Assembly: GCA_027483605.1 (NCBI GenBank)
Contig: JAIXUE010000038.1
Span: 1,479-65,478 of the forward strand
Length of the DNA: 64,000 nt
Direction: 5' to 3'
Source of the DNA: Cryomorphaceae bacterium
Lineage (GTDB): Bacteria > Bacteroidota > Bacteroidia > Flavobacteriales_D > Crocinitomicaceae
A program made the translations under genes and the position numbers. Position 1 is the first letter of the stretch; the number at the start of each line of letters is the position of its first letter. This document shows positions 1-64,000 of this stretch, piece after piece. The notes beneath the pieces are model-generated. The model was not told the origin of the DNA, did no database searches, and saw only the letters and a list, made by a program, of their open reading frames with translations.

Positions 1-561
1 AAAAGAAAGCGGTTCTCTTGCTGCCTTAATATAAGGTGGCACATCTTTTCTGATCAAGGAAGCGCCACCAATGAAAGCATGCTTGCCAATACGGGTGAAT
101 TGTTGTGCAGCAGCTTTACCTTCAAGAATTGCCCAGTCGTCTATTGTGACATGGCCAGAAAGGCCTGTGTAGCTCGCCAAAATAACGTTATTGCCAATTT
201 GACAATCGTGGGCGATGTGGACGTAGGTCATTAGCAAGCAGTTGTCACCGATGGTGGTCTTGAGTTTGTCGTTGGTGCCACGGTGGATGGTGACGCACTC
301 GCGGATCTTGGTGTGGTTGCCGATCTCAACTGTTGTGTATTCGTTTCCGAACTTGAGGTCTTGTGGGATCACGCCGACACTAGCTCCAGGAAAGACGTCG
401 CAGTCTTCGCCGATGCGTGTACCAGGGTAAAGTACTGCATTGGAGTGGATGTGGCAACCATTGCCAATAATGACATCGGGATGGATGACTGCAAAAGGGT
501 CTATGCGAACGTTTTGTCCAATTTGCGCATCGAGGGAGACAGAGGCGAGGTTAGAGATCAT
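1..561 (-). CDS. lpxA: acyl-ACP--UDP-N-acetylglucosamine O-acyltransferase LpxA, N-terminal ~187 codons (3' end runs off the window)
   Basis: Absent from the ORF track because it has no stop in the window. The reverse-strand ATG at 559-561 gives MISNLASVSLDAQIGQNVRIDPFAVIHPDVIIGNGCHIHSNAVLYPGTRIGEDCDVFPGASVGVIPQDLKF..., with hexapeptide beta-helix repeats. ATGA overlap with the lpxC/fabZ stop. Classic lpxD-lpxC/fabZ-lpxA order. Confidence 0.85.
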   Translation of the reverse strand, partial: MISNLASVSLDAQIGQNVRIDPFAVIHPDVIIGNGCHIHSNAVLYPGTRIGEDCDVFPGASVGVIPQDLKFGNEYTTVEIGNHTKIRECVTIHRGTNDKLKTTIGDNCLLMTYVHIAHDCQIGNNVILASYTGLSGHVTIDDWAILEGKAAAQQFTRIGKHAFIGGASLIRKDVPPYIKAAREPLSF

Positions 562-1961
562 TCTGCTTTGTCTTTGATGATTTGCGCAAGCATACTGGCC
601 TCTGAAACTACTTTGCCATTGACGTAAGCAGTACCACTCATTTCGACGAGGCCACGCCGTATAGGTGAAGTGAGCACGAGTTCAAATACAACGGTATCAC
701 CCGGCACCACCTTTTGCTTGAAGCGTACGTTGTCGATTTTCATGAAATACGTGGAGTATAAATGAGGGTCTTCGACCTGTGATAAGGCATAAATACCACC
801 CACCTGCGCCATGGCTTCTATTTGCAACACACCAGGGAATACTGGGTTGCCAGGGAAGTGCCCTGTAAAGATAGGCTCGTTCATAGTGATGTTTTTGACA
901 CCAACAATGGAGCTTGGGTGGATTTCCATGATTTTGTCGACCATCAAGAATGGGTAGCGGTGCGGAAGCATGCGCTCGATGTCTTGGGTGTTGTAAAGTG
1001 GGTCTTTGCTCAGGTCAAAAACACGACCAGCTTGTTGTTGCTTTTTAATTTGTTCTTTGAGCACTTTTGCAAAACGAACATTGCCCGAGTGGCCTGGACG
1101 TGCGGCAAGAATATGCGCTTTGATGGGCTTACCTACAAGGGCGAGGTCGCCGACGATGTCGAGTAGTTTGTGGCGAGCTGGTTCGTTTTCACATTGTAAC
1201 TTACTGGAGTTTAGTACACCAATGCTGTCTGGGCTCACTTGTAGTTTGTCTTTACCCAAAAGCTCTGCGAGCTCATCGAGTTCTGTTTGACTGATGTCTG
1301 CGCGGTCCACGAGGACAATAGCGTTGTCAAGGTCACCTCCTTTGATGAGGTTATTCTTGGCAAGATATTCGAGTTCGCGAAGGAATACGAAGGTGCGGCA
1401 ATGCGCGATTTCTTTGTTGAATTCACCGATATTGTACATGCTCGCATGTTGTGTGCCAAGCACCGGAGAATTGTAGTCAACCATGACCGTAAGTCGGTAG
1501 TTGACATCGGGAATTGCCAAAAACTCGATGCCTTTTTCGAGGTCTTCCCATGGAATATTTTCGGTAAGTTCAAAGTAGTCGCGCGCGGCGTCTTGGTCTT
1601 GGTAGCCAATTGCTTCAATTGCTTTGACGAAAGGCAAGGAGCTGCCGTCCATGATCGGAATCTCGGGACCGTCTAGCTTGATCAGCGCGTTGTCTACTTG
1701 GCAACCATAAAGCGCAGCAAGGACGTGTTCTGTGGTGTAGACACGTGCACCATTTTGTTCGAGTGTGGTGCCGCGGTCTGTGGCAACGACGTAATCGACG
1801 TCGGCTTTGATAATGGGTTGGTTGTCGAGGTCGGTGCGTTGAAATTTATAGCCATGGTTGGCTGGTGCAGGGCAAATTTCTAAGCGTACTTTTTCACCGG
1901 TATGTAAGCCGACTCCTTCAAATACGAGCGAATCTTTGATGGTGCGTTGTTGTTCTGTCAT
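558..1961 (-). CDS. lpxC: bifunctional UDP-3-O-acyl-GlcNAc deacetylase / 3-hydroxyacyl-ACP dehydratase (LpxC-FabZ fusion)
   Basis: 467 aa. The N-terminal LpxC fold starts TIKDSLVFEGVGLHTGEKV. The C-terminal FabZ hotdog carries LPHRYPFLMVDKI...FTGHFPGNPVFPGVL. This fusion is typical of Bacteroidota. Confidence 0.95.
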   Translation of the reverse strand: MTEQQRTIKDSLVFEGVGLHTGEKVRLEICPAPANHGYKFQRTDLDNQPIIKADVDYVVATDRGTTLEQNGARVYTTEHVLAALYGCQVDNALIKLDGPEIPIMDGSSLPFVKAIEAIGYQDQDAARDYFELTENIPWEDLEKGIEFLAIPDVNYRLTVMVDYNSPVLGTQHASMYNIGEFNKEIAHCRTFVFLRELEYLAKNNLIKGGDLDNAIVLVDRADISQTELDELAELLGKDKLQVSPDSIGVLNSSKLQCENEPARHKLLDIVGDLALVGKPIKAHILAARPGHSGNVRFAKVLKEQIKKQQQAGRVFDLSKDPLYNTQDIERMLPHRYPFLMVDKIMEIHPSSIVGVKNITMNEPIFTGHFPGNPVFPGVLQIEAMAQVGGIYALSQVEDPHLYSTYFMKIDNVRFKQKVVPGDTVVFELVLTSPIRRGLVEMSGTAYVNGKVVSEASMLAQIIKDKAE

Positions 1962-3007
1962 GCTTCTTTATTTTTAAGCAGCTCTTTGAGTTGGTTTTCT
2001 AAATCGTAAATTTTGTTGATCAGGCCAGGTAATTTCCTAAAGCCAAAATGTGAGCGCTTGTAATCATTGATTGGAATGGCCGGTGTGCCCATGAGGGTGT
2101 CGGCTTTTTTGACGGTGGATGGAATGCCAGATTGCGCTACGATCTTGGTGTGGTCTGCCACGCTCAGGTGCCCAGCAATACCGGTTTGGCCACCGATCAT
2201 GACGTGTTTGCCAATTTTGGCAGAACCAGCAATGCCCACTTGAGCAGCCATTGCGGTATGCTGATCGACATCTACGTTGTGCGCAATCTGACAAAGGTTG
2301 TCTATTTTGACGCCTTTGCGAATGTAGGTAGAGCCCATAGTGGCGCGGTCTATGCTGCAATTGGATCCGATTTCGACGTCGTCTTCAATGACAACATTGC
2401 CAATTTGAGGAATTTTGCTGTAAACGCCGTTTTCATCTGGTGCAAAGCCAAAGCCATCTGAGCCAATAACGGTACCTGCATGGATGATGCAGCGCGCACC
2501 AATTTGGCAATCTTTATAAATATTAACCGACGGATAAATAATGCTGTGTTCGGCAACAGTAGCGTTGTCTTGGATGACGACATGTGGATGAATTTGACAG
2601 TTGTCGGCAATTTTGACGTTGGCCCCGATATAGGCAAATGCACCAATATAGACGTTATCACCTACCTGAGCAGTTTCGTGAATGAAAGAAGGCTGTTCGA
2701 TGATGGCCTCTTTTTTATTCATGCTGTCGTAGAGCGCGAGCAATTGCGCAAAACACGCATAGGCATCTGCAACTTTGATGAGTGTGAGCGCAGCAGGGAG
2801 AGCTTTTTGAGCTGTAAAAGTATTGTTGACAATGCAAATACTAGAACCAGTGGTATAAATAAAAGGCTCGTATTTGGGATTCGAAAGGAAACTAAGCGCA
2901 CCTACATGGCCTTCTTCAATCTTGGCCAACGCGCTTACCTTAGCGTCAGGATTGCCGATGACTTCTCCGTTTAATAAACCAGCAATCTGCGCTGCAGTGA
3001 ATTCCAT
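1958..3007 (-). CDS. lpxD: UDP-3-O-(3-hydroxyacyl)glucosamine N-acyltransferase
   Basis: 349 aa. N-terminus reads FTAAQIAGLLNGEVIGN, followed by long hexapeptide repeats. ATGA overlap with lpxC/fabZ. Confidence 0.92.
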   Translation of the reverse strand: MEFTAAQIAGLLNGEVIGNPDAKVSALAKIEEGHVGALSFLSNPKYEPFIYTTGSSICIVNNTFTAQKALPAALTLIKVADAYACFAQLLALYDSMNKKEAIIEQPSFIHETAQVGDNVYIGAFAYIGANVKIADNCQIHPHVVIQDNATVAEHSIIYPSVNIYKDCQIGARCIIHAGTVIGSDGFGFAPDENGVYSKIPQIGNVVIEDDVEIGSNCSIDRATMGSTYIRKGVKIDNLCQIAHNVDVDQHTAMAAQVGIAGSAKIGKHVMIGGQTGIAGHLSVADHTKIVAQSGIPSTVKKADTLMGTPAIPINDYKRSHFGFRKLPGLINKIYDLENQLKELLKNKEA

Positions 3008-3093
3008 GATTCAAAGTTAAAAATTCAGATAAAAGCGCAGGCGCACATTTACTGAACTTTTAAACAATTTTTTGCCAAAAAATGTGAATTGCA

Positions 3094-3801
3094 CTAAAAA
3101 TGAAGGGCTTCTTCGCTGATGCTGTATACTTTGATCTTGTCTTTATACCAAATACAGGCGGCAGAAACTTCTATTTTTTTGTTGTTTGCAGGTCGAAATT
3201 TAAACACATGAACGGGTCTAGGTTGCTCATTGAGTCTTGAGGCCTCGAAGTCAAAGGAGCCATTGAGCAGCGCCTTCTGAAGTTGGATGTCTGTTGTGAT
3301 GCCGAGTGAGCGCAAGTGTTCTTTGAGCGCAGGGCGGTCTTCGGCATAAACCAAATGTTTATTTTTGGGAGCATGTACGATTGATGCTTCAAAAGGAATG
3401 TTTTTCATTTTTTTGAGCGCTTTAACTGACGGTACATTCGGAATGAACTCTACCACAAAGCTTTCGTCTGTCATGCGCGCAAGGCAATGCGCTTCTTTGT
3501 TTTTGCCGTCTGTAAAAGTGAGGTCATATACTTTGCGACGACCACTGCGGATACTTTTCGTGAAAGAGATATCGGCGTCTTGCATGAGGCGGTAAAACTT
3601 GGCGTCATTCAGCTTATGTTTTTTATAAAACGAGCGTACCTGTTGACCATCAATGATCCAGACGCGCTTGTTCATGGCGTCTTTGACACGATTTTCAGGC
3701 ATCCAGCTGCAGCCGCGCGTATTGAAAATACCGAAGGTCAGAATGAGGCCGAGTCCGAAACCTAGGCCGTAATAACGTAGTCTTCTCCAGAATGATTCCA
3801 T
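3094..3801 (-). CDS. hypothetical membrane-anchored protein
   Basis: 235-aa ORF with one N-terminal TM segment (YYGLGFGLGLILTFGIF). I recognise no family motif. Confidence 0.55.
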   Translation of the reverse strand: MESFWRRLRYYGLGFGLGLILTFGIFNTRGCSWMPENRVKDAMNKRVWIIDGQQVRSFYKKHKLNDAKFYRLMQDADISFTKSIRSGRRKVYDLTFTDGKNKEAHCLARMTDESFVVEFIPNVPSVKALKKMKNIPFEASIVHAPKNKHLVYAEDRPALKEHLRSLGITTDIQLQKALLNGSFDFEASRLNEQPRPVHVFKFRPANNKKIEVSAACIWYKDKIKVYSISEEALHF

Positions 3802-3837
3802 GGCATAAAAAAAGGGAGCGAACTCCCTTAATGAATT

Positions 3838-4155
3838 TTACATGAGTGCTTCGAGCTTTTCGGCTAGAACTGCTTTTGGCACAGCTCCGACAGATTTGTC
3901 GACAACTTCACCGTTTTTGATAAACAAGATTGTTGGGATAGAACGCACGCCAAATTGAGCAGAAACGCCCATATTGTGGTCTACATTTACTTTTCCAATT
4001 AATGCTTTACCGTCGTATTCGTTAGCCATTTCTTCAATAACTGGACCAATCATGCGGCAAGGACCACACCATTCTGCCCAGAAATCAATGATGACTGGAA
4101 TTTCTGATTTCATGACGAGCTCATCGAAGTTTTGGTCTGTAATTTCTACTGCCAT
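3838..4155 (-). CDS. trxA: thioredoxin
   Basis: 105 aa with the WCGPC active site and thioredoxin-length fold. Confidence 0.95.
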   Translation of the reverse strand: MAVEITDQNFDELVMKSEIPVIIDFWAEWCGPCRMIGPVIEEMANEYDGKALIGKVNVDHNMGVSAQFGVRSIPTILFIKNGEVVDKSVGAVPKAVLAEKLEALM

Positions 4156-4197
4156 TTTATGTTTTTTAGTTTCGTTACTACTTTAGGAGCGTCAAAA

Positions 4198-7020
4198 TTA
4201 ACGCTTTTTTAATTCTTGGGCCAAATATTTTGCGGTGTAGGAGACTTTTTGAGCCTTTTTAACCATTTGAGTAGGTGTGCCTTCAAAAAGAACCTGACCT
4301 CCGCGCTGTCCGCCTTCTGGCCCGATATCGATAATGTAGTCCGCGGTTTTGATCATGTCTAGGTTGTGTTCGATCACCAAAACAGTATTGCCTTCGTCTA
4401 CCAATCTTTGCAAGACCTTGAGCAGTAGCTGAATGTCCTCAAAGTGAAGGCCGGTTGAGGGTTCGTCCAAAATGTAAATGGTTTTGCCAGTGGCTCTTTT
4501 GGCGAGTTCGGCAGCTAGTTTGATGCGCTGTGCTTCACCCCCTGATAAAGTTGTGGAAGACTGCCCCAGTTGTACATAACCCAAACCCACTTCTTCCAAA
4601 GTAAGCAGCATGCGGTGTATTTTGGGCTGGTTTTCAAAGAACAGACAACCCTCAGAAATGGTCATTTGCAGTACGTCGGCTATTGTTTTGCCTTTGTAGC
4701 GTACTTCCAAGGTTTCGTTGTTGTATCTTTTGCCATTACACTGCTCACACAAGACATAAACGTCTGGTAAAAAGTTCATTTCAATCAAGCGCATGCCGCC
4801 TCCATTGCAGGTTTCGCATTTGCCACCTGCCACATTAAACGAGAAGCGCCCGGGTTTGTAGCCGCGGATGAGTGCTTCGGGCATGTTGGCAAATAAACTC
4901 CTGATTTCGTCAAAAACCTTGGTATAGGTCACCGGATTGGAGCGAGGTGTGCGGCCAATTGGGCTTTGGTCAATCTCAATGACTTTGTCGAGGTGCTCAA
5001 ACCCTGTAATTTGTTTGTAGGGTAGCGGTGTCCGAATTGGGTCGTAGAAATGATTCATCAAAAGCGGGAATAGCGTCTGATTGATCAGCGAAGATTTACC
5101 ACTACCGCTCACGCCCGTAACGTAGGTGAGCGTGCCAAGTGGGATTTGAATATCGATGTTTTTCAGGTTGTGCCCTGTAGCCCCTTTGAGTTTCAGGAAA
5201 TTTCCATTTCCGGTTCTTGTTTGATCCGGGATTGAAATATTTCTAGTTCCATTTAAATAACCCGCAGTAACGGTATTTGCACTTAACATTTCTGGATACG
5301 TGCCAGCAAAGACAATTTCGCCGCCGTGTCGGCCAGCACCTGGCCCGATATCGACTATGAAATCGGCGGCTTCCATCATTTCTTTATCGTGCTCTACTAC
5401 CAGAACGGTGTTGCCGAGGTCGCGCAATTTAGTGAGCGAACGAATGAGTTTGGTGTTGTCTCGTTGGTGTAAGCCGATAGACGGCTCGTCGAGTATATAC
5501 AACACATTGAGCAGTTCGGTGCCAATTTGCGTCGCTAAGCGGATGCGTTGTGCCTCACCTCCAGATAAAGTTTTGGCACTGCGGTGCATGGTGAGATAAT
5601 CTAGCCCCACTTCTAAAATAAAGCCCAGCCGCGCATTGATTTCCTTAATGATTTCTTTGCCGATATACAAAGCTTGCTCATCGAGGAGTTGGGGTAGGAT
5701 GGTGCACCATTCTTGCAGGGTTTGTAAGTCCATGACGGCGAGTTCGCCGATGTGCAGCTGTCCAATTTTAAAATGTAAGGCTTCTTTTTTGAGTCGGTAG
5801 CCCGAACAGCTCGGACACGTTTTCTTGTGCATAAATCCCTGTGCCCAACGCTCAATTGCGGTGGAAGAATCTTCGGCATGCCGCCCCATAAAATGTAATA
5901 ATCCTTCAAAGCGTTCTTGGGTGTCTAGCGGCCCGAGTTCCATGTCTTCGTTGCCGTAAAGCAATAGCTCAATGAGCTCTTCGTCGATGTCGCAGATGGG
6001 CGTATTAAGTGTGAATTGTTGGGCTTGCAGTATTTTTTCAATTTTATCAAAAATCCAAGATCTTTTGTAGGCACCTAGTGGTGCGAGGCCACCTTTTTTG
6101 ATCGAAAGTTTGGGGTCTGGAATGATTTTATCGCGGTCCATTTCACTCACCTCGCCGAGTCCTTTGCAGGTGGGGCAAGCGCCATAAGGGGAGTTGAACG
6201 AAAACAAATTGGGTTCGGGCTCAGGATAAGAAATGCCTGTGGTTGGGCACATGAGCGAGCGACTGTAATGGCGGAGACTTCCGTTTTCTAAATCGAGCAC
6301 CATGAGCGTGCCTTCGCCCAATTGCATGCAAGTTTGTACGGTTTCTTGGCAGCGTTTGTTATCGACGTCACCAGCAATAAAGCGGTCCACAACAACTTCT
6401 ATGTCATGGGTTTTGTAGCGATCGAGTTTGATTGGTTTACTGAGCTCTAGTAGCTCACCATCTACTCTTACCCGCGTATAGCCCAAGCGCTGGATTTGTT
6501 CAAAAAGCTCGCGGTAATGCCCTTTTCTGCCTTTGACTTTAGGTGCCAAAAGCGCCACTTTTTTACCTTTAAAAGTACTTTGGATGAGTTCCGTGATGTC
6601 GTGGTCCGCATATTGCACCATTTTTTCGCCGGTCTGATACGAATAGGCTGTGGCAGTTCTTGCATAGAGCAAGCGAAAGAAGTCGTAGAGTTCGGTAATG
6701 GTGCCCACTGTAGATCTGGGCGAGCGGCCCACCGTTTTTTGCTCGATGGCAATCACTGGGCTCAGGCCGTCAATTTTGTCGATGTCGGGTCTTTCAAGTC
6801 CGCCGATAAACTGCCGAACATATGCCGAAAAGGTGTCGAGGTAGCGCCGTTGCCCTTCGGCAAAAATGGTGTCAAAAGCCAATGATGACTTACCGCTTCC
6901 GCTTAAACCAGTAAAAACAACAAGTTTTTGCCGCGGAATTTCAAGGTGGATGTTTTTGAGGTTGTGTTCTCTTGCGCCTTGAATGCGGATAAAATCGTTG
7001 GGATTGTTGGCTTTAGGCAT
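4198..7020 (-). CDS. uvrA: excinuclease ABC subunit A
   Basis: Two ABC ATPase modules ([18 protein letters not shown], two LSGGEAQR signatures) and Zn-finger CxxC pairs. The likely start is [24 protein letters not shown] at 7020. The track ORF extends upstream to 7101. Confidence 0.95.
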
Positions 7021-7090
7021 TGGTCTTTTCAAATGGCGTGTTGTGCACTGAAATAAAATGAACTGCGAAATTACGCTAAATTTGTCGACT

Positions 7091-8551
7091 ATGTTGCGCA
7101 TCTATTTACTGTTTTTATTCAGTTTGCCTGTTGCTTTTTGGGCCCAGTTTCCCCTACAAACCATCCTTAATCAACTGATCAAAGACCCTCAGCTGGCAGG
7201 CACTAATTGGAGTGTTTGTGCGCTTGATCTCACTACGGGTGATACCCTTGCAGCCTATTTGCCAAGCAAACAGCTCCCCGGCGCTTCGATTACTAAATTG
7301 GTGAGTACAGCGGCTGCTTTAGAAATTTTAGGGCCCAGCCACCAAGCACAAACACAACTTTTTTTAGACGGTGAGCTCAAAGCTCATGGTGTTTTTGATG
7401 GCGATGTTTGGATAGTTGGTGGAGGAGACATCTCTTTGGGTTCTCGCTATTTCAATGAGCCAGGAAACGAACTTGCTTTTCTCAATTCATGGGTAAAGAT
7501 CATCCAGAATTTAGGTATTCAATACATAACAGGGCAGGTGATTGCTGATGCCAGTGCTTTTGGTTACGACAAATGTCCGGTTGGTTGGGAGCGCCTAGAT
7601 ATGGGTAATTACTATGGTTGTGGCGCCTACGGACTCAATTTTTTTGACAACACACTGAAGTTGACTTTTCAAACTGGTGCTCCCGGAACCTCTCTTGTTC
7701 TCAAAAGTTGTTACCCGATAGATTTCAACTATCAATTAACGATAGAGGCCAAAGCTGCAACTGTTAGTGGCGATGAAACCTTCATACACGGTGAGCCCTA
7801 TAACTATCAAAGGGTGATCAAAGGCAGCTTACCCGCCAACCGCGCTGCATTTGAAGTCAAAGGCAGCATGCCTGATCCAGAGCAGCTCTTGGCTCGTATG
7901 TTTTATCAAGAACTTCAAAAACAAGGTGTTCGGGTAGACGGCGGCAGCACTGCGGTGCGCTTACATCCTGAATTACCTGCTCAGCGAACTGAAAATTGGT
8001 CCTGTTTTCATACTGAATTTGGTCAAAAACTAGAAGATGTTGTTTACTGGACAAATCAACGCAGTATCAATCTTTTTGCCGAGGGCTTGGTACGTCAGGT
8101 TGGCGCTGCTCAGTATGGCATGGGAACTTATGAAAATGGCCTGCGCGTGCTCGATAGCTTGTTTTTGAACTGGCAATTAGGAACTAACGGAATTGTAGAT
8201 GGCAGTGGGCTTTCAAAAGTAAATCGCATGAGTGCGTCTCAGTACGTTAAATTGCTTGCCTTGCAAACCCAAAAAACACATTTTCAAGTGTATTTGAAGA
8301 GTTTGCCCATTGCCGGACAAACAGGTACGGTCAAAAACCTATGCAAAGGTCAAGCTGGAGAGGGCAGGGTACATGCAAAAAGCGGGAGTATCAAAGGTAT
8401 CAAAGCCTACGCTGGTTATGTAGATGCTGCAAACGGCCACCAAATTGCATTTGCCATCATTGCCAATGATTATCCCGTAAGCGGTGCAGCTATGGCCAAA
8501 AAAATGGAGCCATTTTTAAATGGTTTGGCTACATATCAAGTTCGACCTTGA
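7091..8551 (+). CDS. dacB: D-alanyl-D-alanine carboxypeptidase/endopeptidase (PBP4, S13 family)
   Basis: Signal peptide MLRIYLLFLFSLPVAFWAQ. Carries the SxxK (ASITK), DGSGLS and KSG motifs. The track ORF starts at 7058. Confidence 0.85.
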   Translation: MLRIYLLFLFSLPVAFWAQFPLQTILNQLIKDPQLAGTNWSVCALDLTTGDTLAAYLPSKQLPGASITKLVSTAAALEILGPSHQAQTQLFLDGELKAHGVFDGDVWIVGGGDISLGSRYFNEPGNELAFLNSWVKIIQNLGIQYITGQVIADASAFGYDKCPVGWERLDMGNYYGCGAYGLNFFDNTLKLTFQTGAPGTSLVLKSCYPIDFNYQLTIEAKAATVSGDETFIHGEPYNYQRVIKGSLPANRAAFEVKGSMPDPEQLLARMFYQELQKQGVRVDGGSTAVRLHPELPAQRTENWSCFHTEFGQKLEDVVYWTNQRSINLFAEGLVRQVGAAQYGMGTYENGLRVLDSLFLNWQLGTNGIVDGSGLSKVNRMSASQYVKLLALQTQKTHFQVYLKSLPIAGQTGTVKNLCKGQAGEGRVHAKSGSIKGIKAYAGYVDAANGHQIAFAIIANDYPVSGAAMAKKMEPFLNGLATYQVRP

Positions 8552-9446
8552 TGATCTGCTGCCAAAAGTCTTGGATGCCAATTTGCGCAACCCCCAACAT
8601 TTGAGGTACAATACTTGCCGGTGAAAACCCGGGCGTGGTATTGACTTCAATGACATGTGGAACGTCGTTGACCAACATGAAATCGATACGAGCGATTGCT
8701 CTTAAACCGAGTAGGTCATAAATCTTTTTGGCTTGCGACTGAACGGCTAAAGCAACGCTGTCAGCTATTCTTGCAGGTGTAATTTCTTTGGATTTGCCAT
8801 CGTATTTGGCGGCGTAATCGAAAAATTCAGTTTCGGACACAATTTCGGTAAGTGGCAAAGCCACCAAGCCATCTTGGCTGCGGTAAACCCCGCAGGTTAC
8901 CTCCGTTCCATCTAAAAATGCTTCGGCCACAACATTTCGACCTTCTTTAAAGGCAGTTTCAAAGGCGGTTTGGACGGCATCTACTGATTTCACTTTAGAA
9001 ATGCCGAAGCTAGAGCCGGAATCGGATGGCTTGACAAACATAGGTAGCCCCAAGTTGGCAACTAGTGCAGTGGCATCTATTTGTGCACCAAAATGAAAAA
9101 GTTGAGATTTGGCCACCTCGAAACCAAAGCCTTTTAAGAACTGATTGCAATACCATTTGTCAAAAGAAAGTGCACTAGCCAATACGCCAGAATTGATATA
9201 GGGAATTTGGAGCATGTCCAAAAAAGCTTGAATTTTTCCGTTTTCACCAGGGTCGCCATGCGTGTAAACTATTGCAGCATCTATTTGGTTTTCGAGTTTC
9301 AAGCGTTCTTGCCAGTTTTCTCTGGAAATTTGAATCAGGACGCATTCGAGGTGCACAGGGAAGTGATTTTGAATGGTTTGAGCACTCTTAATTGAAATAT
9401 GGTATTCAGAGGAAAAGCCCCCGCAAATGAGTCCGATGCGCTTCAT
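8529..9446 (-). CDS. ddl: D-alanine--D-alanine ligase
   Basis: 305 aa. ATP-grasp pattern: MKRIGLICGGFSSEYHISIKSA ... VEVNTTPG. Confidence 0.9.
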   Translation of the reverse strand: MKRIGLICGGFSSEYHISIKSAQTIQNHFPVHLECVLIQISRENWQERLKLENQIDAAIVYTHGDPGENGKIQAFLDMLQIPYINSGVLASALSFDKWYCNQFLKGFGFEVAKSQLFHFGAQIDATALVANLGLPMFVKPSDSGSSFGISKVKSVDAVQTAFETAFKEGRNVVAEAFLDGTEVTCGVYRSQDGLVALPLTEIVSETEFFDYAAKYDGKSKEITPARIADSVALAVQSQAKKIYDLLGLRAIARIDFMLVNDVPHVIEVNTTPGFSPASIVPQMLGVAQIGIQDFWQQIIKVELDM

Positions 9447-9492
9447 GCGTTTATTTTAAGGCGAAATTATCTAAAATTGGTAATTTCGCAGC

Positions 9493-10806
9493 ATGAGGCC
9501 CTTGTATTTTATTTTTTGGTTCGGATTAGGCTTTAGCTTTCGGTTGTTTTTTCGACGCATTAAAGAAGTGCGTCCGAGCAAAAGTCGTTTTGGAAGAACC
9601 ATCTTTGTAAGTAACCACCCTTCGTCGTTTCTAGACCCCTTGGTTGTGTCGCGTTTACGCAAGCCAGTTGTGTATTTCATGACGCGGTCTGACGTATTCA
9701 ATCGCTTCACTAAGCCTTTGTTTTGGCTCGCCCACATGTTACCGATTTACCGCCAGCAAGATGGTGGTAATTCTCAAGAGAAAAACAAAAAAGTTTTTAA
9801 GAAGGCTACCGAGACCCTTGCGCGCAATCGCAATTTGCTCATTTTTGGCGAAGGCATCACCGACGACATCTTTGAGCGCAGACTCAAACCAATTAAAAAA
9901 GGAGCGCTGCGCATAGGTTTCACTGCTCTAGAAGACCTCGATTGGAAGGTGGAAATCCGCGTTCAAGGTTTGGGCATCAATTATACCAATCCGGGTTTCT
10001 TGAGAGGCGATGTGCTTCTTGCGGCAGCTGAGCCAATTTTGCTCAATGATTACAAAGCTGCCTATTTAGAGAATCCGAGCAAGGTCATATCGGAGCTCAA
10101 TCGCGAACTAGAGCAACGCATGCAAGCGCAAATTACACATGTCAAGTCAGACGAGCACGTCGTGTTGCACGAGCAAATCATGATGCTCAATCGCAAGGGT
10201 ATGCACGTAGATTGTTATGATCCACAAATTTCATTAGAAGCGCGCTGGTTGTACTCCCAAAAGTTGGCGGATTACCTGAACGGATTATCAGAAAATCAAA
10301 ATGAGCAAATTTCAACCATCAAGAATCAAATAGATGCTTACCAAGGCACTTTGCGCGAATTAGGTTTGAAAGAAGCCGAGCTTTATTGGTTTGCCATTCA
10401 AAAGAATTGGCGCTTGTTCACTTTTTTAAAGTTAGTTGTTCAATTGCCATTGTTTTTCATCGGGCTCGTTCATATCGCTTTACCCACTCTTTTTGTAAAG
10501 CGCTTCGTAGAAAAGAAAATGAAAAGACCCGTGTTTTGGTCCTCCACTAAAATGACAATGCTTTTAGTTTTGCTACCCATTTGGAACATCCTCCTGTTTT
10601 TGGTCGCCTCGAACTTCATTTCATTGGAAACATGGTCTTGGGTCTTCTTGTTCTTTGCTTTGAATATTGTCGCATTGGGGTACTATTTATTTATCAGAAA
10701 TACCACCCTCTTGATCAAATCATTACGTTATAACGCACAAAGCTTGCGCTCGGTTGTTGCACAACGAGATACCGTTCTACAACAATTGGAAATACTGCAA
10801 TTCTAA
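9493..10806 (+). CDS. PlsC-family acyltransferase with C-terminal multi-TM extension
   Basis: HxxxxD box (NHPSSFLD) and FGEGIT motif. Hydrophobic helices in the last ~130 aa. Confidence 0.75.
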
Positions 10807-11663
10807 TGGAAGAAACAACACGTATTAAGAAACCAAAATGGCTCCGCGTGAAGCTCCCAACCGGAGAAAACTACCGCAAAGTAAGAGGTTTGGTCGATGA
10901 GCATAAACTACACACAATTTGTGAAAGTGGTAGTTGCCCGAACATGGGTGAATGTTGGGGCGAAGGCACCGCTACTTTTATGATTCTTGGTAATGTTTGC
11001 ACGCGCTCTTGCGGATTCTGTGGCGTCCAAACAGGCAAACCCGATCAAGTCGATATTTTTGAGCCCGGGAAGGTTGCTCATTCGGTCAAAATTATGGGTG
11101 TCAAACATGCCGTTATTACTTCCGTTGACCGCGACGACCTCAAAGACGGCGGCGCCGAAATTTGGTCCCAAACCGTGCGTGCAATTCGTCAGCAATCACC
11201 CGGTACCACATTAGAAACACTGATACCAGATTTTGCGGGTAACTGGAAAAACCTTCAAGTTATTATCGATGTGGCACCTGAAATCGTCTCTCACAATTTA
11301 GAGACGGTCCGAAGGCTCACCAAACAAGTCCGTATACAAGCTAAATACGACCGCAGTTTGGAAGTGTTGTTTCGCTTGAAAAAGGGTGGTATGCGCACCA
11401 AATCAGGTGTCATGTTAGGCCTTGGTGAAACCGAACAAGAAGTCATAGAAACCATGCAAGACCTCCGTTCTGTGCAAGTCGATATCCTGACGCTTGGACA
11501 GTATCTTCAACCTACTCCAAAGCATTTGCCAGTTGCTGAATTTATTGAGCCTGAGCAGTTTGCATATTATCAAAAACTAGGTTTAGAAATGGGTTTCAGG
11601 TTTGTGGAAAGTGGTCCGCTTGTGCGTTCGTCATACCATGCCGAAAAACATTTGTTTGATTAA
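10806..11663 (+). CDS. lipA: lipoyl synthase
   Basis: Radical-SAM CxxxCxxC (CTRSCGFC) plus an N-terminal [12 protein letters not shown] cluster. TAATG junction with the upstream gene. Confidence 0.95.
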
Positions 11664-11793
11664 TAAATATTTGAAAATTAAACGAAACAAAAATTTATGG
11701 CAAATTTTGTGTAATTGCCTCTAAACATGACTCATTATTAAGAGAATATTTCTTAATTTGGCACACTAATCATGCACTATTAATAATTTTGAT

Positions 11794-14715
11794 ATGAATA
11801 AAAAGGTATATGTATTTGGTTCTCTGATAGTTGCTGGGGTTTTCGCCCTTGCATTCACTGCTTACCATTTCTTGCCCCAAACGGGACTTTATCGTCAGGC
11901 AGGTTTATCTATGATGAAAGAAGGTCGTGCAACAGACGCCATTTCATGGCTCAAGGCGCGCTACATCGATGTCAATACAGGTGAGCCCGTTTCTAATGAA
12001 ACACTTGCGAAAATTGAGCAAGAAATCCGTAAGATGGGAACGTCTAAATCCATTGTTTTTGAATCTTTGGGTCCAGATAACATCGGCGGACGCACACGCG
12101 CTATTTGCATTGACCGCACCAACATCAACCGTGTTTGGGCCGGTGGTGTATCTGGCGGTTTGTTTGTGTCCAACAACAAGGGTAATTTTTGGGAGCGTGT
12201 TTTGCCTTATGTAGAAGCAGGAGGAAACCCGTTCATTTCCAGCATGACCATGACACCAGACAACACTTTGTATGTCGCAACAGGTTCCAACGACGAAGGT
12301 TGGGGCGGTAACGGTGTGTGGTACTCCACAGATTTCGGCGCTACCTTTGCCAAAATTCCTGGCACCACTAATTGTACTGAAGTTGCTCACACAGAAGTAG
12401 ATAATTACATTTGGCTAGCCACTCCAACAGGTCTTAAAAAATGGAAAGTTGGCGATGCTTCACTCACGAGCGTTCCTGCCTCTGGAGGTGGCTGTTTCGC
12501 ACTTCAGGTCTCTGAAAATGGACAAGTAATCGTTGCTTCTTATGCGGCAAACAAAACGTTTGTTTCTACAGACGGAGGAAATACGTTTACAGACAAATCC
12601 GGATCTATCGCAAACAACCTCGTTCCAACAGGAGCAGCACGTATTGAGTACGCGATTTCACCAACCCTCAATGACAACGGTGCTTATTCCATCTATGCGG
12701 CGCGCACCAACTCAAACCTTCTTTCTATGCACGTTTCTCATGACAACGGGCAAACATGGAACCAATTTGTAGGTGCATCCGGACCGCCAAATGAATTTGA
12801 CATTTACCGCAATCAAGGAACATACAACAGCATCTTGTCTGTAGACCCTACCGACCCTGAGCGTCTGCTCATCGGAGGTATCGATGTTTGGGAATGGAAA
12901 CAAACTGTGAACAACCCGCCTTCTGGAGGTTTTGAAAAAATCTCACTTTGGTTTGTCAATCCAAGTTCACCTACTTATGTACATGCCGATAACCACGAAA
13001 TGAAATGGGATAACAACAATCGCTTTTATGTAGGTAACGATGGCGGTATTGGCATCTCCAACAATAAAGGAGCAACTTGGTTCCCTGCCAATCGTGGCTA
13101 CAACGTGACGCAGTTTTATGGTATTGCATTTGATGCAGGTGGTCGCGTCATTGGCGGAACACAAGACAACGGTACACTTTACAACGATTTTACGCTTTCT
13201 ACATACCATGAATTCCGTCAAGTGAATGGTGGTGATGGTTTTGAGTGTGAAATTTCTTTCTTCAATCCGAGTGTAATGTTCTCGTCCATCTATTATAACG
13301 GAATTTCACGTTCTGGAGACCGCGGAGTCAACTGGACCAACTTCAGTCCAAATCTTCCCGGTACCTATGATGCGCCAGGAACAGATGGTAGCTCTTTCCA
13401 TCCCTTCCACACAGAATTGTTCTTAGCTGAATACTTCGATCCAAATTCAAAAGACTCTGTGACCTTCATTCCTAAGAAAAACTATGCTGCTGGTGCTCAG
13501 CTTCGCATTCCTTCATTAGCTTCTGGTGACACCATTACCATTTCCACGCCAACGGCATTGTATTTTGACGATACCCTCTATTATGATCCTTCACTTACAG
13601 CAGGTGGTATCAATTACGGCATCAATAATGCAACTGGCGAAACAGTAGAAATGGGTTCAGATACAGTGATCTTCAACGTTTCTTGGGACACCCTTCGCGT
13701 TGCAGATCCGTTTCAATCTTGGTTCTTTGTCTATGTCAATGCAAATGGCGGAGAGCTCTGGGGCACACGAAACGCAGCTCGTTTCTCTGTAACCAACCCA
13801 GGTTGGTTGTGTGTAGCAAAAGGTATCGGAGGCGGTTTATTCAACTCTGTCGATGTTGAATTTTCTCGCGACCTGAACCACTGCTACATCAGTGCAGGCA
13901 ATGGCGTTTGGCGCCTAGACGGTCTCGGTGACATCTACACCAGCGATCCAAACTTTGCCTCAAAAGCAGGTTATGTGACGCAGGGTGCAACAACAACCCC
14001 GCCGTCTGCCACAACCCTGACCAAAATCACCAATTCTTCATATGAAGGTATAGCGATCAATCGCAATAATGAAAACGATTTAGTATGCTTTGCAGGGTTC
14101 AACGGAACCAACAAACGCACCAACAACGCTACCGCTGCTTCACCTACCTTCACTAACCTGGGTACAATCGTTTCAGGAATCGCTACTTACGATGGCATCA
14201 TTGACCGCAATGATCCAGACATCTTGGTTGTCGGTACTTCCAATGGTGCATGGATTTCTGAAAACGGAGGAGCCACATGGGAGAACGCTTCTACAGGTTT
14301 TGAAGGCACACCAGTTTATGAAGTATTGCAAAACTGGCGTTCATTTGACGAAGGTAATGGTCGTCCGGGTGAAATCTATTTAGGAACTTTTGGTCGTGGT
14401 ATCTGGAGAACAACTCAATACCTCAGCACAAACAACAACACGAATACGCCAAGTGGTCAATTCAAAACCAAGTTGCGTACTTATCCCAATCCAACCAAAG
14501 ACAATACTACATTGGTATTCGAATTGGCTCAAAGTGGTAAGGTAGAAGTTCAAGTATACAGCATCACCGGTCGTTTGGTTTGGTCTAAAAACCTTCAAAT
14601 GGCAGATGGTACACAAGAACTCAGCATAGATAGCGCTGATCTACCTGCAGGTACTTACATTGTTAAATTCAGTGCAGGAAGACAAACTGATACAGCCAAG
14701 TTCATCAAAATGTAA
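11794..14715 (+). CDS. large secreted BNR/sortilin-like beta-propeller protein with T9SS type-A C-terminal sorting domain
   Basis: 973 aa with an N-terminal signal anchor. Repeated S-x-D-x-G-x-T-W/F motifs (STDFGATF, SHDNGQTW, SENGGATW). The C-terminus YPNPTKDNTTLVFEL...GTYIVKF is a typical Por sorting domain. Confidence 0.75.
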   Translation: MNKKVYVFGSLIVAGVFALAFTAYHFLPQTGLYRQAGLSMMKEGRATDAISWLKARYIDVNTGEPVSNETLAKIEQEIRKMGTSKSIVFESLGPDNIGGRTRAICIDRTNINRVWAGGVSGGLFVSNNKGNFWERVLPYVEAGGNPFISSMTMTPDNTLYVATGSNDEGWGGNGVWYSTDFGATFAKIPGTTNCTEVAHTEVDNYIWLATPTGLKKWKVGDASLTSVPASGGGCFALQVSENGQVIVASYAANKTFVSTDGGNTFTDKSGSIANNLVPTGAARIEYAISPTLNDNGAYSIYAARTNSNLLSMHVSHDNGQTWNQFVGASGPPNEFDIYRNQGTYNSILSVDPTDPERLLIGGIDVWEWKQTVNNPPSGGFEKISLWFVNPSSPTYVHADNHEMKWDNNNRFYVGNDGGIGISNNKGATWFPANRGYNVTQFYGIAFDAGGRVIGGTQDNGTLYNDFTLSTYHEFRQVNGGDGFECEISFFNPSVMFSSIYYNGISRSGDRGVNWTNFSPNLPGTYDAPGTDGSSFHPFHTELFLAEYFDPNSKDSVTFIPKKNYAAGAQLRIPSLASGDTITISTPTALYFDDTLYYDPSLTAGGINYGINNATGETVEMGSDTVIFNVSWDTLRVADPFQSWFFVYVNANGGELWGTRNAARFSVTNPGWLCVAKGIGGGLFNSVDVEFSRDLNHCYISAGNGVWRLDGLGDIYTSDPNFASKAGYVTQGATTTPPSATTLTKITNSSYEGIAINRNNENDLVCFAGFNGTNKRTNNATAASPTFTNLGTIVSGIATYDGIIDRNDPDILVVGTSNGAWISENGGATWENASTGFEGTPVYEVLQNWRSFDEGNGRPGEIYLGTFGRGIWRTTQYLSTNNNTNTPSGQFKTKLRTYPNPTKDNTTLVFELAQSGKVEVQVYSITGRLVWSKNLQMADGTQELSIDSADLPAGTYIVKFSAGRQTDTAKFIKM

Positions 14716-14734
14716 TCCCTGTTACAATACATTG

Positions 14735-14764
14735 AAAAAGGAGACTTCGGTCTCCTTTTTTTTT
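14735..14764 (+). terminator. rho-independent terminator after the T9SS cargo gene
   Basis: GGAGAC-TTCG-GTCTCC hairpin (14740-14755) followed by a 9-nt T run. Confidence 0.7.
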
Positions 14765-14801
14765 GCTTTTTTTTGTAGGAGGCACTCAAAAGGCTTTTTT
14801 G

Positions 14802-14809
14802 TACATTTG
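14802..14809 (+). promoter_or_regulatory. candidate Bacteroidota -7 promoter box (TAnnTTTG)
   Basis: TACATTTG lies 18 nt upstream of the crp/fnr-family ATG. This is motif-only evidence. Confidence 0.3.
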
Positions 14810-14826
14810 AAAAGCAATAAGATCTT

Positions 14827-15516
14827 ATGCTCGATAAATCACACAAACATGTCACCTGCCAAACCTGTACAGGTCGCCAAAATTCTTTATTGAATCATTT
14901 TTGTTCAGATGAACTCGATCACCTCAATTCTCATCGTACTTGTAACTACTACAAAAAACAACAGGCGGTTTTTTTAGAGGGTTCTTTTCCACGTGGTGTT
15001 TTTTGCATCAATCAAGGGATGGTGAAGATTTTCAAGCGCGGCGACGAAGGAAAGGAACAAATTATCCATATTGCCAAGTCAGGCGAAATGGTTGGCTTTA
15101 GGGCAATGTTCACAGAAGAACCTTACAAAGTGGGGGCTGAGGCCTTAGAAGAATCCAATATTTGCTTTATCAGTAGAGAAGATTTCCTCAACCTCATGGA
15201 TGTAAATCCAGTATTGCGCAACGGTATCATTAAAGAACTTTCCAAAGAACTCGCTGACCGCGCCGACTTTATCACCAATATGGCTCAAAAGTCTGTTAGA
15301 GAGCGCTTGGCCTTTGCCATGCTTATACTGATGGATGTCTTCGATCCAAAACCTATTAATTTAAGTCGAGAAGACCTCGCAAATTTTGTTGGTACCGCAA
15401 CCGAGACACTCATTCGCTTATTGAAAGATTTCAAGGAGGAAAGAATAATAGAGGTGCAAACACGCAAAATTTTAGTTTTAGACCGGCAGCGCTTACTTCA
15501 AATTGCAGGCAAATAA
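14827..15516 (+). CDS. Crp/Fnr family transcriptional regulator
   Basis: 229 aa with a cNMP-binding beta-roll and a C-terminal HTH (REDLANFVGTATETLIRLLKDF). N-terminal cysteine cluster CxxC-x11-C-x12-C. Confidence 0.85.
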   Translation: MLDKSHKHVTCQTCTGRQNSLLNHFCSDELDHLNSHRTCNYYKKQQAVFLEGSFPRGVFCINQGMVKIFKRGDEGKEQIIHIAKSGEMVGFRAMFTEEPYKVGAEALEESNICFISREDFLNLMDVNPVLRNGIIKELSKELADRADFITNMAQKSVRERLAFAMLILMDVFDPKPINLSREDLANFVGTATETLIRLLKDFKEERIIEVQTRKILVLDRQRLLQIAGK

Positions 15517-16074
15517 CTAGCCGAGCACTAGGTTTGCAAAGTTAGCCAATAACACATGGCCAAAATTTCCGGATACCTCCGGATGAAATTGCAGGCCATA
15601 TATTGGATTGTCACGGTGTTTCATGGCCTCGTTGATACAAGCGTCTGAACAAGCAAGTAAATCAAAGCCATGCGGCACTGAAATGTGTTCGCAGTGGTCT
15701 TCTTGCATTTCAAAAATATCAGGAAGTCTTTCAAATAAAATATCGTCTTTGACGACTTCAATTTCTTGTAAAGTACGATCTTCTCGCATTTTTGAAACGC
15801 GCGCACCGTGTATCAGTCCAATCAGTTGATGCCCAAAACAAATACCTAGTAGTGGTTTAGCATAATGTTTGATCCAAGAAAGATGTTTTAAATAAGGAGT
15901 AGGGTCAATTTCGGTCAGTAGAATCGGGGCTCCAGAGATCACTACACCAGCAAATGCATCAAGTTGCTCAGCCTTGAAATCCATGATACCGATGACTTGG
16001 ACATCGATATATTCTTCTAGCTGCTCGGCTATTTGTAGCGTTTTTGTACTACCGCAGTCAATGAGTGCAATCAT
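15517..16074 (-). CDS. class I glutamine amidotransferase-like protein
   Basis: 185 aa. Nucleophile elbow GICFGHQL and HPE near the C-terminus. Confidence 0.75.
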   Translation of the reverse strand: MIALIDCGSTKTLQIAEQLEEYIDVQVIGIMDFKAEQLDAFAGVVISGAPILLTEIDPTPYLKHLSWIKHYAKPLLGICFGHQLIGLIHGARVSKMREDRTLQEIEVVKDDILFERLPDIFEMQEDHCEHISVPHGFDLLACSDACINEAMKHRDNPIYGLQFHPEVSGNFGHVLLANFANLVLG

Positions 16075-17189
16075 GAAGTTTTTTTGTGAAAGATACAGCT
16101 AATGGCACGGTGGTCGCTGCGGGTTTGTTTTTGAATTCTAAACGCAGACGCATTGAGTAAAGGGCTGTAAAAAAGATAGTCGATGCGTCCAGCGGGTAAA
16201 CGGCCAACATATGTTGTTCCCAATCCTTTGCCACTACCGCTAAATGCATCGAGTAGCGCCAATTGAAATTGGTTGTAGGTGTAAGACATGGGTGTGTCGT
16301 TGAAATCTCCACAAACAATGACCGGATAGGGCGAAGTTTTGAGGTGTTCGACAACTCTTCTGGCTTGTTCTGCGCGTTTTTCAAAAGCACTTCGCAATTT
16401 GCGATATACTGCAATGGCTCCTTTTTTACTGCCATAGGTTTGCACTTCTTCTCCTTCAATATGCGGGTCTGTGTGCAGTCGTATAGATTGTAAATGTACG
16501 TTATACACGCGGAAGGTATCTAGGCCCTTCACAATATCGGCAAAGATGCAATAATTAAAATCTTGCACACCCTGTGTCTCAAACATGACATCGCCGCGTG
16601 CAATCATGGGGTATTTTGAAAACATAGCGATACCGTAGTTTTCACGGGTACGGCGCTTGTGTGCACTGCGCTCATGGTAATCGCGGGTTTTCATGAGTAA
16701 ATTGAGTGAGTCCATGACCTCAAAATCGGTAGGTTTGTCTTGTCTATAAAATTCTTGTAAACAAAGCAGGTCAGGCTCTTCGCTACGGATAAAATCAAAA
16801 ATTTGATTTCTCGAATTCAGCGCTTCGCCAAACGAAGGATTGAATAAGTCAAAAAGCCGCACATTGTAGCTAAGTACTTTGAGTCCTGTTTCTTGTTTGT
16901 AGGCTGATGCGCTGGGGGTTAAGGAAAAATTTCGAAAGTGAAGTTTGCCGCCAATCAATAAAACCACAAGGCAGTAAATGGCCCATTTGGATCGTAAAAC
17001 GGACCAAAGTATCAACCAAATCAGGGTAAAAGCCACAAAAATAGGGTAACTGAGTCCAAAAAAGGGCAGAGATGGAATCGTAGATGGATGAATATACGGT
17101 GCAAGATAACTCAATAGCAAGCCAACGAGACTCAGTGCAGTGGCCATTTTAAATGGGCTAGATAACAATTGAAAGCGCTTTTTAGACAT
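16071..17189 (-). CDS. endonuclease/exonuclease/phosphatase (EEP) family membrane protein
   Basis: Three N-terminal TM helices followed by an EEP core (LKVLSYNV, LCLQE, VCGDFND, SDHRAI). Confidence 0.75.
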   Translation of the reverse strand: MSKKRFQLLSSPFKMATALSLVGLLLSYLAPYIHPSTIPSLPFFGLSYPIFVAFTLIWLILWSVLRSKWAIYCLVVLLIGGKLHFRNFSLTPSASAYKQETGLKVLSYNVRLFDLFNPSFGEALNSRNQIFDFIRSEEPDLLCLQEFYRQDKPTDFEVMDSLNLLMKTRDYHERSAHKRRTRENYGIAMFSKYPMIARGDVMFETQGVQDFNYCIFADIVKGLDTFRVYNVHLQSIRLHTDPHIEGEEVQTYGSKKGAIAVYRKLRSAFEKRAEQARRVVEHLKTSPYPVIVCGDFNDTPMSYTYNQFQLALLDAFSGSGKGLGTTYVGRLPAGRIDYLFYSPLLNASAFRIQKQTRSDHRAISCIFHKKTS

Positions 17190-18063
17190 CTTTGCTTTGT
17201 TGGAATAAAAAGTCTTTTTCTGCTTTGCTCAAGGCATCATAGCCTTTTTTTGAGATCTTATCGAGGATGGCATCGAGTTGGGCTTGTCTTGCTTGTTTCT
17301 GGGCCATGAATTGATCGTCTGTCAGTGGACGACCACCTTTTTTCACTTTTAGATGACTCTTTTTTTGCCTAAGTTGAATACCAATCCATGGTCTTGAAAG
17401 GCGAATGTGCCAAAATTGTTGGATACTCCAAATGCCAAATAGGGCTCCGCCAATATGGGCAAAATGCGCAATTTGATCGGCGGTGCCAAGAGAAGAAAGG
17501 TCTTTTAAAAAGAAAAAGAGGGCGAGCATATAAATGCGCAACGGGAAGATACCAAAAAGTTGCACTTGCAGTTGGGGTTGCGAAAATGCCAGCGCCATAA
17601 ATATGGCCATAATAGAACCAGATGCACCCACAACAGAAAAGCTACTGCCTTGAAGCGCAGGGAATAATTGCTGTGCCAATATTTCGCTTAGATTTCCTGC
17701 AAACCCACCTATGATATACAAATGCAACAGGCGTTTGGCGCCAAAAAATCGTTCGTATGTAGAACCTGCAAAATACAGAAACAAGAGGTTGCTGATCAGG
17801 TGTAAAAAACCAAAATGAGCAAACAAAGAAGTGAGGATTGTCCAGGGTTTGTAGAGGATTTCTAAGTGCCAAACAGGCAATGCAAATAAATATTGACTAA
17901 TAAATCCTTGAGGCAAACCTTCAGAAAGGCTCCAAATTTGGAGTCTTTCAAGCGCATTGATCAGTTGTATCACTGCGAAGACACTGACATTGACGATCAA
18001 AAGCTTGATGGTCATGCTACCCCCTCTATACTGGGCTTTTATTTGTTCAATCAAAGGATTCAT
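17182..18063 (-). CDS. rhomboid family intramembrane serine protease
   Basis: GASGSI catalytic Ser motif and HIGGALFG His motif. The likely start MNPLIEQIK at 18063 makes a TGATG junction with the upstream rhomboid. The track ORF extends to 18096. Confidence 0.8.
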   Translation of the reverse strand: MNPLIEQIKAQYRGGSMTIKLLIVNVSVFAVIQLINALERLQIWSLSEGLPQGFISQYLFALPVWHLEILYKPWTILTSLFAHFGFLHLISNLLFLYFAGSTYERFFGAKRLLHLYIIGGFAGNLSEILAQQLFPALQGSSFSVVGASGSIMAIFMALAFSQPQLQVQLFGIFPLRIYMLALFFFLKDLSSLGTADQIAHFAHIGGALFGIWSIQQFWHIRLSRPWIGIQLRQKKSHLKVKKGGRPLTDDQFMAQKQARQAQLDAILDKISKKGYDALSKAEKDFLFQQSKDV

Positions 18064-18836
18064 CACCAGAAGTTTGAACGGTCTTTTTTGCGCCAAACCA
18101 AGACGAGTATGGCTCCGGCAACAGCGCCTCCGATGTGGGCGAGGTGCGCTACGTTGTCACCGGCTTGGTGCTGAAATGAAAGATACAATTCCCATAAAAA
18201 GTAAGCGGAAACAAGATACTTTGCTTTTACAGGTATGAAAAAATACAGCCTGAATTCTGTATTGGGAAACAAAATAGCAAAGGCCGTCATGATGCCAAAG
18301 ACACCGCCAGATGCCCCCACCATTGGGGTAATTGATTTTTGAAGGTAGTTCTCCAAAATGGGTGTGACTCGGATTTGGTTGTCAGAGAGGTAGGTATTGA
18401 TTTGCCCTACTAAATCGCCATTGAGATTGACACTGTGTTTGAGGTAGAAGTCGAGTTGTTCGATGTCAAATTGCTTTGCTAGCATTGATTTGAGCTGCAT
18501 GATTTCTATAAAGCCAATCATGTTGAGTGCAAAAGAACCCATAGCACTTACGAGGTAAAAAATGAAAAAGCGCTTTGCTCCCCATATATTTTCTAGGTAG
18601 GCCCCGAGCATTACAAATAGCCACATATTGAAAAAGATATGCAGTAAATTAGTGGTATCGTGCATGAAAAAATGCGTAACTACCTGGTATGGATCGAAAA
18701 ATGGCGAGTTAATGTAGTGTGCACCCAACGTCATTTCAAGGTCTATGCCTTTGCTTTTTAGGATCAAACTTGCCACAAAGAAGGCAATGTTGAGTAGCAA
18801 AATATTTTTAGTGACTTGTGGAAGGTTCTGAAACAT
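18063..18836 (-). CDS. rhomboid family intramembrane serine protease
   Basis: GASGGVFG and HIGGAVAG motifs, about 6 TM helices. Confidence 0.85.
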   Translation of the reverse strand: MFQNLPQVTKNILLLNIAFFVASLILKSKGIDLEMTLGAHYINSPFFDPYQVVTHFFMHDTTNLLHIFFNMWLFVMLGAYLENIWGAKRFFIFYLVSAMGSFALNMIGFIEIMQLKSMLAKQFDIEQLDFYLKHSVNLNGDLVGQINTYLSDNQIRVTPILENYLQKSITPMVGASGGVFGIMTAFAILFPNTEFRLYFFIPVKAKYLVSAYFLWELYLSFQHQAGDNVAHLAHIGGAVAGAILVLVWRKKDRSNFW

Positions 18837-18838
18837 AA

Positions 18839-20662
18839 TTAGAGTTTTTTAGCCAGTTCATCAAAGCCCAGGGTGAACATAATTGGTTTACCATTAGGGG
18901 TTGTGGTGTGTTGCGGACACTGAAAAAGTGTGTCGATAAAATGCTCTACTTCTTGGTGGTGCTGAAGCCTGAAGTTTTTCGATCCAAGGTCTGCGAGTTT
19001 AGCCACAATAAAATGTGCTACATCTCCACTTTCAATGTCAGTATAGGTAGCCGCATCGGTGAGTTCATCCAAACAGTTTTCGAGTTCTAAGAAAGAGAGC
19101 AGTGCAGGAACAGCCAAAATTTGAAGTTGGTCGTCTTCGAGCTCAAAGGCAAAACCCAACTGAGACCAAAGGCTTTTTTGCCCTTGCCAAGTGAGTTTGG
19201 CTTCTTTTGTCAAACTTCTTTCAAGCGGAAAGAGCAGTTGTTGAGAGGCCAGGGGCTGTGATACAAAATGTTGGATGAGCTCATCGAAAAGCATTCTGTT
19301 TTTTGCGCGTCTGATATCGATGATCATGAAGCCCGACTTGGTGGGGCTTACGAGGTATTTGTTATGGAGTAGAAACTGCTTGGCGGCAGTATCTACTTCA
19401 AAAAACTGTTGGTTTTCGGTAGGCGACTGCTCTTCTATTTGATAAAATTGTTGCCAATCTTCAGGACTTGGCGGGGTGCTGCCAAAACCCTCTTGCTGCA
19501 GTGCTGCGCTATAGTTTTTTATGCCGCCACTGCTTGAAGTCTTTTGGTGTACAGTGCTTTGAAAAGGGTTGTAAGAAGGATTGACTAAAATTTGAGGAGC
19601 CACAGGGTCTGATTTCCTGAGCTCCGATGGCACTTCAAAAGCACTTTCTGCATCGAAGTCTAGCGTAGGGAAGATGTTGTGTTTGCCCAAAGCCTGGCGA
19701 ACGCTACTGAGAATAATGGAGTAAATAAACCGGTCTTCCTCGAATTTGATTTCGGTTTTGGTTGGGTGGATATTGACATCGATTTTATGCGGATCTACTT
19801 CCAAAAAGATGCAATAGCTCGCGTGGTGTTTTTCGCTGATCATGCCGTCGTAGGCTTTGGTAATGGCATGATGAAAGTAAGGGTCTTTGAAAAAACGATC
19901 GTTGACAAATAAATACTGCTCGCCCCTGCTTTTTTTGGCCATTTCGGGTTTGCCTACATAGCCACTGACGCGCACGATATCGGTTTGTTCTTCTATCGGA
20001 ACAAGTTTTTCATTGCTTCCCTTGCCAAAAATGGCTGCAATGCGCATGCGGCTATTGCCAGCGCTTAATTGCAGGATATCTTGCCCGTTGTGCTGAAAAC
20101 CAAACTGCAATTCGGGATGAGCCAGCGCTACGCGTTCAAATTCGGTTTGGATATGACCGAGCTCGATGGCATCGCTCTTCAAGAAATTGCGCCGAGCAGG
20201 TACATTGTAAAAAAGGTTTTTAACTTCAAAAGAAGCGCCTTGCTGACAAATTACTTCTTGCTTGTTTTTGATTTGATTGCCTTCTATATCGATTTGCACA
20301 CCCGTATTTTGGTTGGCTTGTTGGGTTTTGAGGCTAACGTGTGCAATGGCAGCAATAGAGGCGAGTGCTTCTCCTCTGAAGCCTTTGGTTTGTAGCGCAA
20401 AAAGATCAGCAGCGCTTTGAAGTTTACTAGTGGCGTGGCGCAGAAAACACTTTTCAGCGTCTTGAGCATCCATGCCCTTGCCGTTGTCTAGCACCTGAAT
20501 GAGTGTTTTGCCGGCGTCTTTAACGATCAATTGAATTTGTGTAGCGCCAGCATCTACGGCATTTTCTAGTAATTCCTTTACGACCGAAGCGGGTCTTTGA
20601 ATGACCTCTCCGGCTGCAATTTGATTAGCGATATGATCGGGCAGTAAGTTGATGATGCTCAT
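18839..20662 (-). CDS. mutL: DNA mismatch repair protein MutL
   Basis: 607 aa. GHKL ATPase N-terminus IINLLPDHIANQIAAGEVIQRPASVVKELLENAVDAGA. Confidence 0.95.
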   Translation of the reverse strand: MSIINLLPDHIANQIAAGEVIQRPASVVKELLENAVDAGATQIQLIVKDAGKTLIQVLDNGKGMDAQDAEKCFLRHATSKLQSAADLFALQTKGFRGEALASIAAIAHVSLKTQQANQNTGVQIDIEGNQIKNKQEVICQQGASFEVKNLFYNVPARRNFLKSDAIELGHIQTEFERVALAHPELQFGFQHNGQDILQLSAGNSRMRIAAIFGKGSNEKLVPIEEQTDIVRVSGYVGKPEMAKKSRGEQYLFVNDRFFKDPYFHHAITKAYDGMISEKHHASYCIFLEVDPHKIDVNIHPTKTEIKFEEDRFIYSIILSSVRQALGKHNIFPTLDFDAESAFEVPSELRKSDPVAPQILVNPSYNPFQSTVHQKTSSSGGIKNYSAALQQEGFGSTPPSPEDWQQFYQIEEQSPTENQQFFEVDTAAKQFLLHNKYLVSPTKSGFMIIDIRRAKNRMLFDELIQHFVSQPLASQQLLFPLERSLTKEAKLTWQGQKSLWSQLGFAFELEDDQLQILAVPALLSFLELENCLDELTDAATYTDIESGDVAHFIVAKLADLGSKNFRLQHHQEVEHFIDTLFQCPQHTTTPNGKPIMFTLGFDELAKKL

Positions 20663-20721
20663 GCGGGCTCACGTTGGTTCGTGCTGAACAAATGTAAGCA
20701 ATTCCGCCGAGTTGAGAGGGG

Positions 20722-21810
20722 CTAAATCCGAACGATTGTACCCGTGTATGTCGATTTTTCTCCCGGAAGCGTTTCTTGCAAAACTACTTTCCAAATATAT
20801 GCTTTGTTCGCAGGAACCATTTGCCCAGTGCGTTGGTCAGTACCATCCCATGCATTTTGAGCATCCGAACTTTTAAAGACCACTGCGCCGTTGTCAGGGT
20901 CGATGACAACCAAATAAAATCGGACATCTCGGATGGTGAGGGCATAAGGCATGAAAGTCGCATTGCGCTCGTCTCTGGATTGTGGATTAAAGGCATTGAC
21001 AGCAAGTAAGTTGTAGTCTTCGTTGGCAGTGATTTTGATGGTTTCAGTGCTCTTGCAGCCATCTAGCTGGCCTTCAGCAGTAATGGTATAAGTTTGTCCT
21101 TTGAATGCCAAAAGGTCAAAGCTCTTGTTCTTTCTATTGATAACCGAACCATTTACATTCCAGGTGAGGTCGCTCGCCACTGTTTCGCCAGTAATGTGAA
21201 TTCGTGGCGTACCATCTTCGTAATTGATGGCGTCGGCATCGAGCATGATTTTAGGGCCTTGGCAATTGCCTGGTATTGTTGAGGTTGGCGCATTGTTTTG
21301 CCCCATTTGAACCTGTGTAGTTTGGTTTATAATCGGCAGAGGTAAAGGGGTGGTAATGGCATTGATTTCGGATAGTGTACTGAGCGTGCTGCGCTCCATT
21401 TCAGAAGTCGTTAAATCGATGTAAGGTGCCGGAAAAGAACAACTAATGAGCTGAGCTGTTGTTGCATCTGGTTGGCTAAATAAGGTTGGTTTACCAACTT
21501 GTTGCTTACTTTTTGTCGGAGTTTGAGCAGCTAAAGTTGGCGAATTGCTTTTAACCTTTTTCGGAGTGCTTATTGCCTTTTGGGAGGCCGTATTTTTGGC
21601 CGGTTTTTGGTTTTCGCTCGAGAGGCTAGACCATCCAATAATACCCACAACAACTGCAAGCATGCTCGCCATGCCGATTTTACCTAACCAAGAAATACCC
21701 GGCTTGGCTTTCGGTAGCTTTTTGGACAACGCGTCCCAGGCTTTGGGGTCGTAGTCGTAGGAGAAGTCTTCTACGAGTGACTTTATTTTGGATTCAAATG
21801 GATCTTTCAT
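20722..21810 (-). CDS. sigma-coupled single-pass membrane protein with T9SS type-B (CHU_C-like) C-terminal domain
   Basis: ATGA overlap with the upstream ECF sigma. About 45 aa cytoplasmic head, TM segment (MASMLAVVVGIIGW), Pro/Thr/Ser linker. The C-terminus NAFNPQSRDERNATFMP...WDGTD...YIWKVVL...GTIVRI fits the gliding-motility C-terminal domain pattern. Confidence 0.6.
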   Translation of the reverse strand: MKDPFESKIKSLVEDFSYDYDPKAWDALSKKLPKAKPGISWLGKIGMASMLAVVVGIIGWSSLSSENQKPAKNTASQKAISTPKKVKSNSPTLAAQTPTKSKQQVGKPTLFSQPDATTAQLISCSFPAPYIDLTTSEMERSTLSTLSEINAITTPLPLPIINQTTQVQMGQNNAPTSTIPGNCQGPKIMLDADAINYEDGTPRIHITGETVASDLTWNVNGSVINRKNKSFDLLAFKGQTYTITAEGQLDGCKSTETIKITANEDYNLLAVNAFNPQSRDERNATFMPYALTIRDVRFYLVVIDPDNGAVVFKSSDAQNAWDGTDQRTGQMVPANKAYIWKVVLQETLPGEKSTYTGTIVRI

Positions 21811-22382
21811 CGTTTTTCGATCTGTATAAATTGTTCTTTTAAAAGGCGTTGCAAATTCATTTTTGCTTTTGCCAAATTGGATTTTGATGTTCCTTCGGAG
21901 ATGCCGAGTTTTTCTGCAATTTCTTTATGACTGAGTTCTTCCATGACATAGAGGTTGAATACCGTTCTGTATGCCGGAGAAAGTTTTTCAATGGCTTTTT
22001 GGGCGAGTTCGGCTTTAAGTTGGCTGTGCGCTAAAAGTTCTTGCTCTTGCATGGGGTCTGCAGCCAAAGATTTGAAGTCGTTGTCTTGGTCAGATAAAAA
22101 AGGGTCTTTTTTAGCCTTGCGCAAATGATCAATTGCTGTATTGCTCACAATTCTGCGGATCCAGCCTTCTAGCGAGCCAGAAAAATCAAAATGTTCCAAT
22201 TTGTCAAAGACCTTTAAAAATGAAACTTGGAGCACCTCTTGCGCGCTGTCGCGATCGCCAATGTAGCGCATACTCACAGCCATCATTTTGCCATAAAACA
22301 TAGTAAACAAGCGCTCTTGCGAGCGACGCTCACCTTTGAGGCACCCCTCTACGATTAGTTTTAAGTTGTCTTGCTGCTCCAA
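21807..22382 (-). CDS. RNA polymerase ECF-type sigma-70 factor
   Basis: 191 aa with region 2 (FDFSGSLEGWIRRIVSNTAIDHLRK) and region 4 HTH (SHKEIAEKLGISEGTSKSNLAKAK). Confidence 0.85.
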   Translation of the reverse strand: MEQQDNLKLIVEGCLKGERRSQERLFTMFYGKMMAVSMRYIGDRDSAQEVLQVSFLKVFDKLEHFDFSGSLEGWIRRIVSNTAIDHLRKAKKDPFLSDQDNDFKSLAADPMQEQELLAHSQLKAELAQKAIEKLSPAYRTVFNLYVMEELSHKEIAEKLGISEGTSKSNLAKAKMNLQRLLKEQFIQIEKR

Positions 22383-22529
22383 TTTTCAATATTTACTAAA
22401 CGCAAAGCTAAGCAGAGGGTTGCCTCAGTTTACGACATGAGCTAGTTTTAGCAATAAAAAACATTATTTTTTTGTGAACTATGCGTAAATTCGTCACGCA
22501 AAGCTTTTATCCATTTAAAAACAAGACAA

Positions 22530-23468
22530 ATGAAAGTAACTGTTGTAGGTGCAGGAAACGTAGGAGCGACCTGTGCCGATGTATTGGCTACCCGTGAGAT
22601 CGCCAATGAAATTGTATTACTAGACATCAAAGAAGGTTTTGCCGAAGGCAAGGCTTTAGATATCTGGCAAACAGCCCCCATTAACCTTTATGATTCTCGT
22701 ACGGTTGGTTGTACCAATGATTACGCGCGTACCGCAGATTCAGATGTTGTAGTCATTACTTCAGGTTTGCCGCGCAAGCCCGGAATGTCTCGTGACGACC
22801 TTATCGCAACCAATGCTGGTATCGTTAAGACCGTGACGGAAAACGTCGTGAAACACTCGCCCAACGCGATCATCATTGTTGTTTCTAACCCGTTAGACGT
22901 CATGACTTACTGCGCTTTCTTAAATGCAAACATGCCATCTTCTCGTGTTTTTGGTATGGCGGGTGTCTTAGATACCGCACGTTACCGCGCCTTTTTAGCT
23001 GAAGAACTCAACGTATCTCCTAAAGACATCCAAGCTGTATTGATGGGTGGCCATGGCGACACAATGGTTCCACTGCCACGTTATACGACGGTTGCAGGTA
23101 TTCCAGTTACCGAACTCATCGACGAAGCACGCCTCAACGAAATCATCGAGCGCACCAAATTTGGTGGTGGTGAGATCGTCAAATTGCTCGGTACTTCTGC
23201 TTGGTATGCTCCAGGAGCTGCAGCTGCTCAAATGGTTGAAGCAGTTGTTCGCGACCAAAAACGTATTTTCCCAGTTTGCGCTTGGTTACAAGGCGAATAC
23301 GGCATGTCAGACATCTACTTAGGTGTACCTGTTGTGTTGGGTAAAAACGGTATCGAAAAAATCATCGAATTGCAATTAAACGAAGCTGAACGCGCTTTGC
23401 TCGTCGATTCAGCTGAAGCTGTCAAAGGTGTCATGGATGTCTTAGACAACATGAACGCAAACGCATAA
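22530..23468 (+). CDS. mdh: malate dehydrogenase
   Basis: MKVTVVGAGNVGAT Rossmann start and LDH-like MDH motifs (GGHGDTMVPL). Confidence 0.95.
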   Translation: MKVTVVGAGNVGATCADVLATREIANEIVLLDIKEGFAEGKALDIWQTAPINLYDSRTVGCTNDYARTADSDVVVITSGLPRKPGMSRDDLIATNAGIVKTVTENVVKHSPNAIIIVVSNPLDVMTYCAFLNANMPSSRVFGMAGVLDTARYRAFLAEELNVSPKDIQAVLMGGHGDTMVPLPRYTTVAGIPVTELIDEARLNEIIERTKFGGGEIVKLLGTSAWYAPGAAAAQMVEAVVRDQKRIFPVCAWLQGEYGMSDIYLGVPVVLGKNGIEKIIELQLNEAERALLVDSAEAVKGVMDVLDNMNANA

Positions 23469-23517
23469 TTGAGGTTTTCTAAATACCAGAAATCCGAATT
23501 GTTTTAGATTATAAATG

Positions 23518-23549
23518 AAAAAACCGCGAGTTTAAACTCGCGGTTTTTT
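23518..23549. terminator. bidirectional terminator between convergent mdh and lipoprotein gene
   Basis: A-run, CCGCGAGTTT/AAACTCGCGG perfect palindrome, then T-run. Confidence 0.75.
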
Positions 23550-23552
23550 GGT

Positions 23553-24956
23553 TTAAGGAAGTTCGATAGCCCCAATGTCCGGCGGGTTGTTGCGGGCTTG
23601 ACCTAAGATGTCAGTAACCACAACGGTACTGATGCCTTTGTTGCTCAGTGAGGAGTTGCTGCTGTAAGCAAAATCTCTTTCTGCAGGATTTACAAATAAT
23701 GGCGCCAAGTTCCAAAACAACTGGCTCCCGTAAAAAGGATCGGTATAGGTGGTTTCTGATTTGAACACACTATAGTCGAAGTCAAAATTGAGTTGAACAC
23801 CGGCCATTTGGATGGTATCCATGGCAATTTCGGTATCTAAATTGCCATATATAACACAGTTCTTCAATACGCCTTCTTCTATGCTCGAGACCAATGTTTG
23901 GTTTTGGCTGTAGTCGTTGTAATAATTACTGATCCCTACTGCAGGGTTGGTGGAGGCGCCATAACCGAGTAAATTACAGTGATTGAAATTGAAGTCTCCG
24001 CCCTGTAAAACCAACAGCGCGTGCGTGCCATTTTGTGAAATCAGGCAGTTCTCGGCCTTTACTTTGGCGCCGGCAAAAATAAAGATGCCGTAGCGCGCTT
24101 GGTTGTAAATTTGAGTGTTTTGAATGTTGAGCGTGTAGCTCGAATTGCTTGGGTCTTCGCTGAATAAATGCACGCCGGAGGTGCCGTTTTTCAGAATGGC
24201 GTAGTTGATATTGCTCGGCAATGCTTCATGTAAGTAAATGCCGTAGTATTGCCCACTCACATCTTGGTAGTCTTGCTCGAGGCGGTCTCCCTGAAAAATC
24301 ACTTCATTGCCGAGTTGTCCTTCTATTTGTAAAGAACCTTTATAGACATATAAAAGTGAATTTTTGTGCAGGTGCACTTTTGTGCCTGCCGGTATGGTCA
24401 GGGTTTTGGCGGAGTCTACGATAGCGGCGCCGTAAATGACATGAGGTTTGTCGTTGGGCCAGACCCCTTCGTTGAAATCAAAAATTTGATTCTGAAAATT
24501 GGAGTAATGGAAATAGGCATCTTGGCCCCAAGCGGCTAGTTTGACGTATTGGTCTTTGCCGTTGGTTCGAAAGCGCACGGAATCTTCGATGATCAGTGGA
24601 TTGTTGGTGTTGTTGGCCTGCAGCGTGACTTCCACAAAAACGAACAAAGAGTCCTTGGCTTCTAATAAAAGGTCGGTATGGAGAGCGCCAGGCGTGCCGT
24701 CTACATTGATTCTGTAGACAGAATTCTCGCCGCCCATGAGTTCGATTTCGTCAATTTTGATGCTGCGTTGATCAGGGTTGTAAATCTTGAAGGATTTGGT
24801 GGTGGAGCCAATAGTGGTGAAAACGGTGTCAAAAACAAGGGTGTCTGTCGAAAAGGTAAGGTTAGATTTAGATAGGAGCACTTGCTTATCGCAAGAGCTG
24901 AGCGTGCTCCAAAAGAACAGACCAAGCAAAACCGTAAAAGCGTAGAGATAGCGCAT
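23553..24956 (-). CDS. lipoprotein with right-handed parallel beta-helix-like repeats
   Basis: Lipobox LSSC after the signal peptide MRYLYAFTVLLGLFFWSTLSSC. Repeated N-x-x-I/V-x-x-N segments (NCLISQNGTHALL, NCVIYGN). Confidence 0.55.
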   Translation of the reverse strand: MRYLYAFTVLLGLFFWSTLSSCDKQVLLSKSNLTFSTDTLVFDTVFTTIGSTTKSFKIYNPDQRSIKIDEIELMGGENSVYRINVDGTPGALHTDLLLEAKDSLFVFVEVTLQANNTNNPLIIEDSVRFRTNGKDQYVKLAAWGQDAYFHYSNFQNQIFDFNEGVWPNDKPHVIYGAAIVDSAKTLTIPAGTKVHLHKNSLLYVYKGSLQIEGQLGNEVIFQGDRLEQDYQDVSGQYYGIYLHEALPSNINYAILKNGTSGVHLFSEDPSNSSYTLNIQNTQIYNQARYGIFIFAGAKVKAENCLISQNGTHALLVLQGGDFNFNHCNLLGYGASTNPAVGISNYYNDYSQNQTLVSSIEEGVLKNCVIYGNLDTEIAMDTIQMAGVQLNFDFDYSVFKSETTYTDPFYGSQLFWNLAPLFVNPAERDFAYSSNSSLSNKGISTVVVTDILGQARNNPPDIGAIELP

Positions 24957-24993
24957 AGAAAGACAACGCACAAAACTAAAGAATATTGGTGGT

Positions 24994-25473
24994 TCAGCTC
25001 AATTTTAGGTAAAAATGTTCTTTGGCTTGCCCCGGTCTCGGACTCAGCAGGCCAAAAAAGTAACAATCGGCGGTGAAATGGAATGTTTGGGCTGCATAAA
25101 TATTTTGCCAATACTGTTGGTTTGCTTTGGCGTGAGGCTCCAAAAGGATAAAAATAGATTCTGGATGAATGAATTGATGTTGAAAGACTTCTTCAAAGTT
25201 GGGTAATTGCTCGGGACTTATGATGCAAATACATGGCGAGGAAGCAAGGTCTTCATTTGGTTTGAAGTAACGAAGCTGGTCTTGGGGTAGCTCAGTACAT
25301 AATTGAGCAATAAAAGTCCGCGTCTTTTTTGGGATATGCAGTGGTAAACTTATTTTTTGCGCTACTTTTTGCCTGGCCACAACAGCTACTAACCAATAAG
25401 CAAAAGGGGAGTGGGTGCCATGTCGGCCTTTGGCCTTCCACAGAAAAGCTGTATATTCGAAGCAGCGAAACAT
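24994..25473 (-). CDS. hypothetical protein, possibly a shortened relative of a SAM-methyltransferase-like family
   Basis: About 159 aa from MFRCFEY. Both ends resemble a longer Bacteroidota family as I recall it (HGTHSPFAYWLV ... AKEHFYLKL), but I see no Gly-rich SAM motif. Confidence 0.4.
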   Translation of the reverse strand: MFRCFEYTAFLWKAKGRHGTHSPFAYWLVAVVARQKVAQKISLPLHIPKKTRTFIAQLCTELPQDQLRYFKPNEDLASSPCICIISPEQLPNFEEVFQHQFIHPESIFILLEPHAKANQQYWQNIYAAQTFHFTADCYFFGLLSPRPGQAKEHFYLKLS

Positions 25474-25499
25474 GACGCAAAATAACAAAAAAGATACCG

Positions 25500-26909
25500 A
25501 TGTCCGTTCAAACTAACCAGCGCATTGAAACACAAAGGCAAGCCATTCGCAATGGGCAGCAGCCCCTTGCCGTTTTGCGTCCATGTCGCTTGGGCGATGG
25601 TATTTTGAATTGTGCCCATGATGAACAAGAGCGCTATAGGCAAATTGCCCGCCATTTTACTGAGCCGCTGCACTTTTTTATTCCGGCCTCGGGTTCGGGT
25701 TCCCGTATGTTTGCTTTTCTTTTTGATTATTTACAGCATCCAGACACAGAAAACACCAAACAGGCAGAGCGATTTTTTAGTCGACTTCCCGATTTTGCAC
25801 TTTTTCGCAAATTGCCTGCACACATTCAAGCGGCCTACCATTCAAGCAACCTGACCATAACTGATTTTGCGGCAATGCTCTTAGCTGCTGACGGCCTTAA
25901 CTATAGTGTGTTGCCTAAAGGATTGATTCCTTTTCATCTTCACGAACCCTTTGTGCTCAATGCGTTTCAAGAGCACCTTGCTCAAGTTCAAACTTTAGCG
26001 CAAGGCCCAATTCATTACCATTTTACAATCCAAGCAGACTTCATTCAATCTTTTGAAAAGTGTGCCTCAGAATTACATGCGCTTACGGGTGCTTGCTACA
26101 ACGTGACTTATTCGAGCCAAGACAAGCTCACAGATGCCTTCGTCTTTGATCAGCAGCAAGAGCTCATGAAGGGTTCTCATGGAGAGCCATTGCGCAGGCC
26201 AGCTGGTCATGGTACACTGCTGCAGAATTTGGAGGCACTTCAGGCGCCGTATGTTTTGGTCAAAAACATCGATAATGTCCAGCATTTTAGCCAAAGACAG
26301 CAAAGCAATTCCAATTGGGAATTGTTATTGGGTTTGCAAATTGAGGTTCGCAATACTTTGCGTCAATTTCTTGCCAATAGAGATCAAGCGGGTTTTGCAA
26401 GTTGGAATGAGCGCTTTGGTTTGGTAGATCCTGTCCAGTTACAAGACAGCTCCCTTGCTGATTGGATTCAATTGTTAAATAAGCCTTTGCGCGTTTGTGG
26501 AATGGTGCGCAACGAAGGCCAACCCGGCGGCGGACCATTTTTTGTTGAGATGAACGGAATTGCCACCAAACAAATTGTAGAAAAAGCGCAGCTACATGGC
26601 CACCCAGAAGCCAGTAAACTTCTTTTGCAGAGTACTTATTTTAATCCTGTTCTGATGGTCCTGAGCCCTTGTGACCTCGAAGACAATCCTATTTCATTAC
26701 AGTCATTTTCAGATCCAAGTACTTATTTTGTAGTAGAGAAAAATCAAGGTGGGAAACTGGTCTATTTTGTGGAACAGCCAGGTTTGTGGAATGGTGCAAT
26801 GGCCAATTGGAACACCCTTTTTGTAGAGGTGCCCTCAGCTGTTTTTTCGCCAGTTAAATCAGTCGTAGATTTATTGGATTTTGCACATCAAGCAAACAAA
26901 GGCGTCTAG
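25500..26909 (+). CDS. DUF4301-like protein (UDP-sugar pyrophosphorylase-like fold)
   Basis: 469 aa. The FIPASGSGSRMF nucleotide-binding loop and overall length match my recollection of DUF4301. Confidence 0.55.
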   Translation: MSVQTNQRIETQRQAIRNGQQPLAVLRPCRLGDGILNCAHDEQERYRQIARHFTEPLHFFIPASGSGSRMFAFLFDYLQHPDTENTKQAERFFSRLPDFALFRKLPAHIQAAYHSSNLTITDFAAMLLAADGLNYSVLPKGLIPFHLHEPFVLNAFQEHLAQVQTLAQGPIHYHFTIQADFIQSFEKCASELHALTGACYNVTYSSQDKLTDAFVFDQQQELMKGSHGEPLRRPAGHGTLLQNLEALQAPYVLVKNIDNVQHFSQRQQSNSNWELLLGLQIEVRNTLRQFLANRDQAGFASWNERFGLVDPVQLQDSSLADWIQLLNKPLRVCGMVRNEGQPGGGPFFVEMNGIATKQIVEKAQLHGHPEASKLLLQSTYFNPVLMVLSPCDLEDNPISLQSFSDPSTYFVVEKNQGGKLVYFVEQPGLWNGAMANWNTLFVEVPSAVFSPVKSVVDLLDFAHQANKGV

Positions 26910-26943
26910 AAATGGTTACCTTTGTAAGCCAAAAAGAAAAAGC

Positions 26944-27564
26944 ATGATACCCGTTACCGTATACAGTGAAATGACGCCCAATCCTTCTACCATGAAGTTT
27001 GTGGCTAACAAATATTTATTGCCTACAGGCGCTTCCGTCGAGTTTGAAAACAAAGCAGCAGCTAAAGGTTATTCTCCACTTGCCGAAGCCTTATTTGACT
27101 TTCCTTTCGTTACGAAAGTTTTTATTGCGGTCAACTTTGTCACTGTGGCCAAAACAGACAACGTTCCCTGGGATTTTATCACCATGGAGCTGCGCGAATT
27201 CATCCGCGAATGGATCAGTTTTGAGAAAGAAGTCCTAATTGCCATGCCGAGCCAAATTCAGCACGAGGCACACACAGAAACTACCAATGAGCTAAATCAA
27301 GGAGTGTCCAAGCCAGCTCATTTTGAGCCCTCACCTCTAGACGACGCCATTGTAGATTTATTAGATCAGTACGTGAGGCCTGCAGTAGCTAATGATGGAG
27401 GAGCCATTGATTTTCTCGGCTTTGAGGATGGCAAGGTGACCGTTATGCTTAAAGGATCTTGTGCCGGCTGTCCGTCGTCTACAGCTACCTTGAAAGGTGG
27501 AATTGAAAACCTACTCAAACAACATTTGCCTGAAGTCAAAGAAGTGGTTGCTTTTAACGCATGA
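26944..27564 (+). CDS. NifU/Nfu family Fe-S cluster assembly protein
   Basis: Nfu_N start MIPVTVYSEMTPNPSTMKF and C-terminal NifU CxxC (GSCAGCPSS). The track ORF starts upstream at 26881. Confidence 0.85.
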   Translation: MIPVTVYSEMTPNPSTMKFVANKYLLPTGASVEFENKAAAKGYSPLAEALFDFPFVTKVFIAVNFVTVAKTDNVPWDFITMELREFIREWISFEKEVLIAMPSQIQHEAHTETTNELNQGVSKPAHFEPSPLDDAIVDLLDQYVRPAVANDGGAIDFLGFEDGKVTVMLKGSCAGCPSSTATLKGGIENLLKQHLPEVKEVVAFNA

Positions 27565-27650
27565 TTATGACTTTTTTAGTGGCTATGTGCAATTTTTGCG
27601 TTATTTTTAGATGAACAACTTTTTAAACTTGTTGTTTCTCAACAAGACCT

Positions 27651-29840
27651 ATGTCGTTTATTACGCCAACATACCAACTCAAAGACGCCCTCAAGAACTA
27701 TTTTGGTTACGATCAATTTAAGGGTGCCCAACAGCAAATCATTGAAAACGTATTAGCGGGCCGAAATACCTTCGTACTGATGCCAACTGGAGGCGGCAAG
27801 TCGCTTTGCTACCAATTGCCTTCATTGATGCTACCGGGCACGTCTATAATCGTTTCGCCCCTTATTGCACTCATGAAAAACCAAGTAGATGCCGTTCGAG
27901 GCTTCTCTCAAACGGGGCAAGTAGCACATTTTTTGAATTCTTCGCTGAGCAAAGCAGAAATTGCACAAGTGAAAACCGATGTCTTGAGTGGCCAGACCAA
28001 AATGCTTTACGTAGCACCAGAATCACTCACCAAAAAAGAAAACATCGATTTTTTGGCAGCGGTACCCATTTCATTTTTTGCCATTGACGAAGCACATTGT
28101 ATCTCGGAATGGGGTCACGATTTCAGACCAGAATACCGCCGCTTGCGCGAAATTTTTGAAAAAATTTCATCGGTTCCGATCATTGCCCTTACCGCAACGG
28201 CTACTCCAAAAGTTCAGCACGACATCCAGAAGAATCTCAATATGCTGGACGCCGATGTCTTTAAATCCTCTTTCAACCGAGACAACCTCTATTACGAAAT
28301 TCGTCCAAAACGCGAAGTCGAAAAACAGATCATTCGCTACATCAAGCAGCACGAAGGTCAAAGTGGCATCATTTATTGTCTCAGCCGCAAAAAAGTGGAA
28401 GAAATTGCCGAGCTTTTACAAGTCAACGGCATCAATGCACTTCCTTACCACGCAGGTTTGGACGCGAGCTCGCGCGCCCGTCATCAAGATGCATTTTTGA
28501 TGGAAGAAGTGGAGGTAATTGTCGCTACCATTGCTTTTGGCATGGGCATCGATAAACCTGATGTTCGCTATGTCATTCACCACGACATCCCGAAGTCTAT
28601 CGAGAGCTACTACCAAGAAACCGGACGCGCAGGACGAGACGGTGGCATTGGTGAATGCATTGCATTTTACAGTTACAAAGACATCGAGAAACTCGAGAAA
28701 TTCTTACAAGGTAAAGCACTCACCGAACAAGAGATTGGCAGGCAGTTATTGCATGAAATCGTCTCTTACGCAGAGACCTCCGTGTGCCGCAGAAAATTCA
28801 TTTTGCATTATTTTGGCGAGGAATTCAGCCATGAGAGCTGTCATGAAAAGTGCGACAACTGTAAGCGTCCGCAGGAACGCATGGAAGGAGGGCAGTACCT
28901 TAACAACTTATTGCAAGCGGTGGTGCAGCTTGAGCAAACTCAAAAATCAAAGCATTATTGCGCATTTTTATCAGGACATGTCAATGCCGATATCAAAGCC
29001 TATAAGCACGACCAACTACCATTGTTTGCAGTGGGTAAAAACTACGACGAACATTTTTGGAATGCAGTCATTAGGCAAGCGGTAGTTGGAGGCTATCTTT
29101 ATAAAGACGTAGAAACCTTCGGAACGCTCAAGCTCACCTCAAAAGGAAACGATTTCTTAGCTGCCCCAAACAGCTTCATGTTGTTCAAACAACACGATTT
29201 CTCCAATACCGACGACGACGACATCATCCTTAATCAAAAAGGAGCTGCTTTTGATGAGGTACTGTATGCACAATTGCTCGAGCTCCGACGCAAAGTAGCC
29301 AAGCAAGCAGGAGTGCCCCCTTTTGTAGTATTTCAGGAGCCTTCTTTGAGAGATATGTGCTTGCAATACCCAATAGATCTCCAAGAACTTACTTCCATTC
29401 AGGGTGTTGGTGCAGGCAAAGCACAGCGTTATGGCACCCCATTTATTGAACACATTTCAGCGCATGTCGAGGCAAATCAAATTGAGCGCCCACAAGATTA
29501 CGTTGTCAAATCATTGATCAATAAATCGGGAGCAAAAGTACAGCTCATTCAAAATATTGATCGCAAGTTACCTTTAGAAGACATCGCCAAATCTCAAGGA
29601 AAATCCTTTGATGCGTTGCTAGAAGAGCTGGAAACAGTCGTTAATTCGGGTACCAAACTCAATATTGACTATTACCTTAAAGAGGTAATGGATAACGACA
29701 ACCAAGAGGAAATCATCGATTATTTTATGGGGGCTGAATCCGACGACCTCATCACAGCTTATCACGAATTTGATGGCTTATATACTGAAGAAGAACTTAG
29801 ACTTGTTCGGATCAAATTTTTGTCAGTATACGCTAATTAA
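27651..29840 (+). CDS. recQ: ATP-dependent DNA helicase RecQ
   Basis: 729 aa. Motifs PTGGGKSLCYQLP, DEAHCISEWGHDFRPEY, TATAT. Also an RQC Zn-finger (CRRK...CDNC) and a C-terminal HRDC. Confidence 0.95.
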   Translation: MSFITPTYQLKDALKNYFGYDQFKGAQQQIIENVLAGRNTFVLMPTGGGKSLCYQLPSLMLPGTSIIVSPLIALMKNQVDAVRGFSQTGQVAHFLNSSLSKAEIAQVKTDVLSGQTKMLYVAPESLTKKENIDFLAAVPISFFAIDEAHCISEWGHDFRPEYRRLREIFEKISSVPIIALTATATPKVQHDIQKNLNMLDADVFKSSFNRDNLYYEIRPKREVEKQIIRYIKQHEGQSGIIYCLSRKKVEEIAELLQVNGINALPYHAGLDASSRARHQDAFLMEEVEVIVATIAFGMGIDKPDVRYVIHHDIPKSIESYYQETGRAGRDGGIGECIAFYSYKDIEKLEKFLQGKALTEQEIGRQLLHEIVSYAETSVCRRKFILHYFGEEFSHESCHEKCDNCKRPQERMEGGQYLNNLLQAVVQLEQTQKSKHYCAFLSGHVNADIKAYKHDQLPLFAVGKNYDEHFWNAVIRQAVVGGYLYKDVETFGTLKLTSKGNDFLAAPNSFMLFKQHDFSNTDDDDIILNQKGAAFDEVLYAQLLELRRKVAKQAGVPPFVVFQEPSLRDMCLQYPIDLQELTSIQGVGAGKAQRYGTPFIEHISAHVEANQIERPQDYVVKSLINKSGAKVQLIQNIDRKLPLEDIAKSQGKSFDALLEELETVVNSGTKLNIDYYLKEVMDNDNQEEIIDYFMGAESDDLITAYHEFDGLYTEEELRLVRIKFLSVYAN

Positions 29841-31785
29841 GCTTTTGTTTTAATACTTTCTGAACAGATGTTCTCGTGACGCTGTGGTAATTATTTTTGG
29901 CGCCAAAGAAAATACGTCGGGCCAACTTGAGCCCGTAAGGGCTTTTTGCAAGCGTCTCGTATATAGGTAAAACAAATTTGCGTCTTCCAATTTTCATCAG
30001 AAAATGCCGCAACTCTTCTTCAATTTTGAACACATAATCTGATTGAGCAGCTAATACGAACCAATCACATAAGATTTCACTATTCTTGGTCTGGCTAAAA
30101 TGAAATTGTTGGTCAAGAGCCGCCAAGCGAGCGATTTTGGTCTGGGGGTCTAGTGCCCTGATGAATAACTGCCATTCTTGGATCAGGTAATCGTTGTATT
30201 TGATGTTGATCTGCTGCTTGATTTTTTTGCGCTTCCCATTTTTGCGAACCCATTTGATTTTCACTTTTGGTTTGAAAGGATTTTTTCCTGCATTGAATTC
30301 ACTGGCAAAGCTTTTGATTTTATCCAATCTTGGTGCAGCAATTGCAACGCAATTTGGAGGTAAACCAGGTTCGTAAATCCATTGGCGGTAGTTGAAGTCG
30401 GCACCTGTTTTGGACAATAATTGTCTTTCCAAGAAGTCGATGAAGCGATCGGCGGTGATGGTCTGATACGCAAAGTGCGTGAAGTAACGCTTTAAGAATA
30501 AATCTAGTTGTTTTCTACCGACAGTTTGTTCGAGCGTTCTAAAGAAAAAGGCGCCCTTCACATAAGCGATATCTGACATCGCGATGTCGGGGTCTCGGTT
30601 TACTAAATCGAGGTGGAGTTTGCTGTCTTGCAAGGCGCTGTCGGCAGCCATTTCTGCCAAGGTTTGCTGTAGCTCACCAAATTCTACCTGAGCTAGGATA
30701 TCTGCAATTTCTTTACCCCTAAGCGCCTCCATAATGCGCTGCTCAAAATAAACAGTAGTGCCTTCATTGAGCCAAAGGTCAGACCAAGAGTGGTTCGTGA
30801 CTAAGTTACCTGACCATGAATGCGCTAATTCGTGCGCTACGACTGAAACCAAACTCTTGTCGCCGGTGAGTAAGGTAGGATTGGCAAAAGTGAGCATTGG
30901 ATTTTCCATGCCACCAAAAGGGAAGGAATAGGGCAAGACCAATATATCGTAACGCCCCCACTGGTAGGCACCGTACAAATCTTCGGCAACGCGCATCATT
31001 TGCGGCAAATCTTCAAATTCGTCGACGCATTCTTGGAGTAGTTCTTTTTCTGCATAGACACCGCAGTGTTGGCCCAAATCTTTGAAACCGATGTCGCCAA
31101 CCGCTAAAGCAATCAAGTAACTCGGAATGGCTTTGCGCATTTCAAAATGATATTGCCCATCAGGAGCCAAGCGCGTTGGGTTTTCGGCGCTCATGAGGGC
31201 GAGTAAATCACTTGGAACCTGCACATCTGCACTATAAGTGATGCGGTTAGAAGGTGAATCTTGCAGCGGAATCCAGGTGCGCGTCAGAATCGCTTGTCCT
31301 TGGGTGTAAAGAAAAGGCTTGGTTTTGGAACTCGTTAAGTTGGTATCTAGCCAATCGAGTGCAGCAGAACCTTCTGTGGTTTGATAATAAATATTGACAT
31401 CAGTGGTTTTGGCATCGACATTGACCAATAAGGCCTGCCCGATGATGCTGTCTTTGTCCATTGGACCAATCGTAAAATCGGTTTCTTTTTCTGCACCTTT
31501 TTTACCCAAAGTGACTTTTTGAATGAGCAAACCTTTGACATCGAAAATAGCGGTATCAGCACCCCGATTTTTCATTTGATGGCGCGCAATGCCGTAGATG
31601 GTTTGGGCTGCAAAATCAACCTCAAGATCGAGGTGGAGGTGTTGGGTGTGAATTTGATCTAGGTTCGCGTAGCTGTGGTCGTCGTGAGGTTTTTGACTGA
31701 GTTGTTCGGTAGCTGCAGGTTGTTTGCTTGGAGCGCCTGAACAGGACCAAAGAAAAATAGAGAGCAAGAACAGTAGCGCGCGCAT
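29833..31785 (-). CDS. M1 family aminopeptidase (LTA4-hydrolase-like)
   Basis: GGMENP exopeptidase motif and HELAHSWSGN-x18-E zinc motif. N-terminal signal/lipobox (LWSC). Confidence 0.9.
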   Translation of the reverse strand: MRALLFLLSIFLWSCSGAPSKQPAATEQLSQKPHDDHSYANLDQIHTQHLHLDLEVDFAAQTIYGIARHQMKNRGADTAIFDVKGLLIQKVTLGKKGAEKETDFTIGPMDKDSIIGQALLVNVDAKTTDVNIYYQTTEGSAALDWLDTNLTSSKTKPFLYTQGQAILTRTWIPLQDSPSNRITYSADVQVPSDLLALMSAENPTRLAPDGQYHFEMRKAIPSYLIALAVGDIGFKDLGQHCGVYAEKELLQECVDEFEDLPQMMRVAEDLYGAYQWGRYDILVLPYSFPFGGMENPMLTFANPTLLTGDKSLVSVVAHELAHSWSGNLVTNHSWSDLWLNEGTTVYFEQRIMEALRGKEIADILAQVEFGELQQTLAEMAADSALQDSKLHLDLVNRDPDIAMSDIAYVKGAFFFRTLEQTVGRKQLDLFLKRYFTHFAYQTITADRFIDFLERQLLSKTGADFNYRQWIYEPGLPPNCVAIAAPRLDKIKSFASEFNAGKNPFKPKVKIKWVRKNGKRKKIKQQINIKYNDYLIQEWQLFIRALDPQTKIARLAALDQQFHFSQTKNSEILCDWFVLAAQSDYVFKIEEELRHFLMKIGRRKFVLPIYETLAKSPYGLKLARRIFFGAKNNYHSVTRTSVQKVLKQKLN

Positions 31786-33359
31786 CAGGGACTAGTTTGA
31801 AGGTGAATGTAGCCAAATTTTTCTTGCGGACCAAGTACTCCATAGGTGTACACCCCTCGATTTTGTATTGCTAATTCAAAAGCCTTCGGAATCAATAGAA
31901 TATTTTCTGTGACGCGCTCGTGGCCAATTTTACGCTGTACTTGGCCGCTTTGGATATCAATCCGCACCCAAGCGCCTACATTTTTATGCTTGGATAAGCT
32001 AAACGGGTCTACCTCCCTTAAATCATTCTTAAACTGGCCGTTTTCATCGTAATTGCTTCGGGTATCGTTGAAAATAAAGTTCAAGGAATTGCTATCGATG
32101 AAGCTGGCATACGAGCTAAATGGGCCATAGTCATTGATGCTGACCTGAATTTTTGGGATGCGTTGCTCCCAGCGCAATTGACCATTTGCATCTATACAGA
32201 AAGCCACAATATCATTGTAATGATAATAGTTAGTGGTCATTCTTTGACCAGTTTGATTGTTGTAGGTATTGTTGGTGTAGACAAAGTATTTCTCAATCGA
32301 ACCAATGTAGCTACCGTCTGGCAGTGTAAAGATCTCACGTACCTCATAGCGCGAGAGTTGAGGCTCGTCGCCTCGTCGCTCCATTCGTTTTTGCAGGCGT
32401 ATTTGCTCACTTGCTTCGTATTCACTCAGCATAATGGCCGTGCTCAAGGGTATGAAACCAACAGCCGATATTGTATCGGCGCTGAGATCAATCTGGGCAT
32501 TGAAAAAACCGTCTTGTTTGTCATCTGTTTGGCTGTTGCCATAGAGACCAAAAAGGGTCAGTTGGGTGCTGTGTTGGGCATTCATTACAAAATTTGAAAT
32601 CCGCTTGCCTTGTAAGTCAAAGGTGTAGGTCTTGATTCCACTTTGGTCAATTTGATAAACGTGTAGATTTTTAAAGGCCTTGCGCACGCGTATGCCTTGG
32701 CGCTCTATCGCAGCCATTTCAATTACACCAATGAAAAATTCGCCGTTATCGGTCAAAAAGTAGTCTTCGATGGTGCTCAAGTTGGCGTCAAACGGAAGGT
32801 TGTATTCGCCTCCACTTATCATTTTAAGGTCTTGATCGAACAGATGGTATCCATAGGTGTCAACGCCATTTCGCTTGCCAGGAACTTGGTAATAGGCGAC
32901 AAAATACGACTGATTGGGGGCTTGAATGAGATTGAATTGAGGCTGTGCATTTGGTCGGGGATCGGTATAGGCTAGTATTTCTTGTTCTTCGATTATATTG
33001 AACTCAGCATCTAAGATTTGAACGAATAGTTTCATTTCCTTGCCATTTCTATCGGCAATGAACACGGCGTGCCCCTCACCAATTCGCAAGGTTTGCTCAT
33101 AGTAGCCAAAACCCTCCGGACTGACGGGTTTGATTTTCGTGCTGGCCTCGCTATTGAGTTGCTCGTAGCGCGTAAGTTTAAAGGATCCACCAAGTTGATT
33201 ATTCGTATGGATAGTGGAGAATTGTTGGTTTTGATCAGGTAGAATACTCAGCAGCGCTCCTTTGCTGCGTTGAAGGGTGCCCCACTGCCAATTCAATTCT
33301 TGCCCATTTAAAGTTGAATGGCTACAAACGAACAGGACCAAGAGGAGGCGCCAAAGCAT
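31785..33359 (-). CDS. hypothetical secreted protein
   Basis: 524 aa with a signal peptide. TGATG junctions at both ends (purB upstream, M1 peptidase downstream). No motif recognised. Confidence 0.6.
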   Translation of the reverse strand: MLWRLLLVLFVCSHSTLNGQELNWQWGTLQRSKGALLSILPDQNQQFSTIHTNNQLGGSFKLTRYEQLNSEASTKIKPVSPEGFGYYEQTLRIGEGHAVFIADRNGKEMKLFVQILDAEFNIIEEQEILAYTDPRPNAQPQFNLIQAPNQSYFVAYYQVPGKRNGVDTYGYHLFDQDLKMISGGEYNLPFDANLSTIEDYFLTDNGEFFIGVIEMAAIERQGIRVRKAFKNLHVYQIDQSGIKTYTFDLQGKRISNFVMNAQHSTQLTLFGLYGNSQTDDKQDGFFNAQIDLSADTISAVGFIPLSTAIMLSEYEASEQIRLQKRMERRGDEPQLSRYEVREIFTLPDGSYIGSIEKYFVYTNNTYNNQTGQRMTTNYYHYNDIVAFCIDANGQLRWEQRIPKIQVSINDYGPFSSYASFIDSNSLNFIFNDTRSNYDENGQFKNDLREVDPFSLSKHKNVGAWVRIDIQSGQVQRKIGHERVTENILLIPKAFELAIQNRGVYTYGVLGPQEKFGYIHLQTSP

Positions 33360-34714
33360 CAGGGAACAAGTTGAATCCCGACATAATTGTCAGGACTGAT
33401 GAGTTTGAGTTCGGCCTTCAGCTGCTCGCTTACTGGTAACTCGTCGATAAAAGCGTGAACACTCGCTTTGGTGACGCGTTCGTTTTTTCGGGTCAGGCCT
33501 TTGAGCGCTTCGTAAGGTTTTTCAAAGCCTTCGCGGCGCAGGATGGTTTGGATTGCTTCTGCTACAACTGCCCAATTTTGTTCGAGGTCTTGAGCTAGAG
33601 CGTCTTGGTTGAGCAACAGCTTTCCAAGTCCCTTTAGTGTTGCGCCAAAAGCGATGACACTATGTGCAATTGGAACGCCCACGACACGCAACACAGTGGA
33701 GTCGGTGAGGTCGCGTTGGAGGCGAGAAACCGGTAGTTTGGCTGCTAAGTGTTCGTAAAGTGCGTTGGCAAGCCCTATATTGCCCTCTGAGTTTTCAAAA
33801 TCGATTGGGTTCACTTTGTGTGGCATGGCAGACGAACCGATTTCACCTGCTTTGATTTGCTGCTTGAAGTAGTCCATGGAGATGTAGGTCCACATATCGC
33901 GATCGAGGTCAAGGATAATGTTGTTGATGCGCTTCATGCAGTCAAAAATGGCGGCAAGTTGATCGTAGTGCTCAATTTGGGTAGTGGTTTGTGAGCGCTC
34001 TAAACCGAGGATGTCATTGACAAAATGATTGCCAAAGGCAACCCAATCAGTTTGGGGATATGCGACAAAATGCGCGTTGAAATTTCCTGTGGCTCCGCCG
34101 AACTTAGCAGGTAGTTTAAGCGCTTCTAGGGTCGTGATTTGTTTGTGAAGCCTCTCCGAGAAGACATGAATTTCCTTGCCTAAGCGAGTAGGTGAGGCAG
34201 GTTGGCCATGGGTGCGTGCGAGCATCGGGACCTCCTTCCATTCTTGGGCTAACTCGTTAAGTTTGGAAACAACTTTCATTAATTCAGGGAGATATACTGA
34301 TTCAATTCCTTCTTTTAATGAGAGTGGAATAGCGGTATTATTGATGTCTTGGGAGGTGAGGCCAAAATGGATGAATTCGAGGTAGGCTTCTAATCCAAGA
34401 CCTTGCATCTTTTCTTTGAGGAAGTATTCAACTGCCTTGACGTCGTGGTTGGTGGTTTGTTCGGTTTGTTTGATCCAGAGGGCGTCGGCTTGCGTAAAGT
34501 TGTTGTAAATAGCTCTGAGCGCAGGGTATTGTGCTTTTGGGAAAGCGGATAAATTGGAGATGCCGCTCTCAACAAGTGCAATCAGGTATTCAACCTCTAC
34601 CAAAACGCGGTAGCGGATGAGTCCGAATTCTGAAAAATAGGCTTGTAAGGCTGCGGTTTTGGATTGGTAGCGACCATCTATCGGGGAGATCGCGGTAAGG
34701 GCGTTGAATTCCAT
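33359..34714 (-). CDS. purB: adenylosuccinate lyase
   Basis: MEFNALTAISPIDGRY start and the fumarate-lyase signature GSSAMPHKVNP. Confidence 0.95.
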   Translation of the reverse strand: MEFNALTAISPIDGRYQSKTAALQAYFSEFGLIRYRVLVEVEYLIALVESGISNLSAFPKAQYPALRAIYNNFTQADALWIKQTEQTTNHDVKAVEYFLKEKMQGLGLEAYLEFIHFGLTSQDINNTAIPLSLKEGIESVYLPELMKVVSKLNELAQEWKEVPMLARTHGQPASPTRLGKEIHVFSERLHKQITTLEALKLPAKFGGATGNFNAHFVAYPQTDWVAFGNHFVNDILGLERSQTTTQIEHYDQLAAIFDCMKRINNIILDLDRDMWTYISMDYFKQQIKAGEIGSSAMPHKVNPIDFENSEGNIGLANALYEHLAAKLPVSRLQRDLTDSTVLRVVGVPIAHSVIAFGATLKGLGKLLLNQDALAQDLEQNWAVVAEAIQTILRREGFEKPYEALKGLTRKNERVTKASVHAFIDELPVSEQLKAELKLISPDNYVGIQLVP

Positions 34715-34791
34715 GTTGTATCTAAAGCACAAAGATACAACAAGCGCAAAAAATAGAAAAACCTAAAAGCGATTTATCGTAATTTTACAAC

Positions 34792-35808
34792 ATGCAAGTA
34801 TCTGAGCGTTTTTTGAAGTTCCAATGGGTTGTCTTGATCCTCATTTTTTTGGTGGTTTTTGCCGGAAGTTTTGTGCGCATGTCGGGCAGCGGTATGGGTT
34901 GCCCTGACTGGCCAAAGTGTTTTGGAAAATGGGTGCCACCAACTGAGCTTACAGAACTCCCGGCCAACTACCGAGAGGCTTACTTGCTCAAGCGTCAGAA
35001 AAAGGTTGAAAAGTTTTGTGCTTTGTTACAAAAAGTAGGTTTAGACCAAACGGCCGAAAAAATCAAAAATGACCCCAGCGTATACGTCGAAGAAGCCTTC
35101 AATGCCCGCAAAACCTGGATTGAATACATCAATAGGCTTGCTGGTTTCTTGGCAGGAAACACCATGCTGTTCAGTTTTGGTTGGCTCTTGCTGTTTTATC
35201 GCAAAAGAAAATGGCTCTTACTCACAGGTTTCAACCTGATCTTGATGGGTATAGAAGCCTGGTTTGGCTCCATTGTTGTGGCCACCAACCTCGTTCCCTG
35301 GACCATTACCATTCACCTCTTTTTTGCTTTAGTCATAATTGGCCTGCAACTCTTTTTTATCCATGAACTAACCAATAAAAAGCGTCCAGATTTGCCAAAA
35401 CAAAAGTCTTTTCGCCTGCTGAGCTGGCTTATTTTATTGATCACTTTTTATCAAATGTTCCTTGGTACCCAAGTAAGAGAAGCAATTGATACGCTAGTCA
35501 AAAAAGGCTATACTAGGGCCGAGTGGATAGAGCAATTGGGCCTGCCGTTTTTTATCCACCGCAGTTTCAGTTGGTTGGTCTTGATTTTATTAGTCTATCT
35601 TTTCTGGCAAAACCGCCAAAAATGGCATTATTCCCGTATCAATGTGGCTTTTTATTTACTCGCCGCGGAGTTGTGCACAGGTGTAGCGCTCGCCTACGCC
35701 GACATGCCGGGCCTTGTTCAGACCGCTCACTTGGTTTTTGCAACAATCTTACTTTCTGTACTTCTTTTGATGCGTTTCGATTACGCACAAGAGAAGAAAA
35801 ACGCATAA
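34792..35808 (+). CDS. ctaA: COX15/CtaA family heme A synthase
   Basis: Multi-TM protein with the SGSGMGCPDWPKCFG motif. Confidence 0.85.
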   Translation: MQVSERFLKFQWVVLILIFLVVFAGSFVRMSGSGMGCPDWPKCFGKWVPPTELTELPANYREAYLLKRQKKVEKFCALLQKVGLDQTAEKIKNDPSVYVEEAFNARKTWIEYINRLAGFLAGNTMLFSFGWLLLFYRKRKWLLLTGFNLILMGIEAWFGSIVVATNLVPWTITIHLFFALVIIGLQLFFIHELTNKKRPDLPKQKSFRLLSWLILLITFYQMFLGTQVREAIDTLVKKGYTRAEWIEQLGLPFFIHRSFSWLVLILLVYLFWQNRQKWHYSRINVAFYLLAAELCTGVALAYADMPGLVQTAHLVFATILLSVLLLMRFDYAQEKKNA

Positions 35809-35858
35809 TACCACCCCGTTTTTTGGCACAGAAGCGTTAGCTTGCAGATTCATTACCT

Positions 35859-36389
35859 ATGAACTTCGATGCACCTGCCATTCAACGTCTCAAAGCAAAC
35901 GACCCCAAAGCCGTTGAAGCTTGGTATCTCCATACTTTTCCAGCTTTACTGCAGCAAGCGGCGCGTTTTTTTAGCCAACGCAGTGAACAACTCACGGCTG
36001 TTCACAACGCGCAACTCAAAGCTTTACAAAATTTAGCCCAGTTTAAACCCAATACCTCAATGGAAGCTTGGTTGGCGGTCATCCTAAGAAATGAATTGAT
36101 TGACACCTACAGACGCAAGCAACGTTGGCGTATATTGTCTTTTGAAAACCGTTTTGAAAGTACCTATGAGCCGGATTTCGATCAACAATTAGACGCGTCA
36201 CTTGAATTGGAACGCGCAGAAGCTTTATTGGCACATTTACCCCAAAAAACACGTTTTGTTTTTAGTTTATACGCTTTTGAAGAATTAAAGCCCAGAGAAA
36301 TTGCTCAAGAGCTTTCTATGCAGATTCAGACTGTTCGCTGGCATTTGAAATCGGCCAAACAAACCCTAAAAAAACACCTCGAGTCATGA
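35859..36389 (+). CDS. RNA polymerase ECF-type sigma-70 factor
   Basis: 176 aa. Region 2 (EAWLAVILRNELIDTYRRK) and region 4 HTH (PREIAQELSMQIQTVRWHLKSAK). Confidence 0.8.
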   Translation: MNFDAPAIQRLKANDPKAVEAWYLHTFPALLQQAARFFSQRSEQLTAVHNAQLKALQNLAQFKPNTSMEAWLAVILRNELIDTYRRKQRWRILSFENRFESTYEPDFDQQLDASLELERAEALLAHLPQKTRFVFSLYAFEELKPREIAQELSMQIQTVRWHLKSAKQTLKKHLES

Positions 36390-37624
36390 AAGATACCCGA
36401 CTAATGGCCGAGCAAACTTGGCCGCTTTTTGAACGCAAATGGCGCCGAAAGCAGTTTTGGAAGCGCTGGAAAAGTAAAGTGATTTTTGCTGGTTCCCTTT
36501 TGCTTGTCATCATTTTAGCTTTTTTATATCGTGCCTATTCATTCCATCAAAAAGGAATAAAAGAGCATTTAATACAACCCCAAAAAGAGCAAATTTTGAA
36601 ACCCAAAATACAAGATGAGCTTCAAGGTAAAACGCAAATAAAAATAGGATCCTCGTTTGCAACAGATGTGATGGATTCGCTCTCCTCTCCATTTGAACCC
36701 ATATTCTTTAAATTGAATTCAAAATTTCAAATGCCGATTCTTTCGAAACGGCAAGGATCTATCCAAAAGAATGCTGATTTACAACTGGCCTTTGCGTCCC
36801 TCAATTTGCAGCCGCAAAGTTGGTCGCTGCAAAGCAACGAACATTCGCTCAGTGCTTTACTAGACAAAAATACCTTGCTGATCATGAATTTGATGTACGG
36901 AACCGAAACCTTACCTGCCTTTCCGTCAGACTTCGGCACGGAGGCTTGGTACCGACCTGATTTTTTTCCTGCAGACCAGTTTATACATGTCGCGTTCTAC
37001 GACGTCGCTAACTGGATCCAAGATCCTTTAAGTGCGAAGCTAAGCGTGAATCGGGTGAGTAATCAAATACCTATTGCGCCATGGCGTACATCAAGTAATC
37101 CAAGCCATTCATCAGCGGAGAATTTGCTGCAATTTACCGCTTTTGTCCGCGAGAACCCGAATGTTTTGATGTACAGACGCCTCGATCCGTTAAATGAGAG
37201 CAATGTGCGCAGGCAGTACAGTAAAAATTTATTTATTGCGGACCGACCGGCTGAATCCTTTAATCCGCTTTTATATCATCATTCCGATACCTTAATCGTT
37301 GTGAGTGCTCAGGCGCAGCGCATTACCCAACTTTCAATGTATGGCGTTCTTTTCGGATCAAAGGAAATCACATTTAGGAGCAAAGGATTACACAGCTTAA
37401 AGCGACTTGAGCCGATGCTAGATCCCGTTGATAATGTGCTTTACGTGCTTGCGCCAACGAATTTTCATTTCGTCTTTTTTAAGGTAGACTTGCAAACTGG
37501 GGAGGCTCATCAAGTTTTCCAGACAAAAAGCGTCTGGCAAGGGGCGGAATTTGAAATAAGAGGTGGGCAACTTTTGTATCTGTATAAGGGCGATTTACAA
37601 AAAGTTGAACTCAACGACAATTAA
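36386..37624 (+). CDS. sigma-coupled single-pass membrane protein, unknown extracytoplasmic domain
   Basis: ATGA overlap with the sigma gene. About 30-aa basic cytoplasmic head, TM (VIFAGSLLLVIILAFLY), then a ~360-aa domain I do not recognise. Confidence 0.55.
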   Translation: MKDTRLMAEQTWPLFERKWRRKQFWKRWKSKVIFAGSLLLVIILAFLYRAYSFHQKGIKEHLIQPQKEQILKPKIQDELQGKTQIKIGSSFATDVMDSLSSPFEPIFFKLNSKFQMPILSKRQGSIQKNADLQLAFASLNLQPQSWSLQSNEHSLSALLDKNTLLIMNLMYGTETLPAFPSDFGTEAWYRPDFFPADQFIHVAFYDVANWIQDPLSAKLSVNRVSNQIPIAPWRTSSNPSHSSAENLLQFTAFVRENPNVLMYRRLDPLNESNVRRQYSKNLFIADRPAESFNPLLYHHSDTLIVVSAQAQRITQLSMYGVLFGSKEITFRSKGLHSLKRLEPMLDPVDNVLYVLAPTNFHFVFFKVDLQTGEAHQVFQTKSVWQGAEFEIRGGQLLYLYKGDLQKVELNDN

Positions 37625-38808
37625 CGCCAAAATTGTCGCACCGAGGCGCGTAGCGCTGCAAAATAGAGTCCAGAAGGTAATTGCTCGAGCGGAATAACTT
37701 CTTTGGTTTTTGACAAGTGCAAGACCATCAGGTTTCGGCCTTGGATGTCTAGTATGTGAAGTTCTTCTCCAATGAGCCCAGGGCTACATTCAATATGCAA
37801 GGCGGCATCTTGAAGGTTGATTGCTACCTCAAACATTTCATGTTCTGTGATTTGCGCTTCAGGGTTGTACGCAATTCTCCAAGTTTCATTGAGTCTGTCA
37901 TTGGCCGTTATTCCGGTGCTCAAATGAAAATACCCATTGCCCGCAAAAGACATACATCCTTTTCTGGCACTGCCCGAGAATGGTAACAGTTGTTCGATTT
38001 GAAAAGTATTTAAATTGATCTTTTCCAAGCTACTCAGCACATTGTCATTGACATCGACGCCTCCAAAAACAAATAACAAAGAATCGGTTTGGGCACTACC
38101 AAGATACATGCGGCTGCCGAAATCGAGTTGAAGCGAAAAATTGCTCCAAAGGTCGTTTTGTGGATCATAGCGCCAAGTATCGGAATTCCATCCAGTTTGT
38201 CCCGCATCATTGGTGCGCCCGCCCGCCACAAAACCATAGGATTGATTGGCAAAGCCCATGCCGCGCCAAATGCCGGCAAAGGGGAGGTTGCCGAGTTGTT
38301 CCCATTGATTGCTATTCAAGTGAAAGCACCAGACTTCATTGAGTATGCCCGTTTCATTGCGCCCACCCACCCAATACAAATCAGGGCCAATCAGAAAATG
38401 CTGCGCCCCAGCACGGCCCGTACCGGGAAAATCTGGCATGGGTTCCCAAGTATCGGTAAGCGGCGCATAGCGCCAAAAAGTTTTGAAATAGTATCCGTTG
38501 CAGTTTTCACCACCTAATATGTAGCCTTTCTCTTGGTAGCTAAAGGCGCTGGCATATTGTCGTTCTTGCCAAACGGGTAGAGAGGCAGCTGTATTCCAGG
38601 TACTGTTGAGCGCGTCGTAAACAAAGAAGTCTCCGGTACAAGCAAAATTACTGCCGCGTCCGGTGCCACAAAAATGGAGATTTCCGATGCTGAATTGGGT
38701 GCCGTCGTCGCGGGAAATCCCTGGGAACGCTGCTTGCTGCTGCCAAAATTGGCCCTTGGCTTCAGAAGTCAGCAAGAGCAAAATCAAAAGTAAAACCCGC
38801 ATTTGCAC
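37621..38808 (-). CDS. Kelch-repeat beta-propeller protein with T9SS type-A C-terminal sorting domain
   Basis: Signal peptide and repeated GG..-W/Y Kelch-like blades. C-terminus reads LHILDIQGRNLMVLHL...LPSGLYFAAL. Confidence 0.7.
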   Translation of the reverse strand: MQMRVLLLILLLLTSEAKGQFWQQQAAFPGISRDDGTQFSIGNLHFCGTGRGSNFACTGDFFVYDALNSTWNTAASLPVWQERQYASAFSYQEKGYILGGENCNGYYFKTFWRYAPLTDTWEPMPDFPGTGRAGAQHFLIGPDLYWVGGRNETGILNEVWCFHLNSNQWEQLGNLPFAGIWRGMGFANQSYGFVAGGRTNDAGQTGWNSDTWRYDPQNDLWSNFSLQLDFGSRMYLGSAQTDSLLFVFGGVDVNDNVLSSLEKINLNTFQIEQLLPFSGSARKGCMSFAGNGYFHLSTGITANDRLNETWRIAYNPEAQITEHEMFEVAINLQDAALHIECSPGLIGEELHILDIQGRNLMVLHLSKTKEVIPLEQLPSGLYFAALRASVRQFWR

Positions 38809-38836
38809 TTAACGCAATAAATTTGTTTTTAGTATC

Positions 38837-39742
38837 CTAAAATGATGGCGTGCCTGTGAATTGATGCGCAGAGGGCTTGTGCATGAGCTGCCATTTGTAG
38901 TTGAGTTGCACGCCATAGCGCAAAATAGAATTGTCCAATAAACTTGGTTGATTCAAGCTGAAACTAAGCATGACTTGATGAGCGTCAGCAATTTGCTGAC
39001 CATAACCCAAACTAAGTTGATTGACACTCAAGCCCAATAAATAGGATTGTGTTTTTCTTTTATATATCATGGAGGCATTGAAGTAATGAAATCCTTGGGA
39101 GTTCTCATAAAAAAGTGAGGCATCAATACTTTGGAGGCTGTCGAGTTGAAATGATTTTTGAAGGCCTACATGATATCTTGCAAAGTTGGTGAGATACACA
39201 GGCTCTAAACCACCTGTTGTGATATATTCTTTTGACGAATAAATTGAATTGACGCCACTAAACAATTGCCAATTTTTGTACATCAGTTGAAAGCCGAGAT
39301 CTAGATCTGCCAATTGGTATTTTTCTGTAAGGAACTCAATGACCGGAGATCCTAGGCGATAATGATTGTAATTGAGTCCAATTGCAGGTCTGATACTCCA
39401 ATTTCGGCTCAGTGCGATGTCTTTGGCTATGGTTATCCCTAATTTGCTACTGTTTTGAATATTCCATAAGCGCGTATGACTTGTATTTAAGCCTAGTTTC
39501 CAAGATCCAATGGATTGCTGAAAACGCAAATAATTTTGAAAATCATTGATCACCAGTTTATTCCAGCCAAAATAGGCCGTATTGAAATTTAAAGAACTTG
39601 CTTGATACCCCTCTCCATGGATTTTTGCATCCATATGGTAGGCTGGATTAGTGAATTCGAGTTGGTCAGCAGCATTACTGAACTGTCCCCAGCTTAAAAA
39701 GGGAAATAAACTAAGCAGCGCGATAATGATTTGGGTTTTCAT
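38837..39742 (-). CDS. PorP/SprF-like T9SS-associated outer-membrane protein
   Basis: 301 aa with a signal peptide. QFSNAADQLEFTNPAY has the same spacing as the PorP/SprF N-terminal QFSQYMFNQLVINPAY motif. Beta-rich, with a terminal F. Confidence 0.55.
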   Translation of the reverse strand: MKTQIIIALLSLFPFLSWGQFSNAADQLEFTNPAYHMDAKIHGEGYQASSLNFNTAYFGWNKLVINDFQNYLRFQQSIGSWKLGLNTSHTRLWNIQNSSKLGITIAKDIALSRNWSIRPAIGLNYNHYRLGSPVIEFLTEKYQLADLDLGFQLMYKNWQLFSGVNSIYSSKEYITTGGLEPVYLTNFARYHVGLQKSFQLDSLQSIDASLFYENSQGFHYFNASMIYKRKTQSYLLGLSVNQLSLGYGQQIADAHQVMLSFSLNQPSLLDNSILRYGVQLNYKWQLMHKPSAHQFTGTPSF

Positions 39743-39863
39743 AGGTTTGGTTTTAACTGGAATGAATAAATCTTGCCTAGTTGAGACAATTTATCTCCGA
39801 TAAAAGTTACACTACTCCTTCGCACAACTTTTTACGTTACCTTAGGTTGTGCATAATGCGTCT

Positions 39864-40427
39864 ATGAACTTAGAACCTGACAAACAACTCCTTTTGGCCG
39901 CTCAAGCGGGCGAACGCAGAGCCCAGCTGGCACTGTATCAGTTGTGCTATCCGGTTTTGATCTCATCTGCACGCCGCTATTACCACAACACCGACGAACA
40001 AATGACGGTCGTCAATAATGCCTATGTCAAAGTTATTCTACATCTAGAGTCCTACCAGACAGGGCGCTTTTTAAGTTGGGTCAAGCGCATCATTTCCAAT
40101 GAAATCATCGACGAATACCGCCGCAACAAACGTTACAACGAGCTCTATCGCTTTGATGCAGCTGTAGAAGAACGCGGTGCTCCCGACTTTCAGACCGATG
40201 CCGTTTTTACCAATGATCAACTCCAAAACCTTCTCTTGCAATTAAGCGAACCGGCCAGGTTGGTATTCAACCTTTTTGCTATAGAAGGCTACAGCCATAA
40301 AGAAATCGCGCAGCAATTGGGCGTCACCGAAGAAACCTCTAAGTGGCACACCAAAATGGCGCGCAAGAAATTACGTGAATTAATTGAACTCACCCATGAA
40401 AAATCAAGTCAAAGATCCGTTGGATAA
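39864..40427 (+). CDS. RNA polymerase ECF-type sigma-70 factor
   Basis: Region 2 (FLSWVKRIISNEIIDEYRRNK) and region 4 HTH (SHKEIAQQLGVTEETSKWHTKMAR). First ATG at 39864. The track ORF uses GTG at 39849. Confidence 0.85.
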   Translation: MNLEPDKQLLLAAQAGERRAQLALYQLCYPVLISSARRYYHNTDEQMTVVNNAYVKVILHLESYQTGRFLSWVKRIISNEIIDEYRRNKRYNELYRFDAAVEERGAPDFQTDAVFTNDQLQNLLLQLSEPARLVFNLFAIEGYSHKEIAQQLGVTEETSKWHTKMARKKLRELIELTHEKSSQRSVG

Positions 40428-41592
40428 ACTTTTTTCAGGTCTCAATAACTTTGGGCCCGAAAGCCCAAGTCCGGCTTTTGTACAAGACCTTGAAGCGCGC
40501 CTCGACGCGCTAGAAAAAAAACGCCGCAAGCCACTTTTTGCGTGGTGGATTTTCTCTGCACTCGGGGCTGTCATTATCGTAGGTACTTATTTTTTGTTGG
40601 TTCCCACACAAGCCAAAACTAAGGTTCCGAATAAATTGGCAGCGCTTGCTCAATCAACTCCTTTGCCTGCCGCAAAATCAAAATCCACATCATCATTGTC
40701 AAAAAGGAATGCTTCCTCATCAATAGCATCAACAAAATCCTCAGCTTCAACAAGCAACATTTCATCAAATAAATCCTCATCTTCAACTTCATTCACTACT
40801 TCTACATCAAGAACTTTTTCACCTCCTGCTACAAAGGTCGCAGCTGCTCCATCTCAACTCAGTGACTTGCAAGAAACGTATGTCATCAACCCAATTTTGC
40901 TTTCGGATGGTCACATCAAAGACAGTATCTCGACGCTCCATTATGAAATGCCCGAACTACCCATACAGGCAAGTTCATCCAAAAAACGTGTTCAACATCA
41001 ATTTGGCGTTCAGTTTGGGGTAAGTGGTATTTTCTCAAGTTTTGAGGTGCCTACAAGTAATCCGCTATACACCGCAACTGAACTGAAGCAATTCAGGACT
41101 GAACGTGAAATTGGTGAGCGCCAAACCAGTAGTTGGGATTTCAACTTGCGTTATGGGCTGAGTTTTGACCGCTGGCAAGTGCAAACAGGCCTGCAGTATT
41201 TTGAATGGGGTGAGCAACTGCAGTATGAGGTCATTTCTGTGAGTGGAACCAATCGTTATCGGTATTTGAATGTACCCGTACTCTTGGGCTATACTTTTGA
41301 TTTTGGCAAGGTACAGTTGGTTCCTTTTGCTGGCGCTGCGTTAGGCAAAGGGCTCTCCACAAAAGGTACTTATATTCAGCCGCAAATCAATGGTGTGACA
41401 CTTGCAAATGCCAAGCAAATTGCAGGTACATTTATGGCGCAGGTGGAGCTTCAATACCACCTGACACCTCAACTTGTTGTCATGTGTACGCCAGTGTATC
41501 GCCGTACTTTGGGTGCGCTTGTCGATAACGGGCTGGTTATCAATCGTTATCAGTCGTTGGGCTTGTTGACAGGTTTTATGTACAAATTTTAA
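40396..41592 (+). CDS. sigma-coupled membrane protein: cytoplasmic head, TM, Ser/Thr-rich linker, C-terminal OM beta-barrel-like domain
   Basis: Overlaps the sigma gene by 32 nt. TM segment LFAWWIFSALGAVIIVGTYFLLV. Low-complexity Ser-rich stretch at ~40674-40824. Alternating beta-strand pattern ending GLLTGFMYKF, an OMP-type beta-signal. Confidence 0.6.
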   Translation: MKNQVKDPLDKLFSGLNNFGPESPSPAFVQDLEARLDALEKKRRKPLFAWWIFSALGAVIIVGTYFLLVPTQAKTKVPNKLAALAQSTPLPAAKSKSTSSLSKRNASSSIASTKSSASTSNISSNKSSSSTSFTTSTSRTFSPPATKVAAAPSQLSDLQETYVINPILLSDGHIKDSISTLHYEMPELPIQASSSKKRVQHQFGVQFGVSGIFSSFEVPTSNPLYTATELKQFRTEREIGERQTSSWDFNLRYGLSFDRWQVQTGLQYFEWGEQLQYEVISVSGTNRYRYLNVPVLLGYTFDFGKVQLVPFAGAALGKGLSTKGTYIQPQINGVTLANAKQIAGTFMAQVELQYHLTPQLVVMCTPVYRRTLGALVDNGLVINRYQSLGLLTGFMYKF

Positions 41593-41661
41593 AGCATCTT
41601 AGTGTATAAATTACACTAAGTCAAATAAATTGCTACATTTACGCCATAAACCGACGTAACT

Positions 41662-42675
41662 ATGCCAGCAATAATCAAAGGCCTCGGTAGCTACTTGCCG
41701 ACGCTTCGCATGACCAACCAAGATTTCATTTCTCATCGTTTCTACAAGGATATCGACCAGCCTTTTGAAGACAGCAATGAAATCATCATTGAGAAATTCA
41801 AGGAAATCACAGGTATTCAAGAGCGGCGCTATGCCCAAAAAGAACAAACCAACTCTGATCTTGGTATTTTAGCGGCCCAACGCGCTATTGCTGCAGCAGG
41901 CATAGATGTTGAGTCTATTGATTACATCATTTTTGCACATAATTTTGGCGATGTGCGCTTTGCCTCGAATCATTTAGATATGTTGCCTGCGTTGTCGTCT
42001 CGAGCGAAGCATGCACTCGGTATTGCCAATCCCAATTGTGTGGCCTATGACATGCTCTTTGGTTGCCCGGGCTGGATAGAAGCGTTAATACAAGCCAATC
42101 TTTTCATCAAAGCAGGCGCTGCTACGAATTGTTTAGTCATTGGTTCCGAGACGCTCAGCCGAGTAGTAGACCCTCACGATCGCGACTCCATGATTTTTGC
42201 CGATGGTGCCGGAGCTTGTATCTTGAGTGCGGGCAGCGACAATGGTGAGCAAGGCATTTTGGCCCACGCCACCCAAACGTTTACCAAAGACGAGGCGTAT
42301 TTTCTCAACAATGGCCCTTCCTTGAACTCCAAGCACCACATCCACGAAAAATACATCAAAATGCAGGGTCGCAAAATCTATGAGTTTGCCCTGACCAAAG
42401 TGCCTGCTGCCATGAAGCTGGCCTTGGATAAAAGCGGTGTGGCGATTGAAGATGTCAAGAAGGTGTTTATTCATCAGGCCAATGAAAAGATGGACGAAGC
42501 GATTATTGACCGCTTTTACCGTCTGTACCGCGCGGAGCGCCCCGCACACATCATGCCCATGAACATCCATTTGTGTGGCAATAGTTCGGTGGCAACCGTG
42601 CCAACGCTATTAGATGCGGTGGTGCGTGGCGAATACCCAGAGCATGAACTCCAAACAGGCGATGTCATTATTTAG
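41662..42675 (+). CDS. FabH-like 3-oxoacyl-ACP synthase III, ended by an in-frame TAG 17 codons before the expected C-terminus
   Basis: The Cys/His/Asn triad context is intact (FGCPGW, FIHQAN, GNSSVAT). The same frame continues after TAG (42673-42675) as ASVGAGMNINAVVYKW-TGA (to 42726), which is the conserved KAS III C-terminal strand. Confidence 0.8.
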   Translation: MPAIIKGLGSYLPTLRMTNQDFISHRFYKDIDQPFEDSNEIIIEKFKEITGIQERRYAQKEQTNSDLGILAAQRAIAAAGIDVESIDYIIFAHNFGDVRFASNHLDMLPALSSRAKHALGIANPNCVAYDMLFGCPGWIEALIQANLFIKAGAATNCLVIGSETLSRVVDPHDRDSMIFADGAGACILSAGSDNGEQGILAHATQTFTKDEAYFLNNGPSLNSKHHIHEKYIKMQGRKIYEFALTKVPAAMKLALDKSGVAIEDVKKVFIHQANEKMDEAIIDRFYRLYRAERPAHIMPMNIHLCGNSSVATVPTLLDAVVRGEYPEHELQTGDVII

Positions 42676-42744
42676 GCGTCTGTGGGTGCCGGTATGAATA
42701 TCAATGCGGTGGTTTACAAATGGTGAGTTGAACCAAACGACTAC

Positions 42745-45039
42745 CTATACTTGCATGGCAGCCTGATACAATTTGAGTTCGTCCCAGGTGACTTTTGAAC
42801 CCAATTTTTCTTTGAGCGGATTTAAAGACGTGCCCTCAAAGCCCTCGAACATGAGCTCGAGCTCATGGATGCGTTTAGGGCTCATGACATCTGAAAGTTC
42901 AATTTTCTCGGCTCTGATGAGGTAAGCAAAGTGGCTATTGATGGTTTGCACCGACAATTGCCGTTCTCGGGCAATCTGGGCGGTGTCGAGGCCTTGTTCG
43001 AGTAATTCGAGCGTTTTTTCTTGGGTACTTTTCTTTTCTTTCTTGTCTGGGCTCACTTTTTTGGTGGTTTTCAAGAAGGAGTGGTCGTCGTCAATAGGGT
43101 CGTCGAGGAGGGAAGGAACTTGTTGGAGTTCTTGCTTCACAATCGCAATTTTCGACAATTTATACTGCGTTATTTCTGAGTTCCAAACGCGGTTCTTGGT
43201 GATTTCTTCGCCGTTGGCAACGGCTTCAATCAGGATGCGTATCTTCTTTAATTGCAGGATGGTTTCGGTCAGGATGTCGTCGAGTTCATCGAGTTCTTCT
43301 GCATAACTCTTTGTTTTGCGTATACGGCTGAGTTCGGCAATTTTGCGGAGGTTAGAAAGCAGAACGCTATCGAGTTGGGGATAGAAATAAGCGTAGGCTG
43401 CCAACACGCGCTCTTTGACAAATTGAGGGTCAAAATGGGGTTTAGCAAAGATCCCAGTAAGTTGCCTGATGAACTTTTCTGCAGGTTCTTTACTTGCCTG
43501 AACAACCTGATTTTGAAGCGCGATCCAGCTTTTGTTTTTGGTTTTTTCGCTTTTGGCACCTAACGCTTGGTATGAAGCTTCGTGCATACTCCATTTGGAG
43601 CGCAACTCATACCAATCGAAGGCTTTGCTTAGGGTTTGTAGCAAATATTTTTTCGTGTGTTGCTGCAGTGCAGCTGGCAGCTGCGCTTCATCGGCCTTAT
43701 TTTGGCTGTATGCCATGACTTGTTGGTCGTTGGAGAGCCCGTTCATGCGCATGGGTTGTTTCAATACCAAACCTTCCAAAGAGCGCAAGCGAGAGAGTGC
43801 AACATAGGCTTGTCCGGGTGCAAAAACATCAGATACATCCAAGACTGCTTTGTCAAAAGTGAGCCCTTGGCTTTTGTGGACAGTGATTGCCCAGGCTAAC
43901 TTGAGCGGGTACTGTACAAAGGTGCCAATGACTTCTTCTTCAATAGCACCAGTACTTGTATTGAGCACGTAACGAATGTTATTCCACTCAAATTTCTCCA
44001 CATTGATCGCCTTTTTTTCTTCGGGAAAGTAAACGGTAATCTCTTGCTCGCTGAGCGACTGGATTTTGCCCATTTTGCCGTTGAAATATTGTTTGTCAAG
44101 GGAGTTGTCATTCTTGATAAACATGACTTGCGCACCGAGTTTGAGCGCAAGCGTGGGTTCAATAGGGTAGAGGTGCTTGGGGTATTCGCCTGTGATTTCG
44201 GCTTCGAAGTTCCATTCTTTCTCCTTTAAGGCTTCAAGTGCTTTGATATTGATGAGGTCGGCTTTAGCATTATGGGTGCTGAGCGTAATATAGCCCTCTT
44301 CTTTGGTGGCATCGAAGTCTGGCTTGACGTATTGGTTGAGAATAGACAGGTCTTCGGCGGTAATTTGATTGTTGCGCAAATGGTTGAGCAATTGGATGAA
44401 TTGTTGGTCTTGTTGGCGGTAGATGGTGCTTAACTCGATGTAAATGGGTTGTATTTCTTGCAAAACCTTGGCGTGAAAGAAAAAAATACCATTGTAGTAT
44501 TGCCGCAGCAACTGCCATTCTTCCTGTTTGGCCACGGGCGGAAGCTGCAGTAGGTCGCCGATAAACAAGAGCTGCACATTGCCAAAAGGCTCATGAATAC
44601 CGCGCACATTGCGTAGGGTCCAGTCGATGGCGTCTAGGAGGTCAGCGCGGAGCATACTTACTTCGTCTATGATGAGTAACTCGATGTTTCGGATGAGCTT
44701 GAGCCGCGTTTTGTTCATGGTAAAATGGCGCAGCAAGGTGTCTTTGGTCTCAAACTTAACGGTTTCAGTAAAAGCAGCCTGAGCGCCAAACTCCGGAATA
44801 AATCCCGCAAAGGGCAACTGAAAAAAAGAGTGAATGGTAACGCCTCCTGCATTGAGCGCCGCAATGCCTGTTGGGGCTACGATAACCGCATTTTTGTGCG
44901 TAGAAGCCATGATTTTACGCAACAGCGTTGTTTTACCTGTGCCGGCCTTTCCGGTCAAGAATATCGATTGATTGGTTTGATTGATGAATTGTTCTGCAAA
45001 TGCCGCAACAGCATTTGTTCGGAGCGCGTCGGGTTTCAT
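42745..45039 (-). CDS. PIF1/RecD-like superfamily-1 helicase with C-terminal HTH region
   Basis: Walker A GKAGTGKTTLL, LIIDEVSM, and VHKSQGLTFD near the UvrD_C-like end. C-terminal segment reads QIARERQLSVQTINSHF. Likely start MKPDALRTN. The track ORF extends to 45072. Confidence 0.8.
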   Translation of the reverse strand: MKPDALRTNAVAAFAEQFINQTNQSIFLTGKAGTGKTTLLRKIMASTHKNAVIVAPTGIAALNAGGVTIHSFFQLPFAGFIPEFGAQAAFTETVKFETKDTLLRHFTMNKTRLKLIRNIELLIIDEVSMLRADLLDAIDWTLRNVRGIHEPFGNVQLLFIGDLLQLPPVAKQEEWQLLRQYYNGIFFFHAKVLQEIQPIYIELSTIYRQQDQQFIQLLNHLRNNQITAEDLSILNQYVKPDFDATKEEGYITLSTHNAKADLINIKALEALKEKEWNFEAEITGEYPKHLYPIEPTLALKLGAQVMFIKNDNSLDKQYFNGKMGKIQSLSEQEITVYFPEEKKAINVEKFEWNNIRYVLNTSTGAIEEEVIGTFVQYPLKLAWAITVHKSQGLTFDKAVLDVSDVFAPGQAYVALSRLRSLEGLVLKQPMRMNGLSNDQQVMAYSQNKADEAQLPAALQQHTKKYLLQTLSKAFDWYELRSKWSMHEASYQALGAKSEKTKNKSWIALQNQVVQASKEPAEKFIRQLTGIFAKPHFDPQFVKERVLAAYAYFYPQLDSVLLSNLRKIAELSRIRKTKSYAEELDELDDILTETILQLKKIRILIEAVANGEEITKNRVWNSEITQYKLSKIAIVKQELQQVPSLLDDPIDDDHSFLKTTKKVSPDKKEKKSTQEKTLELLEQGLDTAQIARERQLSVQTINSHFAYLIRAEKIELSDVMSPKRIHELELMFEGFEGTSLNPLKEKLGSKVTWDELKLYQAAMQV

Positions 45040-45131
45040 TGAAATGAAGGTACGGACTATTTCAGAAACCAAGAGGGAAGATTTACGGAATCATAGAGAA
45101 GTTACTAACTTGCGCTCCAATTCAAACATAC

Positions 45132-46385
45132 ATGCAAGTTATCAATCCCAAATCCGCCCTTGTTTTTATCCTGATCACTATTTGTCTTGATTCCATTGGC
45201 TTGGGCATCATCATTCCTTCTTTTCCGATACTGGTTTCAGAAACTGCGCATGTCCCATTAAGTAAGGCCTCTCAGTATTTTGGTTGGGTCATGGGGGCGT
45301 ATGCACTCATGCAGTTTGTGTTTTCTCCTTTGATTGGCAATTTGAGTGACCGCTTTGGGCGCCGCCCCATTTTGCTGATTTCAGTGCTGGGAATGAGTCT
45401 AGATTATTTAGTCATGTATTTTGCACCCGATTTGTTTTGGTTGGTACTAGGGCGCGCCATCTCTGGTATTTTTGGTGCCAGTTATACATCTGCTTCTGCA
45501 TATATCGCTGATATTTCCACGCCTGAAAAACGCGCTCAAAATTTTGGCATGATTGGTGCCGCTTTTGGGATTGGTTTTGTAATTGGCCCTGCAATTGGCG
45601 GCCTTCTTTCCGATTTTGGTTCTCGAACACCTTTTTTGGTAGCCTCGTTTTTCTCAATGGCCAACTTCATCTATGGCCTGATCGTTTTAAAGGAGTCGCT
45701 ACCCAAAGCAAATCGCCGCAAGTTCGAGTTCAAGCGCGCCAATCCTTTTGGTGCACTCCAGCAAATCAAGCGCTTTGAAAAGCTCAAATTCCTGTTTTTG
45801 GTTTCGTTTTTAACCGTTTTCACTAATATGAGTGTGCATTCCACCTGGAACTTTTATTCTATGGAAAAATTCGGCTGGACCATCAAAGAAGTCGGTGTTT
45901 CACTCGCGGTGGTCGGTGTATGTTTTGGTGTGGTTCAGGGCGGGTTCACCGGTAAAATTGTCGACAAAATAGGTCAAAATAATGCCGCCAAACTCGGGCT
46001 TTTCCTCTCTATTTTCGTTTTGGTCGGCATGGGGCTCATTACGCAGGGTTGGATGATGTACGCCATTATTCTCCCGTATGCACTCACCGGAATTGTAGAC
46101 CCAGCCATTCGCTCAATTGTTTCAAGCCAAGTCCAAAGCAATGAACAAGGTGAACTGCAAGGTGTTTTCACGAGCCTTATGAGCTTGGCAGAAATCATTG
46201 GGCCGCCTTTCTTCATGTGGTTTTATTACAATTTCAAAACGAGCGTCCCGAATTCAAACATTGGGCTAGGAACGCCATTTTTCATTGCGGCCTTGCTTGC
46301 TGTGCTAACTTACTTCTTGATTGTTTGGACTTTGAAGGGGCACAGCCCTGAAGAACACGTTATGCAAGACGAACAGAAAAATTGA
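45132..46385 (+). CDS. MFS transporter, TCR/Tet-like efflux family
   Basis: 12-TM pattern with the [14 protein letters not shown] motif. Confidence 0.88.
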
Positions 46386-46404
46386 ATTATAGCCAAAAGT
46401 TAAA

Positions 46405-47319
46405 GTGAGTTACTTACATATTTCCTACCATCCAATTTATGCGCATCCGCTGCCAGAAGGGCACCGCTTTCCGATGCTTAAATATGAATTGATACCTGGC
46501 CAACTGTTGCAAGAAGGCACCATTTCAGAGCGAAATTTGATTGCGCCCCTGCCATGTTCTGCCGAAATAGTTTTACTGACTCATTCCGCTGCTTATTTTC
46601 AACAGCTACTTGATCAAACATTGAGTGAGCGCGAGCAGCGGGTTATTGGCTTTCCACAATCCAAAGAGTTGACGCACCGTGAATTGATCATTACACAAGG
46701 CACCATAGATTGTGCGCGAGCAGCTCTTCAAACAGGCATTGCGCTCAATGTTGCAGGCGGAACGCATCATGCATTTGCCGATCGTGGCGAAGGATTTTGT
46801 CTGCTCAATGACATGGCCATTGCGGCTAATTATTTGTTACAGCAAAAGCTTGTCAAGCAAATCTTGATCATAGATTTAGATGTGCATCAAGGCAACGGAA
46901 CGGCCAAGTTATTTGAGGCAGAGCCACGGGTTTTTACGTTTAGCATGCATGGTGCCACTAACTATCCATTTAAAAAAGAGCGCAGCGACCTCGACATCGG
47001 ACTGGCAAACGGCAGCACCGATCAGGTTTATTTAGATCTGCTCTATGATCACCTTCCCAAGTTACTTGAAAATGTCAATCCTGATTTTGTTTTTTATTTG
47101 GCAGGTGTCGATGTACTTGAGACCGATAAATTTGGCAAGCTCGGCGTGACCATGGAGGGCTGTAGACAACGCGACCTTTTTGTTTTGTCTCAACTCAAGG
47201 CTCGCTCCATTCCATGTGCTGTTGCGCTTGGAGGTGGGTACTCTGCTGACGTAAATGTGATTGTCGAGGCGCATTGCCAAACTTTTCGCTTGGCAAAGGA
47301 GCTTTTTGAGCTCATATAA
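46405..47319 (+). CDS. histone deacetylase-family (acetylpolyamine/acetoin-utilisation type) hydrolase
   Basis: GGTHHAFADRGEGFCLLND, IIDLDVHQGNG and GGGY motifs. GTG start. Confidence 0.88.
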   Translation: MSYLHISYHPIYAHPLPEGHRFPMLKYELIPGQLLQEGTISERNLIAPLPCSAEIVLLTHSAAYFQQLLDQTLSEREQRVIGFPQSKELTHRELIITQGTIDCARAALQTGIALNVAGGTHHAFADRGEGFCLLNDMAIAANYLLQQKLVKQILIIDLDVHQGNGTAKLFEAEPRVFTFSMHGATNYPFKKERSDLDIGLANGSTDQVYLDLLYDHLPKLLENVNPDFVFYLAGVDVLETDKFGKLGVTMEGCRQRDLFVLSQLKARSIPCAVALGGGYSADVNVIVEAHCQTFRLAKELFELI

Positions 47320-47740
47320 TTTATTTTTATACATCATATTGATATTTAATGAATACCCATTGTTCCTTGAGTTAAGGTCCAGATGGTTGCCAAAAAAAGT
47401 GTTTTTACTTTGAATCATGTATGGTTTTGTTATTTGATCAATTTGTAAATGTCGTATTCGACAAAACGTTTCATTTTTTCTTCTTTTATATTTATCAAGT
47501 AATTGAAAATCAATTTATTAAAAGAATTCCATAGCGCTGTTATTAGCTACTTGAATCGGTTCTATTTCTTCTTTGTTTGCGCAACATTTTCGGTCCTTTT
47601 TCTTTTTTTAGGTTTTGCTTTTCGATTTGATTTTACTTGAAGTGATTTGCTTGGTCTTACCCATAAATGGTTTCGGAGATCCAAAGAGCGAATCCCAAAA
47701 GGGTTTAAATTTTTTATTTTAGCCCTCTAAACTATAAACC

Positions 47741-48247
47741 ATGAAAAATATCGCGTTTGCCTTATTCAGTTTGTTCTTATTAGCTGCCTGTGGTGCTGCA
47801 GATAAAACAAAGAACTTCAAGTTAGAGAACATCGAATTTGAGTACAGTGGTCCTCTTTTTGAAGGTTCTAATGCTGCACAGTATGTCGCAAAAATCAATC
47901 TCAAAGAAATCCTTGGTGCCGATTACGAAGATGGGATGGAGATTGATGAAGCTGCATTGAAGAAAGCCTTTGTAGAAATAGTGGAACCAGAAGGGTGCAC
48001 AGACATCAGCTCTTTTGTAATGAGTTTGGCTTCTGACAACCCTGACCTTGCCATGCAAGAACTTGCAGTTGTAAATCCGATTAAGTCTTACGGTGGCAAG
48101 ATCAAGCTCAAACCGTCACCATCTGCAGATGCAACTGATTATTTTGCTGAAAAGTCCGTGTACGTGGTCTTGGACGCGTCTTTCTTGAAAGACGTTGATG
48201 CAAATGTATTGGTCAAAGGCACCTTTGAATTTGAATTAAAGTATTGA
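47741..48247 (+). CDS. hypothetical lipoprotein
   Basis: Signal peptide with lipobox LLAAC. 168 aa. Confidence 0.6.
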   Translation: MKNIAFALFSLFLLAACGAADKTKNFKLENIEFEYSGPLFEGSNAAQYVAKINLKEILGADYEDGMEIDEAALKKAFVEIVEPEGCTDISSFVMSLASDNPDLAMQELAVVNPIKSYGGKIKLKPSPSADATDYFAEKSVYVVLDASFLKDVDANVLVKGTFEFELKY

Positions 48248-48313
48248 GTATTTCTTGCACTACCTCATTTCTCGAGAAAAGCTCATTTTATATAATCCTT
48301 AAAGAATGATATC

Positions 48314-48772
48314 ATGAAAAAACTAACTTTTATCACATTGTTTTCCCTTGTGGCGCTTCTATTTTCTTCATTTGCTCCTGCCGATGGTGGCGACCGCTTA
48401 TTAGGCGTTTGGGAACCAAGCAACGGAAGAGCCCGTGTTAAAATTGAAAAAATTGGCTCCAAGTATTTTGGAAAAATCGTTTGGCTCAAAGAACCAATTG
48501 ACCCTGTTACTAAGAAACCAAAAACCGATAAAAACAATCCAGACGCATCTTTGCAAAACACGCCACTGAAAGGTTATCGCATGCTTAAAGATTTTGTTTA
48601 CGATGGAAACAATGAATGGTCGGGTGGAACGATCTACGATGCCTTGAACGGGAGCACTTATTCTTGTGTGATCAAAATGACCAATGAAAATACGCTCAAT
48701 ATCCGCGGATATATTGGTGTTTCTGCTCTCGGAAGAACAGATGTTTGGAAGCGTGTTGTTGTTAAAAACTAA
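48314..48772 (+). CDS. DUF2147 domain protein
   Basis: Signal peptide, then GVWEP...GKIVWLKEP...NPD...W.GGTIYD..NG.TY...IRGYIGVSALGRTDVWKRV, which matches the DUF2147 pattern. Confidence 0.75.
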   Translation: MKKLTFITLFSLVALLFSSFAPADGGDRLLGVWEPSNGRARVKIEKIGSKYFGKIVWLKEPIDPVTKKPKTDKNNPDASLQNTPLKGYRMLKDFVYDGNNEWSGGTIYDALNGSTYSCVIKMTNENTLNIRGYIGVSALGRTDVWKRVVVKN

Positions 48773-48776
48773 GCCA

Positions 48777-49928
48777 ATGAAGAGCGTTATCCCATCTCAG
48801 TTAAGTTTCCTACTCTTGCTGAGCCTTTCCTTAATGACCTTCTCCTCTGTTGCACAAGTTACGCCACCAGATTCTACTGACACCATGCAGGTAGAAGAAG
48901 ATTACAGCATGTACGATAACGTAGAATTCTCTGCAGAAGGAGCCAAGCGTTTTTGTAGTCCAAAGATAGAAGGCCTGAGCCCCGCAAAATTGATCAGTTT
49001 TGGTTATGACTACCAATTCGGTTACGATATTTCGGCAGACACCTTGAATACCATACAGTCGCCATCAACCTTCAATTTGAATCCGCAGGACGCACAAATT
49101 TTGCGTTCACACGGCATGAGAATTGGTTTCAATATCCCCGTTATTTCGCAAACCAACCTTGTCTGGCAGTTAGGTGCCAACTATTGGGAGCAACGCTATG
49201 ATTTCAAAGATCCTAGCAACTTACAAAATCCGCTGTTGAAAACGCTGAGCGAACATGGTTTGCGTACACTAGGGCTGAGTACCACGTTATTCAAACCCCT
49301 AAATGACAAAAGTTTTATTTTGTTTCAAGGCTCTGCCGACTACAGTGGAAATTATTCTATCAAGTCAATGATGCCGCTTGCTTACATGAAATATTCAGCT
49401 GCGCTCATTTACGGTAAAAGACCTACAGAACTCAAGCAATGGGGAGTTGGTCTTGCCAGAACCTATCGCGTTGGTGAGATCAATTACATTCCGGTGGTGC
49501 TCTTTAATTGGACAGACCAAGCCAACAAATGGGGAACAGAAATTTTGTTTCCTGCCAGAGCGCACGTCAGAAGAACCATCAACAGCCGCAATATGCTTTT
49601 TGCGGGCTATGAATTGGAGGGGCAGAGCTATCGTTTGTGGAATACCTCAAGTACAGACGGTTTTGACATGCAAGACGACGAACTTGAAATCAGAAGGGGT
49701 GAAATTCGCCTGCGTTTGATTTATGAATTTGCAGTCAAAGATTTTGTGTGGATGTCAGTACAGGCGGGTTACCGCATCAATTATCGTTTCGATGTCGATC
49801 GATTGATTGGTGGGGAAGAAAATTACCGTGCCTTCGGATTAATCGAAGACACTCCTCCATATGTGATGCTCAATCGACTAACCAATCCGCTATACATCAA
49901 TATCAGCATCAATTTGGTAAGCCCTTGA
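48777..49928 (+). CDS. hypothetical secreted/outer-membrane protein
   Basis: Start at MKSVIPSQLSFLLLLSLSLMTFSSVAQ (signal peptide). Beta-rich. The track ORF begins at 48684 inside the previous gene. Confidence 0.55.
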   Translation: MKSVIPSQLSFLLLLSLSLMTFSSVAQVTPPDSTDTMQVEEDYSMYDNVEFSAEGAKRFCSPKIEGLSPAKLISFGYDYQFGYDISADTLNTIQSPSTFNLNPQDAQILRSHGMRIGFNIPVISQTNLVWQLGANYWEQRYDFKDPSNLQNPLLKTLSEHGLRTLGLSTTLFKPLNDKSFILFQGSADYSGNYSIKSMMPLAYMKYSAALIYGKRPTELKQWGVGLARTYRVGEINYIPVVLFNWTDQANKWGTEILFPARAHVRRTINSRNMLFAGYELEGQSYRLWNTSSTDGFDMQDDELEIRRGEIRLRLIYEFAVKDFVWMSVQAGYRINYRFDVDRLIGGEENYRAFGLIEDTPPYVMLNRLTNPLYINISINLVSP

Positions 49929-49935
49929 TACGGTA

Positions 49936-51714
49936 TTAATCTACCACCATTAACTCAATCCAAGTCTCCGTTAAATTGACGGTGAGCTGTGTTCCTTTTT
50001 TAGGCTTGAGCGTGAATTCCGGATCGCTCGAGAAGATGAGCAGCCCTAATCGGTGACCTGCTGGTATGATTTGATCGTCTGGTTGAAAGTTAAAGGTGAG
50101 ATCGTAAAATTTGCCTGGTTCTAATGCTGCGCTTTTGTCGAGTGCAGCATGGTTTTGTGGGTCGGCCCAAGCGCGGTTTACAATGATGTCCTCGATTTTC
50201 AACTTCTTCAATTGTGCATCTTGCGGAACCGCAATGAGGTACACCGACAAGTTGGCTGCGGCTTTGCTGCTCGCCACCTGGATGTGAATGCGTCCGGTTC
50301 CTGAAAGGTGCAGGGGTTTTTCTAGATTGTTCCAAAATAGCAGACGGTTTGCCTCCTTTTTTGGTGAAAGGAGTTCGATGGCCGTCAGGCTTGCATCGTC
50401 TGTGAAGGAGAGTTGAGCAGGACTTTTAACCGTTGCTGCCAAGATACCTGTATTTGAATTGGCCGAGCTAGGATAAAAGCGCAGTGCTTCGGCATTCGGA
50501 TTTGGAAACGCATTGTAAGGGTTGGCATCGCGTTTGCCTTTCGAGACAATCCAAGCATCGGCAAGGTTTTCTGCGCCGTTATTGACACCATGCAAATACT
50601 TCGTAAACCATTTGTTCATCATCCAAAGCGGAGGAGGGTAGCCGTGTCCCATTTGATTGTAGTATATTTTGGACGGCAAGCCCATCTTTTTGGCCTGCTC
50701 ATAGAAGCGAAAGCTGTGCTCGGCCATTACGTTCCAGTCTTCAAAACCATGGCACATGAACAAAGCGGCTTTCATGCTGTCCATTTGGGTGAGGTAATCG
50801 CGGGCCGCCCAAAAATCGTTGAAGTCTCCGGTAATTCTGTCTTGCCCGGGTACCAGTACTTTGTCTCGCATGAACGCGTCGTTGTGCGCCCGATTTTCAG
50901 GGTCGCCACTGTGCACAAAATCGTATAAAATATCGGTGTCTTCGCCTAAATAACCACCCGGTGAACGCACCAAACCATTCGAACGGTAATACAAATACCA
51001 AGAACTCACCGGTGCGTTTGGAATGATCGCTTCCAAACCTTTGACACCCGTACAAGCAGCTGCCAAACATAAAGTTCCGTTGTAAGAAGTGCCCATCATG
51101 CCTACTTTTCCTGTCGACCAAAATGCCGTTACGGTGTCCATTCCGGTGCGTGTGGTGTAGCCAACGCCTCTTCCGCACAGCCAATCAATGACAGCAGCAG
51201 GCGCTAATTTTTCGTTCTCGCCTCCAATCGTCGGAACCCCGTCAGAAAACCCAGTCCCGGGCGAAGAAGAATAGACTGTAATATACCCCCGTTTCACCCA
51301 AGTTTGGTCCTGGAAAAAAGCCTCAAGCGGTCGGTTTTCCTTGCGCTTGGCCACAGCATGTTTGTGGGGCGGTGGCGTTGCGCCAATTTCATGGTTCACA
51401 TCCCAATAGTAGCTTTTCGAATCGCCTCCGGTACCCGCAAAATAAGGGCTCGAGGTATAAATAACTGGCAGTTTAAGCCCCTCCGTATTGGTCTGCACCG
51501 GCCGGGTCAAAAACACGTGCATGCGGTCTAGTTTCCCATTCTGATCGCTGTCAAAATTGGTTTGCACCCACAATTCCTCCTTGATCCACTCAGAAGCATC
51601 GCTAAACGCCGGCACCAATTGCGCCTCACCGCTTTTAAAAATGGGTTTGGCTTGTTGCGCGTAGGTGTTGCTGAGTAAGAAAAAGAAGAGGGCAGGAAGG
51701 AAGAAATTTTTCAT
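49936..51714 (-). CDS. S15 family Xaa-Pro dipeptidyl-peptidase / CocE-NonD type hydrolase
   Basis: Signal peptide from MKNFFLPALFFFLL. Nucleophile context GMMGTSYNG. About 590 aa. The track ORF extends upstream to 51861. Confidence 0.8.
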   Translation of the reverse strand: MKNFFLPALFFFLLSNTYAQQAKPIFKSGEAQLVPAFSDASEWIKEELWVQTNFDSDQNGKLDRMHVFLTRPVQTNTEGLKLPVIYTSSPYFAGTGGDSKSYYWDVNHEIGATPPPHKHAVAKRKENRPLEAFFQDQTWVKRGYITVYSSSPGTGFSDGVPTIGGENEKLAPAAVIDWLCGRGVGYTTRTGMDTVTAFWSTGKVGMMGTSYNGTLCLAAACTGVKGLEAIIPNAPVSSWYLYYRSNGLVRSPGGYLGEDTDILYDFVHSGDPENRAHNDAFMRDKVLVPGQDRITGDFNDFWAARDYLTQMDSMKAALFMCHGFEDWNVMAEHSFRFYEQAKKMGLPSKIYYNQMGHGYPPPLWMMNKWFTKYLHGVNNGAENLADAWIVSKGKRDANPYNAFPNPNAEALRFYPSSANSNTGILAATVKSPAQLSFTDDASLTAIELLSPKKEANRLLFWNNLEKPLHLSGTGRIHIQVASSKAAANLSVYLIAVPQDAQLKKLKIEDIIVNRAWADPQNHAALDKSAALEPGKFYDLTFNFQPDDQIIPAGHRLGLLIFSSDPEFTLKPKKGTQLTVNLTETWIELMVVD

Positions 51715-51817
51715 AGGGTGAATTTGGGTAGCTAATTTAACGAGAAGATTAAATAAAGTCAGAATGAATTTCATGCTATCTTCGTATTTAGATAGAGTTT
51801 TTTCAATAAAATTGATA

Positions 51818-52366
51818 ATGAAAACAACCTTCGACGCCGAAACCGTCCTGACCGAACTCATGATACCAAGTTATGCCAATTTTGGTGGCAAGGTACACGG
51901 TGGTATTTTACTTTCCTTAATGGACAAGGTCGCTTACGTTACTGCCGCTAAGCACTGCAGTGGCTATGTTGTGACCGTTTCAGTCGAAGGGGTAGAATTT
52001 CTGAGTCCAATTGAAGTAGGTGACCTCGTTAGCCTAAAAGCGCGGGTTAACTATGTTGGCAAAACCTCTATGATCGTCGGAATCAGGGTAGAAGCCCTTA
52101 ATCCAAAAACAGGTGTGGTCAGGCACACCAATTCTTGTTATTTCACGATGGTAGCCAAAGACGAGCACGGCAAACCAACAGAAGTACCTGGCCTACTGCT
52201 TACAGATGAAGAAAGCCTTAGACGCTTCGCCGAAGGAAAGGCCCTAAAAAGCCTCGCTAAGCAAAAACATCAGTTGTTAAAAGAAGAGTTTCATCAGATG
52301 CCGCTTTCTGAAATTAAGAAAAGTATTGAAGGGGAGCGGGTAGATATTCAGATAATCGGATTATAA
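51818..52366 (+). CDS. acyl-CoA thioesterase (hotdog fold)
   Basis: NFGGKVHGGILLSLMDKVAYVTAAKH...VTVSVEGVEFLSPIEVGD. The track ORF starts at 51764. Confidence 0.85.
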   Translation: MKTTFDAETVLTELMIPSYANFGGKVHGGILLSLMDKVAYVTAAKHCSGYVVTVSVEGVEFLSPIEVGDLVSLKARVNYVGKTSMIVGIRVEALNPKTGVVRHTNSCYFTMVAKDEHGKPTEVPGLLLTDEESLRRFAEGKALKSLAKQKHQLLKEEFHQMPLSEIKKSIEGERVDIQIIGL

Positions 52367-52421
52367 GCCAGGTCAACAAAGGCGATTCCGATTAATACAC
52401 CTTTATTCGTGAATATAAATC

Positions 52422-52457
52422 AAAAAAGCCCCAATAACTTGAGGCTTTAAAGGAGTG
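52422..52457 (+). repeat. left copy of the 36-bp direct repeat (hairpin terminator-like)
   Basis: aaaaaagccccaataacttgaggctttaaaggagtg, identical to 54598-54633 except for one A/T difference. Confidence 0.85.
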
Positions 52458-52460
52458 TGT

Positions 52461-52496
52461 GAAAGGTTGGAAATATCGAACTTGTTGAGGGAGGAT
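52461..52496 (+). repeat. conserved 36-nt box, copy 1
   Basis: gaaaggttggaaatatcgaacttgttgagggaggat, 34/36 identical to 53718-53753, at the same distance from its hairpin. Confidence 0.8.
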
Positions 52497-52528
52497 GTGG
52501 AGGCTATCAAAACAATGCGCTTAGATAA

Positions 52529-53593
52529 TTAGAAGTATGTCTTCACGGCAAATTCAAATTGTTCGACAAAAATTATTTTGAATGGAGTGATGTTGTTTTG
52601 CTCATAAAATACGAGCATGGCTTTTTTATACTCGATTGAATCGATGGTTCTAAAAGAGATTGGGCAAAATCCTTCATTCATTAAAATGGCATTACTTATG
52701 ATTCTAGCCGTGCGTTTATTTCCGTCTTCAAAAGGTTGAATATATGAAATCAATACTAGTGACAATAGTGCTTTTTCGAAAACATTTGTTTTACTGTTAA
52801 TTAAATTACACATCGCTTGTAATGCTTCTCTAATTTGAAATTCGTTGTCTAATGGTTTGTAATTTGTTCCTGAAATACCAACCCTTCGCTTTCGAATATT
52901 CCTTCCGACTTTTAATTCATTCATTAGAATGCTATGGAGATCTTCTATTCGTGAAGTAGTCAAGGGATTGACATAATCTTTATGAGATAAAATAAAGTCT
53001 AATGCTTCTTTATGATTGAGCAACATGGTGGCTTCATCCTTTGTTTTACCTGCGGCAGTTTGTTTTTCCCGAAGTAATAGCTCTGTTTCCAGTAAAGAAT
53101 AGGTATTTCCTTCTATTTGAGATGATTTCCAACTCAGGTCAATGGCTAGTCGTTCAAATTCACGATTGAACTCATCTTCTGTTAAGTTGGAAGTGTTTTG
53201 TTTGAAAACAGACTGTAAATTATTCAATCGCTCAAGTTCCCCCTCCGAAAACAATTGTGTCGAATTTAATACTTCATCGATTAAAATCAGGTTAAAGTCA
53301 GAACGAATTTGTCGTTCATCGATTTCTTTCAGAAAGTATGTTTCTAAATTGATGGGCGCGATGATGGAATAGCTTGGGGAAAGACAATATTTTGTGCTTT
53401 TTCCATTTCCAATGATTTGAATGTATCCCTCCGATATTAATGATTGCAACGTTCGTTTAACAGTCGCATAAGCTGCAAACTGCTTTACCGCATCATGAAT
53501 TTCCTTGGAAGATACGCGTTCTTCATACTTAAGGTATTCGATAATGAGTTGACGAAGATCGGTAGAGTGAGACATTTTAACTTTTAAGCTCAT
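52529..53593 (-). CDS. Fic family protein with N-terminal winged-HTH; non-canonical motif QPFEDGNKRTAR (catalytic His replaced by Gln)
   Basis: 354 aa. The wHTH region reads SSKEIHDAVKQFAAYATVKRTLQSLISEGYI. Inhibitory-helix-type motif SSQIEGN. Fic core YIQPFEDGNKRTARI, with codon CAA at 52736-52738. Confidence 0.85.
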   Translation of the reverse strand: MSLKVKMSHSTDLRQLIIEYLKYEERVSSKEIHDAVKQFAAYATVKRTLQSLISEGYIQIIGNGKSTKYCLSPSYSIIAPINLETYFLKEIDERQIRSDFNLILIDEVLNSTQLFSEGELERLNNLQSVFKQNTSNLTEDEFNREFERLAIDLSWKSSQIEGNTYSLLETELLLREKQTAAGKTKDEATMLLNHKEALDFILSHKDYVNPLTTSRIEDLHSILMNELKVGRNIRKRRVGISGTNYKPLDNEFQIREALQAMCNLINSKTNVFEKALLSLVLISYIQPFEDGNKRTARIISNAILMNEGFCPISFRTIDSIEYKKAMLVFYEQNNITPFKIIFVEQFEFAVKTYF

Positions 53594-53678
53594 AAATATA
53601 CGAAATAAAGCTCAAAAAAGCAATTAAATGAGCTCTAATGACCTTGTTGATGAGCTTAAAAAGACAAAATGTAAAAAG

Positions 53679-53703
53679 AAAAGCCCCTTTAAAAGGGGCT
53701 TTT
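53679..53703. terminator. strong palindromic hairpin (module border / bidirectional terminator-like)
   Basis: aaaagcccc-tttaaaa-ggggctttt has a 9-bp GC-containing stem flanked by A and T runs. It is related to the hairpin part of the 36-bp repeat. Confidence 0.6.
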
Positions 53704-53717
53704 GAGTTGATGTGGGC

Positions 53718-53753
53718 GAAAGGTCTGAAATATCGAACTTGTTGAGGGAGGAT
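53718..53753 (+). repeat. conserved 36-nt box, copy 2
   Basis: gaaaggtctgaaatatcgaacttgttgagggaggat. Confidence 0.8.
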
Positions 53754-53855
53754 TTGAGTGATGTTAAAAGTTTAATTGATGAGCTTATCATGATTTCAAA
53801 AGAGTAAAAGAATCAAAGTTCCTATATATTAAATCAATTCAAAAGAATCTTACCT

Positions 53856-54443
53856 TTGAGTGTGGATATTAAAAAACTATATATCATTGGTGGATGCAAT
53901 GGAGCAGGAAAAACAACTGCTTCGTTTAATATCCTTCCTGAATTACTCAATTGCAAAGAGTTTGTGAATGCAGACGAAATTGCTCGAGGATTATCTCCAT
54001 TTCAACCCGAAAAAGTTTCCATTGATGCGGGAAGACTCATGCTGACCCGAATTGATGAATTAATTCAATCGAACCAAGATTTTTCATTTGAGACAACATT
54101 GTCAACAAGGTCTTTTGTCAAAACTATTCAAATAGCAAAGGCAAATGGTTATTTTGTGACGCTGATTTTCTTCTGGCTCGATTCAATTGATTTAGCCAAA
54201 GACCGAGTGCAAAGAAGAGTTGCAGAAGGAGGTCACAACATTGAACCAGCAGTTATCGAGAGAAGATACGTGTCGGGTATCAAAAATTTATTTAATTTGT
54301 ATTCCGAAGAGGTTGATTCAATTTTAATCTACGATAACTCTTCACTTAATCCGGAACTGATTGCTGAGAAAGAGATGCAACAGCATTTCAAGATTATTCA
54401 AAACGAAAAATTCATCCAATTACAAAAAATCGCAAATGAGTAA
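53856..54443 (+). CDS. zeta-toxin-like P-loop kinase (COG4185-type)
   Basis: 195 aa with Walker A GGCNGAGKTT close to the N-terminus. NADEIA, and the length, are typical of zeta/PezT-like ATPases. TTG start in the track, with GTG at 53862 as an alternative. Confidence 0.75.
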   Translation: MSVDIKKLYIIGGCNGAGKTTASFNILPELLNCKEFVNADEIARGLSPFQPEKVSIDAGRLMLTRIDELIQSNQDFSFETTLSTRSFVKTIQIAKANGYFVTLIFFWLDSIDLAKDRVQRRVAEGGHNIEPAVIERRYVSGIKNLFNLYSEEVDSILIYDNSSLNPELIAEKEMQQHFKIIQNEKFIQLQKIANE

Positions 54444-54582
54444 CGAAGAAAAAGAATTATTGAAAGAGAAGATCAAGAAAGCTATTCAATTGTCGGCTCA
54501 AAAATTGGTTGCTTCTAAACGAGCAAATGGCCAAAGTGTGGTTGTAAGCAAAGATGGAAAAATTCAGGTGATCAAACCATAA
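54436..54582 (+). CDS. 48-aa hypothetical protein, candidate cognate partner of the zeta-like kinase
   Basis: Its ATG overlaps the last 8 nt of the kinase gene. Sequence MSNEEKELLKEKIKKAIQLSAQKLVASKRANGQSVVVSKDGKIQVIKP has a charged helix followed by a short beta segment. Confidence 0.5.
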   Translation: MSNEEKELLKEKIKKAIQLSAQKLVASKRANGQSVVVSKDGKIQVIKP

Positions 54583-54597
54583 GACTTATTTTTCACA

Positions 54598-54633
54598 AAA
54601 AAAGCCCCAATAACTTGAGGCTTTATAGGAGTG
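54598..54633 (+). repeat. right copy of the 36-bp direct repeat, abutting or overlapping the tRNA 3' end
   Basis: aaaaaagccccaataacttgaggctttataggagtg. Its last 2 nt are the last 2 nt of the tRNA. Confidence 0.85.
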
Positions 54634-54705
54634 GTCCCACACGGGCTCGAACCGTGGACCCACAGATTATGAGTCTGTTGCTCTAACCAACTGAGCTATA
54701 GGACC
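54632..54705 (-). tRNA. tRNA-Met (anticodon CAT), elongator type
   Basis: GGTCCTATAGCTCAGTTGGTTAGAGCAACAGACTCATAATCTGTGGGTCCACGGTTCGAGCCCGTGTGGGACCA folds as a 7/4/5/5 cloverleaf with T-loop TTCGAGC. It lacks the initiator features (no 3 GC pairs in the anticodon stem). I cannot exclude tRNA-Ile2 (lysidine). CCA is not encoded. Confidence 0.88.
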
Positions 54706-54763
54706 GGGTTATCAATGCAAAAGATACGATAACAATGGGCGCAAATTTAATAAAAATTTAGCG

Positions 54764-55359
54764 TTACTTGGCGCGACGAAGCGTAAATTCTGTAATTTCC
54801 GGATAAATACCCACCCGTCCTGGGAAGCCTATATAGCCAAAGCCGCGGTTGACATATAAATACTGTTTGCCTGCTTGATAAAGGCCTGCCCACTTGGGGT
54901 AAACAAAAGAAACGGGGCTCCAGCGCAGGCCAAAACGCTCGATGCCGAATTGCATGCCGTGGGTGTGTCCGGAGAGCGTGAGGTCGACGTCGGTATGGAT
55001 CACTTGTGCATCAAAGTGGCTGGGGTCGTGGTTGCCCAAAATGCAGTGTGGCGAGCGCAAAACCGATGTTTCTGGCCAATTCGAGTTGAAAGGTGAGAAA
55101 GACCAAGCCCGGAAGCAAATAAACAATTGCGGGTAGGGCTAGCGCCACAAATAGTCCGAAAATGGAAAATCCTAATTTGTAATTGCTGCGCATTTTGATA
55201 TTGCGAAAGCCCCACATGAAGAGCAGGATGCTACCTAGGGATCAAGCCTAAATGAAGGAAGCCAAAGGCGGCAAGATAAGGATTAGGGATGCTCCAAATA
55301 GCGAGTAGAAAAATCCATTCTGAAACGATCAGAAGGAGTAGAAAGAGGAGAAATAACAT
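54764..55359 (-). pseudogene. decayed YkuE-like membrane metallophosphoesterase
   Basis: The C-terminal 120 codons are intact (ILGNHDPSHFDAQV...LSGHTHGMQFG...). The N-terminal TM region lies in two other frames (55359->TAG; 55217..55011). The DxH and GD motifs are absent. Confidence 0.7.
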
Positions 55360-55392
55360 GAAATTACAACAAGGAGATCAAGGAATTGTTGC

Positions 55393-55950
55393 TTACATCC
55401 AAGAGCCACCTACGGAAATGATGTTTGGCAAGGCTAAGTATTCAGGGTAGGTTTCTTCGGTGATGCCACCAGTTGGGCAAAATTGAATGTTTGGAAACAC
55501 TTGGCCATAGGCTTTGAGTGCGCCCAAGCCACCAAATAAATTGGCCGGGAAAAACTTGAAGGTGTCCCAGCCAAACTGAATGCCTTCGATGATTTCACTT
55601 GGGGTAGCTACGCCGGGGATAAACGCAATTTTACTTTGTTCAAAAAGTGGGGCTAGGGTGGCGTTGAGGCCGGGGCTCACCATAAAATCGACACCGAGTT
55701 CAATCGCTTTTTCGATTTGTTCGGTCTTCACAACGGTGCCCATGCCAATTGCGCAGCGGTCGCCGTACAATTTTTTGGCAAGCGCAATGCAGTCATAGGC
55801 AGCAGGTGTGCGCAGCGTAATTTCGATGCAAAAGATGCCACGAGCAATCAGCGCATCCATTTTCGGAATAACTTCCTCAGTGCTATTGAAAGTAACAACT
55901 GGGATGGTAGGGTGTTGAGAAAGGACGGTACGGATGTCGTTTTGAGCCAT
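55393..55950 (-). CDS. eda: KHG/KDPG aldolase
   Basis: IEITLRTPAA, GMGTV, VSPG, PGVATPSE and KFFPA motifs. Start at MAQNDIRTV. Confidence 0.85.
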   Translation of the reverse strand: MAQNDIRTVLSQHPTIPVVTFNSTEEVIPKMDALIARGIFCIEITLRTPAAYDCIALAKKLYGDRCAIGMGTVVKTEQIEKAIELGVDFMVSPGLNATLAPLFEQSKIAFIPGVATPSEIIEGIQFGWDTFKFFPANLFGGLGALKAYGQVFPNIQFCPTGGITEETYPEYLALPNIISVGGSWM

Positions 55951-55985
55951 ATTGTCAATTTGACACAAAGGTCGTTATTTTTCGT

Positions 55986-57434
55986 TTACGAAACCACAAA
56001 CCATTGTTTTTCTTGATTGTAGGGGTCGAGTTGTTGATAAAGGCTAGCAATGCGCTCAGATACAGCACCGTCTGGGCAAAAATTCAGGATGTTGGTGCTG
56101 CGCTCTTGAAGTTGTCCTTTGGGCTGGATTTTCTCCGAAAGTTGCTCTATCTGCTTGAGCGCTTTGTCGTATTTGGCCTTGCGTGTTTTTTCAAATCTTT
56201 GCTCGAGTGCTTCGCGTTGTTTTTGAATGCGGGTCAGTTCGGCTTCGATCATTCTTTTTTCTTGAGGTAATTCTATGTCCACAATTTTCAGAAAAGCGTC
56301 TTTGTAGCCACTCCATAGTTCATCCAAATGACCATAATTGGGTTCGCGATCCCCAACTTGTTCGAGGTAGCGTTTCTTGAGCTCGGCTTTGTCAGAAAGA
56401 AAATCTTGTTTTTCAAAACCAAGTTTCTGGATGAGGTCTAAGTCTTTATCTTGCAGCAGGATGCCACCAGCGCGTTGAATGGTGAGCGGAAAGGGGAGGT
56501 CAAGGCAAGCAAAAGCTTGCGGCAGTTGTTGCCAATAAGCGATTTCACTGGGCCCGCCGACATATGCCAAATTTGGTAAAATCCACTCTTGATAAAGTGG
56601 CCTGAGCACCACATTCGGAGAAAGTTGGGCGCTGTCTTTTTGCTCAAATTGAAGTGGTTCTGTTTTGTCGATCCTTTCTCTTTTCGCCTCGGCCAACAGA
56701 AACAAATTCGTTTCCTTGCTTTCTATTGGTGTTTGTCTTTTCTTTTGTTGAAGTTCTTGGGTACTATGAAGAACGGCCTGATGAAGTTCAGACGTACGTA
56801 AATCTTTTTCCCAAATTGGCCAGGCGCTTTCTTTCAAGTGTGCGTTGTCTGCATCGATGATAACGAGCCCATAAAGGGAGAAGAGTTCATTTACAAATTC
56901 AAAAAAGCCTAAACCGTAGTTTGGGACCTTAAATTTTTCTATTAAACTATGAATCTCACTATCTGGTTGGTTTTGAAACTTTTCGGCAAGGGCTCTGAGC
57001 AAAAATTGTAAATCTTTGGTGTCAAAGCGTCCGACGGCACCTTTTTGCGCGCTTTCCCAGGTCCATTTTTGACCAAAGAGCAGGAAGCTTCTGATTTCTT
57101 CGAAATCGTGGTCTTCGGCGGCCATCCAGTAAACTGGCACAAAATGCTGCTCCGGAAATTTCTCATGTAAGTCAGCGCTTAACTTGATGACATGCAAGAT
57201 CTTGTATATAAAATACAGCGGCCCTGTCATGAGGCACAGTTGATGCCCTGTAGTGATGGTAAACGTATTGGGTTCTTGTAAAAGGCGTAAATTCCTTTTT
57301 AACTTTTCTGAAACCGCGATACCCTTGTATTTTTCTTCCAAGACTTTACTCAAGAGCGCGCGCTGCTCGGCAGAGAAACTTTGCTTTTTAAGTACAATCT
57401 GCTGGGCAAAGGAAGAAAATAGTGCGTCTGTCAT
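55986..57434 (-). CDS. bshC: bacillithiol biosynthesis cysteine-adding enzyme BshC
   Basis: TTGHQLCLMTGPLYFIYKILHVIKL motif and overall BshC-like layout. The start MTDALF at 57434 lies 1 nt after the icmF stop. The track ORF extends into icmF. Confidence 0.78.
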   Translation of the reverse strand: MTDALFSSFAQQIVLKKQSFSAEQRALLSKVLEEKYKGIAVSEKLKRNLRLLQEPNTFTITTGHQLCLMTGPLYFIYKILHVIKLSADLHEKFPEQHFVPVYWMAAEDHDFEEIRSFLLFGQKWTWESAQKGAVGRFDTKDLQFLLRALAEKFQNQPDSEIHSLIEKFKVPNYGLGFFEFVNELFSLYGLVIIDADNAHLKESAWPIWEKDLRTSELHQAVLHSTQELQQKKRQTPIESKETNLFLLAEAKRERIDKTEPLQFEQKDSAQLSPNVVLRPLYQEWILPNLAYVGGPSEIAYWQQLPQAFACLDLPFPLTIQRAGGILLQDKDLDLIQKLGFEKQDFLSDKAELKKRYLEQVGDREPNYGHLDELWSGYKDAFLKIVDIELPQEKRMIEAELTRIQKQREALEQRFEKTRKAKYDKALKQIEQLSEKIQPKGQLQERSTNILNFCPDGAVSERIASLYQQLDPYNQEKQWFVVS

Positions 57435-57435
57435 T

Positions 57436-60400
57436 TTACATATTGCGTCGGTACTGGCCGCCAACCTCAAATAAGGCGTTGGTGACTTGCCCCAATGAAG
57501 CGACCTTACACGTTTCCATGAGCTCGGCAAAGATGTTTTTGTTTTGTACGGCAGCTTCTTGAACTTTGGAAATGCCTTCATTTGCCGCATCTTGTTGTGC
57601 GCTATGTAAATTGCTGAGCATGCTGATCTGATATGCTTTTTCCTCTTCTGTTGCTCTGATCACCTCTTTAGGAAGCACAGTTGGGGACCCTTTTGAGCTC
57701 AAAAAGGTATTGACGCCAATGATGGGGAATTCACCGGTGTGCTTGAGCGTTTCGTAATACAAAGACTCTTCTTGAATTTTGGAGCGTTGGTACATGGTTT
57801 CCATGGCGCCCAAAACGCCTCCGCGTTCGGTGATGCGGTCGAATTCAGACAACACAGCTTCCTCGACCAAATTGGTGAGCTCTTCAATGATAAATGCGCC
57901 TTGAAGCGGATTTTCGTTTTTCGCCAAGCCGAGCTCTCGGTTGATGATCAGCTGAATAGCCATGGCCCTACGCACAGACTCTTCGGTTGGCGTGGTAATG
58001 GCTTCGTCGTAGGCGTTGGTGTGCAAAGAGTTGCAGTTGTCGTAGATGGCGTAAAGTGCCTGCAAGGTGGTGCGGATGTCGTTGAAGTCGATTTCTTGTG
58101 CGTGCAAGGAGCGCCCAGAGGTCTGGATGTGGTATTTGAGCATTTGGGCTCTGGCATTCGCACCATACTTCTTCGCCAAAGCTTTGGCCCACACGCGGCG
58201 CGCCACACGACCAATAACTGCGTATTCGGGGTCTATGCCGTTCGAGAAAAAGAACGATAAGTTGGGCCCGAATTCATTGATGTCCATGCCGCGGCTCAGG
58301 TAGTATTCTACATAAGTGAAGCCGTTGGCGAGTGTAAAGGCCAGTTGGGTAATGGGGTTGGCGCCTGCTTCTGCGATGTGGTAGCCAGAAATAGAAACCG
58401 AATAGAAGTTGCGCACGCCATGAGCAATGAAGTACTCCTGGACGTCTCCCATGAGGCGAAGTGCAAATTCTGTCGAGAAAATACAAGTGTTTTGTGCTTG
58501 GTCTTCTTTGAGGATGTCTGCCTGAACCGTACCGCGCACTTGCTTGAGCGTATCGGCTTTGATTTGGGCATAAACGTCGGCTGGCAAGACTTGGTCTCCG
58601 GTGACGCCGAGTAGCATAAGGCCGAGCCCGTCGTTTCCTTCGGGTAACTCACCTTGGTAGGCAGGGCGCTCAGTGCCTTTGGCTTGGTAGATAGCGGCAA
58701 TTTTGGCTTCAACTTCCGCTTCTAGGCCATTGGCTTTGATGTATTTCTCGCAATTTTGGTCGATGGCTGCATTCATGAAATAAGCCAAGAGCATAGGTGC
58801 TGGCCCGTTGATGGTCATGGATACAGAGGTTGCCGGATGGCTGAGGTCAAAACCTGAATAGAGTTTTTTGGCATCGTCAAGGCAGCAAATAGAAACCCCT
58901 GAGTTGCCGATTTTGCCATAGATGTCTGGGCGCAAGTCGGGGTCGTTGCCGTAGAGTGTAACGGAGTCAAAAGCGGTAGACAAGCGCTTGGCTGGCATAC
59001 CGAGCGAAACGTAATGGAAGCGTTTGTTGGTGCGCTCTGGGCCGCCTTCGCCTGCAAACATGCGCGTAGGGTCTTCGCCTTCGCGTTTGAAAGGGAACAA
59101 ACCAGCCGTATAAGGGAATTCGCCTGGAACGTTTTCTTGCAAAACCCAACGCAGGATATCGCCCCAACTCACGTAATTTGGCGTCGCTACTTTCGGAATT
59201 TGTAAATGAGATAGCGACTCAGTGTGTGTTTGGAGTGTTAAAATTTTGTCTCGGACCTTGAACTGATACTCAGGGTTTTTGAAAGCCTGTTTTTTGGCAT
59301 CCCAGTTTTGTAGGATTTCCCAATTTTTGGGGTCAAAGTTGAGTTTTTCTTGTTCAAAAGCTTCTTGTAAACCTTTGAGCAAGCGGTCTTTGTCTTCCAA
59401 ACTAGAGACGCTAATGGCGTCTAACGAAACCTGTAGGCCGTGCAATTTGGTGGCAACCGCTACTTGTGCGTCGACCCATTTGTCATAAGCGCGGTTGTTT
59501 TCAGAAATTTCGGAAAGGTAGCGCGTGCGCTCTGGCGGTATCACGTAGATTTTCTCTGACATCTCGCGCGTGATGGCAAAGGTAGATTGGAGGTCTCCAC
59601 CTGTTTTTTTCACGACGTGGTCCATGATCACTTTGTAAAGTGTATTCATGCCGGGGTCATTGAACTGTGAGGCAATGGTGCCGTAAACAGGCATGTCGTC
59701 TACAGGGCTGTCCCACAAGTTGTGGTTGCGCTGGTACTGCTTGCGGACATCGCGCAGGGCGTCTAGGGCGCCGCGTTTGTCGAATTTATTGAGTGCAATG
59801 ACGTCGGCGAAGTCGAGCATGTCGATTTTCTCGAGTTGGGTCGCGGCGCCGTATTCGGGCGTCATGACGTACAAAGACACGTCGGAATGGTCTAGAATTT
59901 CGGTGTCGGACTGCCCGATTCCGGAGGTTTCTAGGATAATGAGGTCGTATTTTGCTGCTTTGAGGATGGAAATCGCTTCGGCAACATGCTTCGATAGCGC
60001 AAGGTTGGATTGGCGTGTAGCTAACGAACGCATGTAAACGCGCGGGCTCTTGATGGCGTTCATGCGGATGCGGTCGCCGAGTAGTGCGCCCCCTGTTTTT
60101 CTTTTGGAAGGGTCTACAGAAACTACCGCGAGTTGCTTGCCTGGGAAGTCGAGCAAGAAACGGCGCACGAGCTCATCTACCAAAGATGATTTACCAGCAC
60201 CGCCCGTACCCGTAATACCGAGAACCGGAACAGCGGTTTGAGCACCAGCGTCGCGCAGCGCAGCTAGTAGGGTTGCGTTTTCTTCGGGAAAGTTTTCGGC
60301 CGCACTAATGCAATGTGCGAGCGTAGGAATCGATTTTTGTGCTACGGCCGCAAGAATGCTTTCGTTCGACTCTTTTTTGGCTTGCCCCACCGCAAAATCA

Positions 60401-60828
60401 CATTTTTGAATGAGGTCGTTGATCATGCCTTGAAGGCCCATTGAACGGCCGTCGTCAGGGTGGTAAATTCGGGTAATGCCGTAGCCGTGTAGTTCTTCAA
60501 TTTCTGAAGGCAAGATGGTGCCGCCGCCACCGCCAAAAATTTTAATGTGTGGCGCTCCTTTTTCTTGGAGCAGATCGTGCATGTATTTGAAGTATTCCAT
60601 GTGTCCGCCTTGGTAGGAGGTCATGGCAATGGCCTGAGCATCTTCTTGAATGGCGCAGTTCACTACTTCTTCCACAGAGCGGTCATGGCCGAGGTGGATC
60701 ACTTCACAGCCAGTGGCTTGAATAATGCGGCGCATGATGTTGATGGCGGCGTCGTGGCCATCGAAGAGCGCTGCTGCAGTGACAATGCGAATTTTATGTT
60801 GTGGGATGTATGCTTGAACGGGTTCCAT
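57436..60828 (-). CDS. icmF: fused isobutyryl-CoA mutase (B12-binding domain + MeaB-like GTPase + mutase domain), IcmF
   Basis: 1130 aa. N-terminal B12 motif DGHDAAIN, P-loop [10 protein letters not shown]-terminal mutase TIM barrel, ending GGQYRRNM. Confidence 0.92.
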
Positions 60829-60873
60829 AAGGGATATTGATTGATGCGCAAATTTAGGTTTTTTTCGGCAATT

Positions 60874-61368
60874 TTAGCCATTCACTATTTTCTCCACGAT
60901 GCTCGCCACAGCCGGGCAAATGAGCGTGTTTTGCGCCGTTAAATCCATAATTTGATACATGTTTTTGCGATCGGTGTGGGGATATTCTCGGCAGGCTAGC
61001 GGGCGGTCTTCGTAAACAGCACAGGAGTTGTCTGGGAGCAAATTAAAGCAAGGAGAGCTTTGCAGGACGTAGTCGTCGTCTTCATCGCGCTTTAAATATT
61101 GCGCAACCAATTGGCTTTCTTTCATGCGCAGCGCTTTGGCCATTCTGCGGATATCGGGCTGTCGAAATATAGGACTGGTCGTTTTACAGCAATTGGCACA
61201 TTGTAGGCAGTCTCTTTTGGCAAATTCTTTTTGATGTGCCGTATGGAAGCGCTGGTCGAGGTCTTTGGGTTTGCTTTTGTTCCATTTTTTGAGTTGTTGT
61301 TGGTTGCTCTTGAAATTGGTTTTGGCCAACGCCAAGATTTCCTTGTCATTACTTGAAATCTCACCCAT
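60874..61368 (-). CDS. YkgJ-family cysteine-cluster (Zn/Fe-chelating) protein
   Basis: CLQCANCC motif plus downstream Cys residues. 164 aa. Confidence 0.7.
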   Translation of the reverse strand: MGEISSNDKEILALAKTNFKSNQQQLKKWNKSKPKDLDQRFHTAHQKEFAKRDCLQCANCCKTTSPIFRQPDIRRMAKALRMKESQLVAQYLKRDEDDDYVLQSSPCFNLLPDNSCAVYEDRPLACREYPHTDRKNMYQIMDLTAQNTLICPAVASIVEKIVNG

Positions 61369-61401
61369 TGCTAGTTAACTTTGTACGAAGATACAATCAA
61401 A

Positions 61402-61629
61402 ATGGAATTTCCGCAGTTCAGAAAACTCGAGAATGGGAGGTCGCTCTACAAAATCACCTCTGCAAATCAATTCACCGAACTGCAGCAAATAGGTTCGAAG
61501 TGGTTTGCTTACCAATTTGAAGTCGATCAATTCCCCGACTTAATGCGCGTCCAAGAAATGCTTCAAGGAAATCATCCGTTCGTACTTGTTCAAAAAGATG
61601 AATTTGAAAGCATTTATTCACTTCTCTAA
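61402..61629 (+). CDS. hypothetical small protein
   Basis: 75 aa from the first ATG. No motif recognised. Confidence 0.4.
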   Translation: MEFPQFRKLENGRSLYKITSANQFTELQQIGSKWFAYQFEVDQFPDLMRVQEMLQGNHPFVLVQKDEFESIYSLL

Positions 61630-61660
61630 ACAATCAAACCTTACAAATCGTTAACGTATC

Positions 61661-62434
61661 ATGAAAAACACCGCACTCATCACCGGCGCATCATCCGGAA
61701 TCGGAAAAGAACTCGCCCGCATTCACGCTTCAAAAGGTGGAGATTTGATTTTGGTAGCCAGACGAATCGAATTACTCAATGACCTCAAAGAAGAGCTCGT
61801 TCAAAAATACAAGGTCACCGTTCAAGTGATCCAAAAAGACCTCAGTGTGTTGGGTTCGTCTCAAGCCGTTTATGACGAGGTGTCGCAAAATGGTTGGGAA
61901 GTTGATTATTTGTTCAACAACGCAGGTTTTGGCGGCAAAGGTGCTTTTCTAGACCGCGACCTCGAGACAGATGTAGAAATGGTGCGCCTCAACGTCATGG
62001 CCCTATTGAAATTGACGCATTTATTTGGAAAAGACATGAAAACCAGAGGTAAAGGCAAGATTTTGCAAACCGCTAGTACTGCTGGTTTTTTACCTGGCCC
62101 CTATCAGAATACTTATTTTGCCACCAAAGCTTTTGTGGTTTCGCATACGCAAGGATTGGCCCATGAGCTCAAAGGTACAGGCGTTACGGTTACCGCGCTT
62201 TGCCCTGGCCCGGTCGAGACCGAATTTGCCCAAGTGGCCGGCTTTGGAGGTTCGCAAATGTTCGACGGCGCAGCAAGTGCTTACCAAACCGCGCTCAAAG
62301 GATATAAGGCCATGGAAAAAGGAAAAGTGATTTGCATTACAGCATTCAAATTTACCTTCCTGATCAAAGGCCTCTTGCCCTTCATGCCAGCTAAGATCAC
62401 CGCTGCGATCATTGCCAAAATGCAGCAATCTTAA
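61661..62434 (+). CDS. SDR family oxidoreductase
   Basis: TGASSGIG cofactor motif, NNAG, and a YxxxK context (YFATK). Confidence 0.9.
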   Translation: MKNTALITGASSGIGKELARIHASKGGDLILVARRIELLNDLKEELVQKYKVTVQVIQKDLSVLGSSQAVYDEVSQNGWEVDYLFNNAGFGGKGAFLDRDLETDVEMVRLNVMALLKLTHLFGKDMKTRGKGKILQTASTAGFLPGPYQNTYFATKAFVVSHTQGLAHELKGTGVTVTALCPGPVETEFAQVAGFGGSQMFDGAASAYQTALKGYKAMEKGKVICITAFKFTFLIKGLLPFMPAKITAAIIAKMQQS

Positions 62435-62458
62435 GACTTTTCTTTGTAGCTTTGCACT

Positions 62459-62935
62459 ATGCATAGCATTCCACTCTTCCTTAGCGATGTCGCTGGCTCT
62501 GAAGTCATCGTAATCGTATTGGTTGTTTTGTTGTTTTTTGGCTCTAAAAGTGTCCCAGGTATTGCCAAAACACTCGGGCAAGCGCTCTATCAAGTGCGCA
62601 ATGCCTCCAATGAGCTGCAACAAGAAATCAGAAAGTCAGGTCAAGAGATGAAAGCAGATCTCAACATTGAAAGCATCCTCAAAGAAACCGAAGAAACGCT
62701 AGTGGCACCCCTCGATCAAATGACCACCGACATCGACAACACCATTCACTACGGCAGCATGCCAAAGCAAGTCAAACAACAAGTTACTGCCGGTAATCCT
62801 ATTGAGGAGTTGAATGATCTTGAAAATTCACCTTTAACAGAAACGATTTCAGAAGAAATGATTTCGGACGATACCTCTTCAAACGGAACAAGTTCTGATC
62901 AAATTGAAAACGAAGTAAATCCCACCAACGCATGA
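62459..62935 (+). CDS. tatA: TatA/TatE-family twin-arginine translocase subunit with acidic C-terminal tail
   Basis: N-terminal TM plus hinge ([29 protein letters not shown]), followed by an amphipathic helix. Confidence 0.72.
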
Positions 62936-63405
62936 CACAAGTCGGTATCATCATGGGCAGCAAGTCTGACTGGCCAATTATGCAAGAAGCACAAAAAATA
63001 CTGAGTGAATTTGGCATTTCAACTGAGGCAGAAGTTGTTTCTGCACACCGCACACCAGAAAAAATGTTTGCTTACGCCAAATCTGCTGCCAGCAGAGGTC
63101 TCAAAGTGATCATCGCAGGTGCTGGCGGAGCCGCACACCTCCCTGGCATGACTGCCTCCATGACCTCCTTACCGGTCATTGGCGTACCCATCAAGTCTTC
63201 CAATTCAATAGACGGTTGGGACTCCATTTTATCTATTCTTCAGATGCCCAATGGCATTCCGGTGGCAACAGTAGCGCTCAATGGTGCTAAAAACGCAGGG
63301 CTTTTGGCTGCACGAATGGTTGCTGCTTATGACCCAGCGGTTCAGGCCAAAATGGACGCCTACATGGCAGATATGGCCCAGCAAGTGCTTGACGCTAAGC
63401 TGTAA
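62932..63405 (+). CDS. purE: 5-(carboxyamino)imidazole ribonucleotide mutase
   Basis: [11 protein letters not shown]...VSAHRTP...[10 protein letters not shown] motifs. ATGA overlap with tatA. Confidence 0.95.
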
Positions 63406-63441
63406 TTGTAAATTTTTGTTTGTCTCTTTGCTTCTTTGCCT

Positions 63442-64000
63442 TTATTCGTAAAGCAAGTATTTACTGCGCGTGACCAAAAAAGCATCTAAACCTGGTTTCC
63501 AGGTAGCGCGAATTTCCTTTGCTGACCAACCTTTCTCTAATTGTTCCTTTAGGCTAGCGGTACCAGCTAGTCTATTGAAAAATGCAGGTTGATCAATAAA
63601 AGTTAGGCTGTCTCCAAGTAATTCTTTGGCAGTAATGAGGTAATTCAGGTTGAGTTGATAGCTTCTTTTGGTGGTGTTTTGGCTCAATTCAATGCCTTGA
63701 CAGATTTTATTCAGGTGCAGGGGGTTTTTGGCGCCAATGGTAGGAATGGGCATGAACTGATAACGCTGTACAGGAAATTTGGGATGTCCATAAATTTCAA
63801 AAGGTTTATCTGTGCCGCGCCCAATACTGATCGTGGTGGCCTCAAAAAGACAAAGACTTGGATAAAGTGCAATGGCGGCGTCAGTGCGCAAGTTGGGTGA
63901 TGGTGCTACTGGGAGGCTGTATGGCAACTTATGCTTGTAATTTTTACACGGGATGACCCATAATTGACAGCGTCGGCTATTGTGTAGCCAGCCTTCGCCG
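63442..64000 (-). CDS. DUF1343 / NamZ-like exo-beta-N-acetylmuramidase, C-terminal part (5' end beyond window)
   Basis: The frame stays open to the window edge (GEGWLHNSRRCQLWVIP...PSPNLRTD...YPSLCLFEATTISIGRGTDKPFE). Confidence 0.78.
   Translation of the reverse strand, partial: GEGWLHNSRRCQLWVIPCKNYKHKLPYSLPVAPSPNLRTDAAIALYPSLCLFEATTISIGRGTDKPFEIYGHPKFPVQRYQFMPIPTIGAKNPLHLNKICQGIELSQNTTKRSYQLNLNYLITAKELLGDSLTFIDQPAFFNRLAGTASLKEQLEKGWSAKEIRATWKPGLDAFLVTRSKYLLYE

Follow-up and report, generated by a model that had tools for sequence, protein, structure and literature searches.

In a 64,000-nt stretch of the Cryomorphaceae bacterium contig JAIXUE010000038.1, here called the window, a 2.2-kb AT-rich islet lies between a thioesterase gene and tRNA-Met and is bounded by two copies of a 36-nt direct repeat. 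The locus raises the question of whether the islet is a single element whose insertion duplicated its target, and of how DNA without any apparent mobility gene came to lie at the end of a tRNA gene. Its features are the following (strand is given where one applies).

51818-52366, plus strand: 4HBT acyl-CoA thioesterase (Pfam PF03061, 1e-18), left flank, a host gene outside the islet
52422-52457: left copy of the 36-nt repeat, a hairpin module composed of an A-run, GCCCCAATAACTTGAGGC, a T-rich spacer and GTG, which resembles a terminator on the minus strand
52455-52499, plus strand: Box 1 (GTGTGTGAAAGGTTGGAAATATCGAACTTGTTGAGGGAGGATGTG), a copy that has diverged and opens the Fic cassette (repeat search; nhmmer E = 4e-13)
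52529-53593, minus strand: cargo 1, wHTH plus Fic-domain protein with the non-canonical motif QPFEDGNKRTAR (Pfam PF02661, 6e-15)
53676-53711: internal hairpin module (AAAAGCCCCTTTAAAAGGGGCTTTT plus spacer) ending the Fic cassette, terminator-like on both strands
53712-53756, plus strand: Box 2 (GTGGGCGAAAGGTCTGAAATATCGAACTTGTTGAGGGAGGATTTG), the consensus copy, which opens the zeta cassette (repeat search; nhmmer E = 2e-16)
53856-54443, plus strand: cargo 2a, Zeta_toxin/AAA_33-type P-loop protein (Pfam PF06414, 2.6e-10)
54436-54582, plus strand: cargo 2b, 48-codon ORF overlapping the zeta stop (ORF list and relatives)
54598-54633: right copy of the 36-nt repeat, the hairpin module ending the zeta cassette (repeat search; terminator-like)
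54631-54634: GTGG junction, common to tRNA-Met and the boxes, the presumed crossover point
54632-54705, minus strand: tRNA-Met (CAT), anchor of the array (ARAGORN; Rfam RF00005, 70 bits)
54760-55359, minus strand: metallophosphoesterase pseudogene, right flank, a host gene outside the islet

The 36-nt repeat, AAAAAAGCCCCAATAACTTGAGGCTTTA[A/T]AGGAGTG, had been described in a sequence-only reading of this DNA, and its two copies (52422-52457 and 54598-54633) were found to be identical at 35/36 positions; with up to 3 mismatches allowed, exactly 2 copies were detected in 64 kb, compared to 0 in 100 shuffles. The right copy reaches into tRNA-Met, as had also been claimed, overlapping its last 2-3 nt (its 3' end lies at 54631/54632 according to ARAGORN and Rfam), and 55 nt separate the left copy from the thioesterase stop codon (52364-52366). 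Both copies resemble intrinsic terminators on the strand of tRNA-Met. Between them (52458-54597), the GC content was 0.346, compared to 0.449 in the remaining window (z = -4.87), and lay below that of every non-overlapping 2.14-kb window (lowest, 0.388); GC3 was 0.32 in the islet and 0.44-0.57 in the flanking genes. The foreign composition first suspected from four hand-counted 60-nt values (33% and 32% inside, 48% and 45% outside), all of them exact on recount, was borne out by these figures.

In four contigs of close relatives, the thioesterase, a single hairpin and tRNA-Met follow each other directly, and the segment is therefore an insertion. The thioesterase homologue adjoining this empty site in L001-L004 is 97% identical, and an intact phosphoesterase follows the tRNA in the empty-site relatives. 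The gene past tRNA-Met had been called decayed, and it is indeed a metallophosphoesterase lacking ~549 bp that relatives have (an alignment gap marking an internal deletion); the gene is intact, with 381 aa, in L004, L017 and L048. The suspicion of a recombination hot spot was likewise well founded: in L018, which matches the window with 99.68% identity along 4080 nt, the right repeat is followed, exactly where the window has the tRNA, by a third box and a Hachiman cassette.

The view of the islet as one element had to be given up, as it consists of two cassettes independent of one another, both of which open with a conserved box of 45 nt. The second repeat on which this rests (52455-52512 versus 53712-53769) had been noticed before and is real, with Box 1 and Box 2 matching exactly over a 27-nt core. 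A cassette opens with the box (GTGGGCGAAAGGTCTGAAATATCGAACTTGTTGAGGGAGGATTTG), continues with the cargo and closes with a hairpin module that resembles a terminator and has GTGG as its last bases. On its left the box is sharply delimited, at GTGG, and the hairpin module invariably begins with the A-run. The cargo comprises one to few genes of defence or toxin-antitoxin type, in either orientation and with their own promoters, and cassette size is ~0.9-4 kb throughout, with at least 8 kb in L025. Hairpin modules of the same kind bound many unrelated cassettes. The internal one, which folds as DNA with -13.5 kcal/mol (z = -5.6), was also found in L015, and the family to which the 36-nt repeat belongs borders cassettes in L018, L019, L024, L028, L041 and L048. 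The islet is not a generic REP, and the module recurs only at cassette borders. Nor is the 36-mer simply an ancestral hairpin duplicated by the insertion, as had been proposed: the hairpin of the empty-site relatives is a different one, gcctcatcactgaggc, unlike the left hairpin of the window, and the window variant travels with the zeta cassette, which it accompanies in other genera (L024, L019 and L048). In L024, the hairpin between the zeta cassette and tRNA-Met is 36/36 identical to the left copy of the window. Read as the end of a cassette, the right copy now doubles as the terminator of the tRNA-Met transcript.

Several identities of the box were considered and rejected. As a tRNA-derived fragment, its reverse complement has no T-arm/acceptor geometry, its ungapped match to the 3' half of tRNA-Met is ~40% and ARAGORN returned nothing. 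Against a structured RNA or DNA, the box folds with 0 to -2.5 kcal/mol, no better than shuffles, and has no Rfam match with E <= 1. A terminal inverted repeat or attC-like outer stem was also discarded, the inverted box-start motif AGAYTTCTCGCC being present ~60 nt left of GTGG at 5/45 junctions, in each of which it goes with tRNA-Met fragments or with the first box of the array, the one farthest from the tRNA. The hairpin loop was rejected as a crossover region, as the right stem and the spacer remain joined to the sequence on their left, whatever partner follows. The box has a single open reading frame, (V/M)GERSEISNLLRED..., and in the conspecific L044 Box 2 is annotated by gene callers as a 31-aa ORF; against a gene, four copies have no start codon, the sequence immediately upstream is a terminator, and the 5-17 open codons after the box are the chance expectation in AT-rich DNA. 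The box may conceivably be a small gene, a reading not adopted here.

As had been read from the sequence, the islet encodes a Fic-domain protein, a Zeta_toxin-domain ATPase and a 48-codon ORF. The Fic-domain protein, with PADLOC matches to SoFic and PDC-S04 (1e-19), has orthologues in the cassettes of L019, L035 and L048; although the domain is present, the canonical HxFx[DE]GNGRxxR is replaced by QPFEDGNKRTAR in the window and in three orthologues. The label of a toxin is unsafe for the Fic protein, because the catalytic His is replaced. The zeta protein combines the PF06414 match (2.6e-10) with the Walker A motif GGCNGAGKT, and proteins 90-99% identical to it occupy the same cassette in other genomes. 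The 48-codon ORF invariably follows zeta in these relatives, and its product had no family match in searches that included Pfam and PADLOC. An epsilon/PezA gene, as in PezAT-type zeta/epsilon pairs, was not found upstream of zeta, where the only frame is the 31-codon one on the box.

Exact scans of genomes and metagenomes, together with an HMM search, yielded ~50 box copies in ~30 loci (L015-L048) from other Flavobacteriales genomes and metagenomes, most of these loci being short metagenome contigs in which the array ends are often out of view. The hosts are freshwater Flavobacteriales (Cryomorphaceae, Crocinitomicaceae and relatives). Boxes are co-oriented within every locus, and where the tRNA is visible they all point at the 3' end of tRNA-Met (checked in the window, L017, L021, L023, L024, L041 and L043); tRNA-Met adjoins the arrays in these six loci and in L048. 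The cargo includes Fic (three kinds), zeta, HepT+MNT, AAA_14/DUF4143, HamA+helicase (Hachiman), SMODS+patatin (CBASS) and others, and several of its proteins have no family assignment. Cassette order is shuffled, with zeta preceding Fic in L019, the reverse of the window, and deletions have fused cassettes in many arrays (a Fic-MNT fusion in L019; L048). Between genomes, the zeta cassette is 92-94% identical, compared to 78-86% for the genes flanking it. Fragments of 12-18 nt from the 3' end of tRNA-Met in some arrays (L016, L023 and L043) show that another type of element uses the site. The box was not found in viral contigs, phage genomes or plasmid collections, and no excised circle or free cassette was seen. 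The islet is a real insertion of two small cassettes of defence/toxin type, and belongs to a family of box-headed cassettes that form polar arrays at tRNA-Met in several genera. No description of this family was found in a limited literature search, and it is apparently undescribed.

The junctions between cassettes, and between cassette and tRNA, are precise. In five locus pairs, identical left contexts, comprising the cargo end, hairpin and spacer, join at GTGG either to TCCCAC (the tRNA) or to GCGAAAGG (a box). In one such pair (L021-2310 versus L035-5503), 150 nt are identical; others are L017-2521 versus L021-1388 and L041-1552 versus L019-4173. On tRNA-Met, the four bases of GTGG span the two final bases of the acceptor stem, the discriminator and the nucleotide immediately beyond the tRNA.

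The absence of an integrase or transposase from the islet, claimed from the sequence, was upheld by the ORF list and by protein family searches. A recombinase was likewise not found in the window, where every ORF was scanned for motifs and 18 ORFs were searched against Pfam, among the called genes of the conspecific L044, which covers 43856-64000 of the window (precomputed Pfam marks), or in L044 and L048 up to 10 kb to the left and right. Pfam, PADLOC and PHROGs searches with the proteins of cargo and flanks in ~30 loci revealed no integrase in any array, not even a fragment, and no conjugation remnants; the sole mobility match was an IS3 transposase in L039. The islet had been taken for either a remnant or an element mobilised in trans; the notion of a one-off remnant fails, and the lack of a recombinase of its own stands.

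With a little better than even confidence, we favour site-specific capture of recombinase-less cassettes at the 3' end of tRNA-Met, by a recombinase acting in trans. The end of tRNA-Met, or an existing box, would recombine with the hairpin-GTGG-box site of a free cassette, probably circular, with the gene for the recombinase at another place in the genome or carried by a helper element. Cassettes accumulate in a single orientation, joined to each other and to the tRNA at GTGG, and the 36-nt repeat would be the hairpin module found at both outer borders of a two-cassette block. The central step is one that we infer, as no recombinase was identified. Several observations count against this reading: the tRNA and the box share only 4 nt (GTGG), which is short for the overlap region of a tyrosine recombinase; neither an excised circle nor a free cassette was seen, nor any box in the viral, phage and plasmid collections; the left hairpin of the window differs from that of the empty site; and hairpin modules are not firmly tied to the cargo on their left, since both zeta and c4-Fic cargo are found with more than one hairpin and hairpin loop variants follow the array and not the cargo, which a single crossover at GTGG does not predict.

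The behaviour of the hairpins would fit arrays built by homologous recombination alone, like the minimal mobile elements of Neisseria, through RecA-mediated swaps after DNA uptake via boxes, hairpins, tRNA-Met and the conserved right flank, with loss between direct repeats and no dedicated recombinase today. Hairpins are exchanged independently of cargo and their loop variants are homogenised within arrays, as gene conversion would give, near-identical 45-nt boxes plus the tRNA flank offer enough homology, the deletions that fuse cassettes are plain, and no search of the window, the arrays or the L044 and L048 flanks found a recombinase. We nevertheless consider this unlikely: the first box/tRNA junction could not arise in this way, GTGG being the sole shared sequence, the same precise junction sits behind several unrelated hairpins, homologous exchange favours replacement over addition, and the same box in the same orientation at every cassette start, whatever the cargo or gene orientation, is left unexplained. 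Array-specific loop variants, and identical cargo ends followed by different hairpins in different hosts, would also fit an integrase that inserts box and cargo with staggered cuts around the tRNA hairpin, duplicating a ~36-nt module each time, as Cas1-Cas2 does with the CRISPR repeat or a casposase with its target site. The same module indeed flanks the window insert (35/36) and one L024 cassette (gccccatcactggggc twice), occupies each of the three borders in L048, is present twice in L019, and has a constant left edge at the A-run. This long target duplication is quite improbable in our view, as another hairpin is present at the internal junction of the window and likewise in many arrays (L017, L021 and L035), gene conversion within arrays accounts for the same pattern, no Cas1-like or other integrase was seen in the loci scanned, and we know of no precedent for such duplication with gene-sized inserts.

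A history of complete islands or ICEs integrated serially at tRNA-Met, each losing its integrase and most genes, has in its favour that elements are well known to accrete in tandem at tRNA genes and then to decay (PMC5704250), that the 12-18-nt tRNA-Met fragments are the signature of a classical tRNA-targeting element and that deletions are frequent in the arrays. It appears more doubtful still, since the ~30 loci hold no integrase fragment, the cassettes are uniformly small and start exactly at the box, the same ones recur intact in different orders and genera, and the 36-nt repeat is not a tRNA fragment. Finally, the repeat is terminator-like, and a GC-rich hairpin between A and T runs is a common terminator shape, so the 36-mer might be a common terminator occurring twice by coincidence around native AT-rich genes; this can hardly be credited, as the empty site and the cassette family already refute it, the GC deviation is strong (z = -4.9), the 35/36 identity is set against 0 expected chance matches and the module recurs only at cassette borders.

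Site-specific capture invites comparison with known systems. As in sedentary chromosomal integrons and CALINs, small cassettes, commonly toxin-antitoxin ones, form a co-oriented array with shuffled order and one fixed entry point, and the repeated border element is very similar within a clade, like the VCR repeats of Vibrio. In contrast to integrons, cassettes enter at the tRNA 3' end instead of attI, the cargo genes have promoters of their own and face either way, and the border combines a 45-nt box, neither palindromic nor structured, with an ordinary terminator hairpin: by fold and hairpin shape, no attC (R''/L''-L'/R', RYYYAAC...GTTRRRY) was recognised, the box being unfolded and the hairpins plain A-run/GC-stem/T-run terminators, and no intI was found in the window, in L044 or within +/-10 kb in L048. 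In staphylococci, SCC cassettes stack site-specifically at the 3' end of rlmH (orfX), and ccr-less pseudo-SCC elements with short direct repeats as borders are moved by CcrAB in trans. The stacking at the 3' end of one conserved gene is shared with the present arrays; phylum, target and repeat differ, and the SCC recombinase is known and often within the island. Minimal mobile elements of Neisseria are alternative cassettes between conserved flanking genes, exchanged purely via flanking homology. They too have no mobility gene, but neither a conserved cassette-end sequence nor arrays, in contrast to the box-headed arrays described here.

Additive flexible genomic islands at tRNA genes, known from Alteromonas and others and including a zeta-toxin cassette at a tRNA-Met island, share a fixed tRNA hot spot, a cassette number and set that vary between near-identical strains, and nearly identical cassettes in divergent species (PMC4898812). 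They are a descriptive category with undefined cassette anatomy, whereas each cassette here has a 45-nt box and a hairpin border and the tRNA junction is precise to a single nucleotide. CIMEs, which undergo tandem accretion at the 3' end of a target gene (ICESt1/ICESt3), have att-like repeats but no integration genes, the recombinase coming from another element (PMC5704250). [quoted passage not shown] Tycheposons of Prochlorococcus are also tRNA-anchored, with new arrivals pushing older ones inward and defence or adaptation cargo, but each encodes a tyrosine recombinase of its own and has partial copies of the tRNA on its flanks (bioRxiv 10.1101/2020.12.28.424599); here, neither a recombinase nor a tRNA-derived repeat was found.

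A classical tRNA-linked island of the tyrosine-integrase type would agree with the location at a tRNA 3' end and with the empty site in relatives; however, its repeat is a copy of the tRNA 3' end, usually of at least 15 nt, whereas the repeat here is the downstream terminator with 2-3 nt of overlap, and no integrase was found next to the site in the islet or in related arrays. As regards DDE transposons or ISs, an HMM search on both strands detected the box in inverted orientation neither in the window nor in most arrays, the islet has no transposase, and the repeat has 36 nt versus a short target duplication. A group IIC intron was rejected (no Rfam intron match with E <= 1, only the left end conserved, ordinary-gene cargo), as were Tn7-like and IS200/IS605-type ends (no conserved second end, no transposase). 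The box has GTGGGCG in common with a Tn7-like end, probably by coincidence. On the favoured reading, the cassette arrays are a variant on the tRNA-linked additive island or the integron-like array.

The 36-nt repeat of this islet is a caution against reading such repeats as simple target duplications, and the two strains that differ in Hachiman at 99.7% identity are a concrete case of near-identical strains differing by one defence system. More tentatively, and short of even confidence, the arrays may constitute an integron-like gene-capture platform, in which the tRNA-Met 3' end takes the role of attI and the hairpin-GTGG-box that of attC, and a dedicated, unlinked recombinase integrates, excises and reorders defence and toxin cassettes that circulate among genera, perhaps duplicating the ~36-nt module at each insertion. 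The conservative reading, too, accounts fully for the islet. If the platform exists, it would be a second, independently evolved integron-like route for collecting and exchanging defence and toxin genes, operating in abundant, rarely cultured freshwater Bacteroidota, and the 45-nt box would be a simple sequence tag for cassette borders, and hence for new defence genes, in metagenomes.

The islet between the thioesterase and tRNA-Met genes is bordered by a 36-nt repeat, AAAAAAGCCCCAATAACTTGAGGCTTTA[A/T]AGGAGTG, whose copies at 52422-52457 and 54598-54633 are identical at 35 of 36 positions. With up to three mismatches allowed, the 64-kb window holds exactly two copies, whereas 100 shuffles yielded none. 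The left copy begins 55 nt past the thioesterase stop codon, the tRNA-Met gene ends at 54631 or 54632, depending on the program, and therefore the right copy overlaps its final 2-3 bases. Both copies score as intrinsic terminators on the tRNA-Met strand. The islet has a GC content of 34.6%, compared to 44.9% in the remaining window and below every other 2.14-kb stretch (z = -4.9), and its third-codon GC is 0.32, against 0.44-0.57 in neighbouring genes. Its coding content is a Fic-domain protein whose N-terminal part is a winged-helix region, a P-loop protein of the Zeta_toxin type and an ORF of 48 codons, with neither an integrase nor a transposase; past the tRNA-Met lies a metallophosphoesterase gene that lacks ~549 bp. 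All factual statements of the sequence-only reading were confirmed, and its four hand GC counts were exact on computation.

A second repeat, carrying the conserved 45-nt sequence that we call the box, was found directly after the left 36-mer (52455-52512) and again at 53712-53769, directly after another terminator-like hairpin. Therefore, the islet consists of two box-headed cassettes followed by tRNA-Met:

Features of the islet
52455 to ~53711: Fic cassette; a hairpin precedes, then box 1, Fic gene (minus strand) and hairpin
53679-53703: internal terminator-like hairpin ahead of box 2
53712 to right 36-mer: zeta cassette; box 2, zeta gene and 48-aa ORF (plus strand) and hairpin, then tRNA-Met
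54631-54705 (ARAGORN) or 54632-54705 (Rfam), minus strand: tRNA-Met(CAT)

The islet had been read as a single element; the unit is instead a pair of cassettes of a widespread family, each with its own box. Searching 185,579 species genomes for exact matches to a 27-nt box core gave 10 loci, and a scan of metagenome contigs with a 23-nt core gave 19 more. All named loci belong to freshwater or aquatic Bacteroidota (Cryomorphaceae, Crocinitomicaceae, 'Flavobacteriia' and Lishizhenia). Profile search across the collected loci yielded ~50 box copies with the consensus GTGGGCGAAAGGTCTGAAATATCGAACTTGTTGAGGGAGGATTTG. The left edge of the box is sharp; left of GTGG the sequence is variable and in almost all cases forms a GC-rich hairpin flanked by an A-run and a T-run, and right of the box it falls into families that match the cargo. 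By folding the box is unstructured, it matched no Rfam family, and it was absent from viral, phage and plasmid collections. As cargo genes occur in both orientations, the box is not a promoter or leader. The sole open frame through it (window 53712-53807 and 52455-52532; 9795-9890 in the conspecific contig L044) reads (V/M)GERSEISNLLRED[LIVM].., stops 5-17 codons on and is annotated by gene callers as a putative 31-aa protein; differences between some boxes seem synonymous when read in that frame.

In five locus pairs, an identical cargo end, hairpin and spacer is followed by GTGG|TCCCAC (tRNA) in one context and by GTGG|GCGAAAGG (box) in the other:

Junction pairs (locus-position)
L021-2310 / L035-5503, 150 nt identical
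L017-2521 / L021-1388
L041-1552 / L019-4173
L023-5872 / L016-3080
L043-4241 / L017-805/L030

Thus, tRNA and box are interchangeable partners at one precise point, the shared GTGG, which comprises the final two acceptor-stem bases, the discriminator base and one further base.

The 36-nt repeat is the hairpin module that closes cassettes, and it arises because the same module borders the two-cassette block on both sides; the tRNA-side copy now serves as the tRNA-Met terminator. In L018 and L024 (36/36), the zeta cassette is closed by the window's variant (loop aataactt), and in L019 and L048 by a near variant; related hairpins follow HepT/MNT, Fic and other cargo elsewhere. One and the same cargo can precede more than one hairpin, as seen for zeta in L017 and for c4-Fic in L015, L021 and L034. 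Loop variants follow the array, not the cargo: L019 has one variant in its two copies, L048 in its three, and the window and L018 likewise in all of theirs. Neither the cargo-independent hairpins nor the array-specific loops are accounted for by one crossover at GTGG; insertion may copy the module from the target, or else gene conversion may homogenise hairpins within arrays. Loops of GCCCC/GGGGC hairpins surveyed in L015, L018, L021, L023, L024, L028 and L035 were T3A4, T4A3, T1A6, T6A1, T5A2 and also atcact/agtgat, so this palindromic module can face either way with respect to the box.

Within any one locus, all boxes share one orientation. Wherever a tRNA is on the locus it is tRNA-Met(CAT) (window, L017, L021, L023, L024, L041, L043 and L048, the last with degenerate boxes), and the boxes point at its 3' end. 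The flank past the tRNA is conserved (metallophosphoesterase, aldolase, BshC, methylmalonyl-CoA mutase), and the opposite flank is variable. Cargo comprises three kinds of Fic protein, zeta with the 48-aa ORF, HepT with MNT, an AAA_14/DUF4143 ATPase, Hachiman (HamA and helicase), a CBASS-like SMODS cyclase with a patatin-like protein (called from a GGGxRG motif read by eye), a Fib_succ_major protein, a ChaN-like protein and several proteins without family. The window Fic protein (52529-53593, minus strand) and three orthologues (L019 2555-3601, L035 5577-6623, L048 7394-8440) carry QPFEDGNKRTAR in place of the canonical HPFx[DE]GNGRxxR, with the catalytic His replaced by Gln and a Doc-like NKR; its best defence-library matches were SoFic and PDC-S04, and it is perhaps not a toxin of the AMP-transferase kind. 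Between a putative flavin-oxidoreductase-like flank gene and the array's first box, L022 (~2090-2185) and L023 (~4280-4359; box-oriented coordinates) carry a low-complexity tandem repeat (GAGCGGAGAAACAGAAAGAGAAACAG...).

The empty site proposed from the sequence alone, a thioesterase gene, one hairpin and tRNA-Met, was found in relatives. Homologues 97% identical to the thioesterase protein lie on four contigs, L001-L004 (one JGI metagenome, one NCBI genome assembly and two assemblies of public sequencing runs). In all four, the stop codon is followed by the same 56-nt spacer and a single hairpin, aaaaaagcctcatcactgaggcttttgaaaggagtg, leading straight into tRNA-Met; L004, the sole contig reaching that far, continues with an intact 381-aa metallophosphoesterase, aldolase and BshC. 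The insertion reading is therefore upheld by these relatives. The empty-site hairpin, although akin to the 36-mer, differs in the loop and one stem base, so the 36-mer is not merely the relatives' hairpin doubled, and the idea of a duplicated ancestral terminator gives way to that of a cassette-closing module. The ~549 bp missing from the metallophosphoesterase gene (window ~54760-55359, minus strand) are present in L004 and L017; the conspecific L044 and L045 share the deletion, which is thus fixed in the lineage. Synteny left of the thioesterase differs too (window 49936-51861), with an X-Pro dipeptidyl peptidase in the window and a DUF4407/OmpA-containing operon in L001-L004, placing the thioesterase itself at a rearrangement boundary.

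The conspecific contig L018 matches the window at 99.68% identity across 4080 nt, through the end of the right 36-mer, past which it carries a third box and a Hachiman cassette at the window's tRNA position, whereas L044 and L045 (99.65-99.76%) have the window's arrangement. Near-identical strains thus gain or lose a cassette at the GTGG point, as expected of the recombination hot spot suggested earlier. L019 holds the two cassettes reversed (zeta, 36-mer-type hairpin, box, Fic). When the window is compared with L017 or L024, identity is 92-94% for the zeta cassette and 78-86% for flanking housekeeping genes, indicating that the cassette has moved between genera. Deletion also erodes the arrays, with cassettes fused in L019 and L048 and boxes degenerate in L048. 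In six loci, a conserved coding-free module of ~190 nt, ending in a small hairpin and a degenerate second box, follows some boxes and looks like an empty or collapsed cassette:

Coding-free modules
L015, 4754-4990
L025, 121-360
L026
L029, 2892-3130
L031
L034

Short units in L016 (2971-3080), L023 (5765-5872) and L043 (2690-2828) open with 12-18 nt copied from the tRNA-Met 3' end and hold an inverted, box-start-like motif, AGAYTTCTCGCC, ~60 nt left of the next GTGG junction; the motif also lies at the array's first box, without tRNA fragment, in L033 (~690-757) and L035 (~4520-4581); all these coordinates are box-oriented. These units look like traces of a second, classical tRNA-Met-targeting element type, possibly box-related.

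The junction is precise to the nucleotide, polarity is strict, tRNA and box are interchangeable, and near-identical strains differ by gain or loss at this point; these four features favour insertion of cassettes by site-specific recombination catalysed in trans, the reading towards which we lean. The tRNA-Met end or a resident box would recombine with the hairpin-GTGG-box site of a free cassette, by means of a recombinase supplied from elsewhere. Boxes and flanks also allow homologous recombination, which surely plays a part in cassette exchange and loss, but it cannot create the first box/tRNA junction, and for this reason it is unlikely to be the sole mechanism.

No recombinase was found in the window (motif scan of all ORFs and Pfam scans of 18 ORFs), among Pfam marks on called genes of L044 (covering window 43856-64000), in the 10-kb flanks of the arrays on two long contigs, or among cargo proteins, save an IS3 transposase in L039. 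Mobilisation in trans, one of the two options first offered for the segment, is probably right. A long target duplication by a staggered-cut integrase and decay of ordinary integrase-bearing islands are both improbable, the latter slightly more so.

Descriptively, the locus can be placed among the additive flexible genomic islands at tRNA genes (PMC4898812). The co-oriented array, fixed entry point, clade-wide conserved border repeat and TA cargo recall integrons and CALINs; however, no intI was found in the window, the arrays or the L044 and L048 flanks, and there is no attC-type palindrome, so the array lacks the defining features of both. It resembles ccr-less SCC elements and cis-mobilizable elements stacked by accretion (PMC5704250), but here the conserved site is not target-derived and nothing points to decay from larger elements. 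Unlike these arrays, Tycheposon islands have their own recombinase and partial tRNA repeats. Within the literature searched, no description of this box or array was found, and we tentatively consider it possible, rather than probable, that the arrays represent a genuinely new integron-like capture system.
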